Made by a program: the position numbers and the translations under genes. From Obrimoposthia wandeli (taxonomy: Eukaryota): a DNA stretch of 64,000 bases. This document shows, one piece after another, positions 1 to 64,000 of this stretch (its first letter is position 1; every line of letters begins with the position of its first letter). The notes below the pieces were generated by a model. That model was not told the DNA's origin. It saw nothing but the letters and a program-made list of their open reading frames with translations, and did not search any database. The DNA lies in NCBI GenBank assembly GCA_977020255.1, contig CDROCS010002834.1, positions 62,001-126,000 on the forward strand, written 5' to 3'.

Positions 1-325
1 CTAAACATAAAGGGTCACCAATAACGGGTAACCAACTAAAGAATAAGCTCCAGTAGCCATATTTTTTCAACCACTGTAATGCTTTATGACCATGTTTTTC
101 TTTAGAAGTTTTATCCGGTAGTAAACGCCCTAACCAGTAATTCGTCATTCCACCCAATGTATTACCTATCGTCGCCACTAATACCACAAGCCATAGAGCA
201 TTATCACCCAGCTTAATCGTTGCTATGAGGTTGGCTTCAGAGCCGCCCGGTAACAACGTGGCACTTAGAAAACCAGTGGTGAACAATACCCATAATGCTG
301 AATCGCCATTTAATAAATCTAACAT
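1..325 (-). CDS. yqaA: YqaA/DedA-family inner membrane protein, 3' end runs off the window
   Basis: Manual translation from ATG at 325: MLDLLNGDSALWVLFTTGFLSATLLPGGSEA...GNTLGGMTNYWLGR...SWLPVIGDPLCL, with typical YqaA motifs; not in the ORF track because it is truncated. Confidence 0.85.
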   Translation of the reverse strand, partial: MLDLLNGDSALWVLFTTGFLSATLLPGGSEANLIATIKLGDNALWLVVLVATIGNTLGGMTNYWLGRLLPDKTSKEKHGHKALQWLKKYGYWSLFFSWLPVIGDPLCL

Positions 326-607
326 CTTATTTACTTACATCAAGCTAATCGAAAAAAAACACTGCATATTAAATGCTTGTCGCTAAAAAAAATTTGCCAC
401 GAGTACGACCGGTTTATACGCACAAACACCTTCAGATTAGGCATATTAAGCGTCAATATGTACTGTTAATGGTTTAATTCAGTTATCGCTAGCTGCTTAT
501 ACGGTGCCATATAGCTTCCTTTTTCGTGGGTTAATTTTACAGACTAACTGAAAAATCATGTTATTAGTTATTAATAATGAATTCCTCTTATACTAAGCTA
601 CAGACAT

Positions 608-640
608 AAAAAAAACGGATAGCCTAAAGCTACCCGTTTC
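608..640 (-). terminator. Rho-independent terminator of oadGAB
   Basis: Minus strand AAACGGGTAGC-TTTAG-GCTATCCGTTT followed by a T run. Confidence 0.7.
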
Positions 641-738
641 AAATGTGTTCTTATCGATATCACTAACAGGACTAACCCTATCAATTAACGCAACAAATTA
701 ATGCGCGTCATTTAATGAACTATAGTCACTGCTCTGTA

Positions 739-1869
739 TTAACCCACGAGGGCCAATAGAATACCGGCAGCAACCGCAGAACCTAATACCCCAGCAACAT
801 TCGGCCCCATTGCATGCATTAGTAGGAAGTTTTGTGGGTTAGCTTCTAAGCCGACCTTATTCACTACACGTGCAGCCATAGGTACAGCAGAAACGCCCGC
901 AGCACCAATCAATGGGTTGATGTCTTCCTTACTGAAACGATTAAGTAATTTAGCCATCAACACACCACCACCAGTACCCACACTGAATGCCACTGCGCCT
1001 AATACCAAAATACCCAAGGTTTCAAACTGTAAGAACGTGTTCGCTTCAAGCTTTGAACCCACACCTAAACCCAACATGATCGTTACGATATTAATCAGTT
1101 CATTTTGAACCGTATTAGATAAACGATCGACCACGCCAGATTCACGCATCAAGTTACCTAAACAGAACATACCGATTAATGGTGTTGCTGATGGTAAAAA
1201 CAGAATAGTCATCAACAATACAGCCAACGGGAAGAGTACTTTCTCTGCCTTACTGACATGACGCAATTGCTGCATCTTAATTTGTCGTTCTTCCGGCGTG
1301 GTTAACGCCTTCATGATCGGCGGCTGAATAATCGGCACAAGAGCCATATAGCTATAAGCCGCTACAGCAATTGCCCCTAAGAGATCTGGCGCCAAACGAC
1401 TGGCAAGAAATATTGCCGTCGGCCCATCGGCGCCACCAATAATCGCAATGGACGATGCATCTGCAAGTGTAAATTCCATTCCAGGAACAAGATTCAGTAA
1501 AATTGCGCCAAATAAGGTAAAGAAAATACCAAATTGAGCAGCTGCACCTAATAACAATGTTTTAGGGTTAGCGATCAATGCCCCGAAATCTGTCATTGCC
1601 CCGACGCCCATGAAGATCAATAACGGGAAAACACCCGTTTCAATGCCCACATGGTAGATGTAATACAATAATCCGCCCGGCTCGGTAAATCCCGAGTTAG
1701 GAATATTCGCAAGAATAGCGCCAAAGCCCATTGGCAATAACAGTAAAGGTTCAAAGCCTTTACGAATAGCAAGAAACAGTAACCCACTGCCAACCAAAAT
1801 CATGATGATTTGACCGAACTCGAAATTAGCTATCCCTGTTTCTGCCCAGAGTTTTAATAAACCGTCCAT
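739..1869 (-). CDS. oadB: Na+-translocating oxaloacetate decarboxylase beta subunit
   Basis: 376 aa hydrophobic protein with [14 protein letters not shown] and HAMGPNVAG motifs; downstream of oadA. Confidence 0.95.
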
Positions 1870-1878
1870 GGTACCCTC

Positions 1879-3654
1879 TTACGCCAAACTTAGTATTGGC
1901 GAACCAACCGAAACAGAATCACCCTCTTTAACATGCAACTCTTGAATGACACCATTACGAGCTGCACGAATTTCTGTTTCCATCTTCATAGCTTCAAGCA
2001 CAATCAATACATCGCCTTCAGAGACTTGATTGCCCGGCTTAACATTGATTTTAAAGATACTTCCCGCTAGAGGTGCTGAAATATCTTCCGCATTACTCGC
2101 GGCAGCGACGGGTGCGGAGGTTGATGTTGCAGATACAACACTTGATAGCTCACCACTTGGACCGACTTCTACGTTATAAACCTGCCCGTTCACTCTCACA
2201 CTGTACGCTTCAATGCCACCGGTAGAGGCGGCTGGTTTGGCAACTGGTGCAGTAACAGCAGATTCCGCTTCAGGTGCTGGTTCAAATGCTTCTGGGTTAT
2301 TACGGTTTTTAAGGAATTTCAAACCAACTTGTGGGAATAACGCATACGTTAATACATCATCCACCGAGTCTTTAGCTAACTTGATATTGTCGGTTTCGGC
2401 TTTAGCCAGTAGGTCATCCGTTAGGATTGAGAGCTCATCTGCAATAAGATCAGCAGGGCGACATGTGATAGCTTCAGCGCCTTCAAGCACTCGAGCCTGA
2501 AGCTCTGCATTCACAGGCGCAGGAGCTTGACCATATTCACCTTTCAGAATGCCAGCCGTTTCTTTCGCAATGTTCTTGTAGCGCTCACCCGTAAGCACAT
2601 TCAATACCGCTTGAGTACCAACAATCTGCGATGTCGGTGTTACCAAAGGAATAAAGCCAAGATCTTTACGAACTCGAGGGATCTCTGCTAATACTTCATC
2701 AAAACGATCAGCAGCACCTTGCTCTTTTAACTGGCCTTCCATGTTAGTCAGCATGCCACCAGGCACTTGCGCAAGAAGAATTCGAGCATCAACACCTTTC
2801 AAGCTACCTTCAAATTTCGCGTATTTTTTACGAACTTCACGGAAGTAAGTCGCAATAGGTTCAATCTGCTGCAGATCTAAGTTGGTATCACGTTCTGTGC
2901 CTTCCAGCATCGCAATAACAGTTTCGGTAGGTGTATGACCATACGTTTGGCTCATTGAAGAAATAGACGTATCAAGAATATCTAAACCAGCTTCTACCGC
3001 TTTTACTGCAGTTGCTGCAGACAATCCCGTTGTTGCATGGCAATGAAGGGCAAGCGGTACATCACATGATGCTTTAATACGTTTAACTAACTCTTCGGCT
3101 TCATAAGGCTTAAGCAGACCAGACATGTCTTTAATACAAATAGAATGACAACCAAGATCTTCTAAGCGCTTAGCTAAATCAGTCCATGTATCTAAATTGT
3201 GCACAGGGCTTGTTGTGTATGAAATAGTACCTTGAGCATGAGCACCAACATCGATTGTTGATTTCACTGCTTTTTCAAAGTTACGTACATCATTCATTGC
3301 ATCAAAAATACGGAATACATCCATACCATTTGCATGGGCACGTTCAACAAACTTCTCGACCACGTCATCGCCATAGTGGCGATACCCCAATAGATTTTGC
3401 CCACGTAGCAACATTTGCATCGGTGTTTTAGGCATCGCTTGTTTTAAGGCTCGTAAACGTTCCCATGGGTCTTCACCCAAAAAGCGAATGCATGAATCAA
3501 ATGTTGCCCCACCCCATGTTTCAAGGGACCAATACCCCACGTTGTCTAACTGCTCTGCGATTGGCAGCATATCTTCAATACGCATGCGGGTGGCAAACAG
3601 TGACTGGTGAGCATCACGTAATACAACGTCAGTGATAGCTAAAGGCTTAGACAT
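1879..3654 (-). CDS. oadA: Oxaloacetate decarboxylase alpha subunit
   Basis: [15 protein letters not shown] carboxyltransferase start; C-terminal biotinyl domain with EAMKM. Confidence 0.96.
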
Positions 3655-3697
3655 GATCGAAAACTCCTTGTAAGTGTAATTAGCCTATAAATCATTC

Positions 3698-3946
3698 TTA
3701 GGCGTTACGTTGACGATACAGATGTACCGCGGCAGATATTGCTGCCACAACGTCAGGTTGAACCCCTGCATGATTTGACTCAGCATTTGTCATAGGCTTT
3801 GGAATTGATACTGCATCTGCAGGTGCCAGTTTTGACAAAAGTTGAACTAAAAAGATTAAGGTGCTCAGAAATACAAAAACCACAAACATGCCAGTTAACA
3901 TGATTGTTGCTGCTTCCTGTAGCAAACTTCCTAAATCAGCCATCAT
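3698..3946 (-). CDS. oadG: Oxaloacetate decarboxylase gamma subunit
   Basis: 82 aa, one TM helix (MLTGMFVVFVFLSTLI), VAAISAAVH motif, first gene of oadGAB. Confidence 0.9.
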   Translation of the reverse strand: MMADLGSLLQEAATIMLTGMFVVFVFLSTLIFLVQLLSKLAPADAVSIPKPMTNAESNHAGVQPDVVAAISAAVHLYRQRNA

Positions 3947-3983
3947 AGATTCCTTTCATTATTTTGTGACTGGTGCGTTAAGG

Positions 3984-4011
3984 ATTATCACGACATGAAA
4001 AAATAAGTCAA
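3984..4011 (-). promoter_or_regulatory. Putative sigma70 promoter for oadGAB
   Basis: Minus strand TTGACT-N16-GATAAT about 40 bp upstream of the oadG start. Confidence 0.45.
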
Positions 4012-4698
4012 ATGTATTAACAATATCACTCCGTATAGTTGAAGATCGCACTCATTTTCACCTATCCCAATAAGAAAATAGTAATAAAACAGTCTATTTA
4101 TCATAAATTGTAGAAAAATAAGTCACTAACAGTGCCTACTCTTATTAAAAAAATCAACAACAAGCCATATAAAACAACAGATAAAGCATCACGAATTACG
4201 TTAACGTTAACGTAAAGTTAATAATAGGAATTAGTTTTTTTTATGCAAAAATAATGTCAGATCAAACAATTACAAAAAATCGATAAATAGTGCGATTACG
4301 TTTACGATATTTTATATAAATAAATCAATTTGACAGTCACTTCACATGTTCCAAGAGATACATCCACGCTAAGTCAATAAAAGCATCTAATGAGTATTAC
4401 CGCTGAAAAAAGCACTTAATGTGAAAAGGTAAGAATTAATAGAGCTGCCTAATCGATCTTTAACCACCCCAAACAAGTCATAATAAAAATGATACTCAGC
4501 AGGCGTGATAATAGTAGATGGAAATTGAAATAACTAATGGCTCTAATTATAAAAGATCTGTCTCTGTTATTGATAATGTTAAGCAGCCTACAAATAATAA
4601 GGTACTTGTTTATGTTGATCTTTGTCGAGCTAAAGGGGGGGGGAAGTAATACGATTCAGGAGGTAAAGGTGGAAAGTAAAACATCAAAAAGTAGATAC

Positions 4699-4725
4699 AA
4701 AAAAGCCCAGCCGAAGCTGAGCTTT
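4699..4725 (-). terminator. Terminator of the tRNA operon
   Basis: Minus strand AGCTCAGC-TTCG-GCTGGGCT-TTTTT immediately after the last tRNA-Arg. Confidence 0.85.
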
Positions 4726-4731
4726 AAATGA

Positions 4732-4808
4732 TGGTGCACGCGGGAGGATTCGAACCTCCGACCGCCTGGTTCGTAGCCAAGTACTCTATCCAGCTGAGCT
4801 ACGCGTGC
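4732..4808 (-). tRNA. tRNA-Arg (ACG), copy 11 in transcription order
   Basis: 77 nt GCACGCGTAGCTCAGCTGGATAGAGTACTTGGCTACGAACCAGGCGGTCGGAGGTTCGAATCCTCCCGCGTGCACCA; cloverleaf, ACG anticodon, encoded CCA. Confidence 0.97.
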
Positions 4809-4865
4809 ACTAATTCTGTTTTACTACAACGACAATCACGAAGCATTGTCACTGCGTTTTAATGA

Positions 4866-4942
4866 TGGTGCACGCGGGAGGATTCGAACCTCCGACCGCC
4901 TGGTTCGTAGCCAAGTACTCTATCCAGCTGAGCTACGCGTGC
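4866..4942 (-). tRNA. tRNA-Arg (ACG), copy 10
   Basis: Identical 77-nt sequence, 134-bp period. Confidence 0.97.
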
Positions 4943-4999
4943 ACTAATTCTGTTTTACTACAACGACAATCACGAAGCATTATCACTGCGTTTTAATGA

Positions 5000-5076
5000 T
5001 GGTGCACGCGGGAGGATTCGAACCTCCGACCGCCTGGTTCGTAGCCAAGTACTCTATCCAGCTGAGCTACGCGTGC
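5000..5076 (-). tRNA. tRNA-Arg (ACG), copy 9
   Basis: Identical 77-nt sequence. Confidence 0.97.
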
Positions 5077-5133
5077 ACTAATTCTGTTTTACTACAACGA
5101 CAATCACGAAACATTATCACTGCGTTTTAATGA

Positions 5134-5210
5134 TGGTGCACGCGGGAGGATTCGAACCTCCGACCGCCTGGTTCGTAGCCAAGTACTCTATCCAGCTGAG
5201 CTACGCGTGC
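5134..5210 (-). tRNA. tRNA-Arg (ACG), copy 8
   Basis: Identical 77-nt sequence. Confidence 0.97.
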
Positions 5211-5267
5211 ACTAATTCTGTTTTACTACAACGACAATCACGAAGCATTGTCACTGCGTTTTAATAA

Positions 5268-5344
5268 TGGTGCACGCGGGAGGATTCGAACCTCCGACCG
5301 CCTGGTTCGTAGCCAAGTACTCTATCCAGCTGAGCTACGCGTGC
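5268..5344 (-). tRNA. tRNA-Arg (ACG), copy 7
   Basis: Identical 77-nt sequence. Confidence 0.97.
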
Positions 5345-5401
5345 ACTAATTCTGTTTTACTACAACGACAATCACGAAACATTATCACTGCGTTTTAATG
5401 A

Positions 5402-5478
5402 TGGTGCACGCGGGAGGATTCGAACCTCCGACCGCCTGGTTCGTAGCCAAGTACTCTATCCAGCTGAGCTACGCGTGC
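5402..5478 (-). tRNA. tRNA-Arg (ACG), copy 6
   Basis: Identical 77-nt sequence. Confidence 0.97.
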
Positions 5479-5535
5479 ACTAATTCTGTTTTACTACAAC
5501 GACAATCACGAAACATTATCACTGCGTTTTAATGA

Positions 5536-5612
5536 TGGTGCACGCGGGAGGATTCGAACCTCCGACCGCCTGGTTCGTAGCCAAGTACTCTATCCAGCTG
5601 AGCTACGCGTGC
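5536..5612 (-). tRNA. tRNA-Arg (ACG), copy 5
   Basis: Identical 77-nt sequence. Confidence 0.97.
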
Positions 5613-5702
5613 ACTGTTATTGCTTTACTTATCTTCATGCTAAGAAAGATACTTATTAAAACGAGTCGACTACTAAGTAGTACACTAACCTTAACGAAAG
5701 AA

Positions 5703-5794
5703 TGGCGGTGAAGGAGGGATTCGAACCCTCGATACGGGATAAACCATATACTCCCTTAGCAGGGGAGCGCCTTCAGCCTCTCGGCCACCTCACC
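5703..5794 (-). tRNA. tRNA-Ser (GCT), copy 3
   Basis: 92 nt GGTGAGGTGGCCGAGAGGCTGAAGGCGCTCCCCTGCTAAGGGAGT...CCTTCACCGCCA, long variable arm, serV-like. Confidence 0.97.
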
Positions 5795-5806
5795 ACACGA
5801 ATTAAA

Positions 5807-5883
5807 TGGTGCACGCGGGAGGATTCGAACCTCCGACCGCCTGGTTCGTAGCCAAGTACTCTATCCAGCTGAGCTACGCGTGC
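5807..5883 (-). tRNA. tRNA-Arg (ACG), copy 4
   Basis: Identical 77-nt sequence. Confidence 0.97.
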
Positions 5884-5940
5884 ACTAATTCTGTTTTACT
5901 ACAACAACAATCATGAAACATTGTCACTGCGTTTAAATGA

Positions 5941-6017
5941 TGGTGCACGCGGGAGGATTCGAACCTCCGACCGCCTGGTTCGTAGCCAAGTACTCTATCC
6001 AGCTGAGCTACGCGTGC
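5941..6017 (-). tRNA. tRNA-Arg (ACG), copy 3
   Basis: Identical 77-nt sequence. Confidence 0.97.
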
Positions 6018-6107
6018 ACTGATCTTGCTTTACTTATCTTCCTGCTAAGAAAGATACTTATTAAAACGAGTCGACTACTAAGTAGTACACTAGCCTTAAC
6101 GAAAGAA

Positions 6108-6199
6108 TGGCGGTGAAGGAGGGATTCGAACCCTCGATACGGGATAAACCATATACTCCCTTAGCAGGGGAGCGCCTTCAGCCTCTCGGCCACCTCACC
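6108..6199 (-). tRNA. tRNA-Ser (GCT), copy 2
   Basis: Identical 92-nt sequence. Confidence 0.97.
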
Positions 6200-6211
6200 A
6201 CACGAATTAAA

Positions 6212-6288
6212 TGGTGCACGCGGGAGGATTCGAACCTCCGACCGCCTGGTTCGTAGCCAAGTACTCTATCCAGCTGAGCTACGCGTGC
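6212..6288 (-). tRNA. tRNA-Arg (ACG), copy 2
   Basis: Identical 77-nt sequence. Confidence 0.97.
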
Positions 6289-6342
6289 ACTAATTCTGTT
6301 TTACTACAACGACAACTGAAGAATGTCATTGCTTATAAATAA

Positions 6343-6419
6343 TGGTGCACGCGGGAGGATTCGAACCTCCGACCGCCTGGTTCGTAGCCAAGTACTCTAT
6401 CCAGCTGAGCTACGCGTGC
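6343..6419 (-). tRNA. tRNA-Arg (ACG), copy 1
   Basis: Identical 77-nt sequence. Confidence 0.97.
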
Positions 6420-6456
6420 ACTGATGTTTCTTTTTCACAATGCCATTAAAAAATAA

Positions 6457-6548
6457 TGGCGGTGAAGGAGGGATTCGAACCCTCGATACGGGATAAACCA
6501 TATACTCCCTTAGCAGGGGAGCGCCTTCAGCCTCTCGGCCACCTCACC
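6457..6548 (-). tRNA. tRNA-Ser (GCT), copy 1 (first gene of the operon)
   Basis: Identical 92-nt sequence. Confidence 0.97.
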
Positions 6549-6555
6549 GTGTTTC

Positions 6556-6591
6556 GGGGGCTCATATTACTGCCAGCCCAAAATAAGTCAA
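6556..6591 (-). promoter_or_regulatory. Stable-RNA-type sigma70 promoter of the tRNA operon
   Basis: Minus strand TTGACT (6591-6586), 16 bp, TAATAT (6569-6564), then GC-rich discriminator GAGCCCCC. Confidence 0.8.
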
Positions 6592-6739
6592 ACACTTTAT
6601 TGCCAAAAAACAGCAATCGCAGCACGCATGCACATTTAATAGCCAACAAGGCAACTAAACCAACGTAACTATCGAGATGTTTGGCATATTTTTTCAAAGC
6701 TAACAAAAATATAAATTGTATCTAGATCAAACTTGAGAC

Positions 6740-6767
6740 AAAAAAGGCCAGCATACTATAGCCGACC
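6740..6767 (-). terminator. csrA terminator
   Basis: GGTCGGC-N8-GCTGGCC-TTTTTT on the minus strand. Confidence 0.7.
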
Positions 6768-6775
6768 TATTTGTA

Positions 6776-6973
6776 TTAGAAGTTACCAGAACCTTGAGTT
6801 CCGTTTTCTTTTTCAGCTTGAATTCGCATGTAGATTTCTTCACGGTGTACAGATACTTCTTTAGGTGCGTTAACACCAATGCGAACTTGGTTACCCTTAA
6901 CACCAAGTACAGTAACTGTTACTTCATCACCAATCATTAGCGTTTCACCAACGCGACGAGTCAAAATTAGCAT
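6776..6973 (-). CDS. csrA: Carbon storage regulator CsrA
   Basis: [48 protein letters not shown] is the canonical sequence. Confidence 0.99.
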
Positions 6974-7058
6974 TCGTGTGCTCCTTGAGTTATCTCAGTT
7001 TTATAAGAATTAATAGTTATTATCCAGCAAAATTTACGATACCGTAAATGGTCTCCGC

Positions 7059-8237
7059 TCAATAAATAGCGAGAAGTGGTGGATTATCCAGCCTTTGCTG
7101 GTCTACCACAAACCTTTTGTGGATGATATCAACAGCTAACTTATGATTATCATCATCTATCAAAAAAGAAAGACAATCAGTTTGTTGCTGCTTATGGTGC
7201 ACAATAATGCCAGCTTCTGATAAGAATACACGAATTTCATCCGAATATTCCAATATATCATTCCCTATCATAGATAGAGTCGAAACATCACCAATATGGC
7301 GCATTTTTCCATCTAACACTAGCCTAAGCCGTGCTAAATCGTCATTTGACGCAACAATTTGTGTGGAATCTGCTTTTGTAGTCACACTCCAAACGTCGAC
7401 CCCAAATAAACTTAATTGTCTTTGTAGCGCTTCTTTCGAGAGATCAACATCCAACAGTGCCTGATTACCTAAAACGGCAATACCAACAATAGAAGATGTT
7501 GAAGCTCTATCAAAATTGACAAGTGTTCCCTCCCCTTCATCAAACGACGAAAGCACCCGTAAAGGAACACTGTGCTGAAGAGCATACTCAACTGACTGTA
7601 ACTGTAGCACTTTAGCACCTTTACTCGCCATTGTTCTCATATGCTCAAAATGAACCACATCTAAACGTTTGGCATCAGGCACTAAGCGAGGGTCTGTCGA
7701 ATAGACCCCGTCTACATCTGTAAATATTTGACATTCAGTTGCATTCAAAGCGCTCGCTACCGCAACAGCGGTCGTATCTGAACCGCCTCGCCCTAAGGTC
7801 GTGATATTGTTATCGCTATCACGCCCTTGAAAGCCTGCCACAACAACAACGTTACCTTGTTCAAGTAACGCTGTTAAACGCTTTGTCTCAACTTCGATGA
7901 TACTGGCATTATTAAATACATTATCCGTTCGAATAGTCACTTGCTCAGCCGTTAAGGATTGCGCCTTAATACCTCGCCTATTCAAAGCCATCGCAAGTAA
8001 AGCAATAGACACTTGCTCACCCGCTGATAATAAGACATCCAACTCTCTCGCCGTTGGAATCTCATCAATTTGTTTTGCCAAGCCTAACAAGCGATTTGTC
8101 TCACCCGCCATGGCTGACAATACAACAACTATCTGATGACCTTGCTGATATGTTTTCATTACACGATCAGCTACAGCTTCAATTCGGTCAATACTACCTA
8201 CCGACGTACCCCCAAATTTCTGCACTAATAATGTCAC
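7059..8237 (-). CDS. Aspartate kinase (monofunctional)
   Basis: VQKFGGTSVG, TTLGRGGSDTTA, TDVDGVYSTDPR motifs; alaS-aspartokinase-csrA synteny; GTG start. Confidence 0.93.
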   Translation of the reverse strand: MTLLVQKFGGTSVGSIDRIEAVADRVMKTYQQGHQIVVVLSAMAGETNRLLGLAKQIDEIPTARELDVLLSAGEQVSIALLAMALNRRGIKAQSLTAEQVTIRTDNVFNNASIIEVETKRLTALLEQGNVVVVAGFQGRDSDNNITTLGRGGSDTTAVAVASALNATECQIFTDVDGVYSTDPRLVPDAKRLDVVHFEHMRTMASKGAKVLQLQSVEYALQHSVPLRVLSSFDEGEGTLVNFDRASTSSIVGIAVLGNQALLDVDLSKEALQRQLSLFGVDVWSVTTKADSTQIVASNDDLARLRLVLDGKMRHIGDVSTLSMIGNDILEYSDEIRVFLSEAGIIVHHKQQQTDCLSFLIDDDNHKLAVDIIHKRFVVDQQRLDNPPLLAIY

Positions 8238-8253
8238 TTCACCTCTCCAATAT

Positions 8254-10875
8254 TTACAGTTTTTCAGTTAACCAAGGAGTAACCGATTCAAGAGCCGCAG
8301 GTAATGCCGCTGCATCTGTGCCGCCAGCCTGAGCCATGTCAGGGCGACCGCCACCTTTACCACCAACTTGCTGGGCAACCATGTTAACAAGCTCACCTGC
8401 TTTTACTTTGCCAGTGAGGTCTTTCGTTACACCAACGATCAAGCCAACTTTATCGCCACTCACATTACCAAGTACGACGATACCGCTGCCTAACTTATTT
8501 TTTATTTCATCTAGCATGCCACGCAGTGCTTTATTGTCAGCACCATCAAGTTGAGTGATCAATACTTTCACGCCATTGATTTCTATCGCTTGATCAAGCA
8601 AACCTGCACTTTCCTGCGCGGCAAGCTTATCTTGAAGCTGCTGAATATCTTTTTCTAATTGCTTGCTGTGTGCCAGTAATGCGCTCACTTTTTTCGCAAC
8701 AGAAGCAGCATCAGATTTAACAATACTTGCCGTTTCAGATAGCAATGCTTCTTGTGCATGTAATGCATCAATAGCCGCCGCACCCGTTACCGCTTCAATA
8801 CGGCGAATACCAGCAGCAATACCACCTTCAGAGGTAATCTTGAATAAACCAATATCACCGGTATTTTTAGCGTGAATACCACCACATAGCTCAGTTGAAA
8901 ACTCACCCATGCTTAGTACGCGCACTTCATCATCGTATTTCTCGCCAAACAGTGCCATTGCACCTTTTTGCTTAGCAGATTCAATATCCATGATGTTGGT
9001 GTCGATACTGTGGTTTAAACGAATTTGTTCATTAACAACATGTTCGATTTCACGTAATTGCTCTGGCTTAACAGCTTCAAGGTTAGAGAAGTCAAAACGC
9101 AGTGCATCAGGCTTAACTAATGAGCCTTTCTGAGCAACGTGTTCACCAAGCAGGTTACGTAATGCAGAGTGCAGTAAGTGTGTTGCTGAGTGGTTCAATG
9201 TAATCGCAGTACGACGGGCTACATCAACTTGAGCTTCAAGTTTATCACCAACGTTTAGAGCACCTTGTACAAGTGACCCTTGATGACCGATTGCAGCGCC
9301 GAATTTTTGCGTATCAGACACATTAAACACTGTGCTTTCTGCTGTAAGAACACCGGCATCACCACACTGACCGCCAGATTCGGCATAGAACGACGTATTA
9401 TCAAGAATGATTAATGCGTCTTCACCAGCAAGAATGCTATCAACCGCTTCACCATCACGGTAAAGCGCAATGATACTACTTTGTGCTGCTGTGCCTGTGT
9501 AACCACAGAATTCAGTGTTCGCGTCTACTTTGATTGATTCATTGTAATCAACACCAAACTTACCCGCTTCGCGCGCACGTTGACGTTGTGCTTCCATCGC
9601 ATTGTTGAAGCCTTCTTCATCAATGGTGAAATCACGCTCACGAGCAACATCGTTGGTTAAATCGGCAGGGAAACCGTATGTGTCATACAGTTTAAAGACT
9701 GTTTCGCCATCAAGCTCTTTGCCGCTTAAGTTATCTAAAGCATCATTCAAGATTGTCAAACCACGGTCAAGTGTACGACCAAAGTTGTCTTCTTCGATCT
9801 TCAATACTTTTTCAACAATCGCTTGTTGTTTCTTCAGCTCTTCACCAGCAGTGCCCATGATTTCAGCTAAAGGACCCGCTAGCTTGTAGAAGAACGCACC
9901 GGTTGCGCCTAATTTATTACCGTGGCGCACTGCACGACGAATAATACGGCGAAGTACATAACCACGGCCTTCGTTTGACGGCATAACACCATCAACGATT
10001 AAGAAAGCACAAGAACGGATGTGGTCAGCCACAACACGCAATGATTGATTAGACAAATCTTCGTAACCAATCACTTCTGCAGACTTTTTAATTAGAGTCT
10101 GAAAGATATCAATTTCATAGTTAGAGTGAACGCCTTGCATAATCGCAGCAATACGCTCAATACCCATACCTGTATCAACAGAAGGCTTAGGTAACGGCTC
10201 CATTGTACCGTCAGCTTGACGGTTAAATTGCATAAATACGTTGTTCCAGATCTCGATAAAACGGTCACCATCTTCTTCTGGTGTACCAGGGCGACCGCCC
10301 CAAATGTGCTCACCGTGATCATAGAAAATTTCAGTACAAGGGCCACAAGGACCAGTGTCACCCATCTGCCAGAAGTTGTCCGACGCGAACGGTGCACCCT
10401 TGTTGTCGCCAATGCGTACGATGCGATCGGCAGGGATACCCATTTCTTTATTCCAGATGGCGAATGCTTCGTCATCTGTTTCATAAATCGTGACCAATAG
10501 GCGATCTTGAGGCAAGCCCAATACATCCGTTAAAAATTCCCAAGCATACTTAATCGCATCTTGCTTGAAATAATCACCGAAGCTGAAGTTACCCAGCATT
10601 TCAAAGAAAGTATGGTGACGGGCAGTAAAGCCAACATTTTCTAGATCATTGTGCTTACCACCGGCACGTACACAGCGTTGAGCAGTTGTCGCTCGAGTGT
10701 AGCTGCGCTTTTCAATACCTAGAAAAGTATCTTTAAATTGGTTCATACCTGCATTGGTAAACAACAACGTTGGGTCATTGGCAGGTACAAGAGAAGAGCT
10801 CTCCACTATTTGGTGGCCTTTGCTCTCAAAAAACGCTAGAAACGCACGGCGAATCTCATCAGTGCTCATGTACAT
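8254..10875 (-). CDS. alaS: Alanine--tRNA ligase (start moved to MYMSTDEIR, 873 aa)
   Basis: [33 protein letters not shown], editing motifs HSATHLLH and ELCGGIH, C-terminal GGKGGG. Confidence 0.98.
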
Positions 10876-11049
10876 TGGGAAATCCTGAATAGATGCTTTA
10901 TAGAAACCAGAATTATCGCTTTTAAGCGATAGTATCGGACTAAGATAAAATTTTTGGCGGTCATTGTAAAACAACCACTGTGGATACGGGAAATATTATG
11001 TTAAAAATTAGCGTAAATAATGGCATCTAGCCGCTAAATGTGGGGTTAA

Positions 11050-11172
11050 TTACAGGGAGGAGGTTATATGATCGCTGTTAGACCCAATAGTTATAATTGA
11101 ATTCAGGTCACCATCATCACGAATATTCAATGCGTAACTTATTTGTTCTGACTTCAACTCTCAATTTGTCAT
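11050..11172 (-). pseudogene. Probable recX relic (41 codons, internal TGA)
   Basis: MTN*ELKSEQISYALNIRDD... at the usual recX position between recA and alaS; EQISYAL resembles the C-terminus of Vibrio RecX as I recall it. Confidence 0.4.
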
Positions 11173-11189
11173 ATTAAATCCCAATAAAC

Positions 11190-11226
11190 AAAAAGCGGGC
11201 TTTGTATTATATACAAAGTCCGCTTT
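11190..11226 (-). terminator. recA terminator
   Basis: AAGCGGACTTTGTAT-ATA-ATACAAAGCCCGCTT followed by Ts. Confidence 0.75.
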
Positions 11227-11290
11227 CTTATTCATTTATGAGGCTGTTCAAGAAGAGATCTATCTTCATGTTACAGCGGCTTCATCACTC

Positions 11291-12352
11291 TTATTTTAGC
11301 GCTTCAGCTGCATCTTTTTTTGAACCTGATTTCTTTGCATCAGTTTCTTTTTCTTCTAACACTGCTGGTGATAACAACATGTCACGCAGTAGTTTTTCAA
11401 TTTCTTCAGCAATAGCTGGGTTTTCAACTAGGTGCTTACAAGAGTTAGCCTTACCTTGACCAATCTTATTACCTTTATAGCTGTACCAAGCACCTGCTTT
11501 TTCTACTAGCTTATGCTTAACACCTAGGTCAATTAGTTCACCATTACGGTTAAAACCTTGACCATAAAGAATTTGAGTTTCAGCCTGCTTAAACGGCGCG
11601 GCAATTTTATTTTTAACAACCTTGATGCGTGTTTCGTTGCCAACAACTTCATCACCATCTTTAATTGCACCAGTACGGCGAATATCAAGACGAACAGATG
11701 CGTAGAACTTAAGGGCATTACCACCAGTAGTCGTTTCTGGGTTCCCAAACATCACACCAATTTTCATACGAATTTGGTTGATGAAGATACACATACAGTT
11801 TGATGTCTTCAGACTACCTGTTAGTTTACGCATTGCCTGACTAAGCATTCTCGCCTGTAAGCCCATGTGCGAATCGCCCATCTCACCTTCAATTTCAGCT
11901 TTCGGTGTCAGAGCGGCAACGGAATCGACTACAATCAGATCCACAGCACCAGAGCGAGCCAGTGCATCAACGATTTCCAGAGCTTGTTCACCAGTATCAG
12001 GTTGAGAACACAATAATTGGTCAATATCTACACCAAGCTTCTGCGCATAGATTGGATCAAGAGCGTGCTCGGCATCGATGAAAGCGCAAGTCTTGCCTGA
12101 ACGTTGCGCAGACGCAATGGTTTCAAGCGTTAACGTTGTTTTACCCGATGATTCAGGGCCGTAAACTTCCACCACGCGACCCATTGGAAGACCGCCAGCG
12201 CCCAGTGCAATATCAAGCGACAGGGAACCTGTAGAAATAGTTTCAATGTCCATTGTGCGGTTGTCGCCCAACTTCATGATTGAACCTTTACCAAATTGCT
12301 TTTCAATCTGGCCTAACGCTGCGGCAAGAGCCTTCTGCTTATTATCGTCCAT
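11291..12352 (-). CDS. recA: Recombinase RecA (start at MDDNKQKAL, 353 aa)
   Basis: Walker [32 protein letters not shown]; GGAG ribosome-binding site upstream of ATG 12352. Confidence 0.99.
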
Positions 12353-12406
12353 TCGACTCTCCAACGGATGCTTAAATGAAATTACTGAATTTGCTTAATG
12401 ATGATC

Positions 12407-12434
12407 AGTATACTGTCTATTCATACAGTGTCTA
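12407..12434 (-). promoter_or_regulatory. recA promoter with LexA (SOS) box
   Basis: Minus strand TAGACA-CTGTATGAATAGACAG-TATACT; a CTGT-N8-ACAG box (12413-12428) fills the -35/-10 spacer as in E. coli recA. Confidence 0.9.
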
Positions 12435-12490
12435 GCGCTGTGTGATATTTTTTTTATCTTTATACTTAGCCTGAAAATAACAAGGTACTA

Positions 12491-12982
12491 TCAAGCAATC
12501 GTAACAAGTCGCAGAAGCATGCCAGATAACGATTTCTCAATCGCTTGCTCTCTTACAGCGTTGCGATCACCATCAAATAAACACGTTTCAGTATGCAGCC
12601 ATCCCGTTTTATCTGCCCAAGCAAAGCATACTGTACCAACAGGTTTCAATGCTGTACCACCACCAGGGCCTGCTACACCACTGATAGCAACACTGATATT
12701 GGCATTAGAATTATCTAAAGCACCTTTGGCCATTTCCATTACAACGGATTCACTGACTGCACCATGCTCAACTAATGTCTCTGCCTGCACATTAATCATT
12801 TGCTGTTTGGCTTCATTACTGTAAGTCACAAACGCGCGATCAAACCACGCAGAACTGCCTGCTATTTCAGTAATCGCCATCGATACACCACCACCCGTGC
12901 ACGATTCAGCCGTTGTTGCTACCCAGCTCTGCTGCGATAGTGCCGCACCCAATTGTTCAGCCAGATCCAGTATCCTATTCAT
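12491..12982 (-). CDS. pncC: Nicotinamide-nucleotide amidase (CinA C-terminal family)
   Basis: TAESCTGG, GSSAWFDRAFVTYSNEAK, SGVAGPGGG; upstream of recA. Confidence 0.92.
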   Translation of the reverse strand: MNRILDLAEQLGAALSQQSWVATTAESCTGGGVSMAITEIAGSSAWFDRAFVTYSNEAKQQMINVQAETLVEHGAVSESVVMEMAKGALDNSNANISVAISGVAGPGGGTALKPVGTVCFAWADKTGWLHTETCLFDGDRNAVREQAIEKSLSGMLLRLVTIA

Positions 12983-13165
12983 CTCTCCATCCTTATTCTG
13001 TTAGCTGCACAATAAAAGTTATTTCATATCCATATTATTGAAAATCACCTTTAACATATTTTTCGTAAGCCCCCCTAAATAACCGGAACGATTGTCAACT
13101 TACTCGCTTGATCGTAAATTCCCCGTATTGATACTTTTCCGGCTAGTCTGATTCACGTATCCTTA

Positions 13166-15775
13166 GTGCCAGAATTTAATCCAGCAGCAACAGTAGGCAA
13201 TAACGTGACAGTAAAAGGTTTAGAAACACACACACCCATGATGCAGCAATTCTTACGCATTAAAGCTGAAAACCCTGACACTCTACTGTTCTATCGCATG
13301 GGTGATTTCTACGAACTCTTTTTTGATGATGCTAAAAGAGCGTCTCAACTACTAGATATTACGCTGACTAAGCGTGGTTCATCAAATGGTCAACCCATTC
13401 CGATGGCAGGCTTACCCTACCATGCTGTGGAAGGGTATTTAGCAAAGCTAGTTCAACAAGGTGTGTCTGTCGCTATTTGTGAGCAAATTGGCGATCCAGC
13501 AACAAGCAAAGGGCCTGTAGATCGTCAGGTTGTACGCATTGTGACACCGGGTACGGTCAGTGATGAGGCGCTATTAAGCGAACGCCGAGATAACTTAGTG
13601 GCGGCTATTTATCAAAATAGCAAAGGCTTTGGCTACGCCACACTCGATATTACCTCGGGTCGTTTCATGCTCTCAGAGCCTGAAACTGAAGAAGCAATGC
13701 AAGCAGAGTTGCAACGCACTAGTCCTGTAGAGCTGCTGTACCCTGAAGACTTTACGCAAATGCACATGATTAATGCCATTAAGGGGACACGTCGTCGCCC
13801 TATTTGGGAGTTTGACCTCGATACTGCACGTCAACAATTAACCATGCAATTTGGTACTCGAGACTTAATTGGCTTTGGTGTCGACAAAGCGGAACGTGGG
13901 TTATCTGCAGCTGGGTGTTTACTGCAATATGTGAAAGATACCCAACGTACTGCCTTGCCCCATATTCGTGCCATTACCTTAGATAGCAAAGATCATTCGG
14001 TTATTTTAGATGCTGCGACACGCCGTAATTTAGAACTGACCCAAAACTTATCCGGTGGCTTTGAGAATACCTTAGCATCGGTACTTGATCAGACTGCCAC
14101 TGCGATGGGTAGCCGCTTATTAAAGCGCTGGTTACATCAACCTATTAGAGATACCAAGCAACTTAATCATCGCTTAGATGCTATCGCCGCATTTAAAGAT
14201 ACAGGCATGTTTATAGAGGTTGCTGAAGTACTCCATCATATGGGCGATCTAGAACGTATTTTAGCGCGATTAGCACTGCGTTCTGCACGTCCTCGTGATT
14301 TAGCCCGTATGCGTAGCGCATTACAATCTCTGCCCCAGCTAGCCGATTTATTGGCTGATATTGAGCAACCCCGTATCGGCGAGTTGGCGAAATCTTCTGC
14401 GCCAATGGACGATCTGTGCGAACTGCTTGAACGAGCGATTATAGAAAATCCACCCGTTATTATTCGCGATGGTGGCGTATTATCACCTGGCTATAACGCG
14501 GAATTGGATGAATGGCGCGACCTTGCGGATGGGGCGAAAAAATTCCTTGATGATCTCGAAACGCGTGAACGAGAGCAACATGGCATTGATAGTTTAAAAG
14601 TGGGCTTTAATCAGGTTCACGGTTTCTTTATCCAAATTAGCCGAGGACAAAGCCATTTAGCGCCAGATCACTATGTACGTCGTCAAACACTAAAGAATGC
14701 TGAACGCTATATTATTCCTGAGCTAAAAGAACACGAAGACAAAGTGCTTAACTCTAAATCTAAAGCGCTAGGTCTAGAAAAGAAACTGTGGGAAGAACTG
14801 TTTGATCAGTTATTACCTCACCTAGAGCAACTACAAAATACGGCAAGTGCTTTAAGTGAATTAGACGTATTAGCCAACCTTGCGGAACGTGCTGACACCC
14901 TGAATTATTGCCGACCAGAATTAACCGACCAAACGGGTATTGAGATAACTGCGGGTCGTCACCCGGTGGTTGAACAAGTACTGAGCGAACCGTTTATTGC
15001 TAACCCAATATCTCTTCACCATGATCGCCGCATGTTAATTATTACGGGTCCAAACATGGGCGGTAAATCGACCTACATGCGTCAAACAGCTCTTATTGCT
15101 CTTATGGCTCACGTTGGTTCGTTCGTGCCAGCAGAAGCCGTTAAAATAGGTTCTCTGGATCGTATTTTCACTCGAATTGGTGCCTCTGATGATTTAGCGT
15201 CTGGCCGTTCTACCTTCATGGTCGAGATGACTGAAACCGCTAATATTCTTCATAATGCAACAAGCAAAAGTTTAGTCCTGATGGATGAGATCGGCCGTGG
15301 TACCAGTACCTATGATGGCCTTTCATTGGCATGGGCAAGTGCTGAATGGCTAGCTGAAAAAATCTCAGCGATGACCTTATTTGCGACCCATTACTTCGAA
15401 TTAACAGAATTACCTTCCATGATGGATGGTTTAGCCAATGTCCATTTGGATGCGGTTGAACACGGCGATGAAATTGCTTTCATGCACGCCGTGCAAGAAG
15501 GGGCGGCTAGTAAATCTTATGGATTGGCCGTTGCCAGCTTAGCGGGGGTACCTAAAGCGGTTATCAAACGTGCCAAAGCTAAGCTAACCCAGCTAGAAAA
15601 AACCGGTCACCAACAAGCGATAAAAAACCCATCAAAAGTACCGAGGGAAGAACAGCAGCTTACTTTGCTTCCTGAACCGAGTGACGTTGAAGAAGCACTC
15701 GCTAAAGTCAATCCAGACGAGATGACACCACGCCAAGCATTAGACGAGCTGTACCGATTAAAGGCATTGATGTAA
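13166..15775 (+). CDS. mutS: DNA mismatch repair protein MutS (start uncertain)
   Basis: [42 protein letters not shown]. Confidence 0.98.
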
Positions 15776-15803
15776 TCCGTTTAACCGTTAAAAATTAGAT
15801 AAT

Positions 15804-15832
15804 AAAAAAGGACGCATTAGCGTCCTTTTTTT
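15804..15832. terminator. Bidirectional terminator between mutS and rpoS
   Basis: A6-GGACGC-ATTA-GCGTCC-T7. Confidence 0.85.
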
Positions 15833-15909
15833 GTTTCTTACATTTCTAGAATAAATGACAAAAGGTGTAGCAAAATGGGCTCATTTATTTCAACAAAAAC
15901 ATAATCAAA

Positions 15910-16914
15910 TTATTGCGCACCTTGATTAAACAACGACTCAATATTCAGTCCTTGGTGGGTCAACATATCACGTAAACGACGTAAGCCTTCAACTTGAATT
16001 TGACGAACACGTTCGCGAGTCAAACCAATTTCACGACCAACATCTTCCAAGGTTGATGCTTCATAGCCAAGTAAACCGAAACGACGAGCAAGTACTTCGC
16101 GTTGCTTAGGGTTCAGTTCTTGTAGCCACTGAACGATGGAGTTTTTGATGTCGTCATCTTGCGTTGATGATTCAGGGCTTCCCCCTTTTTCATCAGGAAT
16201 AATATCAAGTAACGCTTTTTCAGAATCACCACCAATCGGATTGTCGACCGAGCTAACACGTTCATTCAAACGTAGCATGCGATTAACATCATCAACGGGT
16301 TTCTCTAATTTCAGTGCGATATCTTCTGCAGTAGGTTCGTGATCAAGCTTTTGAGCAAGTTCACGTGCAGTTCTTAGGTAAACATTCAGTTCTTTTACAA
16401 CATGGATGGGTAAGCGGATGGTGCGGGTTTGGTTCATGATCGCGCGTTCAATTGTTTGGCGGATCCACCACGTTGCATAAGTCGAAAAGCGAAAGCCTCT
16501 TTCTGGATCAAATTTTTCAACCGCTCGAATAAGCCCGAGGTTACCCTCTTCCACCAAATCAAGCAAAGCAAGACCACGGTTACTGTATCGGCGGGAAATT
16601 TTAACCACTAAACGTAAATTACTCTCGATCATACGCTTACGTGCAATTTCATCACCGCGTAATGCTCGGCGTGCATACAAGACTTCTTCTTCTGCCGTTA
16701 GCAGTGGTGAAAAACCAATTTCACCAAGGTAAAGTTGTGTTGCATCAAGCGCTTTTTGCGGCGTTCCATATTTAGAAACATCGACATCATCATTCAAGCT
16801 TTCTTCCGACTCAGCTTTAGTACTCGCTGCTGCCGCATCAGCTACTGCCTCGATATCAATATCTTCATCAAGGTTTAATGTCTCAGTTTTTTTTGCTGTG
16901 CTGCTTCTACTCAT
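15910..16914 (-). CDS. rpoS: Sigma factor RpoS (start at MSRSSTAK)
   Basis: [46 protein letters not shown]; downstream of nlpD; GGGAGG RBS. Confidence 0.97.
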
Positions 16915-16966
16915 AGCGCCTCCCAGATGGCGAGTTAGCAAGACATTACAACTTCTCTATGTCATT

Positions 16967-17881
16967 CTATTTTTTGGGCAAATACCGCATTGGATCAACG
17001 GATTTACCTTTATAACGAATTTCAAAATGTAACCGAACACTGCTTGTACCCGAGCTTCCCATTGAAGCAATCTTCTGCCCGGCTTTTACTGTTTGCTGCT
17101 CTTTCACAAGCACTTTATCGTTATGGGCATAAGCACTAAGATAATCATCACTATGCTTAATAATGATGAGATTACCGTAACCACGAAGTGCGTTACCGGC
17201 ATAAACTACTCGACCATTCGCTGATGCAGCAACCGTTGCACCACGTTGACCGGCAATGTCTATACCCTTATTCCCATTTTCAGAATTTGAAAACGTTTCA
17301 ATAACACGCCCATTATTTGGCCAGTTCCAACCAGCGACCTTGTTACTGACTACTGGTTTTTTTGTTGCTGAATTGTTACTTTTCGCTACTTTTTGAGAGT
17401 ACTCCTTTGTGCGATCTTGTTCAACTTTTTTATTGGCTGTTTTTTGCTCAATTTTCTGTTGTTGCGCAGGAGGCTTGGGTTTTGTTTTATTCTGTTGAGC
17501 AGCAGGTTTAGATTTAGCTGTTGTTTTTACTGGGGGTTTAACAACAGCGATACCAGTCGCACTTCCGTATTTTGGTGCTACATATTTCGAATTCCAAAGA
17601 TCAAGTTTTTGACCAGGATAAATCGTATAAGGGTATGACAATTTATTCTGAGCGATTATTTCTTTAACTTCTTTGCCCGTTACATAAGAAATAAAATAAA
17701 GTGTATCGCCTTTTTTAACTCGATAGTAACTACCGCGAAAGCTAGCACGATCGACTTGCGAGTAATCTTTATTAAGGCTAGAAACCGGAGCTGGCGTGTG
17801 ACTACTACAGGCAGACAACAGCAGCAGACAAGCTGCAACTGAGGTTATACGCCATATGCTTCCCTTCACACGTTGCTCCAT
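16967..17881 (-). CDS. nlpD: Lipoprotein NlpD (LysM + M23 domains)
   Basis: Lipobox LSAC, LysM (VKKGDTLYFIS), M23-like (NKGIDIAG, YAHN, LHFEIR). Confidence 0.93.
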   Translation of the reverse strand: MEQRVKGSIWRITSVAACLLLLSACSSHTPAPVSSLNKDYSQVDRASFRGSYYRVKKGDTLYFISYVTGKEVKEIIAQNKLSYPYTIYPGQKLDLWNSKYVAPKYGSATGIAVVKPPVKTTAKSKPAAQQNKTKPKPPAQQQKIEQKTANKKVEQDRTKEYSQKVAKSNNSATKKPVVSNKVAGWNWPNNGRVIETFSNSENGNKGIDIAGQRGATVAASANGRVVYAGNALRGYGNLIIIKHSDDYLSAYAHNDKVLVKEQQTVKAGQKIASMGSSGTSSVRLHFEIRYKGKSVDPMRYLPKK

Positions 17882-17885
17882 CACT

Positions 17886-18515
17886 TTATGCTAAATCTCC
17901 GGCAACCAAGGGCACAAATCTTACGGCTTCAATATCTTGAAAAACAAACTGTTCGCCATTACGAGTAATCTTTTTTAATACTTGTAAATCGTCTCCCACA
18001 GGAATAACCAACCGCCCACCCTCTGTAAGCTGTGCCAGTAATTCTATCGGCATCTCTTCTGCGGCTGCGGTTACAATAATGGCATCAAATGGGCCTTTAT
18101 TATGCCAGCCTTTCCATCCGTCGCCATGTTTAGTCGATATATTATGGAGGTCTAATTGTTTTAGTCGGCGTTTAGCTTGCCATTGTAGTGCTTTAATACG
18201 CTCTACTGAATACACATGATCAACTAATTGGGCGAGTACCGCGGTTTGGTAGCCCGATCCTGTTCCAACTTCCAACACTCGTGATTGTGCCGTTAGCTCA
18301 AGTAATTCCGTCATCTTACCGACGATATAAGGTTGAGAGATGGTCTGTCCGCTACCGATGGGTAATGCATTATTCTCATACGCTTGGTGAGAAAAAGCTT
18401 CATCTATAAACAGCTCTCTTGGAACACTGGTTATTGCATTGAGTACTTTTTCATTTCGAATACCATGACGTTGCAAAAAAACCATCAAGTTATGTCGTTC
18501 TTTCGCGTAGCGCAT
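17886..18515 (-). CDS. pcm: Protein-L-isoaspartate O-methyltransferase
   Basis: [30 protein letters not shown]. Confidence 0.96.
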
Positions 18516-18517
18516 CC

Positions 18518-19267
18518 CTATTGTTTCTCCACTTCATTCATCCATAACTCAACACTCTCAAGATCATCATGTGCCGTTAAATCAACCTGTAACGGAGTAA
18601 TCGACACCGCGTTTTGCTCTACAGCATGAAAATCCGTGCCTGGTCCTGCATCTTGGCATGCCCCTGGTGGGCCTAACCAATATAATACTTTTCCTCTAGG
18701 ATCCACATCTTTAACCATCTGTTCTGCACGATGGCGGGCACCTAAACGTGTCACTTTCCAGCCAGTTAATTCAGCAAAAGGAATATCAGGTACATTGATA
18801 TTCAATATCTTATTTTTAGGTAACGGCTTCTCTAGCAAATTCATAACCATACTTTTTACCACTTGCGCAGCAGTATCAAAATGTGTTGTGCCCACCAATG
18901 AAATAGCAATCGCAGGTACACCTAAGAAGTGCCCTTCTGTAGCGGCTGCAACCGTACCTGAGTACAGTACATCATCGCCCAAATTAGCCCCGTGGTTAAT
19001 GCCTGCCACCACAATATCTGGTCGATAATCTAGCCATTCATTCAATGCAAAGTGCACACAATCTGTCGGTGTTCCATCGACAGAAATACGCCTTTCACCC
19101 TCTTCACGAATGCGAAGGGGGTAATCGAGCGTTAATGAATTCGATGCGCCAGAGCGATTTCGATCAGGTGCAACGACAGTCACTTCCCCCAGTTCACTTA
19201 ACACTGTCGCTAATGTGTTAATGCCCTCGGCAAAAATGCCATCATCATTACTGATCAATATTCGCAT
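18518..19267 (-). CDS. surE: 5'/3'-nucleotidase SurE (start at [10 protein letters not shown])
   Basis: NDDG motif, [15 protein letters not shown]. Confidence 0.96.
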
Positions 19268-20318
19268 GCGTACTACCTTCTTGTTCGACAAGTAATTCTC
19301 TGACGACTGATGTTGCAAAACAACCGGCAGGTAACGCAAATGATAATACAACATCATTGCCATCAAACTGCCATTCCATCTCTTGCGGTTTCAGTAATAA
19401 AGTACGACGTTCATGGCGCATTCGATTATCACGGATCAACTTCAGTAATGAAGGTTCATTAGCAATAATGGCTAACTCAAAAGCCTCTGCATCTGCAGTT
19501 GTCGGTAATGCATTATCGCCTACTAAAGGAGCGGTAATGTTAACAAGTCCCTTATCAATACTAGCTTGCAATTCTTCGGTAATAGATTCGGCAAGGAAGC
19601 AATTGTCTTCACCGGCATTTTGAAGGCAATCACCAACCATTAGCGAATTCACGCTGCCTTGTTCAATACGGGTTGATAACACCATATTAAATAGCCATGA
19701 ACGTGCTGCTGATAGGTAAAAGCTACGTTTACTTTTATCACGTAAGCGGAACTCGTCATTGCCCCAGCTACGGGCTTTAATCACATTATTACCACCGTGA
19801 CCAAAACGTTGCTGACCAAAATAATTTGGTACACCGTGCATCTTTACTTGTTCTAGTTTTAAGGCTAATTCTTCAGCGTTGGTTAGATCGAGTAAGCGAA
19901 TCTGGAACCAGTTACCAACAAGATCACCCGGTCGTAATTTTTTGTCATGACGTGTTGTTTCGAGTACTTCAATTCCTGGATGCTCAGCAACAAACTCTGT
20001 TAAATCAGGATCTGCCTTACCCGGTAAGTGAACACTGATCCATTGCTCAGTCACAGCATGGCGATCTTTAAGACCTGCCCAACTCACATCTCGTGATTTA
20101 ACACCGCAAGCCTTCGCAAGTTCATTCACTACATATTTGGTATTTTCACCCACTTTGCGGATCTTTACCATGAAGTGCTCGCCTTTGCCTGCGAACTCAA
20201 AGCCTAAATTTTCTTTTACAATAAAATGCTCTGGCAGTGCTTTAATTTGCCCCTGACATGTTGGTTTTTCATATAGCCAACAAAAATTATCCATTACATT
20301 CAGCATATTATCAGACAT
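19248..20318 (-). CDS. truD: tRNA pseudouridine-13 synthase
   Basis: [42 protein letters not shown]. Confidence 0.95.
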
Positions 20319-20331
20319 TACAACACCGTCA

Positions 20332-20805
20332 TTATTGAGCATTAATTAGTACTACCGCTTCGCAAGCAATGCCTTCTTTGCGCCCAGTAAAACCGAGGCG
20401 TTCTGAAGTTGTCGCTTTAACATTAACATTGCCGATATCTGTTTCTAAATCTTCGGCAATCGCTTGGCACATCGCATCAATATACGGGGCCATTTTAGGG
20501 GCTTGGGCAATGATGGTTACATCAAGATTACCAAGACGATACCCTTTATCTTTTACTTTACTATAAACTTCTCGCAGTAAAAAACGGCTATTAGCCCCTT
20601 TCCACTCTGCGTCTGTATCTGGGAAGTGACGTCCAATATCACCCGCACCAATTGCGCCTAACAAGGCATCACAAATCGCATGAAGTGCAACGTCGCCATC
20701 GGAATGAGCAATAAGACCTTGATCATAAGGAATAGCAACGCCACCAATAATGACTGGTCCTTCACCACCAAACTTATGTACATCAAACCCGTGTCCAATT
20801 CGCAT
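20332..20805 (-). CDS. ispF: 2-C-methyl-D-erythritol 2,4-cyclodiphosphate synthase
   Basis: [33 protein letters not shown]. Confidence 0.97.
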
Positions 20806-20810
20806 CAGAT

Positions 20811-21527
20811 CTATTCCTTCATTAATTGTTCTAAGTAGAAACCAGCCAAGGCTAGATCTTCAGGTTGAGTCACCTTAAGATTATCTGAACGCCCTTTTAC
20901 TAGCTGTGGAATATACCCACAATACTCCAGAGCCGACGCTTCGTCGGTAATAACCGCACCTTCTTTGAGTGCGTGTTGTAATGAATCTTTGAGTTGTTTC
21001 ACTTTAAACATTTGCGGTGTAAGGGCATGCCAAAGGTTATTGCGATCAACGGTTGATACAATACCCTGTTGCCCATTAATTTGTTGGCAACCTCGCTTCA
21101 TTGTATCGCGAACCGGAGCCGCAAGAATCGCCCCACTGTCACTGCGTATCGCTACATCAATGAGCTGTTCTAGGTCATTAAGGCGAACACAAGGACGAGC
21201 AGCATCATGAACCAACACCCAAGCATTTTCATCATCAATTGCGGCTAAACCAGCAAACACAGAGTCTGCACGCTCGGCACCGCCATCCACCACGGTAATA
21301 CGTGGATCATTAGCCAGTGGAAGTGATGCAAAATAAGGATCCGTTTGGCTAATCGCAATAATCACCCGTGTAATCGCAGGGTGACTAAACAAACGATCAA
21401 TAGTGTGTTCTAAAATTGTTTTACCCGCGATATGCAAATATTGCTTAGGGCGATCAGCCGCCATACGGCTACCAATACCAGCAGCAGGAACAACGGCAGT
21501 AAGTTGTTGAGTCATAGCAGAATTCAT
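20811..21527 (-). CDS. ispD: MEP cytidylyltransferase
   Basis: [25 protein letters not shown]. Confidence 0.96.
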
Positions 21528-21548
21528 TTTGAGTTAAAATTTAGGTGA

Positions 21549-21824
21549 TTAGTTCTCGCCGATGATCCGGAAGAAAGTTTCATTAGGCTTAATCATGCCT
21601 AATTCACTTCTTGCCCGCTCTTCTACCGATTCTTGACCGCGGCGCAAATCATCAATTTCAGCGTACATTTGTTGATTACGTTGAACGAGTTCCGCATTGG
21701 CTTTTTGTTGAATATTGACATTAGCTTCAACGGCTAAATAATCCATCAAGCCATTTTTACCTAACCAAAAATCATATTGTAGCCAACACAAGGTAGCCAG
21801 TAGCAGCACAGATAACAGACGCAT
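21549..21824 (-). CDS. ftsB: Cell division protein FtsB (start at MRLLSV)
   Basis: TM helix, WLGKNG, coiled coil, [19 protein letters not shown]. Confidence 0.93.
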
Positions 21825-22022
21825 GCACTTCCCCACTTATCGTGTTAATTATTTGATACTCATTATATGAGGATAAATAGCCATTACATTGATTAACGAT
21901 ACATACCATGATTGCTAAGCAGTGAAATGAATATTCGCTGTAATAATCCCATAAAGCGCAGTTTGTGACTAGCACTAGACTTTTAGTCTGGCTTATTCAG
22001 AGATAAAAAAGACACGAGATAT

Positions 22023-22050
22023 AAAAAAACCGCCTCAAAAGAGGCGGTTT
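22023..22050 (-). terminator. eno terminator
   Basis: AAACCGCCTC-TTTT-GAGGCGGTTTTTTT. Confidence 0.8.
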
Positions 22051-22092
22051 CAGAAGAATAAGGGTTAGTTACCCAAAGTCATTGCTTAATAA

Positions 22093-23409
<1,317 letters not shown>

Positions 23410-23477
23410 TTATCTTCAATTTAAAAGCTAAAAAATAGCCGTAGTGGGTTATATCTACAGCTATCCGTAATCCTTAC

Positions 23478-25184
<1,707 letters not shown>

Positions 25185-25347
25185 TTATTGCCACAACGTG
25201 AAAACTATCACAGCATTCATCGTTTTTTTTGTCTCAAATCAATTATACCGACTACATAGGCCGAACGGTCAAAAATCAACCGACAAATGTTACTCTTTTT
25301 AGTAAAAAAGACCAGTAAATATACATCGAATAATCAATGAATTAAAT

Positions 25348-26169
25348 TTATGATGATGACGATTCTTGGCGCTCAGTACGTTTCACCTTGTCCCATTCGT
25401 TATCCAATATATCCAATGAACAACTTTCTAAGCGCATCCCTTTTTCTAGCACGCTTTTTTCAACTTGGCGAAATCGCTTTTCAAATTTTTTGTTTGCGCG
25501 TTGTAAAGCAAGCTCTGGCTTTACCTTTAAATGGCGGCTTAAATTCACTACAGAAAATAGCAAATCACCCATTTCTTCTTCGATATTAGCTTGATTAGGT
25601 GACACTTGAATAACTTCATCCATGACTTCATCCAGTTCTTCTTTTACTTTATCAACCACGGGTGCAATCGTATCCCAATCAAAACCATGTTTTGAACAAC
25701 GTTTTTGAATTTTTTCGGCACGGCTCAAGGCTGGTAATGCTAAGGGAATATCGGCTAATACACTTTCATCGTGCCCTTTTGCATCTCGCTCTTTCGCTTT
25801 TTCAGCTTCCCAATTGGCGTTTATTTCTTCGTCGTCAGCAAATTGAGCATCACTAAAAACATGGGGATGACGGCGCGTTAATTTTTCATTTAATCCAGCA
25901 ACCACATCATTAAAATCAAACAACTCTTGCTCTTTGCCTAGCTGGCTATAAAAAATTATTTGAAACAATAAATCGCCTAATTCTTCACGTACATTGCTCC
26001 AATTTTTTTGCTCGATAGCATCGGCAACCTCGTAAGCTTCTTCAATCGTATGCGGAATAATCGAAGAAAAGTCTTGTTTAAGATCCCACGGGCATCCTTT
26101 TTGAGGATCACGCAATGTGGCCATAATCTCGAGTAACTGTTCGATTGGTGCTGATTTATGTTCGCTCAT
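25348..26169 (-). CDS. mazG: Nucleoside triphosphate pyrophosphohydrolase MazG
   Basis: LRDPQKGCPWD, EEAYEVADAI, EELGDLL, tandem MazG domains. Confidence 0.96.
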   Translation of the reverse strand: MSEHKSAPIEQLLEIMATLRDPQKGCPWDLKQDFSSIIPHTIEEAYEVADAIEQKNWSNVREELGDLLFQIIFYSQLGKEQELFDFNDVVAGLNEKLTRRHPHVFSDAQFADDEEINANWEAEKAKERDAKGHDESVLADIPLALPALSRAEKIQKRCSKHGFDWDTIAPVVDKVKEELDEVMDEVIQVSPNQANIEEEMGDLLFSVVNLSRHLKVKPELALQRANKKFEKRFRQVEKSVLEKGMRLESCSLDILDNEWDKVKRTERQESSSS

Positions 26170-26246
26170 AATAGTTCGCTATTGGTTTTTGCGGTGATAG
26201 ATATGGCTACGTCACGCATGCCGCTTGGTTGCAGATTACCAGAAAC

Positions 26247-26273
26247 AAAAACGGGAAGCGCAATGGCTTCCCG
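26247..26273 (-). terminator. Terminator-like hairpin after relA
   Basis: Minus strand CGGGAAGC-CATTGC-GCTTCCCG-TTTTT. Confidence 0.65.
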
Positions 26274-26281
26274 ATTAAAGT

Positions 26282-26344
26282 TTCTAGTTTCTAATCTCGA
26301 GATTCTAGGTGCTAGACTCTCGCTTCTCGATACTAGATTCTCAA
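26282..26344. repeat. Degenerate 7-bp tandem array (9 units, TTCTAGA/TTCTCGA-like)
   Basis: TTCTAGT TTCTAAT CTCGAGA TTCTAGG TGCTAGA CTCTCGC TTCTCGA TACTAGA TTCTCAA. Confidence 0.8.
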
Positions 26345-26350
26345 TTTTCA

Positions 26351-28582
26351 CTAATACAAACGCTTAGCTTCAGCGACATCTTTAACTTGTTCGATACGCT
26401 TCAGCACTTTACTCAAAACTTCTAAATCGGTGAGTTCTAAATCAAAGTCCATAATCGACATCTGCTTTTTGTAGTCAATACGACTTTTCATTCCCGCCAC
26501 TTTTGCTTTTTCATTGGCTAAAGTATTGGTCAGCTCTTTAATCAATCCGTTACGTTCAGAGGCTATTACTCGAACTGTAATAGTATAATTACCCACAAAA
26601 CCACCACCCCATACCGTATGAATAATACGTTCTGGTACATGGTGACGAAGCTCTGCAAGTTGCTCACAGTCATTACGGTGAACTGAAATACCACGACCTT
26701 GGGTGACAAAACCCACAATTTCATCACCAGGAATAGGCTGACAACAGCGTGCTAAATGCGTCATTAAGTTGTCGACACCTTCAACAACAACAGCATCACG
26801 CTGAGGCTTTTTCGCACTGGTACTGATTTTGGTGCTCGCTTCAGTCAGCTTATCCACTAACTGTTGATCTTCCTCTTCTGCCGTCGGCTTATTAATAATC
26901 ATGCTGATGTGATTAACCACTTGGTTAATACGCAAATCACCACTACCAATACCAACAAACAATTCATCTACGTTTTTAGCATTAAAACGCTTTAATGCAT
27001 ACGCTTCTGCATCTTTAAGCTTGACGCCGATTTTATGCAGTTCAAGCTCTAAAATTTCACGCCCTGCCACCATATTTTTATCATGAGCTTGCTTGCGGAA
27101 CCACGCATGCACTTTGGCTCTTGCTCGACCAGAGGTCACAAAGCCTAAATTAGGGTTTAGCCAATCTCGTGATGGATTTGCTTCTTTTTGGGTGATAATT
27201 TCAACTTGCTCTCCCATCTGTAAGTGATAAGTAAATGGCACAATACGCCCTTCTACTTTGGCGCCAATACAGCGGTGCCCAACTTCAGAGTGAATATGGT
27301 AAGCAAAATCGAGTGGCGTTGCATTTAAAGGCAAATCAACTACATCACCCTTTGGCGTAAAGGCATAGACACGATCATCAAAGACTTGGCTACGCAATTC
27401 ATCCAGCATTTCACCAGAATCAGACATTTCTTCTTGCCACACAAGTAGCTTGCGAAGCCAGTTAATTTTCTCATCATAAGATGACTTAGCAGTACCAGAT
27501 GATGTACCTTCCTTGTATTTCCAGTGTGCTGCCACACCCAATTCAGAGTCTTCATGCATTTGCTTAGTACGGATCTGAATTTCAATCGTACGCCCTTCAG
27601 GCCCTAATACGACGGTATGAATTGATTGATAGCCATTCGGTTTTGGATTTGCCACATAATCATCAAATTCTTTCGGAAGATGACGATATTTAGTATGCAC
27701 AACGCCTAATGCGGCATAACAATCTTGTAGCTGATCAGCAATAATACGTACCGCTCGCACATCAAATAGCTCATCAAACTCTAAGCTTTTCTTTTGCATC
27801 TTTCGCCAGATGCTATAAATATGCTTAGGGCGACCATGCACTTCGGCTTTGATCTGCGACGCTTTCATTGATTCATCTAAATCAGCGACAAAATGATCAA
27901 TATAATATTCACGGTCGATACGGCGTTCTGATAGTTGCTTAGCAATTTGCTTGTACACATCAGGGTGCTGATAGCGGAAAGCGTAATCTTCGATTTCCCA
28001 CTTAAGCTGACCAATACCTAAACGGTTTGCTAATGGCGCATAAATATTGGCACATTCACGTGCTGCTGTTCGGCGTACCTCATCCGGCTCATCTTTTACT
28101 TCACGTAGATTACAAATACGTTCTGCGAGCTTAATGACAACACAACGGAAGTCATCAACCATTGATAACAACATGCGGCGAATATTATCGACCTGTGCCG
28201 ATTGCTCGGCACCTTCTGTGGTCGCATTTAACTGACCAATCGCGGCCATTTGCTCAACACCTTTAACCAATTGCATAATGGTGGTGTTGTAATCTTCTTT
28301 AACTTGCTCGTGTTGATAAATCCCAGCTTCAACCAGCGGGACGACTAACGCAGCTACCAGAGTGTCAGTATCCATACTCAGGGTAACTAGAATTTCTACC
28401 ATTTCGCGGCCACGCCATAATAATAATGGCGTAGACTCTTCCCTAGTCGTTATTTCGATACATCGCTGATAGGTCTTTTTTAAGCGTTTAGATGCCTTGG
28501 CATCTTGCTGCAGGCTATCAACCCATGATGAAAGCTCAAATGTATCATTTTCCTTTAAATGCGCACCGCGAACTGCGACCAT
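26351..28582 (-). CDS. relA: GTP pyrophosphokinase RelA
   Basis: MVAVRGAH start, degenerate HD domain, PKPNGYQSIHT synthetase motif, TGS and ACT domains; next to rlmD. Confidence 0.97.
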   Translation of the reverse strand: MVAVRGAHLKENDTFELSSWVDSLQQDAKASKRLKKTYQRCIEITTREESTPLLLWRGREMVEILVTLSMDTDTLVAALVVPLVEAGIYQHEQVKEDYNTTIMQLVKGVEQMAAIGQLNATTEGAEQSAQVDNIRRMLLSMVDDFRCVVIKLAERICNLREVKDEPDEVRRTAARECANIYAPLANRLGIGQLKWEIEDYAFRYQHPDVYKQIAKQLSERRIDREYYIDHFVADLDESMKASQIKAEVHGRPKHIYSIWRKMQKKSLEFDELFDVRAVRIIADQLQDCYAALGVVHTKYRHLPKEFDDYVANPKPNGYQSIHTVVLGPEGRTIEIQIRTKQMHEDSELGVAAHWKYKEGTSSGTAKSSYDEKINWLRKLLVWQEEMSDSGEMLDELRSQVFDDRVYAFTPKGDVVDLPLNATPLDFAYHIHSEVGHRCIGAKVEGRIVPFTYHLQMGEQVEIITQKEANPSRDWLNPNLGFVTSGRARAKVHAWFRKQAHDKNMVAGREILELELHKIGVKLKDAEAYALKRFNAKNVDELFVGIGSGDLRINQVVNHISMIINKPTAEEEDQQLVDKLTEASTKISTSAKKPQRDAVVVEGVDNLMTHLARCCQPIPGDEIVGFVTQGRGISVHRNDCEQLAELRHHVPERIIHTVWGGGFVGNYTITVRVIASERNGLIKELTNTLANEKAKVAGMKSRIDYKKQMSIMDFDLELTDLEVLSKVLKRIEQVKDVAEAKRLY

Positions 28583-28623
28583 GTTTCTGTCCTGTATTCT
28601 CTGTATTGGTGATAACTACCAAA

Positions 28624-30006
28624 TCAAAGTTTGGTAACCACTCTCTTTTTTTTAACAGCCTTGGCTTTAACAAACAATGCCATCGACTCTAAATGCCCCG
28701 TCTGTGGAAACATATCTAACATTCCAAGACGTTCCAACTGATAACCTTTCTTCAGTAATACCTGACTATCTCGTGCGAGCGTCGCCGGATTACACGATAC
28801 ATATACTACCCTTTCAGGCTTAAGTTTCACTACGTGATCCATCACACCTGCAGCACCTGCACGCGCGGGATCCAGTAATATTTTATTAAAAGGCTCTCGG
28901 GCCCAAGCAAGCTTTGTCACGTCTTCATCTAGATTAGCTTGATAAAACGTAGCGTTATTCTGCTTGTTGCACATGGCATTCTCTGTTGCACGATGAACCA
29001 TTTCATCGATACCTTCAACTCCAACCACTGCTTTTGCGTGTTTTGCGAGCGGCAAACTGAAATTCCCAAGCCCACAAAATAAATCCAACACACGGTCGTT
29101 AGGCTGAAGTTCTAGCCAATCCATCGCTTGCTCTACCATTTTTTGATTCACATCACGATTGACTTGAATAAAGTCTTTCGGTGAAAAATGCAGTGTTAGA
29201 TCATCTAAACGGTAGAACGGAGTCTCGCCGTGAATCAACTCGACGTCATCTGAGGTTGGCGCTAAGAATAGGATAACATTTTGCTCTTGAGCAAAATTGA
29301 GAATCAGCGTCATATCTTTGTCAGAAAAAGGCTTTAGGTGTCGAATCAATACGACGCGACCATTATCGGCTTCAATAAGCTCAATATGACCAAGGTGTCG
29401 TTGTCCTTTCAATGTAGATAACAGACTGCGTAAAGGGGGTAAAAGTTCATTCAATGACTCGGCAAGCACTGGGCATTGCTTCACATCAACAATGTCTTTG
29501 CTCTGTTTTTTACGAAAGCCAAATTGTAACTTTCCGTCTTTACCTAGCAGAACGCTAAATCGGGCACAGCGACGATAATGATGTTCAGCCGCTATAATAG
29601 GAGTGACTTGCTCAATAGCCGCTCTTTGTTTATCAACAGCAACTTGTTGATCACCTGTAAACTTTACCATCAAGTCGCTTAACGCCTGCTGTTTAGCAAG
29701 TACCTGACCTTGATGCGATAAATGTTGCAAGTTACAACCACCACACTGGTCATAGATCGGACAATGCGGTTTAATACGTGCTGGACTGTCGATCAGACGC
29801 TTAATGACTTTAGCACGCGCATACTGTTTTTTATCGTCAGTGATCTGAACCAATGCTTTTTCACCCGGCAATAAACCGTCAACGAAAATAGACTTATTGT
29901 TTAGATGACCAATACCAGCACCCAGATGATCTAATCGATTAATAACGATTTCTTTGTGCTTAGTATCAGTGATTTTACGTTTTTGAGGCTTAAAAAAGCG
30001 TGCCAT
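28624..30006 (-). CDS. rlmD: 23S rRNA (uracil-1939-C5)-methyltransferase (start at MARFFKP)
   Basis: TRAM domain, CPIYDQCGGCNLQH Fe-S motif, LDPARAG, YVSCNP, DMFPQT. Confidence 0.95.
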   Translation of the reverse strand: MARFFKPQKRKITDTKHKEIVINRLDHLGAGIGHLNNKSIFVDGLLPGEKALVQITDDKKQYARAKVIKRLIDSPARIKPHCPIYDQCGGCNLQHLSHQGQVLAKQQALSDLMVKFTGDQQVAVDKQRAAIEQVTPIIAAEHHYRRCARFSVLLGKDGKLQFGFRKKQSKDIVDVKQCPVLAESLNELLPPLRSLLSTLKGQRHLGHIELIEADNGRVVLIRHLKPFSDKDMTLILNFAQEQNVILFLAPTSDDVELIHGETPFYRLDDLTLHFSPKDFIQVNRDVNQKMVEQAMDWLELQPNDRVLDLFCGLGNFSLPLAKHAKAVVGVEGIDEMVHRATENAMCNKQNNATFYQANLDEDVTKLAWAREPFNKILLDPARAGAAGVMDHVVKLKPERVVYVSCNPATLARDSQVLLKKGYQLERLGMLDMFPQTGHLESMALFVKAKAVKKKRVVTKL

Positions 30007-30126
30007 AGTGTTTTGACTCACGAAAAGACATTGGTTTATTGTCGAATAGCCCTAGTTTCTTTAAGCTAGGGCCACAAATGGACCACAATTCTCCCACAGA
30101 ATTGCATTCTTGTAATTAAGAGAACA

Positions 30127-32910
30127 ATGAGCAGATACGGACTTCGTGCCAGGGTCTTCACCCTGACATTAGCACCAACACTAATTATAGGCCTATTATT
30201 GAGTGCCTTTTTCACGATGAGCCGCTATCGAGATCTTGAGCACCAGCTGATTTCTACGGGTTCTAGTATCATCGAACCTTTAGCTATTTCATCTGAATAT
30301 GGGATGACAGACAAAAACCGTGAAGCCGTGCGTCGGCTAATCAGCTATACCCATAGAAAAAATTCTCAAATCATTCGAAGTATTGCGGTTTTTGATGCGA
30401 ATAATGAGTTATTTGTAACCTCTAACTTTCATCGTAACTTTGAAGCCCTGATGTACCCTACGGGCCAACCTATCCCATTATTACTTGAAACACGGTTAAG
30501 TGATAACTCACTGATATTGCGAGCCCCTATATTAGCAGAAGGGAAATTTGGCAGTAACAGTTCGACCAGTTACCAAGCCAAGGCATTGGGCTATATCGCC
30601 CTAGAATTAGATCTTAGCGCCTTACGTCTACAACAGTATCAAGAAGTCTTTACGGCTTTAATGGTATTACTGTTTGGGCTGACGCTCTCTTCATTATTTG
30701 CGTACCGCTTGATGCAAGATGTAACTCGCCCTATTTCACATATGGTGAGTGTAGTCGATAGAATTCGACGAGGGCACCTCGACATTCGAATTGAAGGGCA
30801 ACTGCTAGGTGAGCTGGATACCCTTAAAAATGGTATCAATGCCATGGCTATCTCGCTGTCTGAATACCATATCGAAATGCAACAAAGCATCGATCAGGCC
30901 ACTTCAGATTTACGAGAAACGCTTGAACAGTTAGAAATTCAAAACGTTGAGCTTGATATTGCGAAAAAACGCGCTCAAGAAGCAGCACGTGTAAAGTCGG
31001 AATTCTTAGCCAATATGTCGCATGAATTGCGAACACCACTCAACGGTGTCATTGGCTTTACTCGTCAAATGCTAAAAACGCGATTGAGTTCAAGCCAGCA
31101 CGACTATTTGCTCACCATTGAAAAATCGGCTAATAACCTCTTAACTATCATCAATGACATCCTCGACTTTTCTAAATTGGAAGCGGGCAAGTTATTACTT
31201 GAAAACATCCCATTCGACTTCACTGAATCACTTGATGAAGTCATGCGATTACTGGCACCAAGTGCGCATGAAAAAGGGCTTGAGCTAACCCTCAAAGTTG
31301 ACCATCGTATCCCTGCTGGCTTAATTGGCGATCCGTTACGTATTCAGCAGGTTGTCACGAACTTAATCGGTAATGCCGTGAAATTTACCGAACGAGGCAA
31401 CATTGATGTTTCTGTTGAATTAAAAGCCAGCAAAGATGAAAACATCGAATTGCAATTTACCGTTAGAGATACAGGCATTGGTATTTCTGAGCGCCAACAA
31501 GCCCAGTTATTCCAAGCCTTTAGCCAAGCAGATGCCAGTATATCCCGTCGCTATGGCGGTACAGGTTTAGGGCTGGTTATTACCCAGAAGCTAGTCACGC
31601 AGATGGGCGGAGAGATCAGCCTAACCAGTCGCTTACACCAAGGTTCAACATTCTGGTTCTCGTTAAGAATGCTCAAAACCGATCTTCCGGTCTCTCAACC
31701 AATCGATACTACCTCGTTAGAAGGTAAGAAAATTTTATTGATCGAACCAAATATGCAAGCGGCATCGGTAGTACAACAACGTCTTATTAGAGCGGGCATG
31801 TTTGTGACTTATCGTTCTACGATGCCTGAAGAGGTAGAACATCATCACTTTGCTTTAATTTGTTTACCTCCCGGCCAACAGCCACCTATCGCGATACTCT
31901 TGGATCGTGTATTCAAAGCAGAACAAGTTACCGATAAAGTGATCATCAGCCTACCAACCACTGAATTAGCCTTATCTGAACGCCTGATCAATGCAGGGGT
32001 ATCAGCTTGTTTAGGTAAGCCTCTCTCACACCGTAAACTGTTTGAAGTACTGAATAATGAGCCTGATGACCTCTTAGAACCCGAGTTATTATCTTTACCT
32101 GAGCCCTCTCAAAAAATTGAGCCTCTTACTGTAATGGCGGTTGATGATAACCCAGCGAACTTGAAGCTGATCTCTGCATTATTAAGTGAACGTGTCGAGA
32201 CGGTTATTACCGCAACAGGTGGTAGAAAAGCGGTCGAATACGCGCATCAAAAAGCATTTGATCTGATCTTTATGGATATTCAAATGCCCGAGATGGACGG
32301 TGTAACGGCATGTGAAGCGATTCACAAAACGGAGTTAAACCACTCAACACCGGTCATCGCGGTAACAGCACATGCTATGCCTGGCGAACGTGAGCGCTTA
32401 ATTAATGCTGGTATGGATGATTACTTAACCAAACCTATCGAAGAGCATATTCTTCAGCAAATTTTAGCGAAGTGGAATCAACATCCAGAAAATGAACACA
32501 ACCAAAATACTATTATTAATATTGAACCCGAAGTGATTTCAACGCAGCAACAACCAGTTCCAGACAACAAAGATATCAGCTGGGATTGGGATTTGGCACT
32601 GAAACAAGCAGCAGGAAAAGAAGATCTCGCCAAAGACATGCTGCAAATGCTACTCGATTTCATGCCCGAGGTTGAAATGCTGGTCAATGAAGCGCTGGAT
32701 GGAAAAGAGATTGAGTTATGGCCACCGATTCATAAACTGCATGGTAGCTGTGCATACAGTGGTGTGCCTCGCTTGAAGAACTTATGTTACACCATTGAAA
32801 CGCAGCTTAAAAACAATGCAACGCTCGCAGATATCGAACCAGAACTCTTTGAGTTAATGGATGAGATGAACCACGTTGTAAAAGCCTCGAAGGCATTTAG
32901 AAACAGGTAA
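30127..32910 (+). CDS. barA: Hybrid sensor kinase BarA/GacS/VarS
   Basis: HAMP, FLANMSHELRTPLNG, HATPase, receiver (FMDIQMP), HPt (HKLHGSCAYSG); divergent from rlmD. Confidence 0.95.
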   Translation: MSRYGLRARVFTLTLAPTLIIGLLLSAFFTMSRYRDLEHQLISTGSSIIEPLAISSEYGMTDKNREAVRRLISYTHRKNSQIIRSIAVFDANNELFVTSNFHRNFEALMYPTGQPIPLLLETRLSDNSLILRAPILAEGKFGSNSSTSYQAKALGYIALELDLSALRLQQYQEVFTALMVLLFGLTLSSLFAYRLMQDVTRPISHMVSVVDRIRRGHLDIRIEGQLLGELDTLKNGINAMAISLSEYHIEMQQSIDQATSDLRETLEQLEIQNVELDIAKKRAQEAARVKSEFLANMSHELRTPLNGVIGFTRQMLKTRLSSSQHDYLLTIEKSANNLLTIINDILDFSKLEAGKLLLENIPFDFTESLDEVMRLLAPSAHEKGLELTLKVDHRIPAGLIGDPLRIQQVVTNLIGNAVKFTERGNIDVSVELKASKDENIELQFTVRDTGIGISERQQAQLFQAFSQADASISRRYGGTGLGLVITQKLVTQMGGEISLTSRLHQGSTFWFSLRMLKTDLPVSQPIDTTSLEGKKILLIEPNMQAASVVQQRLIRAGMFVTYRSTMPEEVEHHHFALICLPPGQQPPIAILLDRVFKAEQVTDKVIISLPTTELALSERLINAGVSACLGKPLSHRKLFEVLNNEPDDLLEPELLSLPEPSQKIEPLTVMAVDDNPANLKLISALLSERVETVITATGGRKAVEYAHQKAFDLIFMDIQMPEMDGVTACEAIHKTELNHSTPVIAVTAHAMPGERERLINAGMDDYLTKPIEEHILQQILAKWNQHPENEHNQNTIINIEPEVISTQQQPVPDNKDISWDWDLALKQAAGKEDLAKDMLQMLLDFMPEVEMLVNEALDGKEIELWPPIHKLHGSCAYSGVPRLKNLCYTIETQLKNNATLADIEPELFELMDEMNHVVKASKAFRNR

Positions 32911-32950
32911 GAAGCTTACCTAAACGCGGTGTCGCAACTTAAGTGGTAGC

Positions 32951-32989
32951 AAAAAGCGCCGACGGGTAATGAACCTTCGGCGCTTTTTT
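32951..32989. terminator. Bidirectional terminator barA/acpS
   Basis: A5-GCGCCGA...TCGGCGC-T6. Confidence 0.75.
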
Positions 32990-33039
32990 AATACAGGGCT
33001 TACTCACACAAAGCTGAAAGCTGGCTGTTCACAACACAA

Positions 33040-33420
33040 CTAACTTTCAAGAATAACCGTTGCAACGGCATACCGTTTTTCATCGGCCAAAGTCAGGTGT
33101 ACATGTTTCACACCCATGCTTTCTGCCAGCTCTGCAGCCTTTCCCGATAAGGAGAGTAAAGGCTTACCGCGTTCATCGTTACTGACCGTAAAGTCTTGAA
33201 ATGATACCCCGCACGCAATGCCAGTGCCCAAGGCTTTCGACGCCGCTTCTTTAACCGCAAAACGCTTGGCTAAGTAACGGGCTTTCAACTTAAGGCTGTG
33301 GTAAATCACCAGCTCGGAGGGCGCAAGAATACGCTCAGCAAAAGCGTCGCCAGAACGAGCGAAGACTTTCTCTACTCGTTCAATGTCAGTAATGTCCGTG
33401 CCCAATCCGATTATCGCCAT
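33040..33420 (-). CDS. acpS: Holo-ACP synthase
   Basis: [24 protein letters not shown] motifs. Confidence 0.96.
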
Positions 33421-34151
33421 TAACGACGTGCGTCCTGCATTTCTGTTTTCATGTCGGCAACGGCTTTGTTCAAGCCATCGAAGGCTGCACGACCAATGAT
33501 CGAGTGACCAATATTCAACTCGTACAGTTCAGGCAGTGCCGCTATTGGCTTCACGTTGTGATACGTCAGGCCATGACCCGCGTTCACTTTAATGCCTAAG
33601 CCATGTGCGTAAGTCGCTGCTGAAGCAATTTTTTCTAGTTCAGCTTGCTGAGCTTCTTCTGTTTCAGCGTCGGCATAATGACCGGTGTGCAGCTCAACAA
33701 ATGGAGCACCACACGCTAAGGTCGCATCAATTTGAATGCGATCTGCATCGATGAACAGCGATACTTTGATGCCCGCTTCTGTTAGCTTTTGCGTCGCCGC
33801 TTTAATTTTTTCTAACTGACCTGCAACGTCTAAACCACCTTCAGTGGTCAGCTCTTCACGTTTTTCTGGCACTAAACATACGAATTCAGGCTTAGTATCT
33901 AATGCGATGCTTACCATCTCATCAGTCACTGCCATTTCTAAATTCATACGGGTTTGAATGGTTTCTTTCAGGATACGAACATCACGGTCATTAATATGAC
34001 GACGGTCTTCACGTAGGTGAACTGTAATACCATCTGCGCCTGCACGCTCTGCAACTTCAGCTGCATGCACAGGATCAGGGTAACGCGTACCACGAGCATT
34101 ACGTAATGTTGCGATATGATCGATATTGACGCCAAGAAGTATGTTGTTCAT
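33420..34151 (-). CDS. pdxJ: Pyridoxine 5'-phosphate synthase
   Basis: [30 protein letters not shown]. Confidence 0.98.
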
Positions 34152-34858
34152 TTTCCGCTATTCCTTGTTCGAGGGATAAACAACTCCCTACTTATTAATG
34201 GTTTCCCGCCAAGATACGGCTTTAAGGCTATCCGTGTAAAGCGTTTTGCTGCCTTGAGTTGTTCTGGGGTTTCAAAGCGTCGAGCAGCAATTGCCAGCAA
34301 TTGATTACCGGTAAAAGTGAGGTGCCCTGTCATCATTGAAGCGATGAAACCTTTTTGCTCTCGATAGTTATACGTCATAAGATCATCAACCGGTAAACCA
34401 CTACCTGCACAATGAAGAAAATCAATGCCGTAACCAAGGTGATGCAATAAGGCTAATTCGAAACGTCGCAATGCAGGCTCTGGGTTATCCGCTTGCGCTA
34501 ACTCACGTAAGGCATTCAAATAATCCATAAACAGCACAGGATAAGGGGTATCGTTTTCAAGCACTCGGGCCAATACTTCGTTAAGGTAAAATGCCGAATA
34601 GAGAATGTAGCCGCGCAAGGGCAGGCTAATACTGATAGGCTCGGCGTGAGTCAATGTTTTCATTGAGCCACGACCGGTCCATTTCATAAACAGAGGGGTA
34701 AAAGGCTGAAGGGTGCCTTTTAAACTGGAACGCTTTCGTCGCGCACCTTTCGACAAAATAGTAAGACGGCCATAATCCTCACTGAAAACATCAAGGATCA
34801 GACTCGTCTCACTATATGGACGAGAGTGAAGGACAAAACAACGCTGTAGCCCCTCCAT
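34148..34858 (-). CDS. recO: DNA repair protein RecO
   Basis: [22 protein letters not shown]; rnc-era-recO-pdxJ-acpS order. Confidence 0.94.
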
Positions 34859-34866
34859 TGTGTTCC

Positions 34867-35772
34867 TTATAGATCGTCGGTGTAACCTAGGCTGCGCAAT
34901 GCACGTTCGTCATCTGCCCATCCTGATTTCACTTTAACCCATAGTTCTAGGTACACTTTACGTCCGAATAAATCTTCCATATCAATACGGGCTTCACGAC
35001 CGATGACTTTCATCTTCTCGCCGTTTTTACCGATAACCATTTTCTTCTGGCCTTTACGCTCAACAAAAATTAATCCGTTGATATCAAAACCATCCATCTT
35101 AGGGTTGTAATCAAACCGCTCGATTTCAACCGTAACAGAATAAGGAAGTTCTTCGCCTAAGAAACGCATTAGTTTTTCACGAATGATTTCAGATGCCATA
35201 AAGCGTTGTGAACGGTCAGTCACATAATCTTCAGGGAAGTAATATTCACCTTCAGGAATGTGTGCACGTACAATTTTTTCTACCACATCAACGTTAGTAC
35301 CGCTTTTCGCAGAAACTGGCACCACATCCACAAAGTCCATCTTCTTAGATAGCGCCTCTAAATGCGGGAATAAATCGCCTTTTTCTTTAACGTTATCAAC
35401 TTTGTTGATCAACAGTACTGTTGGAAGCTCACTTTTTTTAAGCTTATTCAGTACCATTTCGTCATCAGCAGTCCACATTGTACCGTCGACTAAGAACAAT
35501 ACTAATTCAACATCAGTCAATGAGCTGCTTGCTGCTCGGTTCATCAAACGGTTAATCGTACGCTTTTCTTCAATGTGAAGACCAGGAGTATCGATAAACA
35601 CCGCTTGGTAACCATCACGGGTATCTACACCCATAATACGGTGACGTGTGGTTTGTGGTTTACGTGAAGTGATAGAAAGCTTCTGCCCAACCAAACGGTT
35701 AAGTAGCGTCGATTTACCAACGTTAGGTCGTCCTACAATGGCTATAAAGCCGCAATGCTGTTTCTCTGTCAT
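34867..35772 (-). CDS. era: GTPase Era
   Basis: [19 protein letters not shown] domain VIGKNG. Confidence 0.98.
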
Positions 35773-36443
35773 GATTCCAACTGCTTAAGCGCAAGTTCTG
35801 CTGCTGCCTGCTCTGCCTTGCGCCGACTGCTGCCTTTACCAATTACGGGCTTATCCAAGCCCGTCACTTCACATTGCACCGTGAACTCTTGATTATGAGC
35901 TTCACCATGCACCTTAGTTACAGTATACGCTGGAAGTGCTAAACGACGACCTTGTAAACACTCTTGCAGACGTGTTTTAGGATCTTTCTGGTTAATACCA
36001 GGTTGAATCGTATCAAGACGAGACTGATACCAAGATATAATAACCTTGCGTACCTGTTCCGTATCACTGTCCAAATAAATTGCACCGATAATCGCTTCTA
36101 CGCAATCAGCTAGAATTGAATCACGACGGAATCCGCCACTTTTCAACTCACCAGGACCCAGTAATAAATGATCACCAAGATCAAATTCACGGCCTAATTC
36201 AGCTAGCGTTTTACCACGAACAAGCGTTGCTCGCATACGGCTCATATCACCTTCATCCACATGAGGAAAACGGTGATATAAGTCATCGGCAATAACAAAA
36301 CTTAAGATTGAATCGCCTAAAAACTCTAAGCGTTCATTATGCGTTCCATTAGCACTACGGTGTGTCAGTGATAATGTCATCAATTCGGTACTATTAAATT
36401 GATACCCCAGCTTACGCTGGAGTCTATTCGCAGGAGATGTCAT
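35769..36443 (-). CDS. rnc: Ribonuclease III
   Basis: [10 protein letters not shown] signature, dsRBD. Confidence 0.98.
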
Positions 36444-36453
36444 TTTATCTCAA

Positions 36454-37353
36454 TCAGTTTATGCTACCAATGCGGTTAAAACGCACATCAGTAGGAATCC
36501 AAGATGGTAGTACGCTATCGGCACTTCGTTCAAACTCAAAGCTGATCCAGATCGCGACCGCCTTTCCGACTAAATTCGCTTCTGGCACAAAGCCCCAGTA
36601 ACGACTGTCTGCACTATTATCGCGATTATCACCCATCATAAAATATTGACCGTCAGGTACAACCCACTCACTGATACCCGAACGAGGCTGGTAATTCAAT
36701 GTGTGGTCACGTTTTAATGGATGTACTAAAATTTGATGATCTGCATCACCCAACTTTTCATTAAATTGCACTAAACGCGTCATATTTTGAGCGAATTCAC
36801 TGTCAATCATGTTGGTTAACGGCACAACGGTACAATCTGCAGTGCCTTTCGGCGCAATGCAAACTTGCTTATCTGCGCTGTAACGAACAGTATCGCCAGG
36901 CATACCGACTACACGTTTAATGTAATCAATATTCGGTTGAGGTGGGTATTTAAATACCACAACATCGCCACGTTCAGGTTCACTTGTTTCAATCAACTTA
37001 TGACGGAAAACAGGATCGCGCAAACCATATGCGAATTTCTCAACCAAGATGAAATCACCAATAAGTAATGTTGGCATCATCGAGCCGGATGGGATCTGGA
37101 ACGGCTCATAAACAAATGAGCGAAATACCATTATAAGCGCAATCACCGGAAACATAGAGCTAGTTGATTCTACCCAGCTCGGTTGCGGTGCTACGGTTTC
37201 TAGGGTTTTAGCATCTACTTGATCGCCAGCATTTGCAGCCGCTGCATCAACTTTCAATTGACGCTTTGGCGCCCAAACAAACCTATCTAGAGCCCAAATG
37301 AGCCCGGTAAATAATGTTGCAAGTACCAAAATTAACGAAAAAGTATTAGCCAT
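36454..37353 (-). CDS. lepB: Signal peptidase I
   Basis: PSGSMMPTL (Ser), DYIKRVVG (Lys), GDNRDNSADSR. Confidence 0.97.
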   Translation of the reverse strand: MANTFSLILVLATLFTGLIWALDRFVWAPKRQLKVDAAAANAGDQVDAKTLETVAPQPSWVESTSSMFPVIALIMVFRSFVYEPFQIPSGSMMPTLLIGDFILVEKFAYGLRDPVFRHKLIETSEPERGDVVVFKYPPQPNIDYIKRVVGMPGDTVRYSADKQVCIAPKGTADCTVVPLTNMIDSEFAQNMTRLVQFNEKLGDADHQILVHPLKRDHTLNYQPRSGISEWVVPDGQYFMMGDNRDNSADSRYWGFVPEANLVGKAVAIWISFEFERSADSVLPSWIPTDVRFNRIGSIN

Positions 37354-37430
37354 TGTATTCCCTAATCAATGTAACTGTTCAGCTTTATATGTAGCTGCTC
37401 GACTCAAAAGTGTGTGTACGCATTAAATAA

Positions 37431-37463
37431 AAATGCTGATTTAATTAGTATAAATCAGCATTT
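37431..37463 (-). terminator. Hairpin between lepA and lepB
   Basis: 13-bp perfect stem AAATGCTGATTTA/TAAATCAGCATTT, T-rich tail on the minus strand. Confidence 0.5.
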
Positions 37464-37507
37464 AAGGTATTAATATAAACACACAGGTAATGAGATAAGC
37501 TAACTAC

Positions 37508-39301
37508 TTATTTTTTACCTACATGTAAAATAGCTAAGAACGCTTCTTGAGGCAGCTCGACATTACCGATCTGCTTCATACGTTTCTTACCCGCTTTCTG
37601 CTTCTGTAGTAGTTTCTTCTTACGACTGATATCGCCACCGTAACACTTAGCAATAACGTTTTTACGTAACTGCTTCACGGTTGCACGGGCAATAATCATA
37701 CCGCCAATCGCCGCTTGAATCGCAATATCAAACATCTGACGAGGAATGAATTCCTTCATTTTATCGACTAAATCACGACCGCGACCATTCGCATTGTCTT
37801 TATGCGTAATAATAGCAAGTGCATCTACACGTTCGCCGTTGATCATTACATCAACACGTACCATGTTTGATGGTTCGTAACGCTGGAAGTTGTAATCTAG
37901 CGATGCATAACCACGTGATGTCGATTTCAAACGGTCGAAGAAATCCAATACTACTTCTGACATCGGAATATCGTATGTCAGCGCAACTTGGCTTCCATGA
38001 TAAATCATATCGACTTGCATACCACGTTTTTCAATACACAAGGTAATCACATTACCTAGGTATTCTGATGGTACCAAGATATTACAACGTGCAATTGGCT
38101 CACCAATGACTTCAATATCATTGACTGCTGGTAGCTTTGATGGGCTATCAACATAAACGGTGCCGTTGCGTGTCGTTTCCACTTCATAAACAACCGTTGG
38201 TGCCGTTGTAATAAGCTCAAGATCGTATTCACGCTCTAAGCGCTCTTGAACGATTTCCATGTGTAACATACCAAGGAAACCACAACGGAAACCAAAACCA
38301 AGTGCAGTAGAACTTTCTGGTTCATAGAACAAAGATGCGTCGTTTAGGCTTAATTTACCCAGTGCGTCACGGAAGTTCTCGTAATCATCAGAAGATATAG
38401 GGAATAGACCCGCATAAACCTGAGGTTTCACTTTCTTAAAACCAGGTAAGGGGGTTTCACTACCATCTTTAGCCGTAGTGATCGTATCACCAACTGGCGC
38501 ACCTAAGATGTCTTTAATACCGCAAACAACCCAACCTACTTCACCAGTATTCAGTTCAGTAGTATCGATTTGCTTAGGCGTAAAGATACCCAGACGGTCA
38601 ATATTCCAAACCTGATCGGTGCTCATCATCTTAATTTTTGCATTTTTCTTTAGTGAGCCATTTTTAACTCGAACCAAAGAGACAATGCCTAAATAATTAT
38701 CGAACCATGAATCAATGATCAAGGCTTGTAACGGACCTTCAGGATCACCTTCTGGTGGCGGAATAGCAGCAACGATGTTTTCAAGAACATCTTCAACGCC
38801 TAAGCCTGTTTTCGCAGAACAGCGCGTTGCATCTACCGCATCGATACCTACAATGTCTTCTATTTCTTCTGCTACACGCTCTGGATCAGCCGCTGGCAAG
38901 TCGATTTTATTCAAAATCGGCACCACTTCTAGGTCCATTTCCATCGCTGTATAACAGTTAGCTAATGTCTGAGCTTCAACGCCCTGACCGGCATCAACCA
39001 CCAGCAAAGCCCCTTCACAGGCTGCTAGTGAACGCGATACTTCGTATGAGAAGTCAACGTGTCCTGGTGTATCGATGAAATTAAGCTGATAAGTTTCACC
39101 ATCTTTAGCCGTATAGTCGAGTGTTACACTCTGGGCTTTGATAGTGATACCGCGTTCGCGTTCGAGATCCATGGAATCTAAAACCTGCGCAGACATTTCA
39201 CGATTGGAAAGGCCACCACAGACTTGAATTAGACGGTCGGATAAGGTCGACTTACCATGGTCGATATGTGCAATAATCGAAAAGTTACGAATGTGCTTCA
39301 T
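37508..39301 (-). CDS. lepA: Elongation factor 4
   Basis: [26 protein letters not shown]. Confidence 0.99.
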
Positions 39302-39377
39302 GAATGGCGTGACTAACTCGTGATTTAAATGAATGGGATCTTTTGATCAAGTTGACGGATTCTACCGAATTTCAGGG

Positions 39378-39875
39378 CTACTCGCTATCTTTCGATTCAG
39401 CATTTATCATCTTATCTGCTGATAGTGGTTGCCCCAACACCCGAATCAGGCTCGGCTCATAGTCCGAATTGCCGTCTAAACGCTTAGCATATTGCCGCGC
39501 AAGTAGCAGCCCAATAGCTGCACTGACCATAGATGTAATAATGACGCCGAGTTCACTGGTACCTGCTAAGTCAACAAACCACCACTGCCCTACAACTGCA
39601 CCCACGACTAAAAATAGTAACGGTACAATGTACACCAGCAGTGCAGAACTCAGCATGCTTTTTTCTGATAAGCCAATTTCAACAACTTCACCAATTGTTA
39701 GCGACTTGTCCGTCGCTAACGTAACTTGGTGTGCTCGCCCAGGTATCGCTTTAGTCACAATCCCAGTTCCGCAGTTATCACGCGAAGCACAGTGGCCACA
39801 ACTGGTTTGTTGCTGACAACTGACAGTTACACTGCCTTGCTCTACGGCAATAACCGTTGCCAGCGTGCGCATCAT
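39378..39875 (-). CDS. rseC: RseC (SoxR reducing system)
   Basis: SCGHCASRDNCG Cys cluster plus two TM helices; last gene of the rpoE operon. Confidence 0.92.
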   Translation of the reverse strand: MMRTLATVIAVEQGSVTVSCQQQTSCGHCASRDNCGTGIVTKAIPGRAHQVTLATDKSLTIGEVVEIGLSEKSMLSSALLVYIVPLLFLVVGAVVGQWWFVDLAGTSELGVIITSMVSAAIGLLLARQYAKRLDGNSDYEPSLIRVLGQPLSADKMINAESKDSE

Positions 39876-40867
39876 GGCTTCACACCCTCAGCGGCAGGAA
39901 CAACGCTAGAGGTGTCACCAAAAACAATAGACTCAGCAATACGTCGTGCAGTGGCTGGCGGAATATCACCTACGACAGTCACTTCTTTATCTCCGACTAC
40001 ATTGCTATGCAAAGTACGACGACCTTGCCTTACAAGCTGCTCACGTACAGTATAGTTGTCAGCATCAGAAACGTAGATAGAAAGGCTAAATAACCCATCA
40101 CTGTACATTTTACTTTCAACGGGCCTTTCTGTTAACACCAAGCGATGGCGATTACGCGAAACAGACTCAAAACCTTGAGGCAGCCAATTCACCGACCATC
40201 CAAGATCTGCTTGAGGCTGTGGTGGTAGTTGTACAACAGCCGGCAAATCAACCGTACTTAAATTTTTAAGTACTTCACCGACTTTAGGGTTAACCACATA
40301 AGAAACAGCACGATACTGTTCTAATGGTTCACCGTCACGATCTAGCAAATCAGCACGCATCACTAAATGGCTACGTGTATCTACCCACAATAAGTAGGAA
40401 TAACGCGTTCCATCTTTGGGTGCAACACGTATAACATCACAAGCCACTCCTGCTTCACGCGCACGTCCCATCGAAATGAAATCATAGAAATCCGACAGCT
40501 CATGAATATTTGTTTTCATGACCGGAGGCAATGGTGCCACCATTTTATTGCTGTCGATAGTGAACGGATCTAACCCCGGTTCAAAATAACTGACTTCACG
40601 GCCACGCTGAATCACCTCACGTGGTGGACCACTAAGGTAAATAAGATGTGCGTACGTTTTACCATCTTCTACAGCATGGCGATAACGCAGCGGTTCAATA
40701 CTATTTTTCTTAATTAGTATGTAAGAAAGCTCATAACTGAGCTCTCTACTAGCCTCATCCATTTGATGCAACAAAGCCTCTGCTGAAGCTATAGGTTCTT
40801 CAGCAGAGGCTTGTATTGGCATCAATAGGCTGACCAGTGTCACGGCACCGACCAGAATTTTAATCAT
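39872..40867 (-). CDS. rseB: Sigma-E regulatory protein RseB
   Basis: Signal peptide, LRYRHA, YSDGLFSLSIYV. Confidence 0.93.
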   Translation of the reverse strand: MIKILVGAVTLVSLLMPIQASAEEPIASAEALLHQMDEASRELSYELSYILIKKNSIEPLRYRHAVEDGKTYAHLIYLSGPPREVIQRGREVSYFEPGLDPFTIDSNKMVAPLPPVMKTNIHELSDFYDFISMGRAREAGVACDVIRVAPKDGTRYSYLLWVDTRSHLVMRADLLDRDGEPLEQYRAVSYVVNPKVGEVLKNLSTVDLPAVVQLPPQPQADLGWSVNWLPQGFESVSRNRHRLVLTERPVESKMYSDGLFSLSIYVSDADNYTVREQLVRQGRRTLHSNVVGDKEVTVVGDIPPATARRIAESIVFGDTSSVVPAAEGVKP

Positions 40868-41562
40868 TAATCCGCCACAGATAAATTTGCTTCTAATAAT
40901 GTTCTATCGATACTGCCATCTTCAGCATTAAAGCGAAGTTGCAATTCATAATCTTGCAGCATCGCATTAATACGACGACGTTGCTCCATTAATTGCGCTT
41001 CACTTGGTGCACTATTGTGCGCACCAGTACGGACAGAATCACGCGTTAAGCTGACAGGTTCAGCTTTTCCTCCAAACGGAATAGTTTGAAGTACTGGTAA
41101 TTGTGAATTCGTTGCATCTGCAACCAATGCATCACCGCCATTGTATTGTTGAACACCAACAATAACAGCTAATGATACTGACGCAGCAATCGCCACTTGA
41201 CCAAACTGAGTCAACCAAGCAGGTAAAGTACGCTTTGCCTGACGCGGTGTAGGCTGAGATTCAGTATGTTGTGCAGTTCTGATATCAATAACAGGGGTAT
41301 CAACAACAGGAACAATTACATCAGGTTCTGCACTAAAATCGGTTAACCCTACATGAGCAGGTTCATTATCCAATGCTAACGCTACGCTTCCTGCAATATT
41401 CCATTCTTTGCATTGCGGTGCGTCACCTCGGATAACATCACCAATAAGGTTGAAGTCATGCCAAGATTGTTCGCTTTCTTTGTCTACGGTCAGCGCATTA
41501 ATAATACTCTGGTCGAGCTCTTCGCCATCAACTAGCGCCGAAATCTTTTCTTTATCAGCCAT
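40867..41562 (-). CDS. rseA: Anti-sigma-E factor RseA
   Basis: KEKISALVDGE, LIGDVIRG, one TM helix, LQDYELQLR. Confidence 0.93.
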   Translation of the reverse strand: MADKEKISALVDGEELDQSIINALTVDKESEQSWHDFNLIGDVIRGDAPQCKEWNIAGSVALALDNEPAHVGLTDFSAEPDVIVPVVDTPVIDIRTAQHTESQPTPRQAKRTLPAWLTQFGQVAIAASVSLAVIVGVQQYNGGDALVADATNSQLPVLQTIPFGGKAEPVSLTRDSVRTGAHNSAPSEAQLMEQRRRINAMLQDYELQLRFNAEDGSIDRTLLEANLSVAD

Positions 41563-41586
41563 TTCTCTTCACCGTTTGGCTTAACA

Positions 41587-42165
41587 TTATCGCTGCATAA
41601 GAGGACGTATGCGTTTTTCAACTGCCTCTCGAGCACGGAATATGCGTGATCTTACAGTACCTACAGGGCAATCCATTATTTCTGCAATATCTTCATAGCT
41701 TAAACCATCCAGTTCGCGCAATGAGATCGCAGTTTTGAGATCTTCCGGCAATGATTCTATGGTACCAAAGACAACCCGCTTTAATTCTTCAGACAACATA
41801 AGGTTCTCAGGGTTCGAAATTTCTTTCAATGCACCGCCAGTTTCGTAATATTCTGCATCTTCTGCATCAACATCGGAAGCGGGTGGACGACGTCCCTGAG
41901 CCACTAAATAATTCTTCGCAGTATTAACAGCAATACGGTATAGCCATGTATAGAAAGCACTTTCACCTCGAAATGTAGGCAAAGCTCTATACGCCTTAAT
42001 AAAGGCTTCTTGTGCAACATCAGGGACATCGCCTGAGTTACTGACATACCGTGCAACGAGATTACAAACTTTATTTTGATATTTTATTACCAAAAGATTG
42101 AACGCTTGCTTATCTCCTCGCTGGACTCGCTCTATTAATACCTGATCAGTTTGCTGCTCGCTCAT
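41587..42165 (-). CDS. rpoE: ECF sigma factor RpoE
   Basis: FRGESAFYTWLYRIAVNTAKN, CPVGTVRSRIFRAR. Confidence 0.98.
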   Translation of the reverse strand: MSEQQTDQVLIERVQRGDKQAFNLLVIKYQNKVCNLVARYVSNSGDVPDVAQEAFIKAYRALPTFRGESAFYTWLYRIAVNTAKNYLVAQGRRPPASDVDAEDAEYYETGGALKEISNPENLMLSEELKRVVFGTIESLPEDLKTAISLRELDGLSYEDIAEIMDCPVGTVRSRIFRAREAVEKRIRPLMQR

Positions 42166-42364
42166 TCGAGCGTGTACTCCTATATCTGTCTTGCACTCGG
42201 ATTCGTACTATTACAGGTCGATATTACGTTAATAACTAATTTATGCCGTATTAACCACTTACCTGTTCAAGTGTTTTATGCAGACTAAGATTGCTAAAAA
42301 AACGTCTGTAAACACTCAGCTAAAACACAGTAGTATGAAAACATTTATGAGCGTGAGCACTATG

Positions 42365-42392
42365 TATGACTCGAGAAAAACGGCAAAGTTCC
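42365..42392 (-). promoter_or_regulatory. Sigma-E-dependent autoregulatory promoter of rpoE
   Basis: Minus strand GGAACTT-N16-TCATA, matching the sigmaE consensus GGAACTT-N16-TCAAA. Confidence 0.75.
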
Positions 42393-42743
42393 TAGCCGAA
42401 AAAAATAATTTCTTAGTAATAGTGCGCGATCTTTTTATCACTATGACGCATTATACGACGATAAGTGCTTCATATGTTACACCAACTATGCTTGCTAGCG
42501 AGACAAATCAATGTCAAAAAAATGCATTTATTTGATGGGGTCTTCGCTTTTAACTTTAATAAGTAAACCACACGAACACGATATAAAACAATAATGTGGA
42601 TACTTCACTTTGCTAAAGTAATTATTTAACTTTTGCTGATGTACATACTCGATGACGAGCAATAAGGATTTGATGGTCGCTATGACCATTCAGGATGGAT
42701 TTTGGTAATATATGGCGGATTGCCACAGGGATATGATATCGAT

Positions 42744-44366
42744 ATGAACAAAAATCGTGAACATCATTGCGATGTTTTAGTCATTGGTAGCGGTGCTGCC
42801 GGTTTAACACTTGCACTTCGTTTAGCGCCTTTAAGTAAAGTCGTTGTCGTTAGTAAAGGTACACGCAGTGAAGGGGCAACATACTACGCACAGGGTGGTA
42901 TTGCCGCTGTTTTTGATGAATCAGACAGTATTGAATCACATATAGAAGACACACAAATTGCTGGTGCGCATTTATGTGATGATAATGTGGTGCGCTTCAT
43001 TGCGGAAAATGCCAAAGAATCGGTTCAGTGGCTGATTGATGGCGGTGTCCCCTTTGATCGTGAAGAACAAGATAATGATGATGAAACCCCTCGTTATCAT
43101 TTAACGCGTGAAGGTGGTCATAGTCATCGACGTATATTGCATGCCGCCGATGCCACAGGCATGGCAATGCAAAACTCACTGCAAGATAACGTTCATAGCC
43201 ACCCCAATATCGAAGTATTAGAGCGTCATAATGCGCTTGATCTAATTACTCACCAGAAGCTAGGTAACGACGATACGCCAAACCGTGTATTAGGTGCTTA
43301 TGTCTGGAACCGTAATAAAGAAGTGGTTGAAACAATACATGCCAAATTTGTTGTACTCGCAACAGGTGGCGCTTCAAAGGTATATCAGTACACATCAAAC
43401 CCAGATGTATCTTCTGGCGATGGTATTGCCATGGCATGGCGTGCAGGGTGTCGAGTAGCGAATCTTGAATTTAACCAATTTCACCCAACATGCTTGTTCC
43501 ACCCTGACGCAAGAAACTACCTATTAACCGAAGCACTACGTGGTGAAGGGGCATATTTACGTCGCCCTGACGGTAGCCGTTTTATGAACGATTTCGATGA
43601 GCGCGGTGAACTTGCGCCACGCGATGTCGTCGCCCGCGCTATCGACTTCGAGATGAAGCGTTTAGGGGCCGATTGTATGTTTCTGGATATCAGTCATAAG
43701 TCTGATGATTTCATTACGAAACATTTCCCAACGATTTATGAAAAACTGTTAACGTTCAACATTGATATCACCAAAGAACCTATGCCAATCGTGCCAGCCG
43801 CGCACTATACCTGTGGTGGTGTAATGGTCGATACCAAAGGTCGAACAGATTTAGACGGTTTATATGCAATTGGCGAGGTCAGTTATACTGGTTTGCACGG
43901 TGCAAACCGCATGGCTTCTAACTCGTTATTAGAGTGCGTTGTATATGCGAGTTCAGCCGCTGAAAGCATCAGTTCGAAGCTAGATAATGTCAGCATGCCC
44001 GTCTCTCTTCCCCATTGGGATGAAAGCCAAGTTAACTGTTCAGATGAAGAAGTAGTTATCCAACACAACTGGCATGAACTGCGTCTGTTTATGTGGGATT
44101 ACGTCGGTATTGTACGTTCAACTAAACGTTTAGAACGCGCAATGCGCCGAATTCAGCTGCTTAAACAAGAAATTGATGAATACTACGGTAACTTCCGCGT
44201 ATCTAATAACCTACTTGAACTGCGTAATTTAGTCCAAGTGGCAGAGCTAATTGTTCGATGTGCGCTAGAACGAAAAGAAAGCCGAGGTTTACACTTCACC
44301 TTAGATTACCCAGAACTGCAAGAGAATTCAGGGCCAACCATTCAAACACCGGATCAGCCTTGTTAA
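42744..44366 (+). CDS. nadB: L-aspartate oxidase (start at MNKNREHH)
   Basis: [35 protein letters not shown]; divergent from rpoE. Confidence 0.97.
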
Positions 44367-44414
44367 GCTGCCAACGTTGTTAAACGTGCCCTTTTAAATT
44401 TAAGTATTTTTCTT

Positions 44415-44443
44415 AAAATCCCAACGTCGGTTGGGATTTTTTT
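44415..44443. terminator. Bidirectional terminator nadB/ygfX
   Basis: AAAATCCCAAC-GTCG-GTTGGGATTTTTTT. Confidence 0.75.
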
Positions 44444-44461
44444 ATCGCGATCCTGCATCAC

Positions 44462-44881
44462 TCACAATCTCGCCATATGACACAGCATCGCCAATGAACG
44501 GTACTCTTGATCCTTGCAGGCATCATGACTAACACATACCCAAGTTACTTCTTGTGCATGTTGCATTCGAAATAAAATAAACCACCGGGTAACGACTTTT
44601 ATTTTATTAATTTGCCATTTTTGCTGCTGCCAATTAACCACACCAGAAACCGTAATACTGAGGATCCCTTGCTGACGATAATAATGTTGGTAACGTTCAA
44701 GCCACTCAATCCATAAACATTCCAAAAGAAATGTAACAATGATAAGCGGTAACCATGACGTCAAAAGTGGAACGAAGAGAGCAATTGCTACACCAAGATA
44801 TAAAGCACTTAGTGCAGCAAATATTTTTTGCGAAGGGTGTAAACGAAGATTAACGAAGCTTGCTGTTATTGTGGGCAACAA
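44462..44881 (-). CDS. ygfX: YgfX-family membrane protein
   Basis: 139 aa, two TM helices, overlaps the sdhE 3' end; assigned mostly from synteny. Confidence 0.65.
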   Translation of the reverse strand: MLPTITASFVNLRLHPSQKIFAALSALYLGVAIALFVPLLTSWLPLIIVTFLLECLWIEWLERYQHYYRQQGILSITVSGVVNWQQQKWQINKIKVVTRWFILFRMQHAQEVTWVCVSHDACKDQEYRSLAMLCHMARL

Positions 44882-45110
44882 TTTTGTCTACCATTGCGGC
44901 ATGAGCAACGTTTTCACTGCGACCATGGCCCATCATCCAAGTAAACAAATCTGGGTCATCGCTGGTCAATAACGACACGAAATCACGTTGTTCTTGATCG
45001 GGTAAGTCGTCTAAGCACTCTTCAAAAAAAGGCATGATGAGTACATCCAGTTCAAGCATACCACGTCGGCATGCCCATTTTAGGCGTGCTCTTTCATCTG
45101 AACTCAACAT
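44850..45110 (-). CDS. sdhE: FAD assembly factor SdhE
   Basis: WACRRGMLELD (RGxxE motif), DPDLFTW; ATG at 45110 with GAGG RBS. Confidence 0.95.
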   Translation of the reverse strand: MLSSDERARLKWACRRGMLELDVLIMPFFEECLDDLPDQEQRDFVSLLTSDDPDLFTWMMGHGRSENVAHAAMVDKIVAHNNSKLR

Positions 45111-45465
45111 ATACAACCTCGTTATCTAATCTGAATATTATTAGCGGTAGCAAAAAAATATTGTACTACCCTAAAATTTGCCACCAATATTAACAGCCAC
45201 TTATTACCTCTTCCATGCGCAAAAGCAAGCAAACACTGAAGATGAGACATATGATCAATAATAGCCTGCTGTTTTACTCAAGGCTGGATTCTAACAATAA
45301 GTGCAACACGATAATCGGCTAGCAAAGCTGACAAATGGTAATAAGCAATTTAACATGGTGGTCAAACTTACCATTTATTTGTAATGGCTCACATAACGCG
45401 GTTCATTAAACAATCGCAGTATCGTATTTTGAGTCGTGGTTACAATGTTAACTATGGAATATCCA

Positions 45466-46455
45466 ATGAGCATCGAGTTTAACGCACTGAATTTCAAAAA
45501 AGTCGCATTAACAGCGCAAGATAAACTGCCTAAACTGGCACTCATCAACCTCGATGATTGGGGATTAATCACTCTAATTGGTGACGACAAGAAATCTTAC
45601 CTACAAGGTCAAGTAACGTGTGATGTGGTATCACTGCCAGTCAACTCATCGACCTTAGGTGCTCATTGTGATGCCAAAGGTAAAATGCGCACTATTTTTC
45701 GCCTGTTTAACCACAATAAAGGTTATGGGTTTCTGCAACGTAAAAGTGTGATGGACACACAATTACCGGAATTAAAAAAGTACGCAGTATTTTCAAAAGT
45801 CGACATCGAAGCAAGCAGTGATGTTTTACTGGGTCTTTCTGGTGACCAAGCACAAGCTGTTGTTGATCAACACTTCCCGGGCGACGGTGATGTACGTGTC
45901 ATTAACGCAGGCACCGCCATTAAAGTTGACGATGATCGTTGGTTGTTCGCCATTGCACCAGAGCAAGCTGAACAACTCATTAATACTCTTGTAGAAACAC
46001 ACAATAACGTGCAGCTATCTGATAGCACATTGTGGGATCTCTACGATGTACTGCATGCCATTCCTCGTATAGATTCAGTAACCGCACTAGAGTTCATTCC
46101 TCAAGCTGTCAATCTACAAGCAGTAGATGGAATCAGCTTTAAAAAAGGCTGTTACACCGGTCAAGAAACGGTAGCACGTGCTAAGTACCGTGGTATCAAC
46201 AAACGTGCTATGTACATCGTTACTGGTGAAGCGACACAATGCCCACTGACTGGTGACGCATTAGAACGTAGCGTGGGTGATAACTGGCGTAAAGGTGGCA
46301 CTTTATTAGCGAGCTACCTGTATGCCGATGATCAAGCTATTGCCTTGGTTGTATTACCGAATAATCTTGATGAAGGCACAGAATTCCGCCTTGCTGAACA
46401 ACCGGAAGCTATCTGGACACAACTTGATTTACCTTACTCGTTAGACAATGAATAA
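45466..46455 (+). CDS. ygfZ: Folate-binding Fe-S repair/tRNA-modifying protein YgfZ (start uncertain)
   Basis: YLQGQVT, KGCYTGQE motif. Confidence 0.95.
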   Translation: MSIEFNALNFKKVALTAQDKLPKLALINLDDWGLITLIGDDKKSYLQGQVTCDVVSLPVNSSTLGAHCDAKGKMRTIFRLFNHNKGYGFLQRKSVMDTQLPELKKYAVFSKVDIEASSDVLLGLSGDQAQAVVDQHFPGDGDVRVINAGTAIKVDDDRWLFAIAPEQAEQLINTLVETHNNVQLSDSTLWDLYDVLHAIPRIDSVTALEFIPQAVNLQAVDGISFKKGCYTGQETVARAKYRGINKRAMYIVTGEATQCPLTGDALERSVGDNWRKGGTLLASYLYADDQAIALVVLPNNLDEGTEFRLAEQPEAIWTQLDLPYSLDNE

Positions 46456-46918
46456 CATGCAAACCTCCGTTATACGTTTTCTGGAGAATGAAGGAGTCGA
46501 TTACCGTCTACTCCCACATTCGAAACCAGCAAAAACAATAGAAGAAGCCGCCAAAGAGCGAGGCGTTGCACCAGAACAAATGGTGAAATCGATCTTACTC
46601 CGTGATATGAGTGGCTTTCATGTTTTAGCGTGCGTACCTGGCCCAGCGAAAGTCGACCCCACCAAAGTACGTGCTATGTTTGGATGCCGTCGTATGACCT
46701 GCGCAAACGCGGCCGATGTCGAAAAGATCACTGGATTAGTCATTGGTACGGTTGCCCCCGTCGGATTAAAGCAACCATTGCCCCTGATCTTTGATCATTC
46801 CATCAAAGCGCATGAAAGAGTCAATATTAGCAGTGGTGATCGAATGGCCGGTATCGAATTAGAAACCAACGACCTTTTGCTGCTTTGCGATCCTATGTTT
46901 TCCGACATTTGTCGCTAA
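46448..46918 (+). CDS. YbaK/EbsC-family aminoacyl-tRNA deacylase
   Basis: MVKSILL catalytic Lys motif, GLVIGTVAPVG loop, SSGDR; overlaps ygfZ by 8 bp. Confidence 0.8.
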   Translation: MNNMQTSVIRFLENEGVDYRLLPHSKPAKTIEEAAKERGVAPEQMVKSILLRDMSGFHVLACVPGPAKVDPTKVRAMFGCRRMTCANAADVEKITGLVIGTVAPVGLKQPLPLIFDHSIKAHERVNISSGDRMAGIELETNDLLLLCDPMFSDICR

Positions 46919-46980
46919 TGCTGGAATAAAACATAGCTGCCCGACCTGAATTAATAGTCATCATTAACGCCCCCCGATAA

Positions 46981-47004
46981 AAGCGACTCATTTGAGTCGT
47001 TTTT
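46981..47004 (+). terminator. Terminator after ygfZ-ybaK
   Basis: GCGACTC-ATTT-GAGTCGT-TTTT. Confidence 0.65.
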
Positions 47005-47157
47005 ATCTTATGACCTTTATTAACCGCTACAGCTACACACTGTTACATAAAATATGTGGCGTATTTAATAAATTTTCAGTTAACTGCTTTTGCATATTTT
47101 CTCATCAATGTAGAATAGTTTTTCAATAAGTTTTGTTTATTGAGAGAGAGTTTTACT

Positions 47158-47577
47158 ATGCCACACGCCCAGACAGAGACAACTTCATCACAACCCCACC
47201 ACGCGATCTCATGTAATCACTGTGACTACCATGTCACGAACATACAGCCTCAATTTTATGTTATTGACCCAAATGGTAAGCGAATTAACACAGATTCTAT
47301 TAGCCAAAGCATTACAGCACTATATGGTATTAATTCGTTGGTGGTTGAAGGAGCAATGACGGGAAAAAATGAAGATGATAATGCCAAAGCATTACATCAA
47401 ATAGTGCAAGCTCTCAGTGGAAAACTCTATCGCCATAACTGCCAACAATGTGCGAACCAATTTTCGATCAATCCTCAAAAAGATAAGCATGCTTGTCCAC
47501 ATTGCTGGTCTCAGAGTATTGTGCAAATGAGCGGTGGCGAACAATGCCCTAAGTGCCAACAAGGTAAATTAAATTAG
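47158..47577 (+). CDS. Hypothetical protein with four CxxC motifs (139 aa)
   Basis: CNHC, CQQC, CPHC, CPKC; GAGAG RBS before ATG 47158. Confidence 0.75.
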   Translation: MPHAQTETTSSQPHHAISCNHCDYHVTNIQPQFYVIDPNGKRINTDSISQSITALYGINSLVVEGAMTGKNEDDNAKALHQIVQALSGKLYRHNCQQCANQFSINPQKDKHACPHCWSQSIVQMSGGEQCPKCQQGKLN

Positions 47578-47721
47578 GCCATTGAACACATAAACACATA
47601 CTAAGGCGTAGCCAAAATTCAGCATTTTGGTTACCCAATTCCCTTTCCTTCATTACATCCCTTTCCCCGCCTTCAACAGCAGTGTATAACAACTAACGAA
47701 GCAGGCTATACGAGATAGAGA

Positions 47722-48681
47722 ATGGAAAGTAAAAGCAAAGATATTAACTGGCGAGGCGTCGATCTCAATCTACTTGTCGCGTTTTCTGCACTGATGGAAA
47801 CACGTAGCGTGACAAAAGCAGCCGCCAAGTTATCGATTGGTCAATCAGCAATGAGTCACAATTTATCTCGGCTTCGTTTATTGCTGAACGACCCACTGTT
47901 TGAGCGCCAAGGGCATCAAATGATAGCGACTCAACGCGCTATAGAACTGTCATCAACCATTGAGAATATTCTCAACTTGGTAATGACACAGGTTTTGCGA
48001 CCAGATGATTTTGACTCTCAACATTATCAAGGAACGTTTCGTATCGGCTTAACCGACTACGCTGAATTATTGTTTGCCCCTGCACTGTTTGATGCCATTT
48101 CACGACTGGCACCTAAATGCCAACTCAGTTTTTGCAATGTCGATCGGCATAACTACACCAATAGCTTTAACGATAAAAATCTCGATGTAGTGATTGGATC
48201 CATGACTGATTTACCCAAAGAGCTTGAAAGCCAATACTTATACACCGAAGATCATGTGTGCTTATTCGATCAGTCGGCTACTGGCTTAACCGTTCCTGTC
48301 AGCTTGGCACGCTACATCATTACACCACAAGCATTGGTATCTCCCGATGGAAAACTCGCAAGCCCTATTGATAACCAATTACAAGAACAAGGCTTTAAGC
48401 GTCATATCGCATTAGGATCGAGTAATTTTTTGACGATTAGGCACCTGTTAAAAGATCGTAATCTACTGTGTGTGGTATCTCGATTAATGGCCAAAATTGA
48501 TATTTTTAATGACAAGCTAACCCAATGCAAACCCCCTGTTGATATTCCTGATTTTCATATCAACATGCTGTGGTTACGTCGAAATAGCACCCACCAAAGA
48601 ATGGAATGGTTACGCCAGATTGTGAGTGAAACCGTGACTGAACGCGTCGCGTCCCTGCGAGGAAAAAGTGAAGCAAGATGA
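47722..48681 (+). CDS. LysR-family regulator (LeuO/NodD/MexT-like branch)
   Basis: VDLNLLVAFSALMETRSVTKAA..QSAMSHNLSRLR HTH followed by a PBP2-type domain. Confidence 0.92.
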   Translation: MESKSKDINWRGVDLNLLVAFSALMETRSVTKAAAKLSIGQSAMSHNLSRLRLLLNDPLFERQGHQMIATQRAIELSSTIENILNLVMTQVLRPDDFDSQHYQGTFRIGLTDYAELLFAPALFDAISRLAPKCQLSFCNVDRHNYTNSFNDKNLDVVIGSMTDLPKELESQYLYTEDHVCLFDQSATGLTVPVSLARYIITPQALVSPDGKLASPIDNQLQEQGFKRHIALGSSNFLTIRHLLKDRNLLCVVSRLMAKIDIFNDKLTQCKPPVDIPDFHINMLWLRRNSTHQRMEWLRQIVSETVTERVASLRGKSEAR

Positions 48682-48832
48682 CGCGGTGAGGTAAATACAA
48701 TATAGATTGGGCAACTTGGTACAAGCTTAGTATTGAATGAATTTAACAGTCAGAGAGGCGATATCAACAGTGCCTCTCTTCTGCTTGTATGCACTTAAGA
48801 AACAACATGTGCTTAAGCAGGCATACTAATTA

Positions 48833-49027
48833 CTATTTAACACTCGGTTCTTGGATTTGATAAAGCTTATGTGTGTCGCACGGCTCATCACAATCACATT
48901 CTTTATCCACTCCAACGTTTGCTAAACCACCACAGCTTCCACTGATCGTTTTCTTTTTCACAACCCAGCCAATAGCCATCGCAGCAATCACTAACAAGAA
49001 AACAGCCATCGTTAATATAAATGTCAT
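48833..49027 (-). CDS. NqrM (DUF539)-like small membrane protein
   Basis: 64 aa, TM helix, SGSCGGL and KECDCDEPC (C32, C44, C46, C50); AGGAGG RBS; ATGA overlap with the upstream gene. Confidence 0.8.
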   Translation of the reverse strand: MTFILTMAVFLLVIAAMAIGWVVKKKTISGSCGGLANVGVDKECDCDEPCDTHKLYQIQEPSVK

Positions 49028-49500
49028 AACGTAAATCCTCCTATCTTAGTTAGACCTTGGATTGTTGATTTTCTATTCATCGTAGTGCCAATTTTTATCG
49101 GTACGGGTTTCTTCTTGCCAGCACATCCGCAGCCACAATCGCCTTTATCTCGCTTGCATGGGCGACCTTGTTCAGCTGTTGTCAGGGCTTCTTTTTCTAC
49201 TTTCCCCGTCATAACAGCATCAATAGAACTACGCTGAGGCACTTTTGTAACACTGAAGCCCGCATTCAGTAAACGCCCTAAAGAGCGTTGCCCAACATTG
49301 CCTAGCACAATTTCTTTAACGCCTAATTCACTCAGTTGACGTTGAATAACTTTCTTATGCTTACAACCTAACTCTTTACTGCCTGTATTTTCAATGCGCT
49401 CTATGAATTGTCCTTGCGAGTCATAAACCATAAAGGCAGCGGCTTTACCAAAGTGCCCTGCAACTTGAGAGCGAAGAGTGATTGCTATTGCGATACACAT
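49024..49500 (-). CDS. NifB/NifX (dinitrogenase FeMo-cofactor family) domain protein
   Basis: MCIAIA..VAGHFGKAAAFMVYD, VLGNVGQR, Cys-rich tail CKRDKGDCGCGC; start 1 nt after the DUF134 stop. Confidence 0.75.
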   Translation of the reverse strand: MCIAIAITLRSQVAGHFGKAAAFMVYDSQGQFIERIENTGSKELGCKHKKVIQRQLSELGVKEIVLGNVGQRSLGRLLNAGFSVTKVPQRSSIDAVMTGKVEKEALTTAEQGRPCKRDKGDCGCGCAGKKKPVPIKIGTTMNRKSTIQGLTKIGGFTL

Positions 49501-49501
49501 A

Positions 49502-49879
49502 TCAGTGTTCCTCTGTTTCAGTCTCAACGATTGCTACGTTTTTAGGCTGAATAATAGATGATGACAAAACCATTTTTGCCTGACGTTGTGTGTGAGGTAA
49601 ATGCGTACTTTGCAAATCGAGCGCTTGCCCCGTCACTAAAGCTTGCGCCACTTTTTGACGAGCACGAGACACAATACTACCCAACGTCTGACGAGATACG
49701 CCTAACTCGTGAGCTGCCGCCAATTGCTGCATACCATTCATATCAACCAAACGTAGCGCCTCCAATTCATCATCGGCCAGTACGATTGAGGTCAATTCAG
49801 TCATTGGAATGCCATTAGGCTTAAAACATGAATATGCTGGGCGGCAATTAATCTTTCGCTGGATCTTTGGTCTACCCAT
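49502..49879 (-). CDS. DUF134 (UPF0251) HTH protein
   Basis: MGRPKIQRKI..FKPNGIP..DELEALRLVD..Q.AAA.ELGVSRQT..RARQKVAQAL. Confidence 0.85.
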   Translation of the reverse strand: MGRPKIQRKINCRPAYSCFKPNGIPMTELTSIVLADDELEALRLVDMNGMQQLAAAHELGVSRQTLGSIVSRARQKVAQALVTGQALDLQSTHLPHTQRQAKMVLSSSIIQPKNVAIVETETEEH

Positions 49880-50289
49880 AAATCCCTCACTTTGGTTTAT
49901 AAATATATTAACGCACATTATTGGCGTATGCCGAAAACCATGTATTGATCCAACACAGCTAAATACTAAAAATAATCAACGATTATTGAAAAATCGGGTT
50001 TCAGAAGAAAATGCTATTAATCATGGTTTGGGGGCTGTTGAATCGACTAATAAAGAAACATGCAGAAGAAGTAATACGAATTAAGTTAACGTAATAATAT
50101 GCAGTAAAAAACGCATAAAACCATACAATACAACCAGTAAACAGTACTTCAGCACTCGATTACAGAGTATTTAAATTCAATTCAGCCAAGAATATTTAAC
50201 AACAACAAATAGCACATTATGCTGGAAGCAAATATTAGCCACTAAAATTAGACTGTTCAGTTTAATTTAACATTATTATTATGCTGATA

Positions 50290-50324
50290 GAGTCACATCT
50301 TTGTAATGCAAATAGTTTTATAAT
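50290..50324 (+). promoter_or_regulatory. Putative Pho box plus -10 for ytfK
   Basis: GAGTCACATCTTTGTAAT (GTCA-N7-GTAA) followed after 11 bp by a perfect TATAAT. Confidence 0.45.
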
Positions 50325-50362
50325 ACGCACCGTTGAAAAACGAATTCAAGGTTGAATTTTAT

Positions 50363-50566
50363 ATGCGCATGTTCAAACGCTACCTGCCTAAGCTTATCGC
50401 TAAGCATGTAAGCCGTTTATTTAGTGGAAGAATATATATTGATGGCCGAGGAGGCTATCAGTTCGACAAAGGAATGTTACTTGTGCCAGTAAAAGCCCAA
50501 GAGCGACATTATAAAACCGTTAACGAGGTTAATTTCGAAATTAAACGCTTAAAAGAAGTCTATTAA
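50363..50566 (+). CDS. ytfK: DUF1107 (YtfK) family protein, 67 aa
   Basis: MRMFKRYLPKLIAKHVSRLFSGRIYIDGRGGYQFDKG. Confidence 0.8.
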   Translation: MRMFKRYLPKLIAKHVSRLFSGRIYIDGRGGYQFDKGMLLVPVKAQERHYKTVNEVNFEIKRLKEVY

Positions 50567-50590
50567 CGACGCGGTTCATTATCTTATTCT

Positions 50591-50642
50591 AAAAAGCCCA
50601 CCGAGTACTTATCAGTAATAAAGTACTTCGGTGGGCTTTTTT
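50591..50642. terminator. Long-stem bidirectional terminator ytfK/gcvH
   Basis: AAAAAGCCCACCGAGTACTT...AAGTACTTCGGTGGGCTTTTTT. Confidence 0.8.
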
Positions 50643-50681
50643 ACTTTTTAGCGCAAGAGCATGATTACTCTTATCTACGCA

Positions 50682-51074
50682 CTATTCAGTCTCATCGATG
50701 AGGCTTTGATAACCTTCAGGATCAAGCAAATCATCAAATTCGCCGTCATCTTCCGCTTTAATTTGAAATAACCAACCATCACCATATGGATCACTGTTTA
50801 CCAGTTCTGGGGAATCACTCAATTCTTCATTCACAGCAACCACTATCCCTGTAAGCGGAGCATAAATATCAGATGCCGCTTTCACCGATTCGGCAACCGC
50901 GCAGTCTTCCCCCACTTCAGTATCAGAATCAACGTCTGGTACATCAATAAAGACCATATCACCTAACAATGCCTGCGCATGGTCAGTAATACCGACAGTA
51001 TAAATACCGTCACCTTCAGAACGTACCCATTCATGGGTGTTAGAGAATCTCAATTCAGAGGGAACATAACTCAT
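50682..51074 (-). CDS. gcvH: Glycine cleavage system H protein
   Basis: [25 protein letters not shown] (lipoyl Lys), NSDPYGDGW. Confidence 0.96.
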
Positions 51075-51285
51075 GGTGTAACTTCCTTATGAAATGACTG
51101 CTTTACTCGTGTAAGGTTCGATTGAAGCAGATGATGAAAACACATAAAACAATGCCAAATCAGATAACTTGCATGAAATACAAGCTACCATTTTAGCGCT
51201 GGCGCACATGACATTGATTTCTTGTATTTACTGTAGGAGAAAAAAACAATTTTGTGATCACTTTATGTTTTAAATTATCAAAAAC

Positions 51286-51319
51286 AAAAAAAGACCACCT
51301 CTATTGAGGTAGTCTTTTT
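51286..51319 (-). terminator. Terminator after ubiI
   Basis: AGACTACCTC-AATA-GAGGTGGTCT-TTTTTT on the minus strand. Confidence 0.7.
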
Positions 51320-51358
51320 ATAATCACATTAGGTATGTATTACGAAGAACAGTAATAC

Positions 51359-52567
51359 TTAGCGTTTAGCAAGATCCGGTAATTCACCCGATAAGCCTAA
51401 AGCACGACGCATAAATTCATCTTTCACACCCGGCGCTTTATCGGCAAATAACATGCCTAAGTCACGCACTAATTTCTTAGCCGGATGACTGCCGTCGAAT
51501 AAATCACGGAAGCCCTGCATTGTGGTGATCATCTTCGCAGCTTCTGCTTTACGCCAACGTTCATAATGGCGAAGGTTGCTCTTCTGACCAATATCTTGTT
51601 CTTTCTGCCATAACGCTTTTAGTTCTTGCGCTAAACTCGCGGCATCTAACAAACCCAAGTTGACTCCCTGACCCGCTAAGGGATGAATCGTATGAGCAGC
51701 ATCGCCGACTAATGCGACACGTTCACGTACAAAATCACGGGCATATCGCATCTTCAATGGGAATGCTTGACGCTGCCCTTCAACCTTGCACAAGCCTAAA
51801 CGGTTATCGAAGGCTGCTGTCAGTGATTTATTAAATTCGCTATCAGACAACCCACACAGTTGTTCTGCTTCTTCTGGTGCTACCGACCATACAATAGAAC
51901 ACAAATCGCTTTCAGCCAGCGGTAAGAAAGCTAACGGCCCTTGTGGACGAAAAACCTGGCGGGCTGTTTTATCATGAGCCTCAGCACAGCGAATATTGGC
52001 GACAATGGCACTGTGTCCATAGTCCCAATGCGTTAGTGGGATATCTAATTGACGACGTACCCATGAGTTAGCACCATCGGCCCCCACCACTAACTTTGCC
52101 GTTAAACTCTTGCCCGACGCCATCGTTAACCATGCTTCGCTTTCACCAAAGGCAATATTTTGGCATCGCTCTGGCGCCATTAAGGTCACATTACTCAACT
52201 GCTTGATGCGATCAAGCAACGCAAGCTGAATAACACGGTTTTCAACGATATGACCTAAATCGGGTTGTGACAACCTTTCTGCATCAAATTGAATCTTGGC
52301 AAAGCTATCTTGCTCCCATACTTCCATTCGGTTGTACGGGCTGAATCGACGAGACTCAATGCCTTGCCAAGCTCCTACTCGTCGTAAAATACGTTCACTC
52401 GCACGGCTTAACGCAGACACACGTACATCCGGCAGTGAAGCCAATTCAGGATCAGGTAATTGTCCCTCAATAACAGCAACACGCAATTCCGTTTCAGCTA
52501 ATGCAGCTGCCAGAGTTAAACCCACCATACCACCACCAATAATGGCAACATCAACACTCTGCATCAT
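51359..52567 (-). CDS. ubiI: 2-octaprenylphenol hydroxylase UbiI (VisC)
   Basis: GGGMVG, DGANSWVR, GDAAHTIHPLAGQGVNLG; follows ubiH. Confidence 0.9.
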   Translation of the reverse strand: MMQSVDVAIIGGGMVGLTLAAALAETELRVAVIEGQLPDPELASLPDVRVSALSRASERILRRVGAWQGIESRRFSPYNRMEVWEQDSFAKIQFDAERLSQPDLGHIVENRVIQLALLDRIKQLSNVTLMAPERCQNIAFGESEAWLTMASGKSLTAKLVVGADGANSWVRRQLDIPLTHWDYGHSAIVANIRCAEAHDKTARQVFRPQGPLAFLPLAESDLCSIVWSVAPEEAEQLCGLSDSEFNKSLTAAFDNRLGLCKVEGQRQAFPLKMRYARDFVRERVALVGDAAHTIHPLAGQGVNLGLLDAASLAQELKALWQKEQDIGQKSNLRHYERWRKAEAAKMITTMQGFRDLFDGSHPAKKLVRDLGMLFADKAPGVKDEFMRRALGLSGELPDLAKR

Positions 52568-53772
52568 CGCTCTACCTGCCCCATTGCACGCCTTAACAGC
52601 GGTGCTTTTAACGTATCAAAAATATTCATAGCCATAAGCCCCGTGTTTCGACCAGCAACAAGAGGAAAACTATCATTCGCAAATACACTCACTAACCCTG
52701 CCGTCATCATCACGGTTGCTTGACGATCAGGTAGTCGACGTTGTCGATAACGGCTCAATACCGCCGCCTCACCAACATCTTCGTCTTGTTCAAAGCTATT
52801 AACCACTTCTTCGGCTAATGTCATGACATCACGCAAGCCTAAATTAAAGCCTTGCCCCGCAATCGGATGTAATGTCTGTGCGGCATTACCCACCACAGCC
52901 ACACGGTGTGACGTTAACGCTTCAGACTGGCGAAGTAGTAACGGGTATGCAACACGCTTACCTGTTTTCACTAATTCACCCAAACGCCAACCAAACGTGC
53001 TTTGTAATTCAGCTAAAAAGCGATCGTCATCCCAGCTCATCACCGTTGATTGGTACTCAGGTTTAATGCACCACACTAAGGAGCTTCGTCCTTCCGACAT
53101 TGGCAATAATGCCACGGGCCCATACGGCGTAAAACGTTCAAAAGCCCGACCTTGGTGAGCTTGTGCTGTGGTAATGTTGGCAATAATGGCGACTTGTTCA
53201 AAGTCATGCTCATGCCGCCCGATCCCTAAAAGATCACAGCAACTCGAGAGTGCGCCATCAGCCGTCACTAACAATTGCGTTTGGATGTGTTCGCCAGAAC
53301 CCAGACAAAGTGTCACATTTTGCTGAGTACGAGAAATATCAATGATCGAATCAGGACAATATAGCTCTACGTTATCTAACTCATTTAACTGCTGGTGAAA
53401 TAATCTTCCAGCATCGGCTAATTCAATGACATAACCGAGTGCATCAACAGCTTGCTCTTTTGCATCGAGTCGAACAATACCAGCATGACCACGATCAGAA
53501 ACATGAATGTGAGCGATAGGCGTAGCAATCGGTGATAGCGTAGACCAAATGCCAATTTTACTCAGTAAACGGCTCGAGCCGAATGACACCGCAATACTGC
53601 GGGCATCATATCCTGGGTGTTGGTCTACATTCGGTGCAACAGCTTCAACCACAGCAACACGTAATTGACGTTTACCGCCTCGTTCGCTACTAAGCTTTTT
53701 CAGTGCAATAGCAAGTGTCGCCCCCGCCATTGCCCCACCAGCAATCACTACATCATACTGCTTCACATTCAC
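52564..53772 (-). CDS. ubiH: 2-octaprenyl-6-methoxyphenol hydroxylase UbiH
   Basis: GGAMAG, YDARSIA, GNAAQTLHPIAGQGFNLG; GTG start with AAAGGGA RBS. Confidence 0.92.
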   Translation of the reverse strand: MNVKQYDVVIAGGAMAGATLAIALKKLSSERGGKRQLRVAVVEAVAPNVDQHPGYDARSIAVSFGSSRLLSKIGIWSTLSPIATPIAHIHVSDRGHAGIVRLDAKEQAVDALGYVIELADAGRLFHQQLNELDNVELYCPDSIIDISRTQQNVTLCLGSGEHIQTQLLVTADGALSSCCDLLGIGRHEHDFEQVAIIANITTAQAHQGRAFERFTPYGPVALLPMSEGRSSLVWCIKPEYQSTVMSWDDDRFLAELQSTFGWRLGELVKTGKRVAYPLLLRQSEALTSHRVAVVGNAAQTLHPIAGQGFNLGLRDVMTLAEEVVNSFEQDEDVGEAAVLSRYRQRRLPDRQATVMMTAGLVSVFANDSFPLVAGRNTGLMAMNIFDTLKAPLLRRAMGQVER

Positions 53773-53778
53773 TCCCTT

Positions 53779-53880
53779 TATACCAATCTAGACAAGTATC
53801 TGCTCATTCTTGCTGCTCTGCGTCCACTAGTTACTTCAATTGGCAATTATCTGACCATTTACTTATCCAGAATGGCATTA
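53779..53880. mobile_element. MITE/ERIC-like inverted-repeat element (102 bp)
   Basis: Ends TATACCAATCTAGACAAGTA ... TACTTATCCAGAATGGCATTA form imperfect inverted repeats; homologous to 58567-58617. Confidence 0.6.
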
Positions 53881-53935
53881 TTCACGCTATGCTCTTCGCT
53901 ATTGAGCAATATTCGCTATTTATGAACTTTAACGT

Positions 53936-54604
53936 TTAATGCACCGTCGGTTTATCATCTTCATCTTTTTGAGCGATATCTTCAGGTGTACCAGCAACCG
54001 TTGGCAGTTCAACAGAGCTTGGGCGTTCACCTAATTCAACTAAGCATGTCAAAACACACATAGGTACATGTTCAAGCACTTGCTCAAAGAATTCGGCTTG
54101 CTCTGCTAAATCTTCATCTTCATCAATGCCCAGCAAAGCAATTTCTTGTAACTCTGCCAGTACTTCATTTACTTCAGCTGAGAACTGCGTTTTATCTAAT
54201 CCCATTAAACCTAAACCAGAAATAAAGCTGCTAACCCATTCTGTTAGGGCTTCAGCACGATCAACCAGATCAGAATTCTCATCAGGGATCAATAAAGTAA
54301 AGTTGAAAACGCTGTTTGTTAACTCAGACGCCGTAGAGGTAAATACCGTGTGTGCCATACCACTAAGTTCAACGGTCGCAGCATTAAATACAGTGCGTAC
54401 AACGCCTTTAGCGCCATCAAGTAAAGGCTTACCTTCATTGGCATAATCAGCAACAGGACCTAACCAGTTATCGTCTTCTACGTTTAGACCGCCAGAAATC
54501 ATTCCCGTCAGCAAACCATGAAGTTCTGATGGTGACACAGAAAAACCGTGTGTTTTTAATTCACTTTCAATCGCTTCAAAGGTGGGTAACTTCTCTTCGT
54601 TCAT
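53936..54604 (-). CDS. ygfB: UPF0149 (YgfB/YecA) family protein (start uncertain)
   Basis: SELHGLLTG, RAEALTEWVSSFISGLG, EQVLEHV; divergent from zapA. Confidence 0.85.
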   Translation of the reverse strand: MNEEKLPTFEAIESELKTHGFSVSPSELHGLLTGMISGGLNVEDDNWLGPVADYANEGKPLLDGAKGVVRTVFNAATVELSGMAHTVFTSTASELTNSVFNFTLLIPDENSDLVDRAEALTEWVSSFISGLGLMGLDKTQFSAEVNEVLAELQEIALLGIDEDEDLAEQAEFFEQVLEHVPMCVLTCLVELGERPSSVELPTVAGTPEDIAQKDEDDKPTVH

Positions 54605-54880
54605 GCGGCTTTTTACCTTATGTTCATTGACGTCATCTATAATATGGTATGCTACCACTTAGCCTTAAAACAGGCTAATACCCTTTATGTAAACCGTCGA
54701 CCCTGCTTGTTGTTGCATTAGTTTGCAGCAGACTGGTTAATATCTGAATAGTTGACCAATATTCATCATAAAGCGTGATTAACAAGCTTGCATGTTGAAA
54801 GGGCTTTTTCTATATTGACCACCTATCGCAAGCAAAGTGTTTACGTTACAACATTTTGGCACGGAGCAGATTAGAATTTT

Positions 54881-55183
54881 ATGAGTACTCAGGCAGTTGA
54901 AATTGAAGTTTTGGGCCGAACCTTAAAGGTTAACTGTCCAGCGGGTCAGGAAGATGCATTGCGTGAAGCAGCAGCAGATTTTGACCAACGTCTAAAAGAT
55001 ATGTCTGAGCGCACTAAAGTGACAAATCCCGAGCAACTTTTAATGTTTGCTGGGTTAAATGTGTGCAATGAGATGCATTTAGAAAGAAAAGAACATAAAG
55101 GCAATGCTTCTAATTTTTCAAATAGAATCAACCTATTAACAGAAACTTTAGATAAAGCTTTGCAAAATCAACCAAAGCGTTGA
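54881..55183 (+). CDS. zapA: Cell division protein ZapA
   Basis: VEIEVLGRTLKVNCPAGQE..L..AA, upstream of 6S RNA. Confidence 0.93.
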   Translation: MSTQAVEIEVLGRTLKVNCPAGQEDALREAAADFDQRLKDMSERTKVTNPEQLLMFAGLNVCNEMHLERKEHKGNASNFSNRINLLTETLDKALQNQPKR

Positions 55184-55189
55184 TAATAA

Positions 55190-55372
55190 ATTGACCCTAG
55201 GGTGTACGTCAGTGTGTCAACGTCCCCGAGCCGATAAGCAAATAACCCGGATCAGCTTTTATTAGCTATTGTGCAAGCTCAGCTCGACTGAGAAGCCTGC
55301 GGCTAATGTTGCTGAACCACCTTGAACATCTGGTTCAAGGGCCTAGATGCGCAACGGCACCTTGGGGCATAC
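55190..55372 (+). ncRNA. ssrS: 6S RNA (ends approximate)
   Basis: Blocks shared with E. coli 6S (GTCCCCGAGCCGATA, GAGAAGCC, CACCTTGAAC..GGTTCAAGGG); terminal stem; zapA-ssrS-ygfA synteny. Confidence 0.93.
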
Positions 55373-55382
55373 CGCCTTCAGT

Positions 55383-55440
55383 TACGAGAATCGAGATATC
55401 AAGATTCTAGAAACTCACCCACTAGATACTCGCTTCTACA
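55383..55440. repeat. Degenerate heptamer array / imperfect inverted repeat, same family as 26282-26344
   Basis: TACGAGA ATCGAGA TATCAAGA TTCTAGA AACTCAC CCACTAGA TACTCGC TTCTACA. Confidence 0.6.
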
Positions 55441-55469
55441 ACCGAACAACCTCAGTCATTGGATGACCC

Positions 55470-56075
55470 ATGAGTTCACTTGTTCAGCAACCAACATCAC
55501 CCCGGCAGCAGATACGCCAACAAATTCGACAAGCTCGCCGTGCATTATCAAAAGATGAGCAGCACACTGCAAGCCAACAGCTTTTGTCGCAATTCAAACA
55601 ATTGCCTTACGTATCGTCAGCGCAACACATCGCTTTATACTTGGCTAACGACGGTGAAATAGATACGCTGCCGTTAATACAGTGGTTATGGCAACAACAA
55701 AAATCCGTCTACTTACCGGTACTCCACCCTTTCAGCCAAGGGCATTTATTGTTTTTGCATTACACAGCTCAAACCCGCATGACGACCAATAAATACAAGA
55801 TTAAAGAGCCCGTGCTCGATGTCCGGCTTGTAAAGCCAGTTCCTGAGCTTGATATTATTTTTACCCCTTTGGTCGCATTCGATAAAACAGGCCAACGACT
55901 TGGCATGGGCGGAGGATATTATGATCGTACACTCGCGTCTTGGCATAACCACAAAACCGGACCTCGCCCCATAGGCTTAGCCCACCACTGTCAGCAAGTA
56001 AGTAGCCTGCCACATGAAGTGTGGGATGTCCCTTTACCCGATATTATTACGCCATCAGGTCATTTTAATTGGTAA
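55470..56075 (+). CDS. ygfA: 5-formyltetrahydrofolate cyclo-ligase
   Basis: PLVAFDKTGQRLGMGGGYYDR, HEVWDVPL. Confidence 0.95.
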   Translation: MSSLVQQPTSPRQQIRQQIRQARRALSKDEQHTASQQLLSQFKQLPYVSSAQHIALYLANDGEIDTLPLIQWLWQQQKSVYLPVLHPFSQGHLLFLHYTAQTRMTTNKYKIKEPVLDVRLVKPVPELDIIFTPLVAFDKTGQRLGMGGGYYDRTLASWHNHKTGPRPIGLAHHCQQVSSLPHEVWDVPLPDIITPSGHFNW

Positions 56076-56355
56076 CCGTTTCCTCCAAATCTGTCGGAAA
56101 AATCACCACAAACAAGAATTACCCCCCTTTCCTCTCAGAGGAAAAAGCCAACATAACGCAAACGTTTGGCTTTTTATGTGCCACAACAGATGCGCTAAAT
56201 ATTTGTTATTCATAGATTTATACTTTTTGTTTTTAAAAACAAAGATCTCAGTCAAAAAAATCTCCTGACGAGCCATATACTCTTCGCTATAATCAGCGCT
56301 CTGATTGGATCAGATAACTGTTCAGTTTGGTATTAGCCATTACTAGGAGAAAGGC

Positions 56356-57015
56356 ATGACACAAGATGAAATGAAGAAAGCTGCTGGCTGGGCTGCACTG
56401 GAATACGTGACTAAAGGTAGCATTGTGGGTGTGGGTACAGGCTCAACTGTTAATCACTTCATCGATGCTCTAGAAACACGTAAAGAAGAAATTAAAGGTG
56501 CTGTTTCAAGTTCTGTTGCTTCTACTGAACGTCTAGAAAAACTGGGCATTCCTGTATTTGAAGCAAACGAAGTCGCTGGGTTAGATATCTATGTCGATGG
56601 CGCTGATGAAATCAACGCTGAATACGACATGATCAAAGGTGGCGGTGCCGCTTTAACACGTGAAAAAATCGTGGCAGCCATTTCTGATAAGTTCATTTGT
56701 ATTGTTGATGACACTAAACAAGTTGATGTTTTAGGTCAATTCCCATTACCGGTTGAAGTCATTCCAATGGCACGTTCTTTCATCGGTCGCGAACTTGTTA
56801 AGCTTGGCGGTGATCCTGAATACCGTGAAGGTGTGGTTACTGATAACGGCAATATCATCATTGATGTGCACAACATGGCTATCACTGATGCAAAAGACAT
56901 GGAAAAGAAAATCAATGCCCTACCTGGCGTTGTGACTGTTGGTCTATTTGCTGCCCGTGGCGCTGACGTTCTATTGGTCGGTGCACCTGAAGGCGTAAGA
57001 AAATTCGAGAAATAA
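56356..57015 (+). CDS. rpiA: Ribose-5-phosphate isomerase A
   Basis: [23 protein letters not shown]. Confidence 0.98.
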
Positions 57016-57050
57016 TTGCGTACAGTTAAACGCTAACGTTATTTCCTTAC

Positions 57051-57078
57051 AAAACGGCATAATATATGCCGTTTTTTA
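57051..57078 (+). terminator. rpiA terminator
   Basis: AAACGGCAT-AATAT-ATGCCGTTT-TTTT. Confidence 0.75.
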
Positions 57079-57276
57079 TTATCTATTTCGTAATATTCTT
57101 ACCCTTATTGCTCATTTTTTGATACTTTAATAAACAGTATGTAGCACTTTTTTGAGTGTAAGCTCAAGCTACTGGTGTGCAGGAAAGGGATATCCGCAAC
57201 TGCTATAAGCCACAATTCCTTCCCACTTAACCAGTACGCTTTGATCCCTTACTCATGTTTTTAAGGAAGAGAACCA

Positions 57277-58506
57277 ATGGCTAAAGTTTCACTGGATAAA
57301 GAAAAGATTAAAGTTCTTTTATTAGAAGGTTTACACCCTTCTAGTTTAGAGGTTTTACAGCAAGCCGGTTATACCAATATTGAGTACCATAAAGGCTCAC
57401 TTGCAGGTGAAGAACTGCTTGAAGCGATCAAAGATGCACATTTCGTTGGTATTCGTTCCCGTACTCAGCTTACTGAAGAAGTCTTTAACGCTGCCAAAAA
57501 ACTCACTGCTGTTGGTTGTTTCTGTATTGGTACAAACCAAGTTGACCTTGCTGCTGCCAGTAAGCGTGGTATCCCTGTCTTTAATGCCCCCTTCTCCAAT
57601 ACACGAAGTGTTGCTGAGTTAGTACTTGGTGAAATACTTCTACTTGTTCGTGGTATTCCAGAGAAAAATGCCAAAGCACACCGTGGTGAATGGCAGAAAT
57701 CAGCAGATAACTCTTTCGAAGCACGCGGTAAACGCCTAGGTATCGTGGGTTATGGTCATATTGGTACTCAACTGGGTATTCTGGCTGAAAATCTCGGTAT
57801 GCGGGTGTATTACTACGATATTGAAAACAAGCTATCACTGGGAAATGCGACCCAAATTGGTACCATGTCTGAGCTACTGAATAAGTGTGATGTAATCAGC
57901 TTACATGTACCTGAAACACCTGATACACAAGATATGATGGGCGCAGAGGAGTTTGCGCGTATGAAACCAGGTTCGATTTTCATTAACGCTGCCCGTGGTA
58001 CGGTTGTTGATATTGATGCTTTATGTGGTGCACTAGAAAGTAAACACCTCGCAGGCGCGGCTATTGATGTATTCCCGACCGAGCCAAAAACCAATAGCGA
58101 TCCATTTTATTCACCACTAGCCCAATTCGATAATGTTCTGCTTACACCGCACATTGGTGGTTCAACACAAGAAGCACAAGAAAATATCGGCATTGAAGTT
58201 GCGGGTAAGATTGTGAAGTACTCAGATAATGGTTCTACCTTGTCTGCCGTTGGTTTCCCTGAGGTATCACTACCTGAACACCGTGATTGTTCTCGTTTAT
58301 TACACATTCACGAAAACCGCCCAGGTATTCTGAATCAAATAACCACTATTTTTGCTTCTGAAGGAATTAACATTGCCGCTCAATACCTACAAACAGGTGC
58401 TGAAATTGGTTATGTGGTTATTGATGTTGAAATTGAACGTGCAGAAGAAGCACTAAATAAGCTAAAAGCGATCGAAGGGACTATCCGTGCACGTATTTTG
58501 CACTAA
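57277..58506 (+). CDS. serA: D-3-phosphoglycerate dehydrogenase
   Basis: GCFCIGTNQVD, GYGHIG, NAARG, TPHIGGST, ACT domain. Confidence 0.98.
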   Translation: MAKVSLDKEKIKVLLLEGLHPSSLEVLQQAGYTNIEYHKGSLAGEELLEAIKDAHFVGIRSRTQLTEEVFNAAKKLTAVGCFCIGTNQVDLAAASKRGIPVFNAPFSNTRSVAELVLGEILLLVRGIPEKNAKAHRGEWQKSADNSFEARGKRLGIVGYGHIGTQLGILAENLGMRVYYYDIENKLSLGNATQIGTMSELLNKCDVISLHVPETPDTQDMMGAEEFARMKPGSIFINAARGTVVDIDALCGALESKHLAGAAIDVFPTEPKTNSDPFYSPLAQFDNVLLTPHIGGSTQEAQENIGIEVAGKIVKYSDNGSTLSAVGFPEVSLPEHRDCSRLLHIHENRPGILNQITTIFASEGINIAAQYLQTGAEIGYVVIDVEIERAEEALNKLKAIEGTIRARILH

Positions 58507-58527
58507 GTTCTGAGTAAATCAGATACT

Positions 58528-58556
58528 AAAAAGGAGAACATGATGTTCTCCTTTTT
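58528..58556. terminator. Bidirectional terminator serA/yggE
   Basis: AAAAAGGAGAAC-ATGAT-GTTCTCCTTTTT. Confidence 0.8.
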
Positions 58557-58566
58557 ATTTGCGTAT

Positions 58567-58617
58567 TATACCAAGCTAGACAAGTACCTGATCATTCACT
58601 TATCCAGAGTGGTATTA
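58567..58617. mobile_element. Minimal MITE/ERIC-like hairpin element (51 bp)
   Basis: TATACCAAGCTAGACAAGTACCTGATCATTCACTTATCCAGAGTGGTATTA; the first 31 nt match 53779-53809 at 28 positions. Confidence 0.6.
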
Positions 58618-59316
58618 CTCTTCAAGCCTAAAGACCACTTCAACACGATCTCTAATGGTGATCTGAGAATCTTGATAAGATGCTTCAGTATTCGCACCAG
58701 AGTCCATCGCCATTGCTCGCATCATTACAGGGCGTACCATTGATGGCTGATAGTTAATTTTCCATACCCCATCAATTTTTTCACCAAAACCCGCAGCTAA
58801 AGATTTCGCTTTTGCTTGCGCATCTTTTATTGCAGCAAGGCGTGCTTGTTCAGCAAACTCCGCTTCATTGCTCACTTTAAGCTGAATATTATTGATTCCA
58901 TTAATACCATCACCTAATGCGCCATCAAGGTACGTATTAAGATTTTCTAGCTTTTTCACTGTCACGGTTACATGGCGGCTAGCACGGTAACCGGTTAATT
59001 CAGGCTTTTGATCTTTTGGATAATGATATTGTGGATTAAGGCGAATATTAGCACTTTCAATATCACTGCGTTCTACACCCTCTTTCTTTAGGCGCTCATT
59101 GAATGCTGTTACCGCTTTATCTACCGCTTGTTTGGCTTCTTTCGCTGTTGGGCGAGTTTCTGTTACTTCAACAGAAAACACAGCCATATCAGGTTGAGCA
59201 ATCACCTCGCCCACGCCTATTGTTTCAAGGTGAGGAAAGCTGACATCAGCAGCCATCGCGCCTGTAGAAATGAATGAACTAGTGCCTAAAACAACTGCCA
59301 GTAAATGCTTCTTCAT
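58615..59316 (-). CDS. yggE: SIMPL (DUF541) family periplasmic protein YggE
   Basis: Signal peptide, PDMA, GYRASRHVTV, ARLAAIKDA; position next to argP. Confidence 0.85.
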   Translation of the reverse strand: MKKHLLAVVLGTSSFISTGAMAADVSFPHLETIGVGEVIAQPDMAVFSVEVTETRPTAKEAKQAVDKAVTAFNERLKKEGVERSDIESANIRLNPQYHYPKDQKPELTGYRASRHVTVTVKKLENLNTYLDGALGDGINGINNIQLKVSNEAEFAEQARLAAIKDAQAKAKSLAAGFGEKIDGVWKINYQPSMVRPVMMRAMAMDSGANTEASYQDSQITIRDRVEVVFRLEE

Positions 59317-59526
59317 TCTGATTTCCTATTGATTAATTTACGTTTCAATTATTTGTTCTTATGCATTCGACAACAAGATAGCTAAAAAAATCCCGATGCA
59401 TTCTATTTTTATGTACATTGTTTTATTTGTAAATTAGTGTCAATACAATTACTTAAAAACATAACTAAGTAATAGACTAACTTTTAATCATTCACTAGCC
59501 CGCCATGTCTAAAAATAAACATGCCA

Positions 59527-60423
59527 CTATTGCGGTAAAACCTGCCGAGCATACTGAATTAGCCGTTCCGATAATTCGGTTAACACACCGCTTTCTAATG
59601 CCCAATGATGCCAATACAAGTCACGAACTAAAGAAAGCTTAGGTGTAACATTAACGAGATCTCCGCGCTCAAGTTCTCTTTGGATCTGCACTTCAGGGAT
59701 CAAACAATATGCGATCCCTTCAGTGGCGATCCGCACAAATGCTTCAGAAGATCTTACCGTATGCTTCATCACGCTACCGATAGGTAAATTAAAATATTGC
59801 TGTACAAACACTTCATGCATATCATCATGATGATCAAACACAACCCCAGGGGCTGATACTAAGTTAGCTTGGGTAACACCATTCGGAAAATATTTTTGCT
59901 GAAAGTCAGGGCTTGCGACACATAAGTAATTCATTCGTCCAAGGTAATCAGCCACACATCCAGAGATTAACCCGGTCTCCATACTGATCGCCCCTACAAC
60001 CTCCCCACTGCGCAGCTTATCTAAGGTGCGCGCTTCATCTTCGACCAATAAGTTCAGCTCAATAAACCGCGATTTTAATAGTGGGCTTAATGCTGGTAAT
60101 AACCATGTTGCCAAGCTATCAGCATTTGTCGCCAATGCGACCGACAGTGGCTGGCTAATGTCATCTGGTGTAATTTCTGGCAGGACGTCTTGTTCTAATA
60201 ACCTAACTCTTCGATACAAACCTAATAGCTTCTGCCCTGCTGCCGTCGGTCTTGGGGGTTGCTCTCTGACTAATAAAGGTTGTGCCATTAACTTTTCTAG
60301 CTGTTTAATCCGCTGAGAAACTGCCGACTGGGTAATACATAATTTCTCTGCTGCTCGTTCAAAACCACGCTGGGCGATCACGGCATCCAACGCAGCTACC
60401 CAACGATAATCGAGTCCTCGCAT
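59527..60423 (-). CDS. argP: LysR-family regulator ArgP (IciA)
   Basis: [36 protein letters not shown]; divergent from argO. Confidence 0.94.
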
Positions 60424-60467
60424 AGTCATCGCTCCTTTTTAAAAATCATGACTCAACATTAAACTAT

Positions 60468-60488
60468 ATTATTAGAAATTCTAATAAT
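60468..60488. promoter_or_regulatory. LTTR (ArgP) operator palindrome
   Basis: ATTATTAGAAATTCTAATAAT, containing ATTA-N7-TAAT (T-N11-A), in the argP/argO intergenic region. Confidence 0.65.
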
Positions 60489-60582
60489 CCATAAGTTTTA
60501 TTAGTTGTACTTAATATCAAACGAGAGAGTAGACTTCCACCATCCAATATTGCTCAACAATACAATTTAAAGGCAACCTACT

Positions 60583-61218
60583 ATGAATGTTTGGGTGTTA
60601 TTGCAAGGATTTGGGTTAGGCGCAAGCATGATCATTCCAATAGGTGCACAGAATGCCTATGTACTAAATCAAGGTATTAAGCGTAACCATCATTTAACAA
60701 CGGCGACAATTTGCAGTGTATGTGATGTGCTGTTTATTAGCTTAGGGATATTTGGCGGTGGTGCGCTGTTAGCAAGTAATGAAGTTTTACTGTTTACTGT
60801 AACCATTGGCGGTATTTTGTTTTTACTCTTTTATGGCTGCATGTCTTTAAAAAGTGCACGACAAAGTACACGACCAGACAAACAACATACTCAAACAATC
60901 CCCCGTGGGCGTCGTGCCGTTATTCTTGGGGCATTAGCCGTTACGGTATTAAACCCACATTTATATTTAGATACTGTTGTTATTCTAGGTTCTATTGGCG
61001 GGCAGTTCGAGGGTAGTGATCGTATCGCGTTTGCGGTCGGTACTATATTAGCGTCTTTCGTATGGTTTTATAGCTTATCCGTGGGTGCCGCAAAATTAGC
61101 CCCGACACTGTCAAAACCTAAGGTAAAAGCAGGTATTGATGTTGCAGTGGCAGCCATGATGTTTTTCATCGCTGGGCACTTGATTACAGAATTATGGAGT
61201 AACTATGTCATTAAGTAA
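60583..61218 (+). CDS. argO: Arginine exporter ArgO (LysE family)
   Basis: IIPIGAQNAYVL, LNPHLYLDTV..GS. Confidence 0.92.
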   Translation: MNVWVLLQGFGLGASMIIPIGAQNAYVLNQGIKRNHHLTTATICSVCDVLFISLGIFGGGALLASNEVLLFTVTIGGILFLLFYGCMSLKSARQSTRPDKQHTQTIPRGRRAVILGALAVTVLNPHLYLDTVVILGSIGGQFEGSDRIAFAVGTILASFVWFYSLSVGAAKLAPTLSKPKVKAGIDVAVAAMMFFIAGHLITELWSNYVIK

Positions 61219-61735
61219 TGAGCCAGTAGAAGCTAGCTCACAAAATAAAGTAGACCTAATTTATCAATTAAATATCGACTTGTTCACGCAATCTGGGGTG
61301 CATTACCAAGAATGGCAACACGAACCGATTTTGGATTTCGCTACCGATCAGCGTATAAGTGATGAACTCGGCATTACCGCAGCACCAACAAAAAGTTTAT
61401 TCATGAAGCTAAAAGGTGGCGGTCATTGTTTATTGTTGACCCATCGCGACAACCGCCTTGACAGCAAGTTGGTAAAATCCTTAGTAGGTAAACGCGTATC
61501 AATATGTAGCAATGAAGAAATGATTGCCGCGATTGGCTGTGAACCGGGGGCCGTGTGTCCGTTTGGTTTGCCCGAACATGTCACATTGATCATAGATCCG
61601 GTACTGTATGGCTTTGACGAAATCATGTACACCCCAGGCAAGCCGACGTCTACATTTTCTTTCGCTGGCGCAAAGCTAGATTCATTATTGGCATTGTTAC
61701 CGAATCCACAAATTCATTTACCGTCATCAGCCTGA
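61205..61735 (+). CDS. YbaK/ProXp (INS superfamily) aminoacyl-tRNA deacylase-like protein
   Basis: PTKSLFMK, GCEPGAVCPFG loop; GGAG RBS; overlaps argO by 14 bp. Confidence 0.75.
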   Translation: MSLSNEPVEASSQNKVDLIYQLNIDLFTQSGVHYQEWQHEPILDFATDQRISDELGITAAPTKSLFMKLKGGGHCLLLTHRDNRLDSKLVKSLVGKRVSICSNEEMIAAIGCEPGAVCPFGLPEHVTLIIDPVLYGFDEIMYTPGKPTSTFSFAGAKLDSLLALLPNPQIHLPSSA

Positions 61736-61782
61736 AAACATATCAAGGTTTCATCGCCGTATTTGACCTGATTTTTTCCAAT

Positions 61783-61810
61783 AAAAATGGAGCCATTCGG
61801 CTCCATTTTT
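61783..61810. terminator. Bidirectional terminator
   Basis: AAAAATGGAGCC-ATTC-GGCTCCATTTTT. Confidence 0.85.
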
Positions 61811-61827
61811 CTTTATTCTAAACTAGA

Positions 61828-62712
61828 TTAGCTTTCCAGCTTATTTAAATGTACATCCATTTGTGGGAATGGAATACCGATATCTTCTTTATCAAGCTCT
61901 TCTTTAATTGCTTGAAGAAGATCAAAATATACCGTCCAGTAATCACCGGTTTTAACCCACGGGCGAACCACAAAGTTAACTGATGAATCAGCCAATGCGA
62001 CAACACCAATAGTCGGAGCTGGATCTTTTAGCACACGGGGATCCGCTTCAACAACACGCGTCAGTACTTCCTTCGTTTTCTTCAAATCAGCGTTATAAGA
62101 AACACCAATGACGAAATCAATACGACGAGTCTCATGACGAGAGTAGTTAGTAATTGCACTACCAATTACTGCACCGTTTGGTACAACAACCATTTTATTA
62201 TCAGGTGTTGTTAGAATAGTTTGGAAAATCTGGATTGATTCAACAGAACCCGCCACACCACCAATTTCCACATAGTCACCAGATTTAAATGGACGGAAGG
62301 CAACGATTAATACACCAGCAGCAAAGTTAGATAACGACCCTTGCAGTGCTAAACCAATTGCTAAACCAGCGGCACCAATTACTGCAACCACAGAAGCCGT
62401 TTGAATACCTAAACGACCTAAAGCGGCAATAAGAACAATGACGAATAACAAGTAACGAACCAACGAGTGTAAGAACTCAACAACGGCTTCATCCATGTCT
62501 TTCTTACGCAGCACTTTCGCAACGCCATTGGCAATGGTTTTTACAATGATATTACCAATAAATAAAATCAATACTGCCGAAACAAGATTCACGGCATATT
62601 GCAGTAATAATTCTTGGTTATCTGCCACCCAATCACCAGCACTTAACACTGTCGCTGTTAATTCATTATCTGTAATTGTATCAACAACTTTATCAGTAAC
62701 GCTCTCTGTCAT
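61828..62712 (-). CDS. mscS: Small-conductance mechanosensitive channel MscS
   Basis: GAAGLAIGLALQGSLSNFAAG, RPFKSGD, IPFPQMDVH. Confidence 0.96.
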   Translation of the reverse strand: MTESVTDKVVDTITDNELTATVLSAGDWVADNQELLLQYAVNLVSAVLILFIGNIIVKTIANGVAKVLRKKDMDEAVVEFLHSLVRYLLFVIVLIAALGRLGIQTASVVAVIGAAGLAIGLALQGSLSNFAAGVLIVAFRPFKSGDYVEIGGVAGSVESIQIFQTILTTPDNKMVVVPNGAVIGSAITNYSRHETRRIDFVIGVSYNADLKKTKEVLTRVVEADPRVLKDPAPTIGVVALADSSVNFVVRPWVKTGDYWTVYFDLLQAIKEELDKEDIGIPFPQMDVHLNKLES

Positions 62713-62987
62713 TATAAATCTCTCTAATTATTAGTCCCGTAACCACCAACTATTATTTTTACGCAATGTATTATCATACAAGATGCATAGAGTAGTCATA
62801 ATCTAGGGTTAAACTTACCTATTAATATAACAGCGTTTTTATAATTTACTGCCAAAGATTAACTAAAGTCAGAATTATTAAGTAATTTATTGCTATTAGG
62901 GTAATAAAAAAATACCTAACAAAAATAAATAATCATAAATAAAATCGAATAAAGAACATTTAAAGTTATAACGCATTGTTGCAGAAC

Positions 62988-63014
62988 AAAAAAAACCCGC
63001 TAAATGCGGGCTTT
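62988..63014 (-). terminator. fbaA terminator
   Basis: AAGCCCGC-ATTTA-GCGGGTTTTTTTT on the minus strand. Confidence 0.75.
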
Positions 63015-63061
63015 AATAATCTCAATGTCCAACGCCTAAGCGTGGATTATTCTGTAATAAA

Positions 63062-64000
63062 TTACAGTACGTCGATTGCGTTAAGGTCAGAGAATGCTTT
63101 CTCTAGACGCGCAACCATTGACGTTTGACCAGCGCGTAACCAAACGCGTGGATCATAGTATTTCTTGTTTGGCGCAGATTCGCCAGTTGGGTTACCGATT
63201 TGACCTTGTAGGAAATCACGGTTTTCAGCTTCGTATGTACGAATGCCATCCCATGATGCCCACTGTGTATCAGTATCGATGTTCATTTTGATAACACCGT
63301 AACCGATAGACTCTTGGATTTCAGCTTCAGAAGAACCAGAACCACCGTGGAATACGAAGTTTAGTGCGTCAGATGCAATACCGAACTTCTCTGCACAGTA
63401 TGCTTGAGAGTCACGAAGGATAGTTGGAGTAAGAACAACGTTACCCGCTTGGTATACACCGTGTACATTACCGAAAGAAGCAGCGATAGTGAAACGTGGG
63501 CTGATAGCGTTTAGTTTCTCGTATGCGTAAGCTACATCTTCAGGTGACGTGTAAAGCTCAGAAGCGTCCATATCAGAGTTATCAACGCCGTCTTCTTCGC
63601 CGCCAGTACAACCTAGTTCGATTTCTAGCGTCATACCCATCTTAGCCATGCGCGCTAGGTACTTACCACAAGTTTCGATGTTTTCTTCTAGTGTTTCTTC
63701 AGAAAGGTCGATCATGTGAGAAGAGAATAGAGGCTTACCAGTTTGTGCGAAGAACTCTTCACCAGCGTCTAGTAGACCGTCGATCCATGGAAGAAGTTTC
63801 TTAGCAGCGTGGTCAGTATGAAGAATAACTGGAACACCGTAAGATGCCGCTACAGCGTGAACGTATTTTGCACCCGCTACAGCACCAAGGATTTGTGCAC
63901 CTTGACCTTCAAGTTTAACGCCTTTACCAGCGAAGAAACCAGCACCGCCGTTAGAGAACTGAACAACAACAGGCGCTTTAACTTTAGATGCTGCTTCTAG
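63062..64000 (-). CDS. fbaA: Class II fructose-bisphosphate aldolase, 5' end beyond the window
   Basis: The frame stays open to 64000 (LEAASKVKAPVVVQFSNGG...HTDHAAKKLLPWIDG...SSHMIDLS); FVFHGGSG. Confidence 0.98.
   Translation of the reverse strand, partial: LEAASKVKAPVVVQFSNGGAGFFAGKGVKLEGQGAQILGAVAGAKYVHAVAASYGVPVILHTDHAAKKLLPWIDGLLDAGEEFFAQTGKPLFSSHMIDLSEETLEENIETCGKYLARMAKMGMTLEIELGCTGGEEDGVDNSDMDASELYTSPEDVAYAYEKLNAISPRFTIAASFGNVHGVYQAGNVVLTPTILRDSQAYCAEKFGIASDALNFVFHGGSGSSEAEIQESIGYGVIKMNIDTDTQWASWDGIRTYEAENRDFLQGQIGNPTGESAPNKKYYDPRVWLRAGQTSMVARLEKAFSDLNAIDVL

What the first reader, a model, noticed from the sequence alone, without database searches (positions are those of the whole stretch)
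48833..49879. DUF134 - NifB/NifX-like - NqrM-like operon: candidate undescribed metal/Fe-S delivery module
Seen: three minus-strand genes joined by TGA-T-ATG (49504-49498) and ATGA (49027-49024) junctions with an internal AGGAGG. The NifX-like protein has a CKH segment and a CKRDKGDCGCGC tail; the third protein is a membrane anchor with four Cys. No nif, nqr or apbE genes are in the window. Known: NifX/NifY/NafY-family domains carry metalloclusters; DUF134 is an uncharacterised HTH often next to such genes; NqrM is required for Na+-NQR maturation and is proposed to deliver iron to the NqrD/NqrE centre. Inference: a self-regulated carrier plus membrane-delivery unit for a Na+-NQR/Rnf-type or other membrane Fe centre, independent of nitrogen fixation. 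This is my best candidate for a new system here.
Basis: partly seen in the sequence, partly recalled or inferred. Interest (0 to 1): 0.72.

Follow-up and report, generated by a model that had tools for sequence, protein, structure and literature searches.

The report
DUF134-controlled NifX-like / NqrM-paralogue module
A small, strongly conserved three-gene operon in a Photobacterium contig encodes a DNA-binding protein of unknown function, a cluster-carrier-like protein with a cysteine-rich tail and a second copy of the membrane factor that matures the sodium-pumping respiratory enzyme. The three genes share a rare DNA operator across many marine bacteria, which marks an undescribed regulon probably concerned with iron or iron-sulfur handling at the membrane.

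Summary
Three overlapping minus-strand genes encode DUF134 (PF02001), a NifX-like protein (PF02579) and an NqrM-family protein (PF04400).

The contig is Photobacterium profundum-like, inside a 1.35 Gb mixed assembly. The NqrM gene is a paralogue ("NqrM2"); the canonical apbE-nqrM copy lies elsewhere. NqrM2 forms its own clade (100/99) with a His…LYQIxEP tail.

In 301 Vibrionaceae genomes, all 171 with a second NqrM also carry DUF134. The module also occurs in Aeromonas, Psychromonas, Agarivorans and Salinivibrio, but in only 1 of 400 other sampled Gammaproteobacteria.

New here: a 22-bp palindrome (ATTATTGGCAT|ATGCCAATAAT) precedes the module genes even where they are scattered. Of 9 genome-wide sites in five such genomes, 8 lie upstream of the NifX-like gene, NqrM2 or an associated thioesterase. 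I read it as the DUF134 operator, by inference.

The NifX-like protein has the ORP/TM1290/IssA-type fold, one invariant Cys and a disordered cationic Cys-rich tail.

The function is not shown. I infer Fe or Fe-S delivery to a membrane centre such as NqrD/E or RnfA/E. No extra Nqr/Rnf paralogue tracks the module. I found no description in the searchable literature.

The parts
49502..49879 (-). DUF134/UPF0251 gene (125 aa): N-terminal RPK..R..C..P..SCFKPNG arm plus a sigma-70 region-4-like HTH. Candidate repressor of the module.
   Evidence: Pfam PF02001 E 2.6e-21. AF2 mean pLDDT 80.5, three-helix HTH at residues 36-83. Foldseek superposes about 49 residues on ECF sigma region 4 at rmsd 0.6-0.9 A, with weak E-values of 0.01-0.1. 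The M[GAP]RPK start is conserved in 43 Photobacterium loci.
49024..49500 (-). NifX-like (Nitro_FeMo-Co domain) protein, 158 aa. Globular domain 1-~115 with invariant Cys46 (codon 49363-49365). Disordered cationic tail 113-158 with four Cys (C115, C122, C124, C126).
   Evidence: Pfam PF02579 E 2.1e-14. AF2 pLDDT averages 75-95 per 10-residue block over residues 1-110 and is under 50 for 118-158. Foldseek matches 2re2, 2yx6, 1rdu, 2wfb (ORP), 1eo1, NifX and NafY at E 2e-5 to 4e-4. Tail pI 10.06, 11 K+R, 4 Cys, 8 Gly. Cys46 is invariant in 31 sequences from several genera.
48833..49027 (-). NqrM-family paralogue ('NqrM2', 64 aa): one TM helix, GSCGG...CDCDEPC four-Cys motif, then His and a LYQIQEP tail. 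Its start overlaps the NifX-like stop (ATGA).
   Evidence: Pfam PF04400 E 8.4e-21. The canonical apbE-nqrM lies elsewhere in P. profundum. NqrM2 and canonical NqrM split with 100/99 support. Signature read from 78 sequences.
49917..49938 (.). Candidate DUF134 operator: a 22-bp palindrome, consensus ATTATTGGCAT|ATGCCAATAAT. The window's core copy is TCGGCATACGCCAA at 49921-49934 (2 mismatches), 55 nt upstream of the DUF134 ATG. Its 3' AATAAT may double as the -10 element.
   Evidence: Conserved in 43 Photobacterium upstream regions. Found upstream of module genes in other genera and in front of unlinked NifX-like, NqrM2 and thioesterase genes. It is the only site with up to 1 mismatch in P. profundum beyond one chance-level hit. 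Binding by DUF134 is inferred.
49945..49950 (-). Invariant GATCAA box, 10 nt upstream of the palindrome. Found in Photobacterium only. Possibly half of an activator site.
   Evidence: Invariant in the alignment of 19 species. The left half is a poor FNR match, 1-4 mismatches. Absent at the equivalent place in Vibrio loci. No sigma-70 consensus promoter was found here.
49037..49042 (-). AGGAGG ribosome-binding site for NqrM2, inside the end of the NifX-like gene.
   Evidence: Read directly from the sequence.

Best explanation
The locus is one copy of a conserved, dedicated regulon of facultatively anaerobic, Na+-NQR-containing aquatic Gammaproteobacteria. Shown: three genes under purifying selection encode a DUF134 sigma-4-like HTH protein, a NifX/ORP/IssA-fold protein with one invariant Cys and a disordered cationic Cys-rich (in other genera Cys/His-rich) tail, and a distinct paralogue of the membrane-anchored four-Cys Na+-NQR maturation factor NqrM. 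The three co-occur phyletically, and each is preceded by the same rare 22-bp palindrome, whether linked or dispersed. Inferred: DUF134 binds this palindrome, which overlaps the core promoter, and so autoregulates the module. Its signal probably comes from the NifX-like partner, because the two are fused in some bacteria. The NifX-like protein holds iron or an Fe-S species on its domain and tail. It passes this to NqrM2, whose gene is translationally coupled to it. NqrM2 then presents it at the cytoplasmic face of the membrane for insertion into an intramembrane centre. The most likely clients are the [2Fe-2S] of NqrD/E or of its homologue RnfA/E. On this reading the module is a condition-specific second route alongside canonical NqrM.
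For: Family calls. The NqrM gene is a paralogue, and canonical apbE-nqrM is present in every genome tested. The NqrM2 clade has 100/99 support. Synteny holds in 42 of 45 Photobacterium species. In 301 Vibrionaceae genomes, 171 of 171 with two NqrM genes have DUF134, 16 have DUF134 only and 114 have neither. NifX-like and NqrM2 stay adjacent even when DUF134 is elsewhere. The palindrome sits upstream of module genes in Vibrio, Salinivibrio, Aeromonas, Psychromonas, Agarivorans and others. Genome-wide, 8 of 9 sites in five genomes precede NifX-like, NqrM2 or thioesterase genes. In five DUF134-negative genomes there are 2 sites, neither at a module gene. A DUF134-NifX-like fusion exists. Fold and disordered tail. 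dN/dS is 0.06-0.14. Literature: NqrM is proposed to deliver Fe to NqrD/E (PMC6209661, PMC12174285). NqrD/E and RnfA/E each hold an intramembrane 2Fe-2S (PMC12901251). PF02579 proteins IssA, ORP and the MrpORP domain bind Fe-S or metal-sulfide species (PMC5524996, PMC6345978).
Against: NqrD/E- and RnfA/E-family copy number does not track the module: it is 4 in Photobacterium with the module, and 4-6 both with and without it. So no dedicated client is identified. About 40% of Vibrionaceae manage NQR and Rnf without the module. Sixteen genomes, and three Photobacterium species, keep the NifX-like gene without NqrM2, so NqrM2 is accessory. His-rich tails in some genera fit divalent metals as well as they fit Fe-S. 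The Cys residues of DUF134 are not invariant. Binding of DUF134 to the palindrome rests on co-occurrence only. The phyletic statistic is not corrected for phylogeny.
Confidence: 0.5

Rival explanations
1. Metal or sulfide buffering rather than cofactor insertion. The NifX-like protein with its Cys/His/Lys-rich tail stores or detoxifies a metal or metal-sulfide species (Zn, Ni, Cu, thiomolybdate as in ORP, or thioferrate as in IssA). NqrM2 merely tethers or nucleates it at the membrane. DUF134 derepresses the genes when the ligand accumulates.
For: Tails in other genera are strongly His/Cys-rich, which is typical of metal-binding tails. The nearest solved relatives include ORP, which binds a Mo-Cu sulfide cluster (PMC6345978). 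IssA stores thioferrate with a cationic tail (PMC5524996). A SLAC1/TehA anion-channel gene lies beside a DUF134-NifX fusion. No client complex tracks the module.
Against: NqrM2 keeps the complete four-Cys motif of a factor known for NQR maturation, and it occurs only in genomes that also have NQR. The window's tail has no His. The SLAC1 link rests on one locus plus one 1-mismatch site.
Confidence: 0.2
2. A signalling device. NqrM2 is a membrane-anchored Cys/His redox or metal sensor. Through the NifX-like adaptor it sequesters or releases the sigma-4-like DUF134 protein, by analogy with zinc-binding anti-sigma factors. The module would then regulate only itself and a few targets and would deliver nothing.
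For: The DUF134 HTH superposes on ECF sigma region 4, the domain bound by anti-sigma factors. NqrM2 gained a conserved His next to its fourth Cys and lost the basic helix of canonical NqrM. The regulon is tiny and largely self-contained.
Against: Many genomes have DUF134 and the NifX-like gene without NqrM2. A regulon that controls little beyond itself has no evident output. PF02579 domains are known as cluster binders, not as adaptors.
Confidence: 0.12
3. NqrM2 is a redundant, drifting duplicate of nqrM that happens to sit next to an anaerobe-type DUF134-NifX pair acquired by horizontal transfer. There is no functional coupling.
For: DUF134 is nearly absent from other Gammaproteobacteria, 1 of 400, which suggests transfer. 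Three Photobacterium species have lost NqrM2.
Against: All 171 two-copy genomes have DUF134. The start and stop codons overlap. The operator is shared even when the genes are unlinked. The subfamily signature is conserved and the split has 100/99 support. dN is low against a saturated dS.
Confidence: 0.04

Closest known systems
NqrM (DUF539, PF04400), the Na+-NQR maturation factor encoded after nqrF-apbE
   Same: Same family by HMM. Same architecture: one N-terminal TM helix and a cytoplasmic GSCGG...CxCxxxC four-Cys motif. Found only in organisms that have Na+-NQR.
   Different: It is a separate clade (100/99). It is not linked to nqr or apbE but to a NifX-like gene. The C-terminal basic helix ending in RII/RIA is replaced by [DE]xH...LYQIxEP. 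It carries the DUF134-type operator. Its role in NQR maturation is untested.
ORP (orange protein) system of Desulfovibrio (Orp8/ORP PF02579 protein, MrpORP and others)
   Same: A single-domain PF02579 protein of the ORP/TM1290 type (2wfb is among the best sequence and fold matches). It belongs to the anaerobe-type world in which DUF134 genes and PF02579 genes are neighbours.
   Different: There are no Mrp/MinD-type ATPases or ferredoxin-like Orp3/4 genes here, and no sigma-54 regulator. The partner is instead a membrane NqrM paralogue. The window protein has an invariant Cys and a Cys-rich cationic tail, neither of which is described for ORP. From memory, DVU2107 of the orp operon is a COG1342/DUF134 protein. 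I could not verify this, because the paper is not held.
IssA, the iron-sulfur storage protein of Pyrococcus furiosus
   Same: A PF02579/IPR003731 globular domain followed by a disordered, cationic, Gly-containing C-terminal tail that contains Cys.
   Different: The IssA tail is about 70 residues, rich in Pro, aromatic residues and Gly, with one Cys. Here the tail is 46 residues with four Cys and many Lys. No nanoparticle evidence exists here. The host is a mesophilic or psychrophilic facultative anaerobe. The gene is linked to a regulator and a membrane protein.
NifX / NafY / NifB C-terminal domain (FeMo-co and NifB-co carriers)
   Same: Same fold (Foldseek E about 4e-4 to NifX in NifEN-NifX and to the NafY core).
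   Different: It fails the NifX equivalog model (28.5 bits against a cut-off of 112). There are no nif genes nearby, and the organisms are not known diazotrophs as a group.

Membership tests
NqrM (PF04400) | Match to the family HMM above the gathering score | tested here: met
   74.0 bits against a cut-off of 22, E 8.4e-21.
NqrM (PF04400) | Single N-terminal TM helix followed by four conserved cytoplasmic Cys | tested here: met
   Hydrophobic residues about 3-22, then GSCGG..CDCDEPC. The same motif is seen in 78 family members. The TM helix is judged from sequence, not from a predictor.
NqrM (PF04400) | Encoded downstream of nqrABCDEF-apbE and co-transcribed with them | tested here: not met
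   There is no apbE or nqr gene in the window. The apbE-linked copy is a different gene (L070, L002).
NqrM (PF04400) | Required for Na+-NQR maturation (Fe or 2Fe-2S in NqrD/E) | not testable with these tools
   This needs genetics or biochemistry.
NifX (TIGR02663 equivalog) | Score above the equivalog cut-off and a nif gene context | tested here: not met
   28.5 bits against a cut-off of 112. The neighbours are gcvH, DUF1107 and LysR genes.
Nitro_FeMo-Co superfamily (PF02579 / IPR003731) | HMM match and the alpha/beta NifX-like fold | tested here: met
   54 bits against a cut-off of 26.3. AF2 model plus Foldseek hits to 2re2, 2yx6, 1rdu, 2wfb, 1eo1, 1p90 and 9ian.
IssA-like iron-sulfur storage proteins | PF02579 domain plus an unstructured cationic Gly-rich C-terminal tail | tested here: inconclusive
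   Tail pLDDT is under 50, pI 10.06, 8 Gly in 46 residues. However, it has only one aromatic residue and four Cys, against one Cys in IssA (PMC5524996). Thioferrate binding is not testable here.
ORP complex (Desulfovibrio) | PF02579 protein encoded with Mrp/MinD-type and ferredoxin-like Orp partners | tested here: not met
   No such ORFs flank the operon in the window or in 45 Photobacterium loci.
DUF134 / UPF0251 (PF02001) | HMM match; N-terminal RPK..R..FKP arm plus an HTH | tested here: met
   76.4 bits against a cut-off of 27. Invariant R3, K5, R8, F19 and P21, with K20 nearly invariant. Sigma-4-like HTH.
DUF134 / UPF0251 (PF02001) | Sequence-specific DNA binding as a transcription factor | tested here: inconclusive
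   A rare 22-bp palindrome co-occurs with DUF134 and precedes the module genes. Binding itself was not tested.

The most novel reading that the evidence does not exclude
DUF134 is a cluster- or metal-responsive repressor that uses the NifX-like protein as its sensor or co-repressor. Together with NqrM2 it forms a previously unrecognised, separately regulated route that loads the buried intramembrane [2Fe-2S] of RnfA/E (or of NqrD/E under anaerobic or iron-limited conditions) from a protein-bound Fe-S store. This would give DUF134/UPF0251 its first function and operator. It would also address how Rnf-type complexes obtain their membrane cluster.
Probability: 0.15. Interest if true: 0.8.

Novelty: new variant of a known kind. 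Interest (0 to 1): 0.62.

Why it matters
DUF134/UPF0251 is a widespread family of bacterial and archaeal HTH proteins with no assigned function, operator or regulon. Whole-word searches of the held literature for DUF134 or UPF0251 found three papers, none of them functional. This locus and its relatives supply a concrete candidate operator and a minimal regulon that can be tested in tractable Vibrio or Photobacterium strains.

The NqrM paralogue matters for respiratory-complex assembly. How the intramembrane 2Fe-2S of NqrD/E, and especially of RnfA/E, is inserted is poorly understood, and canonical NqrM is the only known factor. A second NqrM, separately regulated and coupled to a NifX/IssA-like carrier, points to an upstream donor and perhaps a second client.

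It also shows that an anaerobe-type DUF134-PF02579 pair was recruited into NQR-bearing facultative anaerobes.

Tried and rejected
1. FNR-activated promoter. The invariant GATCAA box in Photobacterium sits where a class II site would be. However, its left half matches FNR poorly (1-4 mismatches), and the box is absent in Vibrio loci. I kept it only as an unexplained conserved box.

2. A dedicated extra client complex. Counts of the Rnf-Nqr D/E family (PF02508) are 4-6 regardless of whether the module is present. Rejected.

3. A larger regulon in P. profundum. A genome-wide palindrome search found only the operon site plus one chance-level hit.

4. The same operator at low-GC DUF134-NifX loci of other bacteria in the same assembly. 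None was found, so the operator is clade-specific.

5. A thioesterase partner in Photobacterium. Not found with the Vibrio query.

6. Direct Fe-S sensing by the DUF134 Cys pair. The Cys residues are not invariant, so this is weakened.

8. Literature. Kostyrko 2016, Agarwal 2020 and Fievet 2011 are not held. One paper search timed out. Searches for DUF134, UPF0251, NqrM and 'dinitrogenase iron-molybdenum cofactor' with Vibrio gave nothing on this module.

9. The search for related loci with the wider alignment failed for lack of a conserved stretch. I repeated it with Photobacterium sequences only.

10. Earlier scan notes by words gave nothing.

Full report
**1. What is there.**
On the minus strand of the window lie three tightly packed ORFs:
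- 49502-49879, 125 aa
- 49024-49500, 158 aa
- 48833-49027, 64 aa

The first stop is separated from the second start by one base (TGA-T-ATG). The second stop overlaps the third start (ATGA). An AGGAGG sits at 49037-49042.

Pfam assigns them to DUF134 (76.4 bits), Nitro_FeMo-Co (54.0 bits) and NqrM (74.0 bits), all well above the gathering scores. NCBIfam's NifX, NifB and MrpORP equivalog models are all missed by a wide margin. The middle protein is therefore a NifX-fold protein but not NifX.

There is no apbE and no second nqrM in the window.

**2. Whose DNA it is.**
The assembly holding the window has 1.35 Gb in 6912 contigs and contains several different bacteria. It holds seven NqrM loci and eleven DUF134 matches, nine of them above the family cut-off, at very different GC contents.

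The window's contig is Photobacterium. The NifX-like protein is 99% identical to those of P. profundum and P. indicum. I met nothing human-like and filled in no masked stretches.

**3. The NqrM gene is a paralogue.**
P. profundum, P. damselae, P. phosphoreum and P. angustum each have two NqrM-family genes. One follows apbE directly, as in Vibrio cholerae. The other is the gene studied here (PMC12174285 and PMC6209661 for the canonical arrangement).

In a tree of 82 sequences, the copies recognised by the NqrM2 C-terminal signature (described next) separate from the canonical sequences with 100/99 support. The canonical rows include every apbE-linked copy I had.

The paralogue ("NqrM2") keeps the TM helix and the GSCGG...CxCxxxC motif. 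It differs in three ways:
- It replaces PEP-C-D-[AN]-R-K-K with a [DE]-x-His after the fourth Cys.
- It loses the basic C-terminal helix ending in RII/RIA.
- It ends in LYQIxEP.

Every genome I checked with NqrM2 also has the canonical copy.

**4. Conservation and co-occurrence.**
Forty-five Photobacterium species carry the NifX-like gene in the same place: ubiH-gcvH-DUF1107 | operon | LysR-ybaK. Of these, 43 have DUF134 and 42 have NqrM2.

Two species have lost both partners yet keep the NifX-like gene and a decayed operator. One species has lost only NqrM2.

dN is 0.09-0.37 against a saturated dS. Where it can be computed, omega is 0.06-0.14.

In 301 Vibrionaceae genomes every genome has at least one NqrM. 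Of these, 171 have two, and all 171 also have DUF134. Another 16 have DUF134 with one NqrM, and 114 have neither. Fisher's p is 5e-66, not corrected for shared ancestry.

The gene order varies:
- **(a)** The triple operon.
- **(b)** DUF134, then a NifX-like gene with a His/Cys-rich tail, then a 4HBT thioesterase, with NqrM2 alone elsewhere.
- **(c)** A solitary DUF134, with a NifX-like-NqrM2 pair elsewhere.

Outside the family, DUF134 was found in 69 of 401 genomes of the same GTDB order. Where names could be recovered, these include Aeromonas, Psychromonas, Agarivorans, Corallincola and Salinivibrio. It was found in only 1 of 400 other genomes sampled across the class.

A second, Psychromonas-like triple operon sits on another contig of the same assembly (L005).

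**5. A shared operator (new here).**
I aligned the region upstream of DUF134 in 19 Photobacterium species. It is unalignable except for one block: GATCAA-N8-TT-N3-TTGGCATATGCCAATAAT. In the window the core lies at 49921-49934, 55 nt before the ATG.

Seen across genera, it is a 22-bp perfect palindrome, ATTATTGGCAT|ATGCCAATAAT, sometimes duplicated 34 bp away. It occurs with 0-2 mismatches in several settings:
- In front of the triple operons of Vibrio and of other families.
- Between DUF134 and the NifX-like gene in type (b) loci.
- In front of NifX-like-NqrM2 pairs whose DUF134 is encoded elsewhere.
- In relaxed form, in front of solitary NqrM2 genes.

It is absent at canonical nqrM loci and at solitary DUF134 genes.

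I then ran a genome-wide scan with WWTDGCATATGCHAWW in five genomes whose module genes are dispersed. It returned nine sites against one for the reversed control pattern:
- Eight lie 30-80 bp upstream of a NifX-like gene, a solitary NqrM2 or a solitary thioesterase.
- The ninth precedes a yfgJ-like zinc-ribbon gene.

Five DUF134-negative genomes gave two sites. One is inside a permease gene and one is at a contig end.

In P. profundum the operon site is the only one beyond a chance-level hit.

That DUF134 is the protein binding this palindrome is an inference. It rests on the strict co-occurrence, on DUF134 being the only DNA-binding protein of the module, and on the site's position over the promoter core. 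No sigma-70 consensus promoter is found there.

**6. The proteins.**
The AF2 model of the NifX-like protein is confident for residues 1-~115 and disordered for 118-158.

Foldseek places the domain with uncharacterised archaeal and thermophile PF02579 proteins (TA1041, PH0822, TM1290, MTH1175). It also matches the Desulfovibrio orange protein, NifX and NafY. A sequence-profile search agrees.

Cys46 is invariant in 31 sequences from several genera. All tails carry Cys, with Lys in Photobacterium and His in Vibrio and Salinivibrio. The window's tail has pI 10.06, 11 K+R and 4 Cys.

This recalls IssA, whose PF02579 domain and cationic tail store thioferrate and can rebuild a 4Fe-4S ferredoxin (PMC5524996). 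It also recalls the PF02579 domain of MrpORP, which binds an Fe-S cluster (PMC6345978).

The DUF134 model shows a conserved extended N-terminal arm and a three-helix HTH. The HTH superposes on ECF sigma region 4 at under 1 A over about 49 residues, with weak E-values.

A DUF134-PF02579 fusion protein exists in a low-GC bacterium of the same assembly. This argues that the two proteins act together.

**7. Mechanism.**
*Shown:* a dedicated, purifying-selection-maintained gene set with a shared cis element, and a NifX-fold protein translationally coupled to an NqrM paralogue.

*Inferred:*
- DUF134 represses the set through the palindrome.
- The NifX-like protein carries Fe or Fe-S.
- NqrM2 receives it at the membrane.

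*The client is unknown.* NqrD/E and RnfA/E both hold a buried 2Fe-2S (PMC12901251), and NqrM is thought to serve NqrD/E. However, D/E-family gene counts do not track the module. Many relatives also lack the module altogether.

I put the Fe/Fe-S delivery reading at about 0.5. The rivals are:
- Metal or sulfide buffering, about 0.2.
- An anti-sigma-like signalling device, about 0.12.
- Meaningless adjacency, about 0.04.

**8. Novelty.**
All three families are known and are annotated as such in public records. NqrM2 is simply labelled '(Na+)-NQR maturation NqrM'.

I found no paper in the held library that describes any of the following:
- a second NqrM class
- its linkage to a NifX-like gene
- a DUF134 function
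- a DUF134 operator

Key subscription papers could not be read. I therefore rate this a new variant of known kinds, with a testable regulon as the main gain.

Noticed in passing
whole assembly G000 (contigs C506, C122, C253, C5170, C2637, C2866, C666, C5822, C3569 and others): The 1.35 Gb assembly holds several distinct bacterial genomes. There are seven NqrM loci and eleven DUF134 matches, nine of them above the family cut-off, at GC contents of 27-43%. Eight DUF134 genes lie next to a PF02579 match (one of these a fusion; one match is below the cut-off), some in low-GC non-gammaproteobacterial contigs. The window is therefore from an associated or contaminating Photobacterium, not from the main organism.
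   Followed up: partly
L021 (G000:C5283:12520-15774), ORF 1501-2088 and ORF 414-1454: A 195-aa fusion of DUF134 with a PF02579-like domain (22.3 bits, just under the Pfam cut-off of 26.3) lies divergent from a SLAC1/TehA-family anion-channel gene. In Vibrio genome G225, a 1-mismatch copy of the 14-bp palindrome core also lies upstream of a SLAC1/TehA gene (L125). This may hint at an anion (sulfide, selenite or tellurite) link, or it may be chance.
   Followed up: partly
L064 and L065 (Photobacterium makurazakiensis, P. minamisatsumaniensis), positions about 5260-6540: These species have lost the DUF134 coding sequence and NqrM2. They keep an intact NifX-like gene, the GATCAA box and a decayed operator (CTGGTTTATGCCAATAAT). 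L068 (P. sagamiensis) has lost only NqrM2. These are natural partial-loss variants, useful for comparison.
   Followed up: partly
L169 (G225:C1:514248-517263), site about 1501-1516, ORF 1555-1779: An operator-like site (ATTTGCATATGCAATA) lies about 40 nt upstream of a 74-aa yfgJ-like double zinc-ribbon gene, between der and xseA. It is the only genome-wide hit not at a module gene. It may be an extra regulon member or a chance hit.
   Followed up: no
window 47140-47577 (+): A 145-aa ORF with four CxxC pairs and no Pfam match lies between ybaK and the LysR gene. tblastn matches it in only eight of the 45 loci: 83-86% identity in the three closest species, and 43-49% in P. lipolyticum, P. sagamiensis, P. 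damselae and one MAG.
   Followed up: no
window 50333-50566 (+): The divergent neighbour of the operon is a DUF1107 protein (E 3.6e-27). It is syntenic in almost all Photobacterium loci, and the 450-bp intergenic region is shared with the DUF134 promoter.
   Followed up: no
window 48752-48779 (-): An AGAGAGGC / GCCTCTCT hairpin with a 12-nt loop lies about 55 nt after the NqrM2 stop. It has no T-run. The terminator scan did not call it, and I did not fold it.
   Followed up: no
L092, L094-L103, L022, L005, L167: A 4HBT/PaaI-type thioesterase with an N-terminal H..C..C motif is a frequent fourth member of the module in Vibrio, Salinivibrio and a Psychromonas-like contig. Where solitary, it carries the operator. 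Its role next to a cluster carrier is unexplained.
   Followed up: partly
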